Shown here: positions 1-40,824 of the stretch, piece after piece | Position numbering within the stretch: position 1 is the first letter of the stretch | Layout: every line of letters starts with the position of its first letter | DNA from: a virus | Taxonomy: Duplodnaviria > Caudoviricetes | DNA length: 40,824 bases | Virus record (IMG/VR): IMGVR_UViG_3300004776_000003 | Coordinates: 1-40,824 of that record | Reading direction: 5' to 3' (one strand) | The notes under the pieces: generated by a model | Database searches by the model: none | Told to the model about the DNA's origin: nothing | The model's input: only the letters and a program-made list of their open reading frames with translations | Translations under genes and position numbers: made by a program

Positions 1-546
1 CCCCTGTGCCATGGGCATAGGCGGTAGCATCGGTGGTGGCATTGGGGGCGGAGGAGGTTTTTGTTTGTTACCTGACTCGTTTATCAAAACCAAATATTCT
101 GAGGAGTTGAAGATAGCACTCCACGAATTGTCTACGAAATTATCGACGATGAACCCTGGGGAATGAATGTAATTGGATTGCCAGGCAGCGGCCTCAGCAT
201 CTCCTTCAGCTTCGAGAAGTGCAGACAGTGGATCCTTTCTGGAATAGCTTCCAGTATAGCCCAGTCGTCCTGCCTTCTTCCACTCTTCCCATTCCCGTAT
301 TCCTATCTGAGATAAATATAATGCTTCCAGTAATTCCCACTGAGACTTGTAATCGTTCATAAACGCTCTTGAGGATTTACAAAAACTACTCACATAGTCC
401 TTGGCTACCTCTATAAAAGCAGGACTTGGAGGAGGTGCTTCAGCCGGCCTTTTAACTGGACTTGGAAGTGCAAGACTCAAAGGCATCTTCATCGGGAGGG
501 AGGGTGTATTCGATGGTTGAACCGGAAGTTCCGGAAACTGAAGCAT
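1..546 (-). CDS. Probable portal protein, N-terminal 182 aa (runs off left edge); not in the supplied ORF track
   Basis: ATG at 546 with GGAGGA RBS (551-556). Open frame MLQFPELP...SSRAFMNDYKSQWELLEALY...WQSNYIHSPGFIVDNFVDNSWSAIF resembles the N-terminal W..Y..W.S..V..LF pattern of P22/podovirus-type portals. It is the first gene of the leftward arm. Confidence 0.55.
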   Translation of the reverse strand, partial: MLQFPELPVQPSNTPSLPMKMPLSLALPSPVKRPAEAPPPSPAFIEVAKDYVSSFCKSSRAFMNDYKSQWELLEALYLSQIGIREWEEWKKAGRLGYTGSYSRKDPLSALLEAEGDAEAAAWQSNYIHSPGFIVDNFVDNSWSAIFNSSEYLVLINESGNKQKPPPPPMPPPMLPPMPMAQG

Positions 547-727
547 TTATTCCTCCTAGTCCAAAACTATCAGCTATTGTAGGGCTATGTGCTAATTAAT
601 TAAAATACAATAGGTTTCTTAAAGATATAAAGTATTTAAATCAACTCGTTCTTTTTTTCTTGACATACATAAAAAAATAGGATATGGACGCTCCTATAAA
701 ACAGTAAGGATGAAGGGAGGTGTGAAG
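547..727. promoter_or_regulatory. AT-rich divergent control region with a rightward sigma70-like promoter
   Basis: TTGACA (660-665)-17 nt-TATGGA (683-688). Possible leftward TTTAAT-17-TACAAT. Lies between the two divergent arms. Confidence 0.5.
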
Positions 728-1015
728 ATGTATCTTACGCGTAGAGAGATTTTGGATGAGATGAACCTGAGAAAGTATGGACTGGGAGTGACTAATGCTG
801 CCAGGTTCCTACATGATTTTTTCCAGGTGCTTCGGCAAAGTATGTGTAGAACTCACAAAAGCTACCGGGAAAAATACTTCGGTGCCTGGAAGGTTGCATA
901 TTGGCCGGCCCGAAGATTCACAAACCACATCACAAAAAAGACAGACGATTACCCCGCCAGTTTCAGGTTGCGATTCGCAGCCTCTTCACGATTCAAAAAG
1001 GAGCTGAATAAATGA
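728..1015 (+). CDS. HU/IHF-family histone-like DNA-binding protein
   Basis: LTRREI helix, FGAWKV..PARR..N..T arm, A...L.F.AS..FKKELN tail and 95-aa length all fit HU/IHF. GGAGGT RBS before ATG 728. Confidence 0.75.
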   Translation: MYLTRREILDEMNLRKYGLGVTNAARFLHDFFQVLRQSMCRTHKSYREKYFGAWKVAYWPARRFTNHITKKTDDYPASFRLRFAASSRFKKELNK

Positions 1016-1950
1016 CGAATTTGCCGGAGACAATAGCATGGAGCCCGCAGATGGCGGCTTTAGTCAAGACGAAATACAATGATGTATTTCAGAGTATTGC
1101 TGAATTTCAAGCCTACCGTTATTGCTGTGAACATACTGGCCTAGATCCGTTAATTCCCGAACTTTGGCCCGTAAGGTATGGTGGAAAGAACCCCAAGATC
1201 GTTTACCAAACCTCGATTGAAGGCTACATCAAGATGGCCATTAAGAGCGGCCACTATGGAGGCTTTCTTCCACCAGCGTGCGTGGTGAGATTCAGAGATG
1301 CCACTAAAGGAGAAGATCTTTTTGAAATCCCTATGAGTCTATACGATGCCAAGAAGCATGAGCTTGTTCGTGCCATCGCCAGGGTAATTAACAAGGAGTT
1401 TCCAGTTCCGCAGGAGTACTTCGCGGACCTCAGTTTCTACAAGAAGAGCGGCGATCAGTTCAGCAATTTTTGGGGCCCAGCAGGTGAGCCTCTAATGCTT
1501 TACAAGTGCGCCCAGGCCGTAGCACTTCGTAGGACGTTCCCCAACGAAACGAGGGGAGTTTACACACAGGAGGAGATGCACCAGGCTGATGAGAAGTTCA
1601 CTGCCACTGTTACCATAGAGAAGCCAGTTAAAAAAGCTCTACCTCCGCCGATGGCACCGCATGTTCCCGAGGACATCGAGCCTCCACCTCCCAAGCCCAA
1701 GTCTCCCCCTGTTATTTCAGTTCAGGAAGAGAAGTGGAAAAAGATCACAGACTATCTGGCAAAGAACGGGTGTACCGAGGAGGGCATTGATTGGGTATGG
1801 GAAACTGTTGTTGCAGCCTACGCTGTCGATGCTATCTGGGATATCCCTGAAGTAGAGATGGAAACAGTGAAAAAGTATGTGTGGGCTGAATTGATTCCGC
1901 AACTGATTGACAACGAAATGATGCCCCCCATCCTCAAGAAAGGAAAGTAA
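1012..1950 (+). CDS. recT: RecT/Bet-family ssDNA annealing protein
   Basis: GLDP..ELW.V.YG, TSIEGY..MA..SG.Y.G, MLYKCA.A.ALRR.FP, GVYT.EEM motifs. Confidence 0.85.
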   Translation: MTNLPETIAWSPQMAALVKTKYNDVFQSIAEFQAYRYCCEHTGLDPLIPELWPVRYGGKNPKIVYQTSIEGYIKMAIKSGHYGGFLPPACVVRFRDATKGEDLFEIPMSLYDAKKHELVRAIARVINKEFPVPQEYFADLSFYKKSGDQFSNFWGPAGEPLMLYKCAQAVALRRTFPNETRGVYTQEEMHQADEKFTATVTIEKPVKKALPPPMAPHVPEDIEPPPPKPKSPPVISVQEEKWKKITDYLAKNGCTEEGIDWVWETVVAAYAVDAIWDIPEVEMETVKKYVWAELIPQLIDNEMMPPILKKGK

Positions 1951-3134
1951 TGGAGCTTACCCCACTCTCAAAAAGTCGTTATGGGGTATGGGAGAAATGC
2001 CACTGGCGGGCTGCATCGGAATACATTGATAAGATCCGGCCCGCCGCTGGGCCTGCTGCCGCTCTTGGTAGAAAGCTCCACGCCCTCCGTAGGAGAGTTC
2101 TTATAGGAACTCTTAACCTAGATACTGCCGTAAGAAACCTTGATAAAGCTGCTCAGGATATCCTCTATGAGTCCATAATGATGGATGAGTATGCAGGCTA
2201 TCCTAACCAGTATTTTGAGAAAGATATCAAAATTGGAATGGACAGTACTTTGGCTCGTCGCGGAAACAAAGCTGTGGCTCGGGCAATTCTTGATAGGATT
2301 ATTCCTATAGACAGACAACACGCCATAGTTGAAGACCTCAAAACAGGCCGCTGGATAGTTGACGACGTTTTTGAGAGGCACCTCTATGTCCTGGCCTACG
2401 TAGTTGCCTATGGACCCACTGTCCATATAAAGTTTTCTAGGGTTTACCCCCAGGTTAAACAAACACAGCATTGGAATTATGAACGGCTAGAACGAGGAGA
2501 CTATTTTGCCTACCGCTGCGTGGAGGATAACGAAACCATAAACCTCTGGGACTGGTTCCTAGAGAAGTGGCGGGATGTCTGCCTCTCTTCCCCGGACCCT
2601 AACCCCGGAGATCAATGCCTTAACTGGTATGGCGCCCCGTGTTACTTCCTCGACAAGAACTGCCCTATTTCATTTTATGCTCCCGTGGAAATGAGCGAGC
2701 ACCAGATAATAGGAAACGCACCATTGGATGCTCTCGTGCAGGTGAGGCGATCCGAAGCTATAGCAGCCATTCCCGAGGATATTATCTCCGCTGCTTACAT
2801 TGCTGTTAAGTCTTTTCAATCAGGCCTCAGTGACGTTGAGAAGAAGGTTAAGGACTGGTGCAAGATAAACAAGAGAACTTTCAAGATCGGCATAGATGAG
2901 TATGGTTGGAGTGAGAAGCCTGGGGAGATCTGGCAGAAAGGGAAGATCATCGAGTTCCTTCAGTCGCAGGGAGTTGATACCTACGGCCTAGGGAAGGCTA
3001 TCAATATCTCCAGATCTTCTCTTAACTACCTTCCAAAAGAACACCACCACCTTATTGATACCATTTTAGAGAGCTTTGTGTTAGAGGGGAACAGAGGCAA
3101 AAGCACCTTTGGGAAGGTAACAAATGAACAATGA
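1950..3134 (+). CDS. PD-(D/E)XK (RecB/Cas4-like) exonuclease
   Basis: S.S......C near N-term, G..LH, ILDRI...IVEDLKTG, C-terminal C..CP; adjacent to recT. Confidence 0.75.
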   Translation: MELTPLSKSRYGVWEKCHWRAASEYIDKIRPAAGPAAALGRKLHALRRRVLIGTLNLDTAVRNLDKAAQDILYESIMMDEYAGYPNQYFEKDIKIGMDSTLARRGNKAVARAILDRIIPIDRQHAIVEDLKTGRWIVDDVFERHLYVLAYVVAYGPTVHIKFSRVYPQVKQTQHWNYERLERGDYFAYRCVEDNETINLWDWFLEKWRDVCLSSPDPNPGDQCLNWYGAPCYFLDKNCPISFYAPVEMSEHQIIGNAPLDALVQVRRSEAIAAIPEDIISAAYIAVKSFQSGLSDVEKKVKDWCKINKRTFKIGIDEYGWSEKPGEIWQKGKIIEFLQSQGVDTYGLGKAINISRSSLNYLPKEHHHLIDTILESFVLEGNRGKSTFGKVTNEQ

Positions 3135-3357
3135 GGAAAAGAAAGTAAGCCAACTACGAATCCACCATATCTTTGAAAAGATTCACACCCAGTTGCAAGA
3201 GCTTAGACTTGAGATAGAGTCACAAAGAGATCCTGTCACAATGGAGTTCATTGGGCAGATAGAGATTGCCATCTTGAAACCTGTCCATGGGTTAAGGGTG
3301 TATATGACAACAGGTGAATTTCTCAAGTATGAACCGGCAAAAACCCCATGGAGATAG
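3124..3357 (+). CDS. Hypothetical protein
   Basis: ORF overlapping both neighbours within the operon. Confidence 0.55.
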   Translation: MNNEEKKVSQLRIHHIFEKIHTQLQELRLEIESQRDPVTMEFIGQIEIAILKPVHGLRVYMTTGEFLKYEPAKTPWR

Positions 3358-3806
3358 CAATAGATCCTGGAATCACTGCGACGGGTGTGGTTATTTTCTC
3401 AGGTGGAAAGGCTATTCTAACAAAAACCTTTCGGCCAAAGAAGCGCGACGATCCGATAAGAGTTAGGCGACAACAGATTGTGGATGCTCTCTTAGCCTGG
3501 ATATCGGATGTGTCTCTTTCTCGTGAAAGTAAAATCACTGTCATTGCAGTCGAAGAGCCTGGTATGTGGGGCAGGCAAGGCAAAGGCAGTAATCCCACTC
3601 TCCGCATTTTTCATCACTTCAATGGATACCTTCTGGGGAGATTAGATGTTTATTGTCTGGACAGTGACATTAGGCTCCGAGAGATTAGTAAAGGAACCAA
3701 GAAGAAGGAAGAGGCTTGTATGGTTGCAGCATCTAAAGGCTTCGAAGGTGACGCCCACCAAGTTGATGCTTTCTACATTGGGGCCTTGGGAGGTTTCGTT
3801 GCCTAA
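3348..3806 (+). CDS. RuvC-like Holliday junction resolvase
   Basis: IAIDPGITATG, IAVEEP, HQVDA acidic catalytic motifs. Confidence 0.8.
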   Translation: MEIAIDPGITATGVVIFSGGKAILTKTFRPKKRDDPIRVRRQQIVDALLAWISDVSLSRESKITVIAVEEPGMWGRQGKGSNPTLRIFHHFNGYLLGRLDVYCLDSDIRLREISKGTKKKEEACMVAASKGFEGDAHQVDAFYIGALGGFVA

Positions 3807-4167
3807 AGAACAAAGTGTTGAACTCCTCAGCTCGAAATATGTCTCCCCTTCTCATGCCGACAACAAGGCCGATAAAGTCCTTGTGAGTGTTTTGTCTGTA
3901 GTTGAGGAGGCTATCAACCGGGGACAGTTCGAGCTGAAGGACATTGAAGCGATCTCCGCCGGCCTCATAGTTGTAGGACTCCGGGCTGGAGAGAAACAAC
4001 GAACTCGAAACAAGATCAATTCCGTAGACAAGCAAATCAACCGCATCATGCAGCTAATCAAAATTCGAGAAGAACTGGATGTCCAAAGGCAAATAAACAC
4101 GCATGTCAAGGACTTAGAATCTAAGATTGAGGCTCTAACAGAGGCATCCAAGAATGTCAAAAGTTGA
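3799..4167 (+). CDS. Candidate terminase small subunit (helical/coiled-coil), TTG start
   Basis: GGAGGT RBS (3789-3794) before TTG 3799; directly upstream of and overlapping TerL. Function inferred from position only. Confidence 0.4.
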   Translation: MPKEQSVELLSSKYVSPSHADNKADKVLVSVLSVVEEAINRGQFELKDIEAISAGLIVVGLRAGEKQRTRNKINSVDKQINRIMQLIKIREELDVQRQINTHVKDLESKIEALTEASKNVKS

Positions 4168-5881
4168 CGCAAAAACCCTCGACAAGTTATCCAAGGCAGT
4201 AGACGCTCTTGTTAATTTAAAGAAAAACACCCCTGAAAAAGAATACGACAACATGGCCAGATGGATTCAGAAAAACCTCTGGATAAAGCCCAAAGGTGGG
4301 GGGTTGCAACGATTTGTTTTGAATCGGTTCCAAAAGCGGTTACTGGCGGCTCTTGTCAAAAACTTCAAACAGAAGAAGCCGGTGAGGTTCATTGTCCTCA
4401 AGTCGCGGCAGGTTGGAATATCAACTCTTGTCGAGGCTTTCATGTTCTACTTACTCACCAAATACCCATCCACCACGGGCCTCGTCTTGGCCCACAGAAA
4501 TGATTCAACAAGGAACGTGTTCACTATAGCCCGCCGATTCTGGCAGAACCTCTCGAAGGAAGAGAAGATACCGCTGGAAGGCGGACGCCCGGCCAAGGAT
4601 CATATCGAGTTTATGCCACCGCACTCCTCGGCCTTTTGGGTAATGACTGCCGGCGGTGACGAAATAGGGAGAAGCTGGACACTGAACTTTGTCCACTGTT
4701 CGGAGATGGCCTTTTTCCCGAACCCCGAGCTTACACTCACCTCCCTCAACCAAGCCGTCCCTAAGCCCTCTGAGACGTGGTTCTCGATGTATGTGATCGA
4801 GTCCACGGCCAACGGCCTAAACCTGTTTAAAACCTACTGGGATTTAGCTAAGACGGAAGAGTCGGACTGGCAGGGTTTTTTCTTTTCATGGGTAGATGAT
4901 CCAGCTTGCTCGCTTGAACTACCCCCTGGCCAAGAGCTGAAAAAATCCAAGACAGAGATAGAGTTTCAACTAAAACATCACTGGACAGACGGACAGCTCC
5001 TATGGGCGAGAAAGACATGCCAGGATCAGTGTCATGGGAGCTGGCCGAAATTCTTCCAAGAGTATCCCCCGGATGAGCACACAGCCTTTATTTCCACCGG
5101 GTTCAACGTGTTCGATCCTGAGACTATAGGCAACATGAAAGACGTGGCTGTTAAGACGCCCTCGATCTTCACTGGAGAGATTAAGTTTCTGAGCGCAACT
5201 GAGCCCTACCCGAAACTCGTGGACACCCCGATGGGCTCTCTGACAATCTGGGAGAAGCCCGACACTAATGAAGAGTATGTCCTGGGCGTGGACTGTAGCG
5301 AGGGGATCGGCGCGGACTATTCGGAGATCGTTGTGCTCTCCACCAGAAAAGTGAAGGTTGTCGCGCATTACCGTAATAACCGCATCAAACCTCAAGATTT
5401 CGGTATAGCTTGCTGGCTCCTAGGGGCCTATTATTATTATGGGCTCCTGGGAGTTGAAAGAAATGCCGTGGGCCTTGTTATCCTGGCTGTAGTGGAACAC
5501 GGCCATGGGGATCGCCAGAAATACCCGCAGCTCCGTCGATATCCCAACCTGTATTACGAAACACCCCTGGATAAGAAAACCGTTGAAGAAGGGAACAGGT
5601 TAGGATTCAACACATCGAGAACATCTAAAAAGAATGCCATCGTGAGGCTGGGTGAGCTTATCTCAGACAGAGACATAAAGATATACTCTATACCGTTACT
5701 AACACAGCTCGAAGGACTAATATGGAGCCCCAAAGACGATAACTACATGCAAGAGAATAAAGACCCAGTCTCAGAACTATACAATGATGATGGTGTAATG
5801 TCATTATCTATTGCTAATGCAATGAGAGCATACAATTTTGGCAGAGGCTTCTGCCCCAAACCAACAAGGGAGGATTTCTAA
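4154..5881 (+). CDS. terL: Terminase large subunit
   Basis: LNRFQ, Walker A VLKSRQVGIST, Walker B FVHCSE, coupling motif ESTANG, nuclease YVLGVD..EG...DYS, VERN, DDGVMS. Confidence 0.92.
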   Translation: MSKVDAKTLDKLSKAVDALVNLKKNTPEKEYDNMARWIQKNLWIKPKGGGLQRFVLNRFQKRLLAALVKNFKQKKPVRFIVLKSRQVGISTLVEAFMFYLLTKYPSTTGLVLAHRNDSTRNVFTIARRFWQNLSKEEKIPLEGGRPAKDHIEFMPPHSSAFWVMTAGGDEIGRSWTLNFVHCSEMAFFPNPELTLTSLNQAVPKPSETWFSMYVIESTANGLNLFKTYWDLAKTEESDWQGFFFSWVDDPACSLELPPGQELKKSKTEIEFQLKHHWTDGQLLWARKTCQDQCHGSWPKFFQEYPPDEHTAFISTGFNVFDPETIGNMKDVAVKTPSIFTGEIKFLSATEPYPKLVDTPMGSLTIWEKPDTNEEYVLGVDCSEGIGADYSEIVVLSTRKVKVVAHYRNNRIKPQDFGIACWLLGAYYYYGLLGVERNAVGLVILAVVEHGHGDRQKYPQLRRYPNLYYETPLDKKTVEEGNRLGFNTSRTSKKNAIVRLGELISDRDIKIYSIPLLTQLEGLIWSPKDDNYMQENKDPVSELYNDDGVMSLSIANAMRAYNFGRGFCPKPTREDF

Positions 5882-6123
5882 TGTCGATGCTTCAAGAAGA
5901 TTACATCTGTGGAAACTGTTTATTCTTCGTAGTCAACACACCGGGGGGCGGAGCTGGAGAATGCCGGTTTCACCCTGCCTCTGAAAAAACAGCAACAACT
6001 TCCGTGCTTAAATGGTGCGGCCAAGGCCAATGGTTTAACGAAGATCAAATGATGTATGACGCATACGGAGACTGGATTTACAGAGGTAGAGACGAGGAAG
6101 ATTGTGAGTCCTGTCATGCTTAA
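5881..6123 (+). CDS. Small Cys4 protein, HiPIP-like motif
   Basis: CGNCLFF...GECRFHP...WCGQGQW. Confidence 0.65.
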   Translation: MSMLQEDYICGNCLFFVVNTPGGGAGECRFHPASEKTATTSVLKWCGQGQWFNEDQMMYDAYGDWIYRGRDEEDCESCHA

Positions 6124-6146
6124 TTTCAAAAACATGAAAATAACTC

Positions 6147-6175
6147 TTGACATTTGGAAAAGAACCTGGTATTGA
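6147..6175 (+). promoter_or_regulatory. Sigma70-like promoter
   Basis: TTGACA (6147-6152)-17 nt-TATTGA (6170-6175) preceded by TGG; same TATnGA-type -10 as the promoter at 660. Confidence 0.55.
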
Positions 6176-6179
6176 ACTT

Positions 6180-6254
6180 CCCGGGTTAGTTAGTTTTGTG
6201 TGCGAGATTGGGCCTTACCGTGTTTCCTTTCCCCCAGTCTCGCACTTTTTTTTT
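6180..6254 (+). ncRNA. Candidate ~75-nt small RNA ending in an intrinsic terminator, with an anti-Shine-Dalgarno loop
   Basis: 13-bp stem 6200-6212/6233-6245, 20-nt loop CCTTACCGTGTTTCCTTTCC, then T9 (6246-6254); promoter immediately upstream. Confidence 0.55.
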
Positions 6255-6271
6255 ACAAGAGAGGGTGTAAA

Positions 6272-6694
6272 ATGACAAGAAGAAGGGGTGTTGTCTATGA
6301 TGTGACGTGTCTCATCTGTGAAACTAAATTTCAATCAACATACAGTCACCATCTTTATTGCTCTTCCCCTTGCCGCATAAAAGCCAAATCTCTCAGAGAG
6401 ATTCAGCGTCGCAAAGAAAACAGAAAAGTTAATCCTCTCCCCAGAAAAACCAAACCACCTAAACTACCACAAAAATCTAAAGAGAAAGATAATAGTCTTG
6501 AGCTTGTCCGAATTGGTTTGAGAAAGATCGTGGCAGGTTACATAGAGTGCCTTCGTTGTGGCAGGATCTTTAAGTCCAAAGACATCCGCAACACAAGGAT
6601 ATGCCTCACCTGTCATAACAACGTACCGGACATTGCGGACCTCGGTGGGTATGAAGTCAACACCTGGGGAGCAAACGGAAAAAGGAGAAGATAA
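6272..6694 (+). CDS. Zinc-finger protein
   Basis: CxxC..YCSxxC and CxxC..CxxC motifs. ATG 6272 (GAGGG RBS) preferred over GTG 6200. Confidence 0.65.
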   Translation: MTRRRGVVYDVTCLICETKFQSTYSHHLYCSSPCRIKAKSLREIQRRKENRKVNPLPRKTKPPKLPQKSKEKDNSLELVRIGLRKIVAGYIECLRCGRIFKSKDIRNTRICLTCHNNVPDIADLGGYEVNTWGANGKRRR

Positions 6695-6876
6695 TGCAAA
6701 CGTCTACCGCTACAAAAAAATCCTACGTCATCACGATAAGCATCAGCGAGGGAGAGGCTGCTCTCCTACGGAATGTTTATCGTGAGATAGTAAAAAGACT
6801 TGTCCTCTCTCCTGAGGAAACAGAGGCAGTCAAAGCCATTTGTATGGCTATTCCAAAACCAGAGGAGAGTCTATAA
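6694..6876 (+). CDS. Hypothetical protein
   Basis: TAATG coupling on both sides, AAGGAG RBS. Confidence 0.6.
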   Translation: MQTSTATKKSYVITISISEGEAALLRNVYREIVKRLVLSPEETEAVKAICMAIPKPEESL

Positions 6877-7559
6877 TGGAGTCCGCTCCCAAATTGTCAG
6901 TAACCGAGGAGAAGGATGGCCTCCTTGTCCTCTCCTCCCCTGCCGCCCCCCGGTTCAAACTATTTTCCATGGGACTAGGGTATGCCGATCCAACTGTAGA
7001 CGAATCTCTTCATGCCTGCGTCCTGGCCGGCAAGACTTCGGATGATCGCATAATTATCATGGCTGAGTTTCTGGGAATCCTCGATGACGTGCTCTGGGAA
7101 TGTGTGAACCTGAAGGACAGGTTCCTCGTGAAGAGGTTGTGGGTTGACACGAGGGACAAGGAACTCCTCCGACTCATCCTGGATATGGACGGCCTCACCA
7201 AATACCGGAACCTGGGACTGGATAATTTCGGATCGCCTATCTACGAACATTTGGCAACAACCTGGCCTTGGTTTCAAAGTCGAGATACCCTCCTCTTTGT
7301 CACAGGCGTTCCAGGCTTCATCCAAGCCTCGCCACTGGGCGGAATAGATAGGCTCGTGGGAATGGTTAAGAAAGGTGAGCTTACGCTCCACTCGTCTTGT
7401 GGGCAGTGTGCGTGGATCCTCGATCAACAAACTGTCGGGGAGGTTATCAAGAGGCCACTGACGAAGGCTATGGTTTATGCCATTAATGGGTTCAGCTCCG
7501 AGGATGAGGCTGATAGGAAACCTTTTAAGCCGACAAACATTTATGGAAATTTGACATGA
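6876..7559 (+). CDS. Terminase RNase H-like nuclease-domain homolog, apparently lacking catalytic acids
   Basis: MGLGYADP...ACVLAGK..DDRIIIMAEF...WVD...GIDRL......L.LH..C...AMVYA follows the TerL C-terminal domain layout. Confidence 0.45.
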   Translation: MESAPKLSVTEEKDGLLVLSSPAAPRFKLFSMGLGYADPTVDESLHACVLAGKTSDDRIIIMAEFLGILDDVLWECVNLKDRFLVKRLWVDTRDKELLRLILDMDGLTKYRNLGLDNFGSPIYEHLATTWPWFQSRDTLLFVTGVPGFIQASPLGGIDRLVGMVKKGELTLHSSCGQCAWILDQQTVGEVIKRPLTKAMVYAINGFSSEDEADRKPFKPTNIYGNLT

Positions 7560-8374
7560 CTGCCTCACCAGATTGGGTAAAAATTTGTCGCTCCATTGAT
7601 AAGTATGGGGATGATCCTATTCGTCTAAAGGCATGGCTATATCTGATCTTAGATGCAAAATGGAACGGAACAGAAATTGGGACAATAACCACCACATGGA
7701 CGAAGTTGGCAATAAGGTGGGGGCTCTATACAAAAACAAGTAGAGGAGAAGTTCCCAACATCAACCAAGCCAAAAGACTTGTTAAAGAGATGGAGGAAGA
7801 TGGCCGAGTTGAGAGGTGTAAGCAAGTTGTAAGCAATGTGTCAGCAAAGTGTAAGCAAGAGGTGTCTTTATTGCTTATTAATTACGCTAACATACAAGGC
7901 AAGAGCGAAGAGGCTGTAAGCAATGTGTCAGCAAGTTGTAAGCAAAGTGTAAGCAGCGACGAGAACGAGCCGCTCCCAGTAACAGTTTTAGAGCCCCTAA
8001 GAATTAAGAAGAAAGAATTAAGAACTAATACAGAGAAGAATAAGAGGGGGAGTACAGAGGGGGAGGGGGAGCCGGCTTCGGCCTCGCCTTCGCCTATTGT
8101 TAAAACCGTAACCAAGAAAAAAGTCCTTTTGGATAGAGCCAAAATAAAAGAGATTTTAGACGAGATAGAGCTTAACTTGGACCCATTCAAAGAAATTTAT
8201 GGAAATTATCCTGTTTTAGATACCTGGGGATGGTTTTATGAGGCTTGTCTCGACGGTACAGCAAAAAAGCCCGGAGTTAACCCTTACAAGTATGTCAATT
8301 TTAGGGCCGCCTTTAGCAACTGGTTAAAGAAGGCGTACCCACTTGCATCAATTTCCGATGAAGAGGAAGACTAA
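7556..8374 (+). CDS. Phage replication initiator (lambda O/replisome-organizer-like)
   Basis: N-terminal WVKI.R.I...WLYLIL.A winged-helix-like region, internal iterons, C-terminal F.NWLKK; directly upstream of dnaB. Confidence 0.8.
   Translation: MTASPDWVKICRSIDKYGDDPIRLKAWLYLILDAKWNGTEIGTITTTWTKLAIRWGLYTKTSRGEVPNINQAKRLVKEMEEDGRVERCKQVVSNVSAKCKQEVSLLLINYANIQGKSEEAVSNVSASCKQSVSSDENEPLPVTVLEPLRIKKKELRTNTEKNKRGSTEGEGEPASASPSPIVKTVTKKKVLLDRAKIKEILDEIELNLDPFKEIYGNYPVLDTWGWFYEACLDGTAKKPGVNPYKYVNFRAAFSNWLKKAYPLASISDEEED
7817..7956 (+). repeat. Replication-origin iterons: 2 blocks of 4 x TGT(A/C)AGCA(A) with 11-bp period
   Basis: Copies start at 7817, 7828, 7839, 7850 and 7915, 7926, 7937, 7948. 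Partial inverted copy at 7871-7877; A-rich tract at about 7999-8045. Confidence 0.8.
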
Positions 8375-8375
8375 G

Positions 8376-9836
8376 ATGAAACTTTACCAAGGACCGGGGG
8401 ATAGCATTGCAGCCAATGTGAACCCTAGAAGAGAGATGGAAATACTAGGACTACCGCTATGGTTGGTGGAGGAGGCTAAGAAGGTTGACGAGGCCAAGGA
8501 ACTTATCAGGGTGCTGGATGAAATTAATCCGAATATGTTTTTCAAGGAGCGAAATCAAAAGTTGTTACAGGTTTACAAAACACTCCACTCTAAAGACAAA
8601 ATACCATCATTGTCGGCGGTTCAATCTCAGTTGCAGGTATTAGGTTTCTGGACTGATATTAATACGGACATGGGGGGACGGTTTAACAACTCAGCCCTAC
8701 AGGAGTATGTCCAGAAGGGCGCCTGTCCTTTAACCTTCAAGTTCGAATACTGGGGGTTGGACTTCGATGACTATTATTTCGAAATACTTTATGAGTTACA
8801 GGAGTTACACACCAAAAGGACGGCTATCTATGCTGTAGAAAACATTTATAACATAGCAATGGAAACATGGAACCTAGATACCCCCAAGAAGATTATTAAA
8901 TATGCTCAATATCTCATTGCCAAGTTGTCAGAACCCAACAAGGATGAGTCCCCCCATGTCTTCTACAAGGACATAGCCAAACAAACTGTGGACCTTATTG
9001 ATGAAAAGAGAAGAGGCGAATATCAGTCTTTCTCGGTAAACTCTGGATTCGGGGATTTGGACCACATTCTAGGGGGATTTTTCCCGGGTAATCTCATTAT
9101 TCTGGCAGGGCGCCCGGGTATGGGTAAGACGGCCTTTGCCTTAGACATTGGTAGATGGATTTCAGATCGTAGTAATGTTGTTGTTTTTTTCTCATTTGAA
9201 ATGAACCGGGATGAGATAATTCACAGAATCATCAGTAAACAAACCGGGATTAATTTAAATAAACTGAGATCCGGGGATGTAACCGAATATCAGGTTGCCT
9301 CCATGTACGATAGAATAAACAAGGACAAAGACTTGTTTTGGATTGTAGACAAGAACCTAACGCCCGACGCTGTTGAGGCAAGGCTGAAAAAATTTCAAGA
9401 AGAAAAGCCGAAAGAGACTGTTCGAGTTGTCATTATAGATCACCTCCAGATCATGGGATCATCAGACACAAAGAGATTTGAGTCAAGGCACAGACAATTA
9501 GCGAGTTATACCAACCAACTAAAGGAACTTGCTAAACGTCTCCAGATCACAATTATTCTTTTGTCTCAGCTCAATAGAAATATAGAGGGGAGGCCGGTAT
9601 CACAAAGAAAACCTAGACTTAGCGATCTAAGAGAATCTGGCAGTATTGAGGAAAACGCAGATGTTGTCTTAGGGTTATGGAGGAAGTATGTGGATTCTGA
9701 AAGTATTGCCGACAAAAACCACGGACACCTAAGAATCTTGAAGAATCGAAATGGTCCAATAGATTCTATCCAACTATTTTGGACCCCTGAAACTGCATCG
9801 TTTTCCAGCATAGATACTATTCACAAGGAGGAATAA
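8376..9836 (+). CDS. dnaB: Replicative DNA helicase
   Basis: GRPGMGKT, FSFEM, IIDHLQ, LSQLNR, DLRESGSIEENAD, KNRNGP. Confidence 0.95.
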   Translation: MKLYQGPGDSIAANVNPRREMEILGLPLWLVEEAKKVDEAKELIRVLDEINPNMFFKERNQKLLQVYKTLHSKDKIPSLSAVQSQLQVLGFWTDINTDMGGRFNNSALQEYVQKGACPLTFKFEYWGLDFDDYYFEILYELQELHTKRTAIYAVENIYNIAMETWNLDTPKKIIKYAQYLIAKLSEPNKDESPHVFYKDIAKQTVDLIDEKRRGEYQSFSVNSGFGDLDHILGGFFPGNLIILAGRPGMGKTAFALDIGRWISDRSNVVVFFSFEMNRDEIIHRIISKQTGINLNKLRSGDVTEYQVASMYDRINKDKDLFWIVDKNLTPDAVEARLKKFQEEKPKETVRVVIIDHLQIMGSSDTKRFESRHRQLASYTNQLKELAKRLQITIILLSQLNRNIEGRPVSQRKPRLSDLRESGSIEENADVVLGLWRKYVDSESIADKNHGHLRILKNRNGPIDSIQLFWTPETASFSSIDTIHKEE

Positions 9837-9837
9837 C

Positions 9838-10305
9838 ATGGGAACTAATTTCTATTTGGCGTCTGCAAAGGAAGAAGACTTTGATTATGCTGATCCAACT
9901 ATCCACATAGGCAAACGCTCGGCTGCCGGTATCTGGTGTTGGGACTGTGGGGTGACGCTTTATATAGGTGGAGTCGAAGAACTTAACGGCAGGGGAGATG
10001 CTGGTTGGTATAATGCGTGCCCTGAGTGCGGAAAACCTCACCTCAAAGATGTAGAAAAACTTGATGACTCATCTGCCGGAAGAGAGCTGGGTTTCAACAA
10101 GAGCAGCCCTATGAAAAAGACGGGGATCAAATCCTGCTCTTCTTTCAACTGGGCAATGTGTCCCTCGATTCTGGAAAATTTGTCTACAAGGGGCAAACCG
10201 ATAAGGGATGAGTATGGAAGGTTTTATTCACTAAAGGACTTCTATGCGGTGTTGTCTGAATGTCCTGTGAGAAGATACGATTCAATAGGTAACTGGTTTA
10301 GTTAA
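9838..10305 (+). CDS. Phage hypothetical protein (MGTNFY...HIGKRS) with CxxC pairs
   Basis: AGGAGG RBS, operon position, Cys pairs. Confidence 0.65.
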   Translation: MGTNFYLASAKEEDFDYADPTIHIGKRSAAGIWCWDCGVTLYIGGVEELNGRGDAGWYNACPECGKPHLKDVEKLDDSSAGRELGFNKSSPMKKTGIKSCSSFNWAMCPSILENLSTRGKPIRDEYGRFYSLKDFYAVLSECPVRRYDSIGNWFS

Positions 10306-10318
10306 AAGGAGAATTGAA

Positions 10319-10606
10319 ATGCCGTATGAAAATGATGCCCCGATCCTGCATATTTGTGGGCTCTGGGAGAACGTGAGCAAGGCTGGAGACACTTACTTCA
10401 CTGGGACATGGGGAGGAGTTAAAGTCCTCATCTTAGTGAACAAAAATCCATTAGGTGAGAAGTCTCCCACACACACGATGAATTTTCAAGCTCTGTCAAA
10501 GAAGGAGAAAGAGGTTAAGAAAGAAGATTCCCCACGTTACGATACACACGATCCGGGGCCGGACTACCGAGAGTATAATGACAGAGGAGAGGAGATACCT
10601 TTCTGA
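10319..10606 (+). CDS. Probable small ssDNA-binding protein (DUF736-like) with SSB-type acidic tail
   Basis: GLWE..SK.G..YFTG core, C-terminal EEIPF. Confidence 0.55.
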   Translation: MPYENDAPILHICGLWENVSKAGDTYFTGTWGGVKVLILVNKNPLGEKSPTHTMNFQALSKKEKEVKKEDSPRYDTHDPGPDYREYNDRGEEIPF

Positions 10607-10770
10607 TGAAACTAATATGCGGGAAATGCAATGAAATTTTTCACTATGGCGGTTACTGGCACGAAGATTTAGGTTCTCCCATCTGCTATAGCTGCCTAGG
10701 CATAGAAGATGAGGCCGAAGAAGCCAGTTACCGCCACGACGAGGAAGACTACGATGATGAAGAAGAATAA
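10606..10770 (+). CDS. 54-aa Zn-finger protein with acidic tail (not in ORF track)
   Basis: MKLICGKC...ICYSCLG...DEEDYDDEEE; TGATG coupling and GGAGA RBS. Confidence 0.6.
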   Translation: MKLICGKCNEIFHYGGYWHEDLGSPICYSCLGIEDEAEEASYRHDEEDYDDEEE

Positions 10771-11128
10771 AACCTGTATCCAGTGCGGAACAAGTTTACC
10801 CAAACAGAAGAGTAAGTACTGCTCTGAGAAGTGCACAAAAGCCTTCTACAACACCCAATACCGGTTAAAAACCTTCGAGCCGGCCAGGATGCAGAACTGC
10901 AAACTTTGTGGTAAGGTTTTTCCCGCGTACAGACTCACTGACAAGTTTTGCTCCATCAAGTGCCGAGACAACTCCTACGTCTACAAGTGGCGTAAACGCA
11001 ACAAGATTAGAGAATGGCGGAGCTGCGGAATCTGCGGGGAACCATTTATGGCTATATACCAAACCACAACCTGCTGCCGCTCCTGCAACATTGAGCTTGG
11101 ATGGAACAGCCCATGGAGTAACCCATGA
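10754..11128 (+). CDS. Multi-zinc-finger protein
   Basis: Three CxxCG..(YF)CSxxC-type units. Confidence 0.65.
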   Translation: MMKKNKTCIQCGTSLPKQKSKYCSEKCTKAFYNTQYRLKTFEPARMQNCKLCGKVFPAYRLTDKFCSIKCRDNSYVYKWRKRNKIREWRSCGICGEPFMAIYQTTTCCRSCNIELGWNSPWSNP

Positions 11129-11415
11129 ACAAAAAAGCACGCGATAGGTTCGTGGACTATCTCATAAGACACGAGAGGGGTTATGTTAGATCGCTTGGCT
11201 GGTTCATCCAGACAACCTGGCCTGATAGGGTTTTTGAGAGCCTCAAAGATCTCGCGGCCTGGGCTGAGAATGCAGCCTACTTCACACCTCGCAACCTCAC
11301 GATTTTAATGAAGTCTTGGGACGAATACGAAAGGAGCATGAAGGATGTCCGGAAAGAAAGACAAAACAATTCAGTATCGAAAGAAGGTAAAAGGGCTGAT
11401 GGTGGAGAGGAATAG
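11125..11415 (+). CDS. Hypothetical protein
   Basis: ATGA coupling, GGAG RBS. Confidence 0.55.
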   Translation: MNKKARDRFVDYLIRHERGYVRSLGWFIQTTWPDRVFESLKDLAAWAENAAYFTPRNLTILMKSWDEYERSMKDVRKERQNNSVSKEGKRADGGEE

Positions 11416-11578
11416 ACTTCAGATTTTCTTTCAGGGGTTTTGGCTTCAGCACCTCGGGATGGTTGATGAGCTGGATCACCTGCTTCGGGAGGAACCGATT
11501 GATGTAGGCCAGGCTCTCCTCAAACTCAACGAGCTTCGGAACATTGTAACTCCGGCCAAGGTAGAGGGAACACCATGA
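11399..11578 (+). CDS. Hypothetical protein
   Basis: Fills the operon gap; ATGA-coupled to the next ORF. Confidence 0.45.
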   Translation: MVERNRLQIFFQGFWLQHLGMVDELDHLLREEPIDVGQALLKLNELRNIVTPAKVEGTP

Positions 11579-11697
11579 CTCAGCTTATAACACCCTTCAT
11601 CACATTCCTTGTTGGTTTCCTATTGGGACTGTGTCTAGGGGGACTGTGTATCTATTTAACAATAAAGGAGAATCAGAATGATTCGAGACTGGTGTAA
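11575..11697 (+). CDS. 40-aa single-TM peptide (not in ORF track)
   Basis: MTQLITPFITFLVGFLLGLCLGGLCIYLTIKENQNDSRLV; GAGGG RBS. Confidence 0.5.
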   Translation: MTQLITPFITFLVGFLLGLCLGGLCIYLTIKENQNDSRLV

Positions 11698-11965
11698 GGT
11701 TTGTAACCAGCCATGGAACAATCAAGCAATCGACGGTGAACCGGCGGGCCATTTTTGCCTGCCAAAGGAGAGAGAGAAAATGAGCGAATATGGAATCCGC
11801 TGGACTAGACTTCAAGACTGGATGCAACACCTTCAGCGAAAGGGATCTGGGTTAAATGATACCCCGATTAATCCAGACAACGACACTTATAATCGTGGCT
11901 TCCAAGACTGCGTTGAGATGATTTGCCGGTGGATGGAAGCAGATCTTTTGCCACCAAAGGACTAA
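11678..11965 (+). CDS. Hypothetical protein (possible alternative start at 11780)
   Basis: AAGGAG RBS before both ATGs. Confidence 0.55.
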   Translation: MIRDWCKVCNQPWNNQAIDGEPAGHFCLPKEREKMSEYGIRWTRLQDWMQHLQRKGSGLNDTPINPDNDTYNRGFQDCVEMICRWMEADLLPPKD

Positions 11966-11976
11966 AGGAGAGCAGC

Positions 11977-12252
11977 ATGAACTACGTTACCAAACTGGCA
12001 GATGTCAACTGCAAAAGCTGCATATGGAACGATCCTTGCCGCGATGGGGACCAATGCAGACATGCAACAGGCCTCATCTATGAACCAACATCCTATTGTT
12101 CAAATGGCAACTGGCTTTTCGAAATCCCCGGTGAGCCTTACATGGCGAATGTCATGCCTCAGAAGTTGGTAGACATCTATGTCCTGCTTCGAACTAAGGA
12201 CAGAATGGATAGAGAAGCAGAGGAGCGGAAGGAGGGAGGCAATGTCGATTAA
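11977..12252 (+). CDS. Small Cys-rich protein, HiPIP-like motif
   Basis: CKSCIW...QCRH...YCSNGNW; AAGGAG RBS. Confidence 0.6.
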   Translation: MNYVTKLADVNCKSCIWNDPCRDGDQCRHATGLIYEPTSYCSNGNWLFEIPGEPYMANVMPQKLVDIYVLLRTKDRMDREAEERKEGGNVD

Positions 12253-12625
12253 GGAAGGCAAATTTGTCCGTGATGAATATGGGAGGCAGTTTGTTGCCAA
12301 AGAGTCCCTTAATTCCTCAACTACGTTTCCCTTGTCTGATCCAGACTGGGCTGAATGTGAGGAAGTCTGGGCCAGGGCAGAGAGATTGAAGCGGCTCGAG
12401 GACACAGTGATAATGCTAACCGACAGGGTGAATCAGTGCAACATTAGGATTGCAGTCCTTGAAACGTCTCCCCTGGAGAAGATACCTGAACCTCGGGAGC
12501 GAGTCTGTGATAGTTGTAAATGGGGGACACCAATAAACGACTACAAAAACATTGACTGTCATTATGATCCTCATGCAGTACGCCACACCCCTGACTGGTG
12601 GTGCTCGAGATGGGAGGAGAAATGA
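12242..12625 (+). CDS. Coiled-coil protein with C-terminal HiPIP-like Cys4 domain
   Basis: CDSCKW...DCHYDP...WWCSRW; GGAGG RBS. Confidence 0.6.
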   Translation: MSIKEGKFVRDEYGRQFVAKESLNSSTTFPLSDPDWAECEEVWARAERLKRLEDTVIMLTDRVNQCNIRIAVLETSPLEKIPEPRERVCDSCKWGTPINDYKNIDCHYDPHAVRHTPDWWCSRWEEK

Positions 12626-12930
12626 TACAAAAATGGAATTACCCTGAAGTAGACTATCAATATGTTCAGACTACAAAAGGTTCCCTCCTGTGGGCGGTTT
12701 GGGCAGCGCAACACACGACTGTCTTCCATGATGGGGTTAAGGGCCTTGAGAACGACCTAACCCCGATCTTCCCCAGAACCCTTAGTCTCAGTGATTACAA
12801 TCACATAATTCAGCTTATCGTTGACAACAATAAGCCTCCAACCAGGCACCTGCTCCCCTTGGACGGTTGGTATGCCGAGGAGCTGCCTCAGCCTTGTGGT
12901 ATGGGGGGATTCGGACTGGAGCCGCTATGA
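12622..12930 (+). CDS. Hypothetical protein
   Basis: ATGA coupling, GGAGG RBS. Confidence 0.55.
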   Translation: MIQKWNYPEVDYQYVQTTKGSLLWAVWAAQHTTVFHDGVKGLENDLTPIFPRTLSLSDYNHIIQLIVDNNKPPTRHLLPLDGWYAEELPQPCGMGGFGLEPL

Positions 12931-13130
12931 CAGGGCACCTGAATTATGACTTGCTCCTCATCAGGACTGATATCCTGGGGCTTATTAAAAGAGTAGCAAT
13001 GGCAGCAAGGCAAACTCGTAGTGGGGATGTTTATTGGGCCTTAAGCCCCATTCTCAAACAGCTCACTTACATCTACCGCGTTAACGGAGGGAAACTAAAT
13101 GCCGACAGTAATAAAAAAATGCACCTGTAG
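12927..13130 (+). CDS. Hypothetical protein, paralog of 13828-14028
   Basis: ATGA coupling; shares IL.LIK....ARQ and L..IYR..G.K. Confidence 0.55.
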   Translation: MTGHLNYDLLLIRTDILGLIKRVAMAARQTRSGDVYWALSPILKQLTYIYRVNGGKLNADSNKKMHL

Positions 13131-13287
13131 CCATGGCTATCAGGACAAAACCTATGGCCCTAAACTCAGGGTTCACAACCTATGTAAGCCCACTGGAGGT
13201 AAGTTCCTGGGGGCCACATGCACCGTATGTAATCATATGGAGCTATTTAAGGATGGAGGTAAAAATGTCCTGCCCCAAACCAGGTGA
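13099..13287 (+). CDS. Small Zn-binding protein
   Basis: CTC.H.YQD..YG...RVHN...CTVC; GGAGG RBS. Confidence 0.6.
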   Translation: MPTVIKKCTCSHGYQDKTYGPKLRVHNLCKPTGGKFLGATCTVCNHMELFKDGGKNVLPQTR

Positions 13288-13432
13288 GAGTTGCGGTAGT
13301 TGTAAGTATTCCCTCGCCACCGAAAAGAAGTGTCTGGTGAAGTGTGCTTTGGGGCGGGGTGTTTTGAGAACACGGGAATCCTGGTGTGAGTCATGGCAGC
13401 CTATTCAAAAACCAATATGGAGCGAATTATGA
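13265..13432 (+). CDS. Small Cys-rich protein, HiPIP-like motif
   Basis: CGSCKY...KCAL...SWCESW; GGAGGT RBS. Confidence 0.6.
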   Translation: MSCPKPGESCGSCKYSLATEKKCLVKCALGRGVLRTRESWCESWQPIQKPIWSEL

Positions 13433-13665
13433 CATTCCCTCAGTATATCCTAACGGACGACGAGATAACCACCATCAATGCCAACTTCCTTATCATAGGT
13501 AATGCTGTTGCAGATTTGTATGAAGTTATAAATGAGCCACTGGTGGGAACTGCCACTATAAAACATAGGGCGATAACAGATATTGCCCGTATAGATTTAG
13601 CCCTCAACAACCTACGCCCCCTGATAACGCATCTTTATGAATTGCAAGGTAAGGAGAACAAATGA
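13429..13665 (+). CDS. Hypothetical helical protein
   Basis: ATGA coupling, GGAG RBS. Confidence 0.55.
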   Translation: MTFPQYILTDDEITTINANFLIIGNAVADLYEVINEPLVGTATIKHRAITDIARIDLALNNLRPLITHLYELQGKENK

Positions 13666-13838
13666 ACCTCACTGCAACAGGTGCTTGGCGGTTCCCTTTT
13701 TGGATGAGAATGGATATCCCAAAGACCAGTGATGGTCCTGATGTCTTTAACTACCTTCAAGACCTTTGGTTGTTAAGACAACTTCAAGGGTTTGAGCCGC
13801 AAAGTACAGCAATAGAAATGCGAGGGAATGATGAATGA
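13662..13838 (+). CDS. 58-aa hypothetical protein (not in ORF track)
   Basis: AAGGAG RBS, ATGA coupling; MNLTATGAWRFPFW... Confidence 0.5.
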   Translation: MNLTATGAWRFPFWMRMDIPKTSDGPDVFNYLQDLWLLRQLQGFEPQSTAIEMRGNDE

Positions 13839-14028
13839 AGAAATTCAACTCTTACACCATTATATACTAGACCTGATTAAGTTCGCCTGTAAACGAGCTA
13901 GACAGCATAATCATGATAGGCATCACTCAATAGGAACTAGGGCATGGGCTTATGAGTTTTTACATAATGAATGTACCATGTACATCAGGGAGCTGGTGTG
14001 GATTTATCGTCAAACAGGAGACAAATAA
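13828..14028 (+). CDS. Hypothetical protein, paralog of 12927-13130
   Basis: GAGGG RBS; shared motifs. Confidence 0.55.
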   Translation: MMNEEIQLLHHYILDLIKFACKRARQHNHDRHHSIGTRAWAYEFLHNECTMYIRELVWIYRQTGDK

Positions 14029-14240
14029 TGATACGGAAAGGTTATCATGATGTGGATGAATTTTATCCTGAAGATAGAGTCATGACCTCAGAAGAAAGAT
14101 GGAATAAATTGAGGAAGTATGTTGAGAATGAGGTACCAATATTAGATGAAAAACCGTCAGTGATACTAGATTTTCTAGCTGGCTATGGAAATGCTTTACA
14201 GGATATTTTAAATGAGATGGCTGAACTGGAGAAGAAATGA
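14028..14240 (+). CDS. Hypothetical protein, W..L(K/R)...ELE family
   Basis: RWNKLRK...GYGNALQDILNEMAELEKK. Confidence 0.6.
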   Translation: MIRKGYHDVDEFYPEDRVMTSEERWNKLRKYVENEVPILDEKPSVILDFLAGYGNALQDILNEMAELEKK

Positions 14241-14446
14241 AACTTCCCACGGTAGATTATGAACTTAGATATCGAGAGATGTATGATAGATGGACTGAGT
14301 TGAAGCGAATCCTTACAACCACAAACTCAAAAGATGTCCTTACAGATGTTCCAAACAATACTTATTTTACCTGTGACCAACGATGGGGATGGGACGATGC
14401 TCTAAATTGGATAGAAATGAAGATGAAAGAACTGGAAGAAAAATGA
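14237..14446 (+). CDS. Hypothetical protein, W..L(K/R)...ELE family
   Basis: RWTELKR...GWDDALNWIEMKMKELEEK. Confidence 0.6.
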   Translation: MKLPTVDYELRYREMYDRWTELKRILTTTNSKDVLTDVPNNTYFTCDQRWGWDDALNWIEMKMKELEEK

Positions 14447-14673
14447 AAATACCTCGTTGCGATGGTTCTGCGTCAGACTGTAATCGTACCCTCAAAGAAC
14501 TCCACATACAGCAGTTTATGTGGAGAACACTTAAAAGTCGTATCGAACAAGAAATCCTGGACCTCTGCGATACAGCTGCGGATAGGACTGTGAAGGAGAT
14601 ATGTGCTGAACAGGAAGGTATGATGCGGATACAGGAGATTATAAAGGAGCTGGAGGAAAATGATCGAGATTAA
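14443..14673 (+). CDS. Hypothetical protein, W..L(K/R)...ELE family
   Basis: MWRTLKS...EGMMRIQEIIKELEE. Confidence 0.6.
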   Translation: MKIPRCDGSASDCNRTLKELHIQQFMWRTLKSRIEQEILDLCDTAADRTVKEICAEQEGMMRIQEIIKELEENDRD

Positions 14674-14866
14674 ACCTGAGTGCCACTGTGAGAACCCCGC
14701 ACTGGAAAAAGCCAAGGAGAAGGGTTACGAGCTGGTATGTCCGGACTGCTGGAGGTGGAGGAAGCCGAAGTTTGTCTACCCGGCAATGCCAGAGGAGCAG
14801 ATGAAAGAGCTGTTCACCAACGTCATAACCAGAATGTTTACAGTAGCAGCGGGGATAAACAAATGA
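14660..14866 (+). CDS. Small Zn-binding protein
   Basis: CHC..P...CPDC; GGAGG RBS. Confidence 0.55.
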   Translation: MIEIKPECHCENPALEKAKEKGYELVCPDCWRWRKPKFVYPAMPEEQMKELFTNVITRMFTVAAGINK

Positions 14867-15129
14867 TCCCCAGACATCAACGCACATGCTTCACCTGCAT
14901 CTATTGGAGGCCTATATACGACGAGGATCTAGGCTGGTGTCACCTCAAACCTGAACCTATGTGGGTGCCCTCCAATGCCTTCTGCTCTCATGGCCAGTGG
15001 GAGTGGCTCTCAGATAGAGGCTACCTCTACGTTATCAAGTATGCCGATGAACCAGTGGTAGGGTTTACAGAGAAGGAGAAGTTGCCAGAGAGGGGGACGA
15101 GTCTCTACGAGTGGGACCCGCACCTATAA
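14863..15129 (+). CDS. Small Cys4 protein, HiPIP-like motif
   Basis: CFTCIYW...GWCHLKP...FCSHGQW. Confidence 0.62.
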   Translation: MIPRHQRTCFTCIYWRPIYDEDLGWCHLKPEPMWVPSNAFCSHGQWEWLSDRGYLYVIKYADEPVVGFTEKEKLPERGTSLYEWDPHL

Positions 15130-15518
15130 TGAGAGCTATTCATTGAGGCCCAGGGAATTAAGAGAGGAGTAAGAGGGGATTAGGACCGGACAACTCGTAA
15201 GACTCGTCGCAAGAAAGGAGACAGTAGTGAGAAGAGGTAAGTGAAGTTTGATTGAGCTGGACTTAACAATACAGATTGTATTAAGCAGCTTCCAAGAGAG
15301 TCGCTTGAGGAACAAGCTCCTATAACTCCTAATCTTTATGCTTGTCAAGGAGAAACTTCTGGAGCCCTATATTATAGACACTTTTTTCTTATTAGTAATC
15401 ATTACTGATAAGGCTGATTGTATAAGCATTATAGCTACATACCTGAATCTTAAGTATTCAGCGTGGTTTACTATCTAGTTGATATTAGAGATGTTTATTT
15501 TAGGTGGGGGGGCGTATC

Positions 15519-15698
15519 ATGGAAGAATTAAAAAAGCGGTTGGATATTGAGATAGAGAAGGCCGAAGCATTATGTGAGGAGTTTAGGACTTCGAACCTGG
15601 TGCTTGTAGCTCAAAATTATTTGGACGGGTTACTGAAGTGCAGAGAACTCATCAGGGAGATAGAGAAGGAGGAGCAAAGAGATGGAACAGAGAAGTAG
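15519..15698 (+). CDS. Hypothetical helical protein
   Basis: G-rich RBS; resembles the ELE family. Confidence 0.5.
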   Translation: MEELKKRLDIEIEKAEALCEEFRTSNLVLVAQNYLDGLLKCRELIREIEKEEQRDGTEK

Positions 15699-15858
15699 GA
15701 CTAATCAGAGCGATGGCATAGTTTATACGGAGGCCAGTAGTATAAAATTCAAGACTGACAATGAGGTGCTTCGGGACATGATAAAGGAGTTGGAGCGGAG
15801 GCTAAGTAAGGTTGAGGAGGTTGTTCGTAGCCTCAAATGTTTAAAGAAAGACGGGTGA
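15682..15858 (+). CDS. 58-aa coiled-coil protein (not in ORF track)
   Basis: GGAGGAG RBS; MEQRSRTN...IKELERRLSKVEE. Confidence 0.5.
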   Translation: MEQRSRTNQSDGIVYTEASSIKFKTDNEVLRDMIKELERRLSKVEEVVRSLKCLKKDG

Positions 15859-15859
15859 T

Positions 15860-16360
15860 TGTTCATTGTTCAAACAGCGAACAAACAAGTAGGCGAAAAC
15901 AGGTGGAATTCGGGACACGAGAACACGAGCCCCATTTCTAAGCAACCTTGGACTTTTTATATATAAGCGTACCGACAGGCTCAGGGGGGTCCCAGCCCGG
16001 CCTGGCCCGCCTCCCTGGACCTGGCTGCCTGGCCGCACATGATCCGCCCATGTAACACAGGCTAACCCTCGGCTATCCTTAATCATACGCAACGCAACGC
16101 ACAACGAAAGTCCTTCCGCTTTGATTGCCCATACTCGGAAGCACAATTTTCGGCCCAAAAAGTGCCTCGTTATGTCTTGGGTGACATAAGCCTATCAAAG
16201 TAGAGCTACACATTCCTCCACACATTCTTTTACACACACATCGTACGCGTACTAACTCCTTGTCCTACTACCTTGTGTCTACCTAGACATAGCAATCCTC
16301 CTCATATCCTTGTTCTTAGATGCAACTTTACCTAAACTTTATTTCCCTACATCCCTATAT
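15860..16360. other. Non-coding region, putative physical genome end / packaging-site region
   Basis: No credible ORF. TTATATATAA palindrome (15957-15966), GGGGGGTCCC followed by a GC-rich CCTGG tract, and a switch from G/A-rich to C-rich + strand near 15990. An early-type cassette follows. Confidence 0.35.
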
Positions 16361-16364
16361 TTTG

Positions 16365-16392
16365 GGAACTCTCAGGAAACCCCGTTGTCTAA
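16365..16392 (+). promoter_or_regulatory. ECF (sigmaE-type) promoter
   Basis: GGAACT (16365-16370)-16 nt-GTCTAA (16387-16392). Confidence 0.55.
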
Positions 16393-16588
16393 ACCACTAA
16401 AAGCCAAAAAAAGGAAACAAACCACACTCAACAACTTGCAACATCCAGTTAGCACCACTAGACAACAAGTCCTTAAGAGTTAGGACACCGTAACCTAACC
16501 TTAAATGTTACGGGATTATCGCAAGAGTAACAGCTTGCTTGATAAGGCCTATTGGGGCCGAAATAATCTAACCTTGAAAGGAAACACA

Positions 16589-16753
16589 ATGTTTAATCAG
16601 GACTTCACCATGGAGGAGTTTCACCGTATCATGTTGGATGCCGACACCTTGCTGGACTCCAATGACACTGACTACCTCGAAGCCGTTGCCGAAGCTGGTG
16701 ACTACTTGGACCGACACTTCATCGACTTCATCTCAACACCACTTACTTTTTAA
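16589..16753 (+). CDS. 54-aa acidic early protein
   Basis: GAAAGGAAACAC RBS then ATG 16589; strongly acidic. Confidence 0.6.
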   Translation: MFNQDFTMEEFHRIMLDADTLLDSNDTDYLEAVAEAGDYLDRHFIDFISTPLTF

Positions 16754-16786
16754 CATCCTCTAACACTTAAGAAAGGAAACAAGACT

Positions 16787-16966
16787 ATGGCAACAAAAGG
16801 CATGACTATCGAAAAAAAGGGTAACAGCATCCTTATTACTATTCCCGATGTAACGAAAAACTTTGGTCCATCAGCTTCCGGCAAAACTTTGATTATTGCC
16901 ACAACTTCAGGGGCCGAAAAGATTGATGGAATATCTGTCAACTTGAACGTGTATGTAGCGAAGTAG
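16787..16966 (+). CDS. 59-aa conserved small beta-rich protein (GPSASGKT...NVY family; not in ORF track)
   Basis: MATKGMTIEKKGNSILITIPDVTKNFGPSASGKTLIIATTSGAEKIDGISVNLNVYVAK; GAAAGGAAACA RBS. Confidence 0.75.
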   Translation: MATKGMTIEKKGNSILITIPDVTKNFGPSASGKTLIIATTSGAEKIDGISVNLNVYVAK

Positions 16967-17054
16967 TTAACTCTTGAAACCTTGCCCTGGACTTAGCTAC
17001 CAGGGCAATCTTCAGGTGTTAAAGCCTGTTTATGTCCCATTGAAAGGAAACACT

Positions 17055-18185
17055 ATGAGAATTCACAACAACGATCTTCAGGATGCCTTGAAGCGTATCA
17101 AGCCTATCGTATCCGGCAAGGTTTACTTGCCTATCCTTAACCATGTCCTTATTGAATCAACACCATCAGGAGCCGTTTACCTCTACGCAACTAACCTTGA
17201 CACTGGTGTTAGAATTCAACTCAACGCAAGCCTGGACCTGGATATTGAAACTGAATTCAGGCGGGCATTGCCTTATGAAGCCTTGAATTCTTTTAGTAAT
17301 AGCCTGGATGCTACCGATTCAATTAGGATCCGCAAGCCTATTGACGAACATTCTTACGCGTACATCATGGAATCAGTATCCGGATCAGCTTCAACTAGGA
17401 TTCAAACGATTCCAGCTGAAGACTTCCCAACGTTTGACTTTTACCACACGCCTGAAGGACATGATACTGGCACTGGTGAAAACACCGATATCAACATCCT
17501 TGCCGGTATCCTTTATTGTGCAAGTGCGGACGACTCCAGGTTTAACCTTAACGGGATCTACCTGGATAGCAAAACCAACTTGTTAGTTGCAACTGATGGA
17601 CACCGACTTGCTACGCGTACTATTCCACAGGTGTTTAACCAACTTCAGACACCAGTTATCATACCTAGGTCCGGGATAAAACACCTTGAAGTGTTTTTCA
17701 AGGGGACTTCAGGTTACATTCAAGGTTACGTCACAGCGAAGCGGATCATGATATCCAACTTGTCTCGAACTATGGTTTGGACTTGCCGCCTTATGGATGG
17801 TGAATATCCGGAATACAACAAAGTCATCCCTGTAGACTTGAAGGAAACTTGCACGTTGCCGGCAAAGGAAACAAGGAAGTTTCTCAAGGGATTAAATATC
17901 AGCAAGAAGGAATATGAGAAAAATAAAGGTGTCACCATCAAATCCAATTGTTCCGGGATTAATATCTTTCGTAAAGACTCCGAAGGTAACACCACTACAG
18001 GCAACTTCAAGGGAACATTTCCTGAAGACTTTGAGATCATACTCAACAGGAACTACCTCGTTGAGCTTATCGATCATACTGACAACTTGACGTTACTCAG
18101 GCAATCAGGTTGTTCAAGTGGTGGTCCCGTTGCTATCAAGTCTTTCAATGGCAATCTCGATATCCTAATGCCCATGAGGAAGTAA
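17055..18185 (+). CDS. dnaN: DNA polymerase III beta sliding clamp
   Basis: LPILNHVLIE, ATNLD, AEDFP, DDSRFNLNGIYL, VATDGHRLA, RLMDGEYP.Y.KVIP, N..YL, LMPMR; ATG 17055 follows GAAAGGAAACAC. Confidence 0.92.
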   Translation: MRIHNNDLQDALKRIKPIVSGKVYLPILNHVLIESTPSGAVYLYATNLDTGVRIQLNASLDLDIETEFRRALPYEALNSFSNSLDATDSIRIRKPIDEHSYAYIMESVSGSASTRIQTIPAEDFPTFDFYHTPEGHDTGTGENTDINILAGILYCASADDSRFNLNGIYLDSKTNLLVATDGHRLATRTIPQVFNQLQTPVIIPRSGIKHLEVFFKGTSGYIQGYVTAKRIMISNLSRTMVWTCRLMDGEYPEYNKVIPVDLKETCTLPAKETRKFLKGLNISKKEYEKNKGVTIKSNCSGINIFRKDSEGNTTTGNFKGTFPEDFEIILNRNYLVELIDHTDNLTLLRQSGCSSGGPVAIKSFNGNLDILMPMRK

Positions 18186-18186
18186 C

Positions 18187-18264
18187 ATGAGAGTTCTCAA
18201 CTGGACTTTGATGTTGTCCTTCATGGTGTATGTGTCTCTGGCCTATTACGCTAACAAAAAATAA
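18187..18264 (+). CDS. 25-aa hydrophobic peptide
   Basis: MRVLNWTLMLSFMVYVSLAYYANKK; GAGG RBS, starts just after the dnaN stop. Confidence 0.4.
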   Translation: MRVLNWTLMLSFMVYVSLAYYANKK

Positions 18265-18381
18265 CCTCTACCTTTTAACCTTCGGGATGGACCGAGTTCC
18301 ATCCTGGAATTAAGCGGTAAAGGAATCCGCTTTTATAAGCGCCGAGTGCGTTAAATACCAACATGGAAAGGAAACAAGACT

Positions 18382-18648
18382 ATGGCAAGATTTAGGGGAA
18401 CTGTCCAGGGAAACAGGAGCGAGGCCTCAAGGTTAGGACACAAACGCCTTGTGACATCATGCAACACATGGGACATAGGCGTTGATTGTCAGGCGTACAT
18501 CGATATGGGCGGCAACGATGTTATCGTTGTTTGGGTAACAGGCGGATCTCATAATGACACCAGGTTAAAACTTATTGCAACAGTGCGGAAAGTCAACGGC
18601 CAGATTGAGATTGAAACAAACGAGTCAGTGACTTCCCTTGCGGAATAA
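18382..18648 (+). CDS. Phage hypothetical protein (MARFRGTVQG.R..ASRLG family)
   Basis: GGAAAGGAAACA RBS; followed by a terminator. Confidence 0.7.
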   Translation: MARFRGTVQGNRSEASRLGHKRLVTSCNTWDIGVDCQAYIDMGGNDVIVVWVTGGSHNDTRLKLIATVRKVNGQIEIETNESVTSLAE

Positions 18649-18656
18649 CAACCACC

Positions 18657-18687
18657 ACCAGGGCGCCCTCCGGCCCTGGTTTTTTTT
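18657..18687 (+). terminator. Intrinsic terminator closing the early cassette
   Basis: ACCAGGGC/GCCCTGGT stem followed by a T-run. Confidence 0.8.
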
Positions 18688-18776
18688 CTTGCCTCCCGCT
18701 TCTCTCTCTTTCATCCGCAAAGACGAGGGCGATACGAAAGACGAGGGCGTGCGGTGGGCTATTGGAAGGAGACAAC

Positions 18777-19061
18777 ATGGACATAGCTAAGAAGCGAGTA
18801 ATCCTCCACATGATGAGAGTCCTAAACAAACTGGCCAGCTCTTCCGCTGAGGAATCAGTAAAAAAGGCAGCTCTTCAAATGATCGAGGACTTATGGTATC
18901 AGTATTTAGTGATTGAATCTTTATCAAAAGACGAGGACGAACCAAATGCCAAAAGGAAAAGGATCCAGAAGAAGGGAAAAGGACAGAGGGAAGTACAACC
19001 TGTTTCTCAGATACTCCCGCCTTATATTGATGCTGGAGGCATTAGACGAGTATCCAGTTGA
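18777..19061 (+). CDS. Hypothetical protein overlapping the recombinase start
   Basis: AAGGAG RBS before ATG 18777. Confidence 0.45.
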   Translation: MDIAKKRVILHMMRVLNKLASSSAEESVKKAALQMIEDLWYQYLVIESLSKDEDEPNAKRKRIQKKGKGQREVQPVSQILPPYIDAGGIRRVSS

Positions 19062-20418
19062 ACATGATGGAGCATTCATGGCCCGAGCACTATTGGCAAC
19101 TGGCCACACACGCAAAGAGATCTTCACATGGAAGACTGAGAATGTCTGGGAAGATTTCAACAAAGGCAAACAAGCACCTAAGATCTGCTGTAATGGCAGA
19201 GTGTGTGAAGTCATGCCCGAGTTCGCCCCATACCTACTCCTCAGAAAAGAGATGTGCCTTAAAACTTACCAAGAGTTCCTCTTCACTGATCCTGATGAGC
19301 TAGGCATAATGGATTTCATTAAGAGCCTGTTCAAAGGCATGGGGTTAAGCGATGACAATCACACATCCAGTCCAACTAACCGCCTACGCATGACAGCATT
19401 CGTAGCTTGGGCTGCACTACACAAACATGGGCGCCTGTTCCTGGCAACTCAAGCCGGTATGCCCTACGGTTCATTCGAGTGGATATTCAAAAGAAAACAG
19501 GAGGTAATAAGACTCTTTTTAGGTGGCCAGAAACCGAAGGCTGTTCCAGTAAATACTGCCCCGGCGTCTGGCCTGCCGACGAAAGGAGAACAAATCATGG
19601 AACCATTGAAATATTTCACGGATCCCGAGCTTTGTCAAATTTATTTGGCATTACCTATCCTAGAACGTAAAAGGAAGTGGCGGCGTGCTTGCTTTCTTGT
19701 GCGTTTGGCATTAGGCTCCGGGCTAAGATCAATGGAAATACGCCAACTCACCTACAATGATGTCCTGCTCGACGAGGAGCCACCTGTTCTTATGGTAAGG
19801 AACGGCAAGGGTGGCAAGGCTCGTCACGTCCAGGTTATACCCGAGTTCGCCCCATACTTAAGGGAGTGGGTCCAGAAGGGGAAATACCCCAATGCCCTAC
19901 TACTACCCTCCATCACAAAGCTAGGGGGCAGAGATCTCACGCCAAGGGGCCTGGCACATCTCTGGTACGGTGTCCTAGATGCCTGCAAGATAAGGAAAGT
20001 GGGCATTCATACAGCTCGACATACCTTTGCAACATGGGAGACTCAACGGTTGAACATGTTCCAGCTCCAGGCAGCTCTCGGGCATGGCTCACTGCTCACC
20101 ACATCAGCGTATTACGTTCATCCGATTATGGGCATGAACTACAACAAGGTACCCAAGTGGTACGCGACAGCCCTGGATCTCTATGACGACAATATTCAAG
20201 AAGTTGAGGACGTTATAGAGTTCAAGCAAAAGGTTATAAGTTACACGGGCTTAGAGCAAAAAGATTTAGATGTTTTAGCGGTGAACATAATAAAGCGTAA
20301 GAAAGCTAAGGTGATATCGCTAAGACTTAAAATTCTCAGGAGGGAGCGTGAAGCGAAGAGAAAGAAGTTGAATGATTTCTGTCAAAGCCGTAGATTAAAA
20401 GAGAAAAAGGAGAACTAA
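18946..20418 (+). CDS. Tyrosine recombinase/integrase with tandem catalytic-type domains (degenerate N-terminal, intact C-terminal)
   Basis: C-terminal domain has SGLRSMEI, GKGGKAR, HTARHT, LGH and TTSAYY. N-terminal half aligns to it but lacks key residues. Internal AAAGGAG-ATG at 19597. Confidence 0.85.
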   Translation: MPKGKGSRRREKDRGKYNLFLRYSRLILMLEALDEYPVEHDGAFMARALLATGHTRKEIFTWKTENVWEDFNKGKQAPKICCNGRVCEVMPEFAPYLLLRKEMCLKTYQEFLFTDPDELGIMDFIKSLFKGMGLSDDNHTSSPTNRLRMTAFVAWAALHKHGRLFLATQAGMPYGSFEWIFKRKQEVIRLFLGGQKPKAVPVNTAPASGLPTKGEQIMEPLKYFTDPELCQIYLALPILERKRKWRRACFLVRLALGSGLRSMEIRQLTYNDVLLDEEPPVLMVRNGKGGKARHVQVIPEFAPYLREWVQKGKYPNALLLPSITKLGGRDLTPRGLAHLWYGVLDACKIRKVGIHTARHTFATWETQRLNMFQLQAALGHGSLLTTSAYYVHPIMGMNYNKVPKWYATALDLYDDNIQEVEDVIEFKQKVISYTGLEQKDLDVLAVNIIKRKKAKVISLRLKILRREREAKRKKLNDFCQSRRLKEKKEN

Positions 20419-20419
20419 C

Positions 20420-20884
20420 ATGGCGAATGAAGCGATTATTGAGTTGAAGTATCGACATTGCGGCGGTTGTATCAACTACTATTATGGCCAGTGCATCTTG
20501 GAGCCTACTTGGAAGCCCGTGCCTCCCGAGCATCTGTGTGGACGAGGTGTGTGGATTGAGTGGAACGCTGATGCTGGACAGTTCGCAACCTTCTATCATG
20601 GTGAGCCCAAGACATTGATACCACCTGATGCCTTAACAGAAGCCCCACAACCTCACACTCCTGCCGTGCCTCACCCCGTGCCCGTAGAGGTCCCTGAGAG
20701 CGTCGTAGAGGCTGAGATCGAACAGATAAGGGAAGATGTAGCTCGAAGCATGGAGGCGCAGGAGAAGGCAAAAGAGAAGGCTACTCAACAAACACCAAGG
20801 GCGGCCCGAATTATGGCACCGCCCATGTCTCTACAGGAAATGATGGATTATCTCAAGAAAAACCCACCACCACCGAGGATTTAA
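20420..20884 (+). CDS. HiPIP-like Cys4 domain with Pro-rich and coiled-coil tail
   Basis: CGGCINY..GQCILEP...LCGRGVW; AAGGAG RBS; stop overlaps that of the convergent gene. Confidence 0.65.
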   Translation: MANEAIIELKYRHCGGCINYYYGQCILEPTWKPVPPEHLCGRGVWIEWNADAGQFATFYHGEPKTLIPPDALTEAPQPHTPAVPHPVPVEVPESVVEAEIEQIREDVARSMEAQEKAKEKATQQTPRAARIMAPPMSLQEMMDYLKKNPPPPRI

Positions 20885-23800
20885 CGTTGCTTGGGGGGCA
20901 TAACACTTAGTTGAAGTCTCAGGGAGATTTCCTTTTCGTGTTGAGCGAGAGGGAAGTCTCCTTTTTGGAGAGCGTTCAACATATTCTGCCAATGAAGTTG
21001 TGATTCTGCCGCATTGCTATTCTGTAATCTCATTATGTTTTGCATGTAATCATTAGGAACTGCCTTCATGCCAGTAAGGAAGTTGAGAGCTGCTGATTGA
21101 AGGTTGCTCTGCTCGGGGCGCTGTGGATCCAGTTCCTTACCCGTAGCCAGTCCATACCCCAAGTTTATTCCTGGCCTGACAATATCGTTTATGATACGGC
21201 CTCCTGGAACCTGCCCCATGGCATAATCTATTCCTGCTGGTATTTTCTGCCCTGCTAGGCTTCTACTTGCATAAGAGTAATCAGTATTGTCACCGAAGAG
21301 CGGGTTGAACAAAGCACCACCTGTTTGAGCCAGGCTGCCAGTCCTCTTTGCCATCTCAGATACCCTCTGATCTATAGGCCGGCCTGTCTTGGTGTCCACA
21401 TTTGTCATTAACGAAGGTAACATGGTTAAGGCTGGAGACAATCTTCCTACTGCCGCACCAAGAGTGGCCTTAGGGGAAGGAAAGTCTCGGAGAAGATCTG
21501 AAGGTTCCTGCACTGGACTGCTTCTGGCCATCATAAAGACAGAATTGCCCGGCTGATTCTGCATACCCATAAGACTTTTCACTGGTATGCCCATTATTCT
21601 GGTTGCCGGTTCACCTTGTTGGATGAATGAGCCTGCCGCCTCTTTCTCATTCTGTGGCATAGGTGTATTGAGATTTTCCTTTGCCAGTTCGTATCGGTTA
21701 AGGCGACGAGGATCTTCTAGAAGAGACTTACCAACAGACTTAACAGAGCCTTTTGTCCAGGAATAGAAAGGAAATGCTGGCCCCAGAAGTTGTTCAAATG
21801 GAGTCTTGGCATAATCAACCTGAGCTTCATTGGTGAACTGAATCGCTCGGTTCATAGCCGCTTCTCTTTCAGCCTGTGTGCCAAGTGTCCAGTTGGGCTC
21901 ATTGCGCTTCAGGTAGTCTATGGCCGTGGCCATTCGAGTGTTTCCTTCTGCCTTTGAACCCGCCCAAAACCCCATCTTCCCTAACCTACCCATCTCTTCC
22001 CCAGCCCTTGCTACTCCCCGCATCGCTCCACCTGCAATATCACCATACTTTTCCTGCATAGTATCTGCAAGGTTTCGCATCTTGCTACCATATTCTGGCG
22101 AGCCACCTCGAGAGACATCTCCCATAAAGGTATCGGGAGAAATGTTTCCACCTACTTTGGCATTCCTCCATGCCTCTCCCGCTGTGCCAGTAGTCTGTCC
22201 ACGTTCAGTGAACATGTTCCTTAGATCTGCATTACTCATCCCTTCAAACACAGGGGCGCCTCTTTCAGCCTCCACTTTACCAGCCTCAAATGCCCGTTTA
22301 GGTAAGTTATAAGCCGGCGTGCCATGGAGGTATTGAAATGCAAGGTTCGTAGGCACGTTGTTGGAAGTCCATGCCGGAAAATATGGAAGGACTGTGTTCT
22401 TCCACCACTGCGTATAGTCTTGGAGCGCACGGTATGGCCCCATGTTCTTGATATCTTTGTAGGGATCTGGAGCATACTGATTCTCTAACCAGTTGGCTAC
22501 TGTCTTGGGTGCCTGATAGCCTTTACCACCTGGCATGTCTTCAGACAAGGCACGCCAATTAGGTTTCGGGATCATGGCTTCACTGCCAGGTAAAGTATCG
22601 CTAGGTGCCATCCATTTCAAAGGATCTATGGCGAGATTAGGATCTATATTGCCATAATTAGGCTTTCGAATGAGGTTAGGATAGTCCTTGGAACCTTTAA
22701 CAATATCTGTCGTGCCTCTCATGTCCTTAGCAGAGGCCCGTGCAGGTATGTTGGGGTTAGAGATCATGCCCTGGCTCGTGGGTTCGATTAGGCCGAGCTT
22801 CTCAAGAGTGTCATAGAGCTTGTAATAGTTACTGGAGGGCATCTCCTGTTGAATTCCCTTGGTAAAGGCTCTCATGGGATTCATTTCCCAGTTGAGATAA
22901 GGTGCCATCTGCTGTTTGAGGACGAGGGGCGCCTGATGTTTAACCAGCTCCTCGCCAGTAGATGTATAGTAGGGAGGTGTTTCCCCTGAAAGAACCTCAT
23001 TGAACTTGCCGGTTCCTTTGATCGTTGGAAGGGGAGCATCTGGCGTCATCCTCACTCCAGTTCGTGGATCCATAGGATTGCCAACAGCTCGCACATTGCC
23101 TTCATTGTCTAGGAACTGGTAGATGCCTCGTGATTTGTCAGCTCCACCCGTGGCATCAAGCCGCACATCCTTGCCAGTGAACCAGTTCTTAACCCCAGTC
23201 CATGGAGGCGCCACGGGCTCTGCCATCTGGGGCATGTAATTCAGGTTATCTTCAGCAAGGTTCTGACGAGGTTCAACGCCGCGTGCTATTTCGGCTGCTC
23301 GTATCTCGTCACGAATAGCTTCACGTGCTGCTTTCATTTCGGATATGATGGGAATTATCTCTCCATAATGTTCCGGAACCTTGCCAGCCTGTGCCCATTG
23401 ATCGAGCCATTCAGGATTCTTGTATTTAGTTAACCAGTCCGTTGCGAGTTGAGACGTTACATCGCTCTTATCGAAGTGAGTTTTTAGCTCTCCTGGCACT
23501 ATTCCCTGTTTCATCTGTTGACTAAAGGTTACAGGGACATTGCCTAAATCTAATTGCTCTCTAAGAAGGGGATCCATCTGGCCAGTTTCGGCATATTTCT
23601 TTACCGCAGGTTCAAGGACATTCGGACGCTTCGGTATATTTTGGTTCCAATATTCAAAGGCTGTTGCAAGTTGAGCATCAGTAGGTGCCACGCCTCCTTG
23701 AGCTTCAGTTATCTTCTCGATAGCTGCTTTATAGGCTGGCTCCTTCTCCGCTGCCATCTTGAGAATAGACTCATTTGAGCCAACTCGTCGGAGTGTATCA

Positions 23801-24435
23801 GCGGCAGCTTGTGCAGCATCATACTCTGCCGAGCCTTTGGGAAGCCTGTTGAAAAACTTCTTACCAAATTCTGTGCCGGCAAGAGCATCTACCCCTTGAA
23901 AGCCAAGTCGAGCTATGTCCTGGGAGATTCCCCCCATCTTTCCTATTGCTCTGGCGCCAGGGACAATAACATTCAAGGGATCTGAGATAACATCTGCCGC
24001 GAGGTGTGCCCCGGATCTACCTAGCCACTCAGGAAAACCCATGGGCGGTCCTTGAACATCCTCTGGCCGATCAAGAATTTGATAAGCGGTTAAGGGGTTG
24101 TGATGTGTCTTGAGTTGCCAACCTGCTTGGGCTCCCCGATTCCACGCCTCGGCTGCTGTGTTGAGATCCTTGTTCTTGTATAACTCCGCCGTTCCTCCCC
24201 AGTAACTCCTTAGTGGGCGTTGGAGGTTGGCAAGTAGTTCATTTAAGTTGCTTCGGTTGTCGTCAGGGAGGTTGGTATAGTCTGGCTGTGGAAGAGATCC
24301 CGAAGTAAGATCTGCTTCTGTGAACCCCGCTGAGGTTTTGGAATCGGGAACAGAGGGCCACGGATTCGCGGATCCTGGAACCATCCACTCGTCTGTGGTA
24401 GGAGTCTCTTGTTGAAGATCATCAAGTGTGGCCAT
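20881..24435 (-). CDS. Large internal virion / DNA-ejection protein
   Basis: 1184 aa, last gene of the structural arm. A..FTNEAQVDY..TPFE...FPFYSW segment resembles large podophage internal proteins. Confidence 0.65.
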   Translation of the reverse strand: MATLDDLQQETPTTDEWMVPGSANPWPSVPDSKTSAGFTEADLTSGSLPQPDYTNLPDDNRSNLNELLANLQRPLRSYWGGTAELYKNKDLNTAAEAWNRGAQAGWQLKTHHNPLTAYQILDRPEDVQGPPMGFPEWLGRSGAHLAADVISDPLNVIVPGARAIGKMGGISQDIARLGFQGVDALAGTEFGKKFFNRLPKGSAEYDAAQAAADTLRRVGSNESILKMAAEKEPAYKAAIEKITEAQGGVAPTDAQLATAFEYWNQNIPKRPNVLEPAVKKYAETGQMDPLLREQLDLGNVPVTFSQQMKQGIVPGELKTHFDKSDVTSQLATDWLTKYKNPEWLDQWAQAGKVPEHYGEIIPIISEMKAAREAIRDEIRAAEIARGVEPRQNLAEDNLNYMPQMAEPVAPPWTGVKNWFTGKDVRLDATGGADKSRGIYQFLDNEGNVRAVGNPMDPRTGVRMTPDAPLPTIKGTGKFNEVLSGETPPYYTSTGEELVKHQAPLVLKQQMAPYLNWEMNPMRAFTKGIQQEMPSSNYYKLYDTLEKLGLIEPTSQGMISNPNIPARASAKDMRGTTDIVKGSKDYPNLIRKPNYGNIDPNLAIDPLKWMAPSDTLPGSEAMIPKPNWRALSEDMPGGKGYQAPKTVANWLENQYAPDPYKDIKNMGPYRALQDYTQWWKNTVLPYFPAWTSNNVPTNLAFQYLHGTPAYNLPKRAFEAGKVEAERGAPVFEGMSNADLRNMFTERGQTTGTAGEAWRNAKVGGNISPDTFMGDVSRGGSPEYGSKMRNLADTMQEKYGDIAGGAMRGVARAGEEMGRLGKMGFWAGSKAEGNTRMATAIDYLKRNEPNWTLGTQAEREAAMNRAIQFTNEAQVDYAKTPFEQLLGPAFPFYSWTKGSVKSVGKSLLEDPRRLNRYELAKENLNTPMPQNEKEAAGSFIQQGEPATRIMGIPVKSLMGMQNQPGNSVFMMARSSPVQEPSDLLRDFPSPKATLGAAVGRLSPALTMLPSLMTNVDTKTGRPIDQRVSEMAKRTGSLAQTGGALFNPLFGDNTDYSYASRSLAGQKIPAGIDYAMGQVPGGRIINDIVRPGINLGYGLATGKELDPQRPEQSNLQSAALNFLTGMKAVPNDYMQNIMRLQNSNAAESQLHWQNMLNALQKGDFPLAQHEKEISLRLQLSVMPPKQR

Positions 24436-26052
24436 TTATCCCTCCAGCGAGGAGTACCCAGGAACAAATTGATCCTGCGGCGGTGCTTCAGCCCATTGAT
24501 CGTAAGGAGGCCGTCCATCCATCTCCCGCTGCTTTTTCTCTTCCTCAGCCTGCAAGTAGGCAAGCATCTGGTAATAGGTATCACTCTTCTCGGGAGCCTG
24601 TCCAGTTGCAGTAAGTGAACTAAAATCACCCTGCGGCTGGGAGGCCTGGGCTTGTCCACCAACTGGAGGGAGGCCTTCGGCTGACAGGACATTATTCCTA
24701 TCCTGAGATCTACTGGCTATTTCATTCTTGAGTTGAGTCCATTGATCCTCCGGGAATTGTCCAGTCATCTTCTGCCAGTTTTGTGCCGCTGCTTGATCCG
24801 ATTGTTCCTTCCACTGATCTGACAATGACTTGCCAGTAGCCGCCAGTATTGCCAACTCATTTGGATCCGCACTGAAGTCTCCCCGAGGGTTAATGAACCC
24901 CGCCGAGGATACTTTCGTTGCAGGAACAGGCATCTGTCCCGGCATACTGCTCTGATCTAGTTGAGATCCTGGGCCAGGCGTTGGTAGCGGGCCCATCTTT
25001 CGATAAGTATCTCCCCATGGGCCAGGTATAGTCTCTCTTATCATCTGCTGCTGGTTTGCAATGTCTGACTGTTGCAACTTCTTCTCTATGGCTGCCCTAC
25101 CCCCCAGGTTTTTCATCAGTGGATCTATTACCTTGTCGTCTACGTTCCCGTACTCGGGCCAAATAAACGTTTTCATGGCACTTGCAAGGTTCTGTCTGAA
25201 ATCAGCCTGCTTACCCTCACTCACTATTTTCAAGTCCTGGATCATTTTTTTAACTGTTGGATCATTCGAGTTCAGTGCAGCGTTTGTCAATTCGGAAATC
25301 CACATACTCTCGTTTAACCCTATTTGCGACGCTGCCGATCCTTGCGTTGCTCCAGCTACCTGCTTCTTGAGATCCATAAGAGAGTTGTTAAGGTTCTTGA
25401 GCTGAATATTCCAGGGATCTGTCTGAGGGTTATAGATCTTTGATTTACCCTCAGCCTCGGCAACAGCCTCTTTGGTTTTTAATGGGCCAGTAGCTTCCTG
25501 TGTTTGCCGTGCCTTTTGAACTTCAATAGGGACCATCTGCTGAGCTTGTGTAAGTGCCGATTCCCGTTTAATCTGTTCTTGTTGAGGCAATACTCCCAAC
25601 TCAAGCATTAACTTTTGAGCATCTCTTAGCCCTATCTCGCCAGTTCTAACCCTCTCCATAATCTGGGCATATTGATGGGCACGAGCTTGTTGATTGGCTG
25701 AATTGGTATCTGCAAGATCAGACTTGTGTTCAGCAAGAGGGTATCTCTGCTCCTGCTTCCACTTCTCCATCATCATTTGCTGGATATAGGCTTGTTCTTT
25801 TTGAGCCTGAGCCTGTCGTTGCTTTACCTCATTCATCTGCATCTGTCGCTGAACAATAGCCTGTTGTTGCTGTTGTTGCTGAAAGGCTCTATTCATCGCA
25901 GCTCTTTGCTCTTGTTCTTGACGGCTCTGTTGCCTATAGTCCTCCCTTTGCTGCCAGTCGTCATAGGGTAAACCACGAAACCCCTGAGGTTGTCCTCCGC
26001 CTCTTCTTCGCAGTGCTTGTCTTTGCCTTACCAGTTCTTCGAGTGTAGGCAT
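24436..26052 (-). CDS. Gln-rich coiled-coil internal virion / ejection protein
   Basis: 538 aa, Q-rich helical; lies after the nozzle; AAGGAG RBS. Confidence 0.6.
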   Translation of the reverse strand: MPTLEELVRQRQALRRRGGGQPQGFRGLPYDDWQQREDYRQQSRQEQEQRAAMNRAFQQQQQQQAIVQRQMQMNEVKQRQAQAQKEQAYIQQMMMEKWKQEQRYPLAEHKSDLADTNSANQQARAHQYAQIMERVRTGEIGLRDAQKLMLELGVLPQQEQIKRESALTQAQQMVPIEVQKARQTQEATGPLKTKEAVAEAEGKSKIYNPQTDPWNIQLKNLNNSLMDLKKQVAGATQGSAASQIGLNESMWISELTNAALNSNDPTVKKMIQDLKIVSEGKQADFRQNLASAMKTFIWPEYGNVDDKVIDPLMKNLGGRAAIEKKLQQSDIANQQQMIRETIPGPWGDTYRKMGPLPTPGPGSQLDQSSMPGQMPVPATKVSSAGFINPRGDFSADPNELAILAATGKSLSDQWKEQSDQAAAQNWQKMTGQFPEDQWTQLKNEIASRSQDRNNVLSAEGLPPVGGQAQASQPQGDFSSLTATGQAPEKSDTYYQMLAYLQAEEEKKQREMDGRPPYDQWAEAPPQDQFVPGYSSLEG

Positions 26053-26070
26053 CGTAGTTACTCCTTTATT

Positions 26071-27468
26071 TTACCAATAAGAATCCCAAGAATCGCCTGA
26101 ATTGTTGCTTGTTTGCCAAGGATCTATTGAATTGCCAGGAACTTCATAGTTATAGTCCCGGTTTCCGTAATCAGTGCTCCCTGTCCAGGAGTTCTGATAT
26201 TCTTCTGGCGTAGGGGCAAAGGAACCACTATCAGCACCGGCCTGGGCATCACCTAGCATTCCCATGTCTTGTAGCATCTTCTCATAGGCATCCTGTTCAC
26301 TCCAACCAGCCTCACCGCCCCAAACAATAGGCACATACTCGCCAGATCCTCGTCCCTCTCCTTGTCCTGTTAAACTTGGGCGAGTTAAGTCAAGTTGAGG
26401 CATTAGCTCTAGTTTTGTTGGAATATTTGCCGATGGCCCTAGTCCCGGAGGGCCTGATCCACCTCCACCTGAACCACCACTTTTCCCCCCGCCACCGGGA
26501 GGAGAGCCAGTACCAGTACCGCCACTGGGAGGAGAGCCTGTTGGCGGCAATGGCTTGTTAAGTTCATCTTTTTGTAGTTGAAATTTATCTTTCTCTAGTT
26601 GCATCATATCTTGCTGATATATTTGATTCGCAGCATCTCTATCTTTTTGTGTCTGAGCATTCGTCAGTGCTATCTGATAATTCTGATCCGCTATAGCCTT
26701 CTGTTGGGCTAGGTTTAGCCTGTTTTGATCTGCTTGCCAGTTTTGTTGATTAGTGGCTTGCCATGCTTGCCAACCTTGCGTCCCTAGTCTTTCTCCAGTC
26801 TGCCAACCTCTCTGTGCAGTATTCTCTCCGCTCTGCCAACCACGCTGTTTCTCACTTTCTCCAGCGGTGAACTCTCTACCAAGGACGTTCTCTCCAGACT
26901 GCCAGCCACGCTGAGTAGCAGCTTCACCAGAAGAGAATTGTTGTGCCGCTATACGTTCTGCCGTTTGTTGATCGAAGCCCGCTGCCTGTAAGGCGGCTGT
27001 TGCTGCCTGTTGTTTTGAATTCTGTTCAGCGGTAAATGATCTCTCTATACCCTTCTCATTTAATGTCCCGGCATTCATGAGGTAGTTAAGGGCATTAGTA
27101 TATCGAGTATCATATCCACCAGCCAGGGCATTAATAGCCTCACGTTGTAACCCTCCAGCATAGTTAGGGGCACCGGCAACATTATATCCACCACGCTGAA
27201 CTCCTGAGAGAGCTGCCCTTCTGACATAATCCTCAACCTGATTACGTTGGCCCGAAAGCATGGTATTTGTGAGGGTGTCCATCCTGCTTTTAAATTCAGG
27301 GGAGTTGGGATCTGTCCAGCCATTGGCTCCACCGTAAGCAGTATCAGAGGAAGATCCCGATGACATGGCACCACCTCCACTCATGAGAGTAGCCAAATCA
27401 GATGAGGACATATTCGAGGCACTGCCCCCTGCATTCAACGCTGCCATTATTTCTTCAAGTGTTGCCAT
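26071..27468 (-). CDS. Internal virion / pilot-like protein with 11-aa repeats
   Basis: QRGWQSGE repeats, Gly/Pro linker, GGGAG RBS. Confidence 0.6.
   Translation of the reverse strand: MATLEEIMAALNAGGSASNMSSSDLATLMSGGGAMSSGSSSDTAYGGANGWTDPNSPEFKSRMDTLTNTMLSGQRNQVEDYVRRAALSGVQRGGYNVAGAPNYAGGLQREAINALAGGYDTRYTNALNYLMNAGTLNEKGIERSFTAEQNSKQQAATAALQAAGFDQQTAERIAAQQFSSGEAATQRGWQSGENVLGREFTAGESEKQRGWQSGENTAQRGWQTGERLGTQGWQAWQATNQQNWQADQNRLNLAQQKAIADQNYQIALTNAQTQKDRDAANQIYQQDMMQLEKDKFQLQKDELNKPLPPTGSPPSGGTGTGSPPGGGGKSGGSGGGGSGPPGLGPSANIPTKLELMPQLDLTRPSLTGQGEGRGSGEYVPIVWGGEAGWSEQDAYEKMLQDMGMLGDAQAGADSGSFAPTPEEYQNSWTGSTDYGNRDYNYEVPGNSIDPWQTSNNSGDSWDSYW
26288..26385. repeat. Copy 1 of a 98-bp intergene repeat (56 bp exact)
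   Basis: 26288-26343 is identical to 28278-28333; the extension is diverged. Confidence 0.9.
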
Positions 27469-27481
27469 TTGTTATCTCCCT

Positions 27482-28600
27482 TTAAAGTCCCCACATATTT
27501 GTACTGCTTGTACCCCAAGAATTTTGATTTGTTTTTTGCATGTCATCAAGTGGTGTTGGGCTCCACGTATTACCCTTTGCCCCACTGCCCCACCCAAGCA
27601 ATGCTGATCTCCTAGATTGCTCTGATGTTTGCGAAGGAACCTCATACCCAGGATACCAACTACCAGCCGCTGCTCGTGATATTGGTGTTGTCACTTGTGA
27701 TGTAGGTGCAGGAGAAGATCCTGCTTGTGCGGGCTGTGGGTGCCAAATTGGATTCTCATTCCATGTAGGAGCGCGAGTAGTCGAGGGGGCAATATATGAT
27801 GGAGAAGCCGGTCCGGATGTTTGAGTGACCGTAGGGTTTTGTTTTTCCGTAGGTGGGGGCGGAGCTATTACATTGCCATATTGTTGCCAGTTGCCGCTTG
27901 CTCTCTCAGCTTTAGAAAACAACCCGGTGTCTTGAGATATTGGAGTTGCAGGCGAAGAGTAAGGCTGATTCCTATAGGCACCACCTTCTGGTAATCCAGT
28001 ATTTTTATAAGCATCTTGAACCTGAGTTTGTGTAGGTGGATTGTTATTAGCCATACTATTAACGTAATCCAAAACCTGAGTGTCTCCGGTTGTGGGTTGA
28101 AATGAACCTAAATCTGATCCAAATTGTGCATTTGCAAGAGCTTGGGCATCTTCCGCTTGGTTTAATTGGGATGCTCCAGGCCCATTAGTCCAAGAATTCA
28201 TTTCATTGTCTAGTGATCGAGGTTGATCCTTCCACTGTTGAGGAGGATCAGGGTAAAGAGAATTAAGTTTATCTCTTGCATCCTGTTCACTCCAACCAGC
28301 CTCACCGCCCCAAACAATAGGCACATACTCGCCGCTTCCTCTGCCGCCACCTTTACCCTGTAAACTTGGCCGAGTAGCGTCTATCATAGCTTGATAAGCC
28401 TGATTTGCTTTATCAATTCCTTGTTGTCCTTGGGGAATACCTTTCTCGTTTCCTCTCCAACCAGGACGATACTTATCCATCCACTGCCAAGCAGAGTTTT
28501 TAGGTGGCCCACCAACATCAGGAAACATTTTGTCTGTTAGTGCTCTCTCACCCCCGTTATTCCAATTTATTGTATTACCTATACCCCTTATGTCTGCCAT
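27482..28600 (-). CDS. Low-complexity P/Q/S/T-rich virion-associated protein
   Basis: 372 aa between the nozzle and the ejection genes. Confidence 0.55.
   Translation of the reverse strand: MADIRGIGNTINWNNGGERALTDKMFPDVGGPPKNSAWQWMDKYRPGWRGNEKGIPQGQQGIDKANQAYQAMIDATRPSLQGKGGGRGSGEYVPIVWGGEAGWSEQDARDKLNSLYPDPPQQWKDQPRSLDNEMNSWTNGPGASQLNQAEDAQALANAQFGSDLGSFQPTTGDTQVLDYVNSMANNNPPTQTQVQDAYKNTGLPEGGAYRNQPYSSPATPISQDTGLFSKAERASGNWQQYGNVIAPPPPTEKQNPTVTQTSGPASPSYIAPSTTRAPTWNENPIWHPQPAQAGSSPAPTSQVTTPISRAAAGSWYPGYEVPSQTSEQSRRSALLGWGSGAKGNTWSPTPLDDMQKTNQNSWGTSSTNMWGL
28278..28375. repeat. Copy 2 of the 98-bp intergene repeat
   Basis: Encodes the TRPSL..G.GRGSGEYVPIVWGGEAGWSEQDA motif present in both genes. 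Confidence 0.9.
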
Positions 28601-28609
28601 TTTCTTTCC

Positions 28610-31600
28610 TTATGCCGTACTAGGCCATCCTCTTACGGCTGCCAACTCTAAATTTAACCCATAAACATTTCCAGGCCCACTCCAAGCAAACGTGAACTTG
28701 AACATATTGGCCGACACGTTCTTGTGGCTGAAGTCCAAGACATAAGCCTTTGTTGCTGATAACGAAAGTGAAGATACAGTGAATATGTTTGCTGTTTGTG
28801 CCGTTGCCTCACCATCAACCAACACGCTGAATGTCAGGTTTCCGGTAGTTATTGAACCATAGATGGTTACTGCTCTCAACTCTTTTTGAAGCTGAGGAGC
28901 CTCAAACCCTAACCATCCAGTACTGGCTGTTGAGGTTATAGCTGTCCCTGCATCAGTCGTGGATGTAGGATCGAATAGTCTGTAGATATACCCATCATAG
29001 CCACCACACAGTAAATCAATCTGTCCCGTTTTGGCCGGTGCATTGGCTTGATACTCTCTTGCTTGACATAGACTTGTCGCGGCAATAGAAGCCGGAGGTA
29101 TCCATACACCATTGGTTATGTCATAGATAATTAGCCGGTTACAGGTTGTCTGTGCAATATCTGTCCCAGTAATCATCGGCACGGACCATATCAACCAGTT
29201 CCGAAAGGCCCAGAAACACGCTGAAGATAGGTGGAGATAATTGAGATCCAGTTTAGGATTAGCACTTGTAGAATCCCACCATGATACCCATTCACCGAGT
29301 TTAAACAGTTCCGCTCCGGTAAAACACCAAGCCCCGTTATGATTCAAGAAATACACACCCTGTTTATTCTTAGCATCTGCTATTGGCCCTGTCTGTGATT
29401 TGCCATACTTGTCGATAGGGGCCAAGACTATGCAATCAGCATTAACCGGGGCCTGTGCTGCTGATTCACCTCTAGGGGCAATGAGATCCGCAAAGGAGTC
29501 CTCAGTGATTTGATACCACTCTTCCAATTTAGTCATCCACATTTGATCGTAGGAGCGGATAACACTGAGAATCTGATCCTGTCCACCTACCTCTATGGAT
29601 ACTGATGTAGAGCCAGAGAACCCATATTCTTCGAAGGGGCGAGACACATCTACTTGACATCTACGATCTGGGCGGTTAGCCAGTGCCAATCTATTTGCAA
29701 AAGACAAGGCGAATTTGTGTTTCACTAGAGGTAGAGGTTTAGAGGTAACAGCTACCGTTGCTATTCCAACTGAAGCACTGAGAGTTGCTGATACTTTTAA
29801 TCGAATCCAGTATCCCATTGTTTGACTGTAATTAAGGGGCTTGCACTCTCTCCAGTCAGTAGGCTCCGCCCATTTCAACTCACCCTTTATGGCAAGTGTT
29901 TTACTGGAAGAGGAGGTGCCATCAGTAAATGAGGTGAGCGCGGACCACGCCACTCCATTCCAGTATTCTCCACTCATGGCAGAGACATTGTTGTTGTTGG
30001 CATCATTTACCATCGTGAACATGATGGCAAAAAACTGTTCAACTCCAGCGATATAAATGTAGTCCGAACTGGTAAGAGCATTTACATCAGCTCCGGTAGT
30101 CAGTGCTCCATCAGCAACCTCAACTGTGTAATCAGCAATCAGGTTGGTAACTGTCCGGTGAACCACAAACCCCATAGCCAAGTCACCAGTACCCGAAGCG
30201 TGGAGATTACAGAGAGGTTGACAAGGGCCTGTGTAGGTGAGCTTTGACAATTCAGTCACTACGTATGTTGGATCTACCACACAAGTTACTGTGGCTTTGT
30301 CCACTGAGGGTATATCTGTCCCTGATCCTTTTAGTTTATACCCAAACATTAGGTGATGGTTGACAGTGGTATAGGCGTTTGCGTGTGTCAACTCTGCCTG
30401 TGTTAGTGCCTCTAATACGGACTTAGTCATACCTGGCGCGCTATCCAATGCTCCCAGGAATGAGTTAGGCGAGGCTGCCTGCCAAGTTGGTGTGCCCATA
30501 ACCGTGTTATACTGCCATGTTCCGCTGTTATTCCCAATGACAGGTATCCAGGCTGTAGTCCCCACGTTGTATAGCTTGTATGTGATCCCAGAATCAAAGG
30601 ATATTACCACATAGAGTGTGGATGATCCTGGTTGAGTGTTGGTAAGTGCAACAGATGTGACATTACTTGCTGTTGGAGGAGAGGCAACTGCCGTTATTTG
30701 AGCTAACAATTCCCCAGTGCAATAGTTTGGGACATTCTCAATTAACTTAATCTCACCTAGTTCTATGGCAGTCCCATTGGATGTCGTGATATTCAGTCGA
30801 TAATACCTGTAGGCTGTATCATTGGTAAAAGAATAAGGACCAACCCATGTGTCGCTACCCGGATCTGATATGGCTGTTTGAGTATCCACCACCGTCCAGG
30901 CCGAGGCATTGTTTGAGCCCTCCAGCGTCCATGCACTAGGGAACATGGCATTCGCTGTCTTGGCAGACTTGAGGTAATACTTATTAACCTTCTTGGTTAT
31001 CGCGGCACCCATGTCTATTCGAATCCAACCCGCCGTAGTTCCTGGTAAGGTTTTCCAACAATCATAGGCATCAGTATTAGTCTGATTGAAAGCTCGCCAA
31101 GAGAGGTGATCGTAAGCTGTGGAGTGAGTAGCCGCATAGGGCACTGGTAGAGAAGGCCCTGTCATAACAGGCGTGGCTGATGCAAGAGAAGTATTTAAGG
31201 CACCGTAGTCTGATCCATCACTGTTGACTATAACAACCCCGGCAGCATAAACTAAGGCCGTCAGTGAAGTTATGGCTGTGCTGGCCTTATATGAACTCAG
31301 GTAGACATCGTTTGCTCCTATACCTGTTCCTTCTATCTTGGTAATTGTCCGAGTATCAGCATCACTGAAGGTTATTAACAACCCTCCTTCGACAAGAGAG
31401 GCTCCGCCTACAGGAACAACTGTGCTTGTGGCATCTTGAAATTGTCCCGCCCCTGTCAATGTCCCGGCAACCCACTTGGTTATCGTGCCCTTGAGATCCT
31501 GTTGAGAGATATCTGTCGAGGCATTGGTAGGCTCTATTGTGGCTGTATGATCTACGATGTAGCCAATAACATACTTATCAAAGGATGGGAGATTTGCTAC

Positions 31601-34600
31601 ATCTGCCATCAATCCCCAGGCGAAGTCCAAGGTAGTTGTTGCTACACTGAACCCTCCCGTGGATTCCCATTGAGATTGAGTTATTGCCGCAAAGTCTGTT
31701 CCTGTCATTTGGTTCTGGGTGACGGCAAATGCCTGCTTAAGTGCCTGGAGCTTTGTGTTATTGTCTGCCGCTACCCACGTTGGGGTAGTCGTGACTGAAC
31801 TGTTATACTTCCATGTTCCCGAATCATTCTTGGCAATGTCCCGCCATGCCGCTGATCTGAACACACTGTAGGTTGTTTGGGCATCAAAGGATACTGAGTG
31901 CCATACCTTACTAGCCCCGGCCTTTGTCTCAGTGACGATTATACCTGTGATGTGACTCCAGGTGGAACAGTCCACAGCTTTTCCAACAACAGTATCAACG
32001 GCTTGCATGTAGGTGGGGACGTAAATGGTAGTAGTAGGAACGGACTCGACAAGTTTCATACCCCCCATACCTTCCCAATAATCACCTCCATAACTCCCGT
32101 TCCCAATAGTAAATCTATAATACCTATAGGCCGTTGAATTTACAAACGTGAAATAACCAGCATTATCTCCTTCCCTACCATACCATTTATTATCTCCAGG
32201 AGGGGGGTAGTCTGATTCTACTGCATGTAATTCAGTCCAGCCGGAATCATCTGTGCTCCCTTCGAGAACCCATTGTTGGATGTTATGGAATCCTACAGTC
32301 CCACTACAAAAGAAATCATATTTATTAACAATTTTTGTAGATCCTAAGTCAATTTTTATCCAAGCTCCCTCTAACATACCTCGTGAGTGAGGCTGTTCAT
32401 AGAACCAACCTGTATTTTCAAAACAATACCAAACGTTTGCATCCGCAACACTTGAAGAAGCTACTAATGGACTTGGTAATATGTTTGAAGTCATCACAGG
32501 GATAAGATAGGCTACATTAGGATTGTCTGCCCCATCTGGTGTTGCTGATTCTGTTATGGTTAGTGTTGGAATTGTCACAACACCAGAGCCAACCTCAGTC
32601 CCATATATAGCTGTTACATCAGCATCCGCATGATCCACTGATAAGACTACACCAATGTCTGGATCAGTCCCATCACCACTACCACCTGTAATTCTCACCG
32701 AGGTATCTGCAAAGACTACCTTCACTCCTAGTTCAATTGCAGGACAATCACCCGCCGCCCCTAGTGTCGGCACTTTTCTCATCTTACAGGCCGCCGACAT
32801 GGTTTCAGGAACGTAAGTGATTACAACAACTATCTCATTCTCAGAAGTAGTTACTCCACAAACATGAGTAGCATTATAGGTTGTTTCGGTAAAGCCATAG
32901 AATCTTACCTTATCCCCTGCTACTAATCCATGTGCAGTATAAGGGAAGCCTACCTTATCTGTCCTGTCTATTACTGCATCATTGCCAAAGGCTACCTCAG
33001 CCCCCTCGAACCTACCCTTCTTGGCTGTAACTCCCTTGTTCCAGTAAGATATCTCTCCCTTCAAATCCTGGAGATCCACGTCTGCCACAGTAACAACATC
33101 CATTGTGGATGAACCTGTTGCCATACCAGTTAAAACATATTTGTCGAGCGAGGGTAGGCTATCCACGGCTGTAGTTAATCCCCAGGCGAAGTCCACATAG
33201 TCAACTGAAGCACTGTATCCCCCAGAAGCCTCCCATTGAGCCCGTGCCATCGCTTCTACGGCTGTCTTAGTCCATCTATTGCTTGCAACCCCAAACGCTT
33301 GTCTGAGGGCTGTGTGCTCGTTGTTGGTGGATGCTGGAACAAGGATCGTTCCATTGTTATATTTCCATATCCCCACATCATTCTGAACAATGGTCCTCCA
33401 CACGGAGGAGACATAAGCCTTCCAGGTATTCCTCTCATCGAAGGAGATAACGTGCCACGTAGTGGAAGTGGATGGAGTTGTCTGGGTAACGGCTATAGAA
33501 TCCAGGTTGGTAAATGCCGAGACATCAGCCTGGATAGCGTCACCTGATCTTGCTATGCAAATCTGCACAGGGTAGGCCAAGGGAGATTCGATGAGTCTCA
33601 ACTCTCCTACCGCTAGGTTAGCGGAACCATTCTTAACAGTTATGTCAAGTTTGTAATATCGGTAAGCGATAGCATTGGTAAAGGTGAATGCCGTGGCCCA
33701 TAAGTTTTGGCCTGGATCAGCAATACCTGTCTGAGTATCCAAGGTATCCCAACTTGAATCATCAAGGCTACCCTTGAGCGTCCATGTGTTAGGGAAACCT
33801 GTCTCTCCGGCAACATTCTTAGCCTGGATCATGTACTTATTAATGACTATGGTTGAACCGCAGTCCATTTTAATCCAGCCCGTAGCACTGGCCGTCTCCC
33901 AACACATAGTTGTATTTTCTTGGTTGAATGCCTTCCATGCTGCAAAAATAGCCTCTTCGGATGCCGCTGCAACTTGGGGGGACGGAAGGACATTGGAGGT
34001 CATCTGAGTAGTCATGACTGTAGTGCTGGCATTGGCGAGGCCATCCGCACCACCATAACTATTGGAGATTAGGCTTCCAGAGGTAACTATGCCGTATTCA
34101 ATTCTGGCAAGGTTCCCCGTGGCGTGATCTACTGATAACCTAACTCCACTTGCTCCAGTCCCATCTCCGGTAATGTCAACAATAGTGGACTCTACACCAT
34201 CATTGAATATAACATTAGAACCCACAATTACATCTGTTCCACTCCCCACTGCAACCGCAGTGTTCCCTGAGTTCCTAAAAGTCCCAAGGTTAGAAGAGTT
34301 TCTATTCCATGCTACGATAGTGCCGAGGTAGTTAGGTTGAGTCACATCAGAGATTGAGGCTATGTCAGAATAAACATAGCTAGTTGCACTGGCGACAAGG
34401 GAGAATGTTATCCTATACCAATACCCTGGAACCTCTGCAATAGCAGAATAGTCTGCCTCTGCTTCGGCCCAAGTTACTGTTCCACTTTTGGCGAGGGTAA
34501 CTCCAGTAGTGGCAGTATTATCAGTTATTGATAGCGCATCCCATGCCCCATTATACCACCTAGCCACTGCCATTGTACAAGGAGTAGCATTAGCCTGATG

Positions 34601-35266
34601 GACTTTGAAATACATCCCCGTAGATTTAGCCACATCAAGACAAACATAAATACCACCGGCAACAGGGAGCGCAGGAATATAGGCAATCGAGTCATCGTCA
34701 TTGTCAGTGAGAGCCGTAGTCATATCGAAGTAATTAAGGCCATCGAGCGTGCAGAAGATTTGCTTAGGAAAGGCCCAGTCTGAACCGTCTGTCTCCAAGC
34801 CACCAAGAAATACTAGGGGAACCGTAGATACGCCCTCAGTTATAATAACTCTATCATTAAGGGTAGCTACAGACATTCCACCGGCAGTGAGGCCAAGATC
34901 ATATAGTTCTGTAAAGGACAGGGTAGAGCTAGGTAGTCTGGTTTTAGAGACATACAGCTTACAAAGAGTTGAACTCCTTACTTGAGCCAAAAGATACGAC
35001 ACTTCATTAGAGGGAAACCTAACCTGAACAAGTTTCTCAACAACACCCCCAGACATTAAGGCAGCCGCAGTACTCGCAGTTTTACCGAGTCGAGTTTTCA
35101 TCCACTTGTCAGACACATCAATATTCTCTGCGGACCACAGGTTCTTAACGTCATAGTTTACCGGATTCACACGGGTATTAACTATTCCACCACTGAAGTC
35201 TAATAGTTGAACAGACTTGAGGTCCGGGCCTTGTGGTTGTCCTTGTTGCTGAGGTTGTTGTGCCAT
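28610..35266 (-). CDS. Tail nozzle / stabilization protein (P22 gp10 / tubular B-like) with a large insert carrying three discoidin (F5/8C) modules
   Basis: N-terminal DFSGG...AENID..KTR.G and C-terminal STGWL.F..P..QKELR nozzle motifs; three MTS..LP.P...W.AF...WI..D.G....NKY...W.LEGS.D...W...AYRYYR units. Confidence 0.75.
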   Translation of the reverse strand: MAQQPQQQGQPQGPDLKSVQLLDFSGGIVNTRVNPVNYDVKNLWSAENIDVSDKWMKTRLGKTASTAAALMSGGVVEKLVQVRFPSNEVSYLLAQVRSSTLCKLYVSKTRLPSSTLSFTELYDLGLTAGGMSVATLNDRVIITEGVSTVPLVFLGGLETDGSDWAFPKQIFCTLDGLNYFDMTTALTDNDDDSIAYIPALPVAGGIYVCLDVAKSTGMYFKVHQANATPCTMAVARWYNGAWDALSITDNTATTGVTLAKSGTVTWAEAEADYSAIAEVPGYWYRITFSLVASATSYVYSDIASISDVTQPNYLGTIVAWNRNSSNLGTFRNSGNTAVAVGSGTDVIVGSNVIFNDGVESTIVDITGDGTGASGVRLSVDHATGNLARIEYGIVTSGSLISNSYGGADGLANASTTVMTTQMTSNVLPSPQVAAASEEAIFAAWKAFNQENTTMCWETASATGWIKMDCGSTIVINKYMIQAKNVAGETGFPNTWTLKGSLDDSSWDTLDTQTGIADPGQNLWATAFTFTNAIAYRYYKLDITVKNGSANLAVGELRLIESPLAYPVQICIARSGDAIQADVSAFTNLDSIAVTQTTPSTSTTWHVISFDERNTWKAYVSSVWRTIVQNDVGIWKYNNGTILVPASTNNEHTALRQAFGVASNRWTKTAVEAMARAQWEASGGYSASVDYVDFAWGLTTAVDSLPSLDKYVLTGMATGSSTMDVVTVADVDLQDLKGEISYWNKGVTAKKGRFEGAEVAFGNDAVIDRTDKVGFPYTAHGLVAGDKVRFYGFTETTYNATHVCGVTTSENEIVVVITYVPETMSAACKMRKVPTLGAAGDCPAIELGVKVVFADTSVRITGGSGDGTDPDIGVVLSVDHADADVTAIYGTEVGSGVVTIPTLTITESATPDGADNPNVAYLIPVMTSNILPSPLVASSSVADANVWYCFENTGWFYEQPHSRGMLEGAWIKIDLGSTKIVNKYDFFCSGTVGFHNIQQWVLEGSTDDSGWTELHAVESDYPPPGDNKWYGREGDNAGYFTFVNSTAYRYYRFTIGNGSYGGDYWEGMGGMKLVESVPTTTIYVPTYMQAVDTVVGKAVDCSTWSHITGIIVTETKAGASKVWHSVSFDAQTTYSVFRSAAWRDIAKNDSGTWKYNSSVTTTPTWVAADNNTKLQALKQAFAVTQNQMTGTDFAAITQSQWESTGGFSVATTTLDFAWGLMADVANLPSFDKYVIGYIVDHTATIEPTNASTDISQQDLKGTITKWVAGTLTGAGQFQDATSTVVPVGGASLVEGGLLITFSDADTRTITKIEGTGIGANDVYLSSYKASTAITSLTALVYAAGVVIVNSDGSDYGALNTSLASATPVMTGPSLPVPYAATHSTAYDHLSWRAFNQTNTDAYDCWKTLPGTTAGWIRIDMGAAITKKVNKYYLKSAKTANAMFPSAWTLEGSNNASAWTVVDTQTAISDPGSDTWVGPYSFTNDTAYRYYRLNITTSNGTAIELGEIKLIENVPNYCTGELLAQITAVASPPTASNVTSVALTNTQPGSSTLYVVISFDSGITYKLYNVGTTAWIPVIGNNSGTWQYNTVMGTPTWQAASPNSFLGALDSAPGMTKSVLEALTQAELTHANAYTTVNHHLMFGYKLKGSGTDIPSVDKATVTCVVDPTYVVTELSKLTYTGPCQPLCNLHASGTGDLAMGFVVHRTVTNLIADYTVEVADGALTTGADVNALTSSDYIYIAGVEQFFAIMFTMVNDANNNNVSAMSGEYWNGVAWSALTSFTDGTSSSSKTLAIKGELKWAEPTDWRECKPLNYSQTMGYWIRLKVSATLSASVGIATVAVTSKPLPLVKHKFALSFANRLALANRPDRRCQVDVSRPFEEYGFSGSTSVSIEVGGQDQILSVIRSYDQMWMTKLEEWYQITEDSFADLIAPRGESAAQAPVNADCIVLAPIDKYGKSQTGPIADAKNKQGVYFLNHNGAWCFTGAELFKLGEWVSWWDSTSANPKLDLNYLHLSSACFWAFRNWLIWSVPMITGTDIAQTTCNRLIIYDITNGVWIPPASIAATSLCQAREYQANAPAKTGQIDLLCGGYDGYIYRLFDPTSTTDAGTAITSTASTGWLGFEAPQLQKELRAVTIYGSITTGNLTFSVLVDGEATAQTANIFTVSSLSLSATKAYVLDFSHKNVSANMFKFTFAWSGPGNVYGLNLELAAVRGWPSTA

Positions 35267-36384
35267 TATCTATTTGTCCTTAGTCTCATTCCAGGCGTGC
35301 CCATAACCAACATGAGTCTCGCCATTGCCTTACCGAACAAGCTCGCATAGTACTGCTGGTTCTGTTGAGCCATCGGCGAGTGCCTATCCCTGGCATACCC
35401 CTGCATGAGGCAGTACCACACGAACAAGTCATCATGAGCCTTCGGTATTGGCAAGTCGTAGCTCGATGTGCAGGCCACCGCAGCCGGACAGTATGAGTGA
35501 AACACTGCCAGGCCGCTCGTGAGATTCCTATCCGGAACCGGGATCAGGTATAGGACATCCCCCACCATGTGATAGGCCGAGGCCCGAGATCCGCTTGCAT
35601 ACTGTTTGAGTGCCCGCTGATAATCAACCCAAGTCCCAAACGTCATCATTTCATCGCTGTAAGTTGTCGCTGTCGGTTCATACCACCTTACTGATTCCAC
35701 CTTCTCGATGTCCGGTATCAGGGTAGTGAGGTTATATGATGCTTGTGCGGCTACAACATTTAATAGTGTCTGTTTATGCCAGTATCCCAGGACAGCTATC
35801 TCGTAGATGGCTTCGTTGATCCAGCCTACGATATCAGCCTGGTTAAGAAACCTCTGTGAGTCATCATTGAAGAGTGTCAGCACCCTACTCACCACGATTC
35901 CAACTCTACCAAGACAAGTTGTCGTGGCCCCGGATGATGTGGTAATGTTGGCAACTAGGGTATAGAGACGGATAGCGGCAGAATCTTCATTAGAGTCCGC
36001 TGCAATACGAGAGAGAGAGACGCTGACAACATCCCCGGAAACAAGAGTGTGCCCACCTACCTGCCCACTGGTAGAGATGGTGACGGATCGAGTGTCAACA
36101 GTAGAGGCTATTGAGCTAGAGGTATAGGAAGCATTGTAAGTGGCTGAGAAGGCTCCAGTCGTTACCTCATATTGCCATTTATGGCCCTTAGATGCCGAAG
36201 CACTGGACTCCGACATTACCATGACAATATCTTCACCCGCGACATACGCAGTTGGAATGACTATAGAAAACCCTGCCTCATCCAACAGATCCCATTCAGT
36301 ATAAGTCCTGTCATAGGCATCAGTCCCATTTACAGGAACGTGGCCTAATAGAGGGAGCATAGCCTCTATGATGATTTCGCTCAT
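35266..36384 (-). CDS. Head-tail adaptor (tubular protein A-like) with an extra N-terminal beta domain
   Basis: D....F....I..WINEA..EIA, LYLIPVPD, P.IP..HD.L.V.Y motifs in the C-terminal ~215 aa; directly upstream of the nozzle. Confidence 0.7.
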   Translation of the reverse strand: MSEIIIEAMLPLLGHVPVNGTDAYDRTYTEWDLLDEAGFSIVIPTAYVAGEDIVMVMSESSASASKGHKWQYEVTTGAFSATYNASYTSSSIASTVDTRSVTISTSGQVGGHTLVSGDVVSVSLSRIAADSNEDSAAIRLYTLVANITTSSGATTTCLGRVGIVVSRVLTLFNDDSQRFLNQADIVGWINEAIYEIAVLGYWHKQTLLNVVAAQASYNLTTLIPDIEKVESVRWYEPTATTYSDEMMTFGTWVDYQRALKQYASGSRASAYHMVGDVLYLIPVPDRNLTSGLAVFHSYCPAAVACTSSYDLPIPKAHDDLFVWYCLMQGYARDRHSPMAQQNQQYYASLFGKAMARLMLVMGTPGMRLRTNR

Positions 36385-36599
36385 TTACCTTTACCTTTAC
36401 CCTTCCCTATCACATTCGAGAGGTTCATCATACCGCCCTTTTGAGCAGCCCAAGTGTCCGGCCCCTTGTGGTTCCTTGTCAGTGTTGGCAAGTACTTCTC
36501 TATGAAGGGCATTATGGCCTCGGGTAGAGCCTTGTCTGCCTTGGGCAGGAAGGAGATCTTGTTGGTTTTCTTTTTGCCGGCACGGTAAGGTATATCCAT
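36381..36599 (-). CDS. Small basic hypothetical protein
   Basis: AGGAG RBS, ATGA coupling. Confidence 0.55.
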   Translation of the reverse strand: MDIPYRAGKKKTNKISFLPKADKALPEAIMPFIEKYLPTLTRNHKGPDTWAAQKGGMMNLSNVIGKGKGKGK

Positions 36600-36718
36600 T
36601 TTATGCTCCTACCTAATAACCCATTAAACTGTCTTCTATTGATTGTGGGTATTTTGACATAGTGAAGTTGTGAAACGCATTAACAGTGGGGTTATCTCTC
36701 GCCCCTGAATATATCTTT

Positions 36719-37603
36719 TTAGCCATAACTTCTGCCTCGAAGAGAAGGCTCGCCCTGTGCCAACTTCGGATAATTCTCAGGAAGATCTTGGGGCACAGGT
36801 GATCTGAAGAGAGAGTCTCCCATGTTTACAGAAGGATCGTTCTCTTTGTAGGGATTGAGTAGAGGATCAGGCTTATCTATATAGTCTGTTGGTTTCCTGT
36901 ATTGCAGAAGTATGTCCTCTGTTTCCTTGCGAAAATCTCTATACCTCTGTTGAAGCTCTTCTTCTTTGAGTTGCTTTTCCATCTTCTGTTTGTTCAACGC
37001 CTCATCTTGCTGTTGTTGCCATCTGGTGGCAGGATCCCCGAAGAGGTATTTATTTATCCCCTGAATTTTATCCAATGGGAATGGTAGTTGCTTGGGGGGT
37101 TCATACAGGTATCTCATGTCTCCTGGCATAATAAGGTTGTCCCCGAGAGGATCAGTCTTTTGGGTGTTCCTCGGGAAGGTTGTCTCTTCGGCCAGAAACC
37201 CGGGTAAACCCTCCAGCCCTAGTTCGGGCTGATTATTGCCAGGCGCTTGAAAGTTGAACATGTGAGGAAGATCTAAGGGGGCAGGCTTACCTGTTGACGT
37301 ATCTCGAAGTTCGTCATGAGGGCTCGGTGGAGTTTCCCAGCCAGGATCTTGAGCCGAGAGGTATCGTCGCTCATTCTCCTTATCTTTGAATGTCGAGGGC
37401 CAGTGGCCTGTCTCGTCATAGCCTGCCCCAGCATTATAAGCACCTCTGTAGTCATAATGATGCTCCGGATCGTAAGGGTTAGGATCGTAGCCACGCTGAG
37501 CCGCGATACTCTTATACCAGTCCATAAACTCCTGCTCGCTGAAATTCCCCGAGCCCGAGGTGTCTACGGGCGGGAACAAGTTGTAGTCATTCTCTTCGTT
37601 CAT
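36719..37603 (-). CDS. Hypothetical virion-module protein with a F..W...YDYRGA...GHWP.TFK domain
   Basis: 294-aa ORF on the structural strand. Confidence 0.6.
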   Translation of the reverse strand: MNEENDYNLFPPVDTSGSGNFSEQEFMDWYKSIAAQRGYDPNPYDPEHHYDYRGAYNAGAGYDETGHWPSTFKDKENERRYLSAQDPGWETPPSPHDELRDTSTGKPAPLDLPHMFNFQAPGNNQPELGLEGLPGFLAEETTFPRNTQKTDPLGDNLIMPGDMRYLYEPPKQLPFPLDKIQGINKYLFGDPATRWQQQQDEALNKQKMEKQLKEEELQQRYRDFRKETEDILLQYRKPTDYIDKPDPLLNPYKENDPSVNMGDSLFRSPVPQDLPENYPKLAQGEPSLRGRSYG

Positions 37604-37680
37604 TTAGATCCACACTATTAGCCCACACCAAAAATGTATGAAATTATCTGGGTAAAGGTAAAGTATTTCAATGCCAAGAG

Positions 37681-38028
37681 TCATGGTTGCCTCTGAAGTT
37701 GCTGCATAATCTGTTGAAAACTCTGTTGAAGTTGCTGTATCTGTTGTTGAAACCCCTGCATAGCCTGAGCTTGCATCTGTGGATTACCAGAATTCTGCAA
37801 CTGACTTATTTGCATCTGCGTTTGAATCTTAGCCATAGAATCCCTATGGTTAGCTTGAGCCTGTATGATTTGAATTTGCTTAGCTATTTGCTGCGCTTGA
37901 GTTTGAGACTGTGACTGCTGAACCGTGGGCACATTAGGAGTAGGGCCGCAACCCTGGAATTGTTGTGCCGGAGTAGAGTAAATCGCTGCCACAATGAAAA
38001 CCATTATCAGTAGTCCATATTTTTTCAT
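37681..38028 (-). CDS. Exported Gln-rich coiled-coil protein (possible spanin-like lysis accessory)
   Basis: MKK + hydrophobic signal, Q-rich helix; directly after the peptidase. Confidence 0.5.
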   Translation of the reverse strand: MKKYGLLIMVFIVAAIYSTPAQQFQGCGPTPNVPTVQQSQSQTQAQQIAKQIQIIQAQANHRDSMAKIQTQMQISQLQNSGNPQMQAQAMQGFQQQIQQLQQSFQQIMQQLQRQP

Positions 38029-38516
38029 GGTTTCTTATCCCCTATAATTAATCTTCTTATCGCTGAGATATCCCTGAATAACGCTCCTTCAAGGTATCCC
38101 ACCACGACACCTTTTTGGGTGGAACTGGAATGAGTGACAGCGGGTAATCCGGATCTGTCTCTCCATAGTATTCCGATGTGTCCATCTGGCCTTGCTGAGG
38201 TAAATGTCCACCAGATGATGTCCAGTTCTTCTGTGGAGTGGAACATGATATCAACGCCATTCCAACCACCAAGGCCACGCCGCATATTCCTAGAAGTCGT
38301 ACGCGATACCGGCATACCTGCCCTTTTAGCCCCCAAGAAGATATACCCGGAACAGTCCAAACCCCTGGACTCTCTCGTGCTTTCTCCCCATACGTATCTG
38401 GGATGAGCATTGATGATCGTTTGAATGTTCTGTTTAAATGGTTTGGCATATTGATCTCCTAGCCCATAGGCAAGGTTAGAGGAAAGGATAAGCCCTAAAA
38501 TCAGGAATAAGCGCAT
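38025..38516 (-). CDS. NlpC/P60 cell-wall peptidase with signal peptide (candidate endolysin)
   Basis: YVWG...GLDCSG, GHIGI, THSSS catalytic Cys-His-His; N-terminal signal ending AYG. Confidence 0.85.
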   Translation of the reverse strand: MRLFLILGLILSSNLAYGLGDQYAKPFKQNIQTIINAHPRYVWGESTRESRGLDCSGYIFLGAKRAGMPVSRTTSRNMRRGLGGWNGVDIMFHSTEELDIIWWTFTSARPDGHIGILWRDRSGLPAVTHSSSTQKGVVVGYLEGALFRDISAIRRLIIGDKKP

Positions 38517-38827
38517 ATTATACTCACAGCAATAAGTAATGCTGCCATCATAATAGCAAGGGCCCGTGGATCTTCCCCAATCATGTGAAGGCCGTCTCCA
38601 GGGATAATAAGGGAAGCTGCTATAAGACTTCCCAGTAACATCATGATTCCCAAGGCCATCATAGGGACACGCAGCAACATAGCCCTAACCAAGGCATCCC
38701 CATCAGGATCACAGCCAGGGTAATATGTTATAGCCACCATACACACGATAACTGTGGCCGTAATCACTAATACCCATCCAATCAATGAGTTCACCAGATG
38801 CTTGTTGAATACTCCATGATCCGGCAT
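38501..38827 (-). CDS. Multi-TM membrane protein, holin candidate
   Basis: Three hydrophobic segments, adjacent to the peptidase. Confidence 0.55.
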   Translation of the reverse strand: MPDHGVFNKHLVNSLIGWVLVITATVIVCMVAITYYPGCDPDGDALVRAMLLRVPMMALGIMMLLGSLIAASLIIPGDGLHMIGEDPRALAIMMAALLIAVSIICAYS

Positions 38828-39384
38828 TATTGCTCCCTCCGTTCCTTACCATCCCATTTTTCTGTCACTGAAAAACCACGTAATGTCACAAGGAGTTCTC
38901 CTGTCACAAAGTCCAGTTTATTAGTTAATATATTGATGGATTCTCTCGTTAATTCCCTCGTTGATTTTGTCTCCTCAGTATAATCATGGAGCCATTGCCG
39001 GTATTCTTCCACCTGATTAGTTAGTTTCATCATAGTAGGACAACGCTCAATCGGACAATTCTTCCAGTGTTCCTCTGATGCTGTTCTGGCAACCTCCTCT
39101 TGATGTTTCCTTGTAAGTGTTGAATGATTTACCTCATACAATTTAAACTCTTCTCTAAATTTTGCTAATAGTTGTTCCAACAACTTCATATCAGAACTGC
39201 TGTTGCCAATTTCTAATTCTAAAAGTAACAGTATTTGATCCCATTTATCCAGGAACACTCCAGCCTGTAGCCATTGCTTCCTGAGATAAAACCAAACAAC
39301 ATAGGCAATGACAAGGATAGCAAGAATTAGCGCGGTTAAAACCCAACCGTGAGAACCCATAAATGAAAGTGCCTCAAATACCAT
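38827..39384 (-). CDS. Single-TM coiled-coil protein (lysis module)
   Basis: N-terminal TM, long helix, W.G.ERR tail. Confidence 0.55.
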   Translation of the reverse strand: MVFEALSFMGSHGWVLTALILAILVIAYVVWFYLRKQWLQAGVFLDKWDQILLLLELEIGNSSSDMKLLEQLLAKFREEFKLYEVNHSTLTRKHQEEVARTASEEHWKNCPIERCPTMMKLTNQVEEYRQWLHDYTEETKSTRELTRESINILTNKLDFVTGELLVTLRGFSVTEKWDGKERREQ

Positions 39385-39677
39385 TACACGAATCCTTTCC
39401 TGATAGCCTCTAGTGCAGCGTTAATCAAAGTGTTCAGCATGTTAGTTTCGATGTCGGGATAGTCCTTAGACAGTTGATCTCTTACCAGCTTGAACTTCTC
39501 TGAACTATCAAGTTGATTATCAGCCGCAGCCAACTTCACCAGTTCAAACGCACTCGCTACTGAACCAGGAGGAAGTTTTGACATAGCAACCCCCACAGCC
39601 TGAAGGATTCCAGTGGCAATAGGATTGCCCTTTACCTTGTATATCAAGCCGATTAACCAAGAGATGAAAGCCCACAT
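39384..39677 (-). CDS. Holin-like amphipathic protein
   Basis: Hydrophobic N-term, S.EKF..V and N.LI.AA pattern; GGAGG RBS. Confidence 0.45.
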   Translation of the reverse strand: MWAFISWLIGLIYKVKGNPIATGILQAVGVAMSKLPPGSVASAFELVKLAAADNQLDSSEKFKLVRDQLSKDYPDIETNMLNTLINAALEAIRKGFV

Positions 39678-39685
39678 GTTTCCTC

Positions 39686-39979
39686 CTATGATGCCAGAGC
39701 TGCTTCTACTTCTTCAACAGTGAATCCTAGACGAAGAAGTTTACAGTGTTCATCCAGTTTAAATTCCTGTTGAATAGTTATTGGTTCCTGAGTTTCCATG
39801 TCTTGTGATTGAATCAATCTATGAGTATTATCAATGATACCTTCGCCAACTAACTCCACGTTATCCCAAATCAATCTAGAATCATAGAGAGTTTGATAGT
39901 ACTCCCTCCAGTTATCTTGGTTATCCCTGACATACTCATAATCGAATTTACTATTTAGATACCGTGCGTTTCCTATCAT
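39686..39979 (-). CDS. Hypothetical protein (M.G...LNSK.DY...RLGFT..EV family)
   Basis: ATGA-coupled to the HNH gene; I recall this motif family near tail-fibre/DGR loci (unverified). Confidence 0.6.
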   Translation of the reverse strand: MIGNARYLNSKFDYEYVRDNQDNWREYYQTLYDSRLIWDNVELVGEGIIDNTHRLIQSQDMETQEPITIQQEFKLDEHCKLLRLGFTVEEVEAALAS

Positions 39980-40713
39980 AACGAAATCTCCCTGTATTCT
40001 CTCTTAGGAGTAATAAGCATTCTTTCTGTTGTCCAATCTCTATTATATCTATTTAACATTGTGGGGTATTTGATATTTAGTTTGTCTGCCCACTCAGCTA
40101 GTGTTTTGGAAACACCCTCATAACTAATATGTTTGTTTCGTCTTGTATTGTTGCATTGTTCTGTTTGTGTCGTCCATCTACAATTCTCAGGACAATAATC
40201 TCCATCATTATCTATTCTATCTAAAGACAGTGTATTTGAACAATCACCCATATCTTCATAAAAGTTTCTGAAATCATGCCATCGTTCACAAACCTTAATA
40301 CCGCGACCGCCGTAATTATGATATCCTGGCGAGTTGGGGTTATTGCACCTATCTATCATTCCAGCCCAACGCTTGTACACTTTAGTTCTAGCCATCCCAT
40401 GTTTTGTGTTTCGCGAACTGGACTTAATTCTATTTATCATATCTGGGGTATAGCATGGCACTGAACAATAACTTCTATTTGTAGACTCATTGTCTAAAAA
40501 TATCTTTCCACAAGTTTTGCAAACAAACTCTTTTTTATTGTTCTTCCATAAAGGACTATTATTACCAGTTTTATTGATAGACAACCAGAGACCATAGCAA
40601 CCTTGGGAACAAAATCGTCTTGGAGCATTACTTGCATAATAAGTAAAGGTTATCCCACACTGCTCACACATACATGTAAGTCTCTTTGTGCATCTCTGAG
40701 CATCACCTTCCAT
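39976..40713 (-). CDS. Free-standing HNH homing endonuclease with N-terminal Zn fingers
   Basis: W..M..RC.NP....Y..YGGRGI.VCERW..F..F..DMG, LDRIDNDG.Y.PENCRW.T..EQ..N. Confidence 0.9.
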   Translation of the reverse strand: MEGDAQRCTKRLTCMCEQCGITFTYYASNAPRRFCSQGCYGLWLSINKTGNNSPLWKNNKKEFVCKTCGKIFLDNESTNRSYCSVPCYTPDMINRIKSSSRNTKHGMARTKVYKRWAGMIDRCNNPNSPGYHNYGGRGIKVCERWHDFRNFYEDMGDCSNTLSLDRIDNDGDYCPENCRWTTQTEQCNNTRRNKHISYEGVSKTLAEWADKLNIKYPTMLNRYNRDWTTERMLITPKREYREISL

Positions 40714-40823
40714 TATATTACTCCTATTCTTTGTTGTAGATTAAAACAATTTCCATGTTGCATCCAACCTAATGTTGATGCAATTGACGAAACACATGAA
40801 TCAAATAATTGGTTGCCTCGATG
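40713..40823 (-). CDS. C-terminal 36 aa of a gene entering from the right edge, probably a DGR-type reverse transcriptase
   Basis: HRGNQLFDSCVSSIASTLGWMQHGNCFNLQQRIGVI*; S.AS..GW..H.N..NL matches the RT thumb-end motif of DGR RTs; stop overlaps the HNH ATG (TAATG). Confidence 0.55.
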   Translation of the reverse strand, partial: HRGNQLFDSCVSSIASTLGWMQHGNCFNLQQRIGVI

Positions 40824-40824
40824 A

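Follow-up and report, generated by a model that had tools for sequence, protein, structure and literature searches.

The loop of a hairpin encoded in a phage genome matches, in a specific and non-random manner, a ribosome-binding site (RBS) tag shared by four consecutive genes of the same genome. Throughout the text, the window refers to the whole stretch of 40,824 nucleotides that was analysed. We consider it probable that an RNA ending at position 6254 uses this loop to pair with all four tagged RBSs and thereby blocks initiation, which would result in a delayed shut-off of the operon, and that its stem also terminates transcription before the replication genes.

The window comprises an entire IMG/VR record, which is linear and estimated to be 58% complete, and freshwater or lake are the labels of the sequencing runs containing the phage; the 13 runs listed include no RNA data set. 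Its genes encode an HU-like protein, RecT, an exonuclease, a RuvC-like resolvase, the large terminase subunit (4154-5881) and a DnaB helicase, in addition to a DnaN-like clamp, a tyrosine recombinase and tail and adaptor proteins. As a hint of the host, the genome collection provided one weak match only, and scans of viral contigs with single proteins and clade profiles recovered the same phage, one close relative and otherwise distant terminases. Since in related loci a homologue of the gene at 6876-7559 directly follows the terminase, the region 5881-6875, which contains the hairpin element, is an insertion in the window lineage; the relative L088 carries a different insertion at this position.

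The hairpin element and its match to a tagged operon

The features of the element and of its putative targets are compiled in Table 1. The promoter hexamers with their 17-nucleotide spacer, the 13-bp stem, the 20-nucleotide loop and the run of nine T residues are all found where the preliminary description had placed them. The independent promoter implied by its view of a self-contained unit is putative, as the -10 box TATTGA is weak: it lacks the conserved final T, and the site is absent from the list of our promoter scan. The same defect is found in the promoter of the HU operon at position 660 (TTGACA-17-TATGGA), and since the positional counterpart of this site in L088 (TTGACA-17-TATGAT) is near consensus, sites with a weak -10 box may function in the phage of the window. 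Three sites of the form CTTGACA-16/18-TAT, located at 660 (+), 6147 (+) and 15348 (-), have a -10 box that ends without its final T in each case and may constitute a common non-canonical or activator-dependent class of promoters.

Table 1. Coordinates of the hairpin element and of the sites complementary to its loop
Feature	Position	Strand	Remarks
Candidate promoter TTGACA-17-TATTGA	6147-6175	+	-35 at 6147-6152 perfect; -10 at 6170-6175 weak
Single-stranded 5' leader of predicted RNA	6183-6199	+	unpaired in fold; putative start; variable
Stem of 13 bp with loop of 20 nt	6200-6245	+	top score among 8 terminator-type hairpins in window
Stem arms	6200-6212 / 6233-6245	+	13 bp, one G-U
Loop	6213-6232	+	20 nt, unpaired
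Seed	6220-6232	+	13 nt complementary to shared RBS tag
U-tract (T9)	6246-6254	+	directly 3' of stem
Target RBS 1	16576-16587	+	12 nt; precedes ATG 16589 of 54-aa acidic ORF 16589-16753
Target RBS 2	16771-16781	+	11 nt; precedes ATG 16787 of 59-aa ORF 16787-16966
Target RBS 3	17042-17053	+	12 nt, extendable across AUG; precedes ATG 17055 of DnaN-like clamp gene 17055-18185
Target RBS 4	18365-18376	+	12 nt; precedes ATG 18382 of 88-aa phrog_5927 ORF 18382-18648
Intrinsic terminator ending the four-gene operon	18657-18688	+	from terminator scan
Secondary match at exonuclease RBS	1938-1946	+	9 nt; transcription unit upstream of hairpin

An RNA comprising positions 6181-6254 is predicted to fold into a single hairpin (z -3.73), with none of 200 shuffled sequences folding equally well, and keeping its loop open costs only 0.26 kcal/mol. 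It combines the GC-rich stem and subsequent U-tract of an intrinsic terminator with a loop that is bigger than usual and, at 20 nucleotides, exceeds the size limit of our terminator scan. In a read-through RNA, weak pairing would be possible between the U-tract at 6246-6254 and the RBS that serves the gene at 6272. These properties bear on the possibility that control is reversed and that abundant early mRNAs bind to the nascent loop and hinder the closure of the terminator, thereby causing read-through into the replication genes from 6272. The seed indeed adjoins the 3' arm of the stem, a promoter, a short leader and a terminator are found directly ahead of the replication block, and the hairpins of relatives are located just upstream of more co-directional genes. 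Such attenuation nevertheless appears very improbable in light of the high stability of the stem (-22.4 kcal/mol in the plus-strand fold) and the fact that no alternative antiterminator fold appears at the element; we also know of no phage precedent for attenuation controlled by a target mRNA.

In another account, the tag would be the site of an RNA- or DNA-binding protein of the phage or its host, for which RegA, CsrA and stoperators are the families to compare with, and the inverted copy would act as a further site or as decoy. This account draws on the fold of the minus strand, which is nearly as stable (-20.5 kcal/mol) and would expose the purine tag in its loop, and on the RBS-overlapping SAS repeats of mycobacteriophages, which have been left open as sites for either protein or RNA (PMC3203893). 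We assign it little probability, since U-tract and promoter are found on the plus strand only, the G-U pair of the stem favours the same strand and no minus-strand gene start follows the reversed tag. For the latter reason, we have also rejected a minus-strand gene that would use the reversed tag as its RBS.

The specificity of the match is reflected in its distribution. When both strands of the 40.8 kb are searched for exact complements of the loop, the four longest (11-12 nucleotides) coincide with the RBSs of four consecutive genes of the operon 16589-18648, which confirms three matches of 12 nucleotides and one of 11 described previously, as well as the one of 9 nucleotides at the RBS of the exonuclease. 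The sequence GAAAGGAAAC has exactly five occurrences, the four operon RBSs and the loop. Among 49 start regions, these four match the loop over at least 11 nucleotides and none of the other 45 over 10 or more, with a maximum of 9. A count of chance matches, which the initial proposal had called for, yielded 40 of 200,000 composition-preserving shuffles of the loop that reach at least 11 nucleotides on four starts, corresponding to a rate of 2e-4 or about 2e-3 across the eight hairpins; if the anti-SD core TCCTTTC is kept constant, 1,418 of 200,000 (0.7%) match equally well. If all 81,608 20-mers of the genome are considered, 92 reach a match of 10 nucleotides on four starts; these belong to eight places, among which the loop is the sole one on the plus strand. 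The loop scores a z of 7.5 for run length and of -7.4 for energy against its own operon, compared to at most +1.0 for runs against 10 other start sets, and the match extends 4-6 nucleotides beyond what SD function needs. The element carries the unpaired C/U-rich seed complementary to the SD regions of targets that is expected of trans-acting RNAs with an anti-SD loop and a mode of action like that of LhrC or RsaE.

The claim that most other genes would escape such an RNA is supported by exact pairing and less so by energy: with accessibility counted, the four targets rank 1, 2, 5 and 10 among the 49 starts, two starts of structural genes outrank two of the targets, and imperfect duplexes elsewhere in the genome reach -20.8 kcal/mol, equal in strength to the targets. 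Cofolding was discarded, as it is unable to model pairing inside a closed loop.

Two further copies of the tag core, each of 10 nucleotides, are found away from starts at 16410-16419 in the leader region of the operon and at 17864-17873 within the DnaN-like gene. The encoded clamp scores below the NCBIfam cut-off, shares about 30% identity with most relatives and is located amid small ORFs of unknown function and not with the replication genes. Homologues of the 88-residue phrog_5927 protein are found among the small hypothetical genes of mycobacteriophages, and such regions are early in these phages. By analogy, the operon 16589-18648 is likely to be early. It is preceded by a long non-coding stretch (15860-16570), where a G+C-rich patch is followed by C/A-rich runs. 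Stretches that resemble it are also found in L088 and L090, and it could mark an end of the genome or a region for packaging.

Strain variants, related loci and unrelated phages

Three sequencing runs, X5, X7 and X8, contain variants of the phage. Compared to the window, a contig of X5 shows 25 substitutions and 5 gap letters between 5800 and 6271, and among the changes listed none falls within 6128-6175, which includes the promoter, or 6194-6245, which includes the hairpin. At the same time, changes are listed at 6127, the upstream ORF has at least 16 substitutions and a 3-nucleotide deletion, the leader (6176-6193) carries five substitutions and one insertion, the T-run is shorter by one T, and 6272-6514, the 5' half of the next gene, is exchanged for other DNA. 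The conservation of the element in a diverged strain thus extends to hairpin and promoter among the changes listed, while its neighbours diverge; the probability of zero changes among those listed amounts to about 0.08 if the hairpin (46 nucleotides) is taken by itself and to 0.017 if the promoter is included. As for the operon with the targets, a tag core of 10-11 nucleotides is retained at the sites covered by contigs of X5, X7 and X8, again among the changes listed and with less certainty at site 1. Two variants gain a G that lengthens the pairing, and in one a pair is converted to G-U.

In one X5 contig (corresponding to 16585-17067 of the window), RBS 1 is fused straight to the DnaN-like gene and two small ORFs are skipped, which suggests a cassette exchange at the tag, and the tag may therefore be an exchange point. 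This junction lends some weight to the view that the hairpin is an ordinary terminator, whose loop arose by chance or is the inverted relic of an RBS repeat prone to recombination, as does the ease with which pyrimidine-rich loops pair with purine-rich RBSs. We regard it as the least probable of the accounts considered, given the low shuffle rates described above, the cost of a 20-nucleotide loop in a plain terminator and the retention of similar loops in five lineages.

These lineages (L085; L086, L087 and L090; L088 and L089; L112 and L113; L126) comprise nine loci with a common gene order, whose terminases are 32-53% identical. All nine contain, within about 370 nucleotides upstream of the RuvC-like gene, a stem of 10-14 bp with a C/U-rich loop of 31-46 nucleotides, and the five that were folded show z values between -2.4 and -4.9. 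Large-loop hairpins with anti-SD motifs in their loops thus recur in relatives, combined with stems of unrelated sequence and U-tracts that are strong in some loci and weaker in others. At the hairpin, L088 does not differ from L089 over 62 nucleotides, compared to a divergence of 12% upstream. A strict scan that covered 172 loci (1.88 Mb) detected 56 large-loop hairpins, six of which have a loop with at least 70% pyrimidines, and five of these six are the window element or its analogues. The window lacks a hairpin at the position found in relatives, despite the homology of its ORF at 3124 to a hairpin-carrying ORF of L088. The element was thus relocated or replaced, and the hairpins of relatives, at their other position, are no more than possible homologues of that of the window.

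The covariation between loop and tag that had been proposed as a check was not found in relatives. Their loops are generic anti-SD sequences, and none of the nine showed a matching multi-gene tag in the sequence compared, which for L085, L114 and L126 comprises part of the contig. The loops of L090 and L088 reach z values of 2-2.8 with many start sets, some of which belong to other phages, the loop of L085 fits none of the start sets compared, and no long shared tag was found in the nine-gene operon on the opposite strand of L090. The window loop scores a z of -0.3 against the L090 operon and the L090 loop one of 0.4 against that of the window, a lack of fit that weakly suggests matching within lineages and not covariation.

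In an alternative account, the element would be a terminator located at the end of an operon, its anti-SD loop would be a general one that feeds back mainly on an RBS within its own upstream transcript, and the match to the tag would be secondary or later. In relatives, the hairpins come directly after recombination genes. The best loop match is a single RBS in the upstream operon in L090 (9 nucleotides, RecT), L112 (11 nucleotides) and L126 (8 nucleotides), the exonuclease RBS of the window matches over 9 nucleotides, and the autoregulatory RNAs OppZ and CarZ offer a precedent (PMC7398697). We still consider such upstream autoregulation unlikely as the main role, since in the window the four operon sites with their 11-12 nucleotides clearly exceed the exonuclease site, the best match of the L088 loop is located downstream, and the match of the window loop runs 4-6 nucleotides past SD function.

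A shared tag alone does not yield such a loop match, as illustrated by five unrelated phages with a phrog_5927-like gene and tags of their own: none of these (one of which is only 23% complete) contains a terminator loop complementary to its tag, with a maximum of 6 nucleotides, and the circuit is therefore not universal. Around the phrog_5927-like gene, L212, L219 and L209 carry strong private RBS tags on 3-8 genes without an anti-tag terminator loop. An exact scan for the loop followed by a T-run returned 42 loci, one of which is the phage of the window and nine of which are other hairpins with a short UUUCCUUUC loop, the rest not being hairpins of this kind. In several T4-like phages (L167:7777, L172, L180, L182, L191, L192, L194 and L201), a terminator with a UUUCCUUUC loop is found after a gene that, as judged by eye, we take to encode a gp32/SSB-like protein. 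The stems of these hairpins differ, and several of the small genes upstream use GAAAGGA as RBS. The same loop is also present in L181, a phage of another kind.

Proposed mechanism of operon shut-off

The predicted RNA exposes, in unpaired form, the exact complement of a tag that overlaps the SD sequences of four operon genes. It could originate as a transcript of about 72 nucleotides that starts at the TTGACA promoter, or the HU-RecT-exonuclease-RuvC-terminase transcript could provide it as its 3' end after termination at the hairpin; in L085 and in L086, L087 and L090, the analogous hairpin immediately follows the stop codon of the exonuclease and leaves no space for a promoter. Pairing would nucleate in the loop and form a helix of 11-12 bp covering SD and spacer, which in case of the DnaN-like gene may extend to up to 16 bp across the AUG. 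With its four sites paired in trans, 30S loading would be blocked and the likely early operon turned off as a unit. Because the hairpin sits among genes for recombination and replication, the RNA would accumulate after its target operon, which would provide delayed negative feedback, and the same stem would serve as terminator ahead of the replication block. The timing of this switch may be early-to-late. For a role in lysogeny, which the preliminary description had offered as an alternative, a recombinase encoded in the window is the sole support, and no repressor was identified in the window of this 58% complete genome.

As a more general and tentative proposition, which we hold to be plausible if not quite probable, a private RBS barcode would define a regulon that is shut by a single hairpin-loop RNA, the latter would have arisen in the window lineage by the retuning of a generic anti-SD loop, and it would represent the kind of partner that is missing for SAS repeats. 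To our knowledge, early-gene shut-off is understood for few systems among phages that encode neither a polymerase nor a sigma factor of their own. If true, a circuit of barcode and reader would constitute a compact, protein-free means of early shut-off and a programmable tool to repress several genes together.

Comparison with known RNAs and repeats

The c4 RNA acts in trans through unpaired loops. That of phages P1 and P7 constitutes the Rfam family RF01695 (PMC2864571), from which our element is distinguished by the lack of a match to the covariance model and by its single hairpin in place of a multi-stem architecture. A closer likeness is found in LhrC of Listeria monocytogenes and other RNAs with UCCC motifs, where CU-rich motifs in loops are described to bind the SD and block translation initiation (PMC4132741), and the window element likewise carries a CU-rich loop motif complementary to SD sequences. 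LhrC is bacterial and multicopy and uses three UCCC sites for imperfect pairing with host mRNAs (PMC4132741), whereas the window encodes one phage hairpin without UCCC seed that perfectly matches 11-12 nucleotides of the private tag of its own operon. With one seed only and no Rfam match at the element (E <= 5), it falls outside the LhrC family proper; relatives gave no Rfam match either. The element would work like an sRNA with a CU-rich anti-SD loop, and it belongs neither to LhrC or c4 nor to another of the Rfam families tested.

OppZ and CarZ are autoregulatory sRNAs of Vibrio cholerae that derive from 3'UTRs (PMC7398697). Their mode of action, where an RNA from the end of an operon pairs with mRNA to inhibit translation, would fit the position of the hairpins in relatives. 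They target their own transcript and require processing by RNase E (PMC7398697), in contrast to the element of the window, whose main targets reside 10 kb away in another operon. The upstream match of the window (9 nucleotides) is inferior to the distant ones, and in L090, L112 and L126 the best match is found upstream. Phage-encoded RNAs that control development include P22 sar, lambda OOP, PreS and VpdS (PMC12197685; bioRxiv 2024.10.31.621285). Sar and OOP have a single transcript each as their partner and PreS mainly acts on host genes, and none of the phage RNAs surveyed in the cited portion of that source silences a whole phage operon via a shared RBS tag (PMC12197685). Likewise, the literature covered, which consists mainly of open-access main texts, revealed no tagged operon for which silencing by a phage RNA had been tested.

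The closest parallel to the tag itself is found in Cluster K mycobacteriophages. Pope et al. (2011) described SAS repeats that overlap RBSs, with one copy in opposite orientation in four K1 phages (PMC3203893), and their function is called unknown in papers from 2011 and 2024 (PMC3203893, PMC11373665). In the stretches examined, Adephagia and Anaya each contain 16 forward and one reverse SAS, and the lone reverse copy makes up the apical loop of a hairpin located between genes (L235:38683-38695 in Adephagia, L236:34871-34883 in Anaya), as it does in L238 and L240. In Adephagia, this hairpin is located between genes 92 and 93, where late transcription apparently begins (PMC11373665). No reverse-SAS hairpin loop is found in the stretch of Pixie examined. 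Among four more distant matches from 144 records, the loop is kept in LastHope and SgtBeansprout, replaced by a variant anti-SD sequence at the same position in Amohnition and absent in Hurricane, which amounts to a clear loop in 4 of 7, a variant in 1 and none in 2. These sequences make the reverse-SAS hairpin a candidate antisense partner of SAS.

As in Cluster K, the window combines an RBS-overlapping tag on non-structural genes with a single copy in opposite orientation (PMC3203893, PMC11373665); its tag is asymmetric, located 3-9 nucleotides before the starts and conserved beyond the SD, with four copies in one operon. It differs from SAS in its number of copies (4 compared to 11-19), in its sequence, which departs from the 13-bp consensus with extended inverted repeats of Cluster K (PMC3203893), and in its occurrence in an unrelated phage (PMC3203893, PMC11373665). 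The K1 phages lend support to the class of mechanism by analogy only, and the proposed reading would in turn provide the SAS elements with a concrete and testable role.

Follow-up and report, generated by a model that had tools for sequence, protein, structure and literature searches.

A phage gene that joins a likely inactive and a complete tyrosine recombinase catalytic domain in one chain, with an internal start signal that a predicted RNA hairpin would conceal

The window analyzed here, a stretch of 40,824 nucleotides, holds most of a phage genome, with HU, RecT, an exonuclease, a RuvC-like resolvase, terminase, an initiator, DnaB and a beta clamp, and further encodes SU10 adaptor, tail and ejection genes. 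On its plus strand, the ORF at 18946..20418 is translated into 490 amino acids without a stop, and the open frame and its relatives identify it as a fused tyrosine recombinase gene. Seven loci with this gene were compared: five are identical to the window, and the other two (L003 and L005) have a variant in common that differs from it at 70 bases. The DNA comparisons below therefore cover two DNA types only, neither of them from the second protein clade (clade 2), for which searches recovered no DNA, as was also the case for a single-domain relative, P0018. Upstream on the same strand, an intrinsic-terminator-like hairpin with a T run (18657..18688), kept in L003 with a different sequence, closes a block of early genes. 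It is followed by an 11-bp motif that occurs twice in direct orientation (18721-18731 and 18739-18749, together 18721..18749, plus strand), a candidate operator or target of which both copies are kept in L003 with a different spacer. A motif search located a third copy on the plus strand at 18929..18939, with one mismatch in the window and none in L003, which overlaps the SD of the long start.

A small upstream ORF of 94 amino acids (18777..19061, plus strand), for which no PHROG, Pfam or PADLOC family was found and in which only about the first 56 codons appear to be functional, overlaps the recombinase start. In the overlap, the five base changes in codons 1-39 of the recombinase are all synonymous (5 synonymous, 0 nonsynonymous), and all are nonsynonymous in the frame of the small ORF (0 and 5), which supports the start at 18946. 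Two alternative starts of the long form were rejected. That at 19030 lacks an SD, and 18946 is favored over both 19030 and 19078 by the synonymous-only changes in codons 7-11 and by the first helix of the N-half, which matches that of the C-half. Directly 3′ of the recombinase gene lies a 154-aa ORF (20420-20884) with a Cys-rich N-terminus and no family, which is 92% identical in L003 and has a strong SD that is predicted to be exposed.

Four segments can be distinguished in the protein, all encoded on the plus strand. The N-half (residues 1-194, 18946..19527) consists of a basic tail and a catalytic-type recombinase fold, as supported by alignment, a structural model and selection. It is followed by a linker of 23 residues (19528..19596), which takes the place of the linker between the core-binding (CB) and catalytic (CAT) domains of canonical enzymes in the alignment. 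The C-half (residues 218-400, 19597..20145) is a catalytic domain according to Pfam PF00589 and the alignment, and the C-terminal extension (residues 401-490, 20146..20418) ends in a long basic helix with 19 Lys or Arg among the last 45 residues. For this extension no family match was found, and its dN/dS is 0.08. An earlier note, made from the DNA letters alone, had already pointed to the basic C-terminal helix and had seen neither an arm-binding nor a core-binding domain; the latter is supported by the CAT-like N-half and the absence of SAM-like Pfam matches at E values up to 1.

Pfam PF00589 (Phage_integrase) matched the protein once, at residues 241-392, with 60.6 bits against a cut-off of 27.1, and PHROGs and NCBIfam agreed with this. 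The best NCBIfam matches of the C-half were XerA/XerC, far under their cut-offs, and a Foldseek search with a low-confidence AlphaFold model gave XerH, XerA and Cre as top matches. In the alignment, the R-K-H-R-H pentad and the Tyr nucleophile are complete (R261, K288, H355, R358, H380 and Y389 or Y390, together with E264). By sequence, the C-half is thus a tyrosine recombinase that consists of the catalytic domain only and keeps every catalytic residue.

The motif pairs that the earlier note had drawn between the two halves are present and in register, although the last motif can be aligned in more than one way. The N-half finds its own C-half by BLASTP with an E value of 6e-4, and the local alignment score of 57 compares to 30 ± 4.7 for shuffled sequences, which reached it in 2 of 2000 cases and, in a second run, in none of 1000. 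For clade 2 the similarity is weaker (39 and 86 per 1000 shuffles reach the score), and masking of the PEF motif gives 11 and 94 per 1000. The likeness between the halves is real, if modest. The 18-bp identity between 19216-19233 and 19840-19857 reported earlier is exact and has a chance of 0.0024 given the identical PEFAPY, but it is not conserved: its second copy carries two synonymous changes in strain L003, and the N-half of clade 2 reads PEFGRY in place of PEFAPY. The identity was therefore rejected as a functional element.

In register with the C-half, the N-half has T55 at the position of Arg-I and N145 at that of His-II, M172 (Leu in clade 2) and F181 occupy the positions of the last His and the Tyr nucleophile, and only Glu58 and Arg148 (Arg-II) are kept. 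The catalytic losses listed in the earlier note are hereby borne out, and the beta2-beta3 Lys loop is deleted as well. Automatic alignment chose another register for the last motif, in which H161 pairs with H380 and A170 stands at the Tyr position. This pairing, the invariance of R56, R148, H161 and Y174 in the N-half and the precedent of IntDOT, in which Arg-I is replaced by another arginine according to the accessible part of PMC8138268, are what speaks for a rearranged active site, so that the protein would be a fused XerC/XerD-like heterodimer with two working halves. This is very improbable: the deleted Lys loop and the Asn at His-II argue against it, neither register has a Tyr at +9, the pentad and Tyr stay incomplete in both, and the helix boundaries favor M172 and F181 as the His and Tyr positions. 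The N-half is more readily understood as an inactive, dead domain.

Searches with the N-half against Pfam (residues 1-217), PHROG, NCBIfam and PDB sequences gave no match, HHalign did not detect a recombinase (probability 0.6%), and an HMM of nine homologues did not detect it either (-2.4 bits). In the ESM Atlas, in contrast to HHalign, a relation was apparent. Residues 1-200 resembled integrase clusters of 180-190 aa with 0.97 by features, and the Atlas model of residues 12-200 matched recombinase catalytic domains with TM scores of 0.63-0.70 over 152-172 residues in 10 of 10 rows, three of which reach the bar for PF00589, while five lie under it and two have no family. AlphaFold2 models from alignments of nine and four sequences had pLDDT values of 37.5 and 37.0 and were uninformative, as was a Foldseek/VIA search with the N-half model that returned only generic helical bundles; they were not counted against the fold. 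A recombinase CAT fold of the N-half is likely, mainly on the strength of one source, the ESM Atlas.

The nearest single-domain relative, P0018, has 207 aa, is 41% identical and shows the same basic N-tail and PKW end. In a tree, the dead halves are placed on a very long branch at the side of P0018 and their own C-halves (86/98), and monophyly of the dead halves with their own C-half was neither rejected nor demonstrated (AU p 0.15); in this tree, the row of P0022 was cut wrongly. Minimal recombinase clusters of ~170-190 aa (169-187 aa in the Atlas) are common in phages, and both halves resemble them. The N-half is likely an inactive copy of the recombinase fold.

Sequence-database searches confined the N-half to two 90% clusters, and the gene occurs in freshwater or lake metagenomes (at least 10 samples, three of them flagged as a possible source). 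In 14 of the 16 cluster members the frame runs through the junction with no stop, and none is split; the other two are C-half fragments on contigs of 1.1-1.5 kb that begin downstream of M218. Contigs assembled from the public runs X4, X5, X6 and X9 bridge the junction without gaps (substitutions were compared in 40 of 114 rows); runs X7 and X10 gave no such contigs. None of 34 candidates was a shorter, separate N-half, and neither a separate nor a more distant one was found in plasmids, GTDB genomes or further IMG/VR contigs. A search of 1.84 billion representatives returned the clade-2 protein P0003 and one 20-residue match in a 2604-aa protein, which was taken as chance. No Atlas cluster with at least 50 members aligned across both halves, and among the best 20 of 47 records from cultured phages none covers more than 42% of the protein and none 80%. 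The strong SD and the Met exactly at the boundary do resemble the start of a separate gene, and a one-off read-through or an assembly error that joins two genes had been named as the outcome that would overturn the fusion. This has next to no probability: the fusion is present in both clades and recurs in assemblies made independently, no separate genes or stop near the junction were seen in relatives or reads, and the linker is identical between the clades in 20 of 23 residues. The artefact reading is refuted by the relatives; the fusion is real, conserved and rare.

The two clades are 85% identical, and identity by segment is 34/39, 125/155, 20/23 (linker), 162/183 and 75/90. Within the dead half, conservation is highest in residues 142-194, from the HxxR helix onward (49/53). 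Compared with the L003/L005 variant, dN/dS (uncorrected) is 0.052 for codons 1-194 (21 synonymous and 4 nonsynonymous changes) and 0.044 for the live domain (28 and 4). Codon changes of this kind indicate that the dead half is under purifying selection, with a dN/dS of about 0.05.

At the domain boundary, an internal SD (19582-19588) precedes an in-frame ATG at 19597, which codes for M218 and would give a product of 273 aa (SD and start, 19582..19599, plus strand). As claimed before, this AAAGGAG is strong: it scores -8.7 kcal/mol, like the genuine starts at 10319 and 20420, and of the 167 internal ATGs found within 14 other ORFs, only 2 follow an SD of equal strength. All 14 junction-spanning members keep M218 and read KGEQ[IV]M; M283 also has an SD (-8.1). 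RNA folding predicted a stem-loop of 76 nt and -33.4 kcal/mol (19513..19588, plus strand), the 3′ arm of which holds the internal SD, paired with 19513-19520. The predicted unpaired probability of the SD was 0.02-0.03 with at least 100 bases upstream and 0.6-0.8 with only 60-80, and only two of the 45 AAGGAG motifs of the window are predicted to be more occluded than this one. The earlier proposal of two isoforms therefore stands with respect to the strong SD, but not to a freely made short form, as base pairing within the long mRNA is predicted to mask this SD.

Several comparisons bear on whether this hairpin is selected. In a synonymous-codon null, the SD was unpaired at 0.39, 3 of 1000 re-codings hid it as well and 32 of 1000 folded as stably. 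The z-scores were -3.4 and -4.6 in tight windows, picked after the fold had been seen, and -1.5 and -2.0 in wider ones, and in a sliding scan the overall stability ranked 8th of 42 windows in the gene. L003 has no synonymous change in codons 190-215 against 3.9 expected (P 0.014); as a free scan for the longest substitution-free gap, P was 0.11. The single change in runs X6 and X9 (19566) falls on an unpaired base of the predicted hairpin. An Rfam search of 15100-21000 gave no match. Since the outer arms encode invariant residues, their conservation could reflect constraint on the protein as well as on the RNA. Taken together, the folding and substitution data are suggestive of a selected, functional hairpin that hides the SD, and two isoforms, with the short one gated or silenced by the predicted hairpin, are plausible.

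The silencing could also be complete. The gene would then have one product of 490 aa, and the SD would be a relic of an ancestral two-gene operon that the hairpin is kept to silence. The predicted occlusion is nearly complete, no promoter-like site was found between the 5′ arm and the SD, the K-G-E codons could keep the SD through protein constraint, and SD hiding has a precedent in IS200, where the strong transposase SD is sequestered in a stem in a different enzyme family (PMC4513863, accessible part). However, a single synonymous change would suffice to remove an SD that is not wanted, at less cost than keeping a 76-nt stem, M218 is invariant, and elongating ribosomes must cross the 5′ arm. 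A single product is therefore rather unlikely, and a gated short form is preferred here.

Tyrosine recombinases are taught as tetramers of subunits with core-binding and catalytic domains, in which half-of-the-sites activity is set allosterically. With the simple enzymes XerA, XerC/D, XerH and Cre (PF00589) the C-half shares the catalytic fold and R-K-H-R-H-Y. Unlike these, the phage protein has no core-binding domain, a degenerate catalytic-type domain sits there instead, and a 90-aa basic extension and an internal start are added. Minimal catalytic-domain-only recombinases are represented by FimB and FimE. The 169-187 aa clusters and P0018 likewise lack a CB domain, but are single, whereas here the domain is doubled with one copy degenerate. 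Tn5 makes two in-frame products of one gene, Tnp and the short form Inh, which is the inhibitor; the in-frame pair is similar, but Tn5 belongs to another enzyme family and the phage short form would be purely active. The Thermus P23-45 integrase was rejected as a parallel, as it is an ordinary enzyme of 327 codons. In the accessible part of PMC8138268, groups of tyrosine recombinases are defined as CB+CAT or AB+CB+CAT, and Xer, Brujita, RitA-C and TnpA are listed as simple ones. The phage protein fits neither group as described there: the core-binding domain that is N-terminal to CAT in simple enzymes is missing, and compared with arm-binding integrases both the arm-binding and the core-binding domain are absent.

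Combining these observations, the model that we favor, although at somewhat less than an even chance, is a single-chain pseudo-dimer that exchanges one strand pair per synapse, with a gated short isoform. It builds on the observed fusion, residue losses, selection on both halves and absent core- and arm-binding domains. The gene may have originated by tandem duplication of a minimal recombinase of about 200 aa. The dead copy would grip one half-site while the live copy cuts the other, and the dead half might give the affinity and subunit contacts that otherwise come from the missing core-binding domain; because the family is catalytic-domain-only, a second copy can add binding surface. In Cre and lambda Int, neighboring subunits touch via the C-terminal helix, which would make a head-to-tail fusion feasible. 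A synapse of two chains would have two active sites only, so that one strand pair would be exchanged, and the Holliday junction could be left to replication or to the RuvC-like resolvase of the phage. During CTXphi integration, according to the accessible part of PMC3442271, XerD is purely structural, one strand pair is exchanged and the junction is resolved by replication. One catalytic and one structural subunit are likewise proposed for the fusion; in CTXphi, however, these are intact, separate host proteins and the asymmetry comes from the DNA site, whereas the fusion would build it into one polypeptide. Hard-wired asymmetry is thus a predicted property that it seems reasonable to infer.

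With its SD paired as predicted, the internal start would be off by default. It could become active when translation of the long frame opens the 5′ arm, or be used on a transcript that is shorter, which would yield a limited amount of the 273-aa active-only form. A further extension of the model, that the long form stops after one exchange, the metered active-only subunit completes or reverses it and the isoform ratio sets direction without arm sites or an excisionase, is improbable.

Dead recombinase folds have been found in other roles. MrpR/YopR of SPbeta, a recombinase fold minus the catalytic Arg and His, is a phage repressor that binds DNA (PMC10516654, accessible part); TnsF of Tn6022/Tsy (PMC10293859, accessible part) and Tfp/GinC of SE/GInt elements (PMC10214605, accessible part) are inactivated folds that serve as DNA-binding helpers beside an active recombinase or transposase. 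The long form might similarly act above all by binding DNA, as a repressor or inhibitor, and recombination would then fall to the short active-only form, set free once the hairpin has opened. An MrpR-like dead domain could possibly bind the three 11-bp repeats, which cover the leader and the SD of the long start, are all perfect in L003 and occur with at most one mismatch only in the leader of this operon. That 170-190-aa recombinases are common in phages and that no other repressor was recognized would fit. The repeats could, however, bind the small ORF product or a host factor instead, the 10 matches at two mismatches are near chance (mean 5.9), and an intact active site in the same chain would be superfluous in a repressor. 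MrpR-like repressors bind an operator that is repeated across the phage genome; three local copies of the 11-bp motif were found here. PF22823 (MrpR) did not match the phage protein at E values up to 1. As described in the accessible parts of these papers, MrpR is a stand-alone CB+CAT protein with no active partner domain, whereas the phage protein has an intact C-half and no CB; TnsF and Tfp/GinC are products of separate transposon genes with core-binding domains that are not fused to an active enzyme. Repression by the long form is unlikely, to about the same degree as a single product. These two readings and that of an active N-half share the same anatomy and are partly compatible.

No description of a natural fusion of a dead and a live CAT domain was found in the accessible full-text literature, outside of which most subscription papers lie; dead and live CAT in one chain would be what is new. 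A selected fusion of this kind without a core-binding domain would be evidence that a gene can itself fix the asymmetry, and recombinases for non-palindromic sites could be built on it as a natural scaffold, while the predicted SD-hiding hairpin bears on whether one recombinase gene meters two forms. The weight of the case is limited by its rarity (two 90% clusters from lake metagenomes) and by the dead folds already known as separate proteins.

An identical overlapping contig (L008) adds 8,439 bases that encode a DGR together with a portal and a capsid of SU10 type. Enrichment of DGRs among temperate phages has been reported (PMC6199706, accessible part), and on this basis a temperate life is inferred as probable. 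A six-frame search of the window and extension (49.3 kb, with a genome gap beyond the RT) found one tyrosine recombinase. As the only one found in a probably temperate phage, its role is most likely integration and excision or the resolution of genome multimers. No repressor, attP or tRNA was recognized, PADLOC gave no match, GTDB genome scans gave no integrated copy or relative, and the contigs from public runs contained no phage-host junction. In the window, no palindromic or dif-like site above chance was found: 14 palindromic candidates compare to 10-18 in shuffles, none of them unchanged in L003, and the best dif match has 15 of 22 arm matches to the E. coli consensus.

Several further features of the genome were observed. 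The DGR in L008 (L008:16811-18698, beyond window position 1) looks complete, with an Mtd-like gene, an RT cut by the contig end, and VR (17787-17909) and TR (17970-18092) that are 78% identical; the SU10-type portal, scaffold and capsid lie upstream. The initiator gene (7556-8374) contains two arrays of an iteron-like 11-bp repeat at 7806-7966 beside DnaB, by arrangement a lambda O/P-type origin. L003/L005 lack the beta-clamp gene (17055-18185), apart from a short remnant of its start, and two small genes (window 16410-18390 vs. L003:7170-7440); the small gene that follows has been exchanged for another, and the breakpoints lie at repeated RBS-containing motifs. A direct repeat of 98 bp (26288-26385 and 28278-28375, 86% identical, the first 55 bases fully so) is common to two neighboring ejection-type genes and appears to be a recent duplication or conversion. 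The large terminase (4154-5881) is encoded on the plus strand, in the midst of genes for recombination and replication, and its orientation is opposite to that of the portal and structural genes. Finally, a long non-coding stretch at 15900-16500, with conserved blocks and short repeats ahead of small early genes, is a possible genome end or early promoter region.
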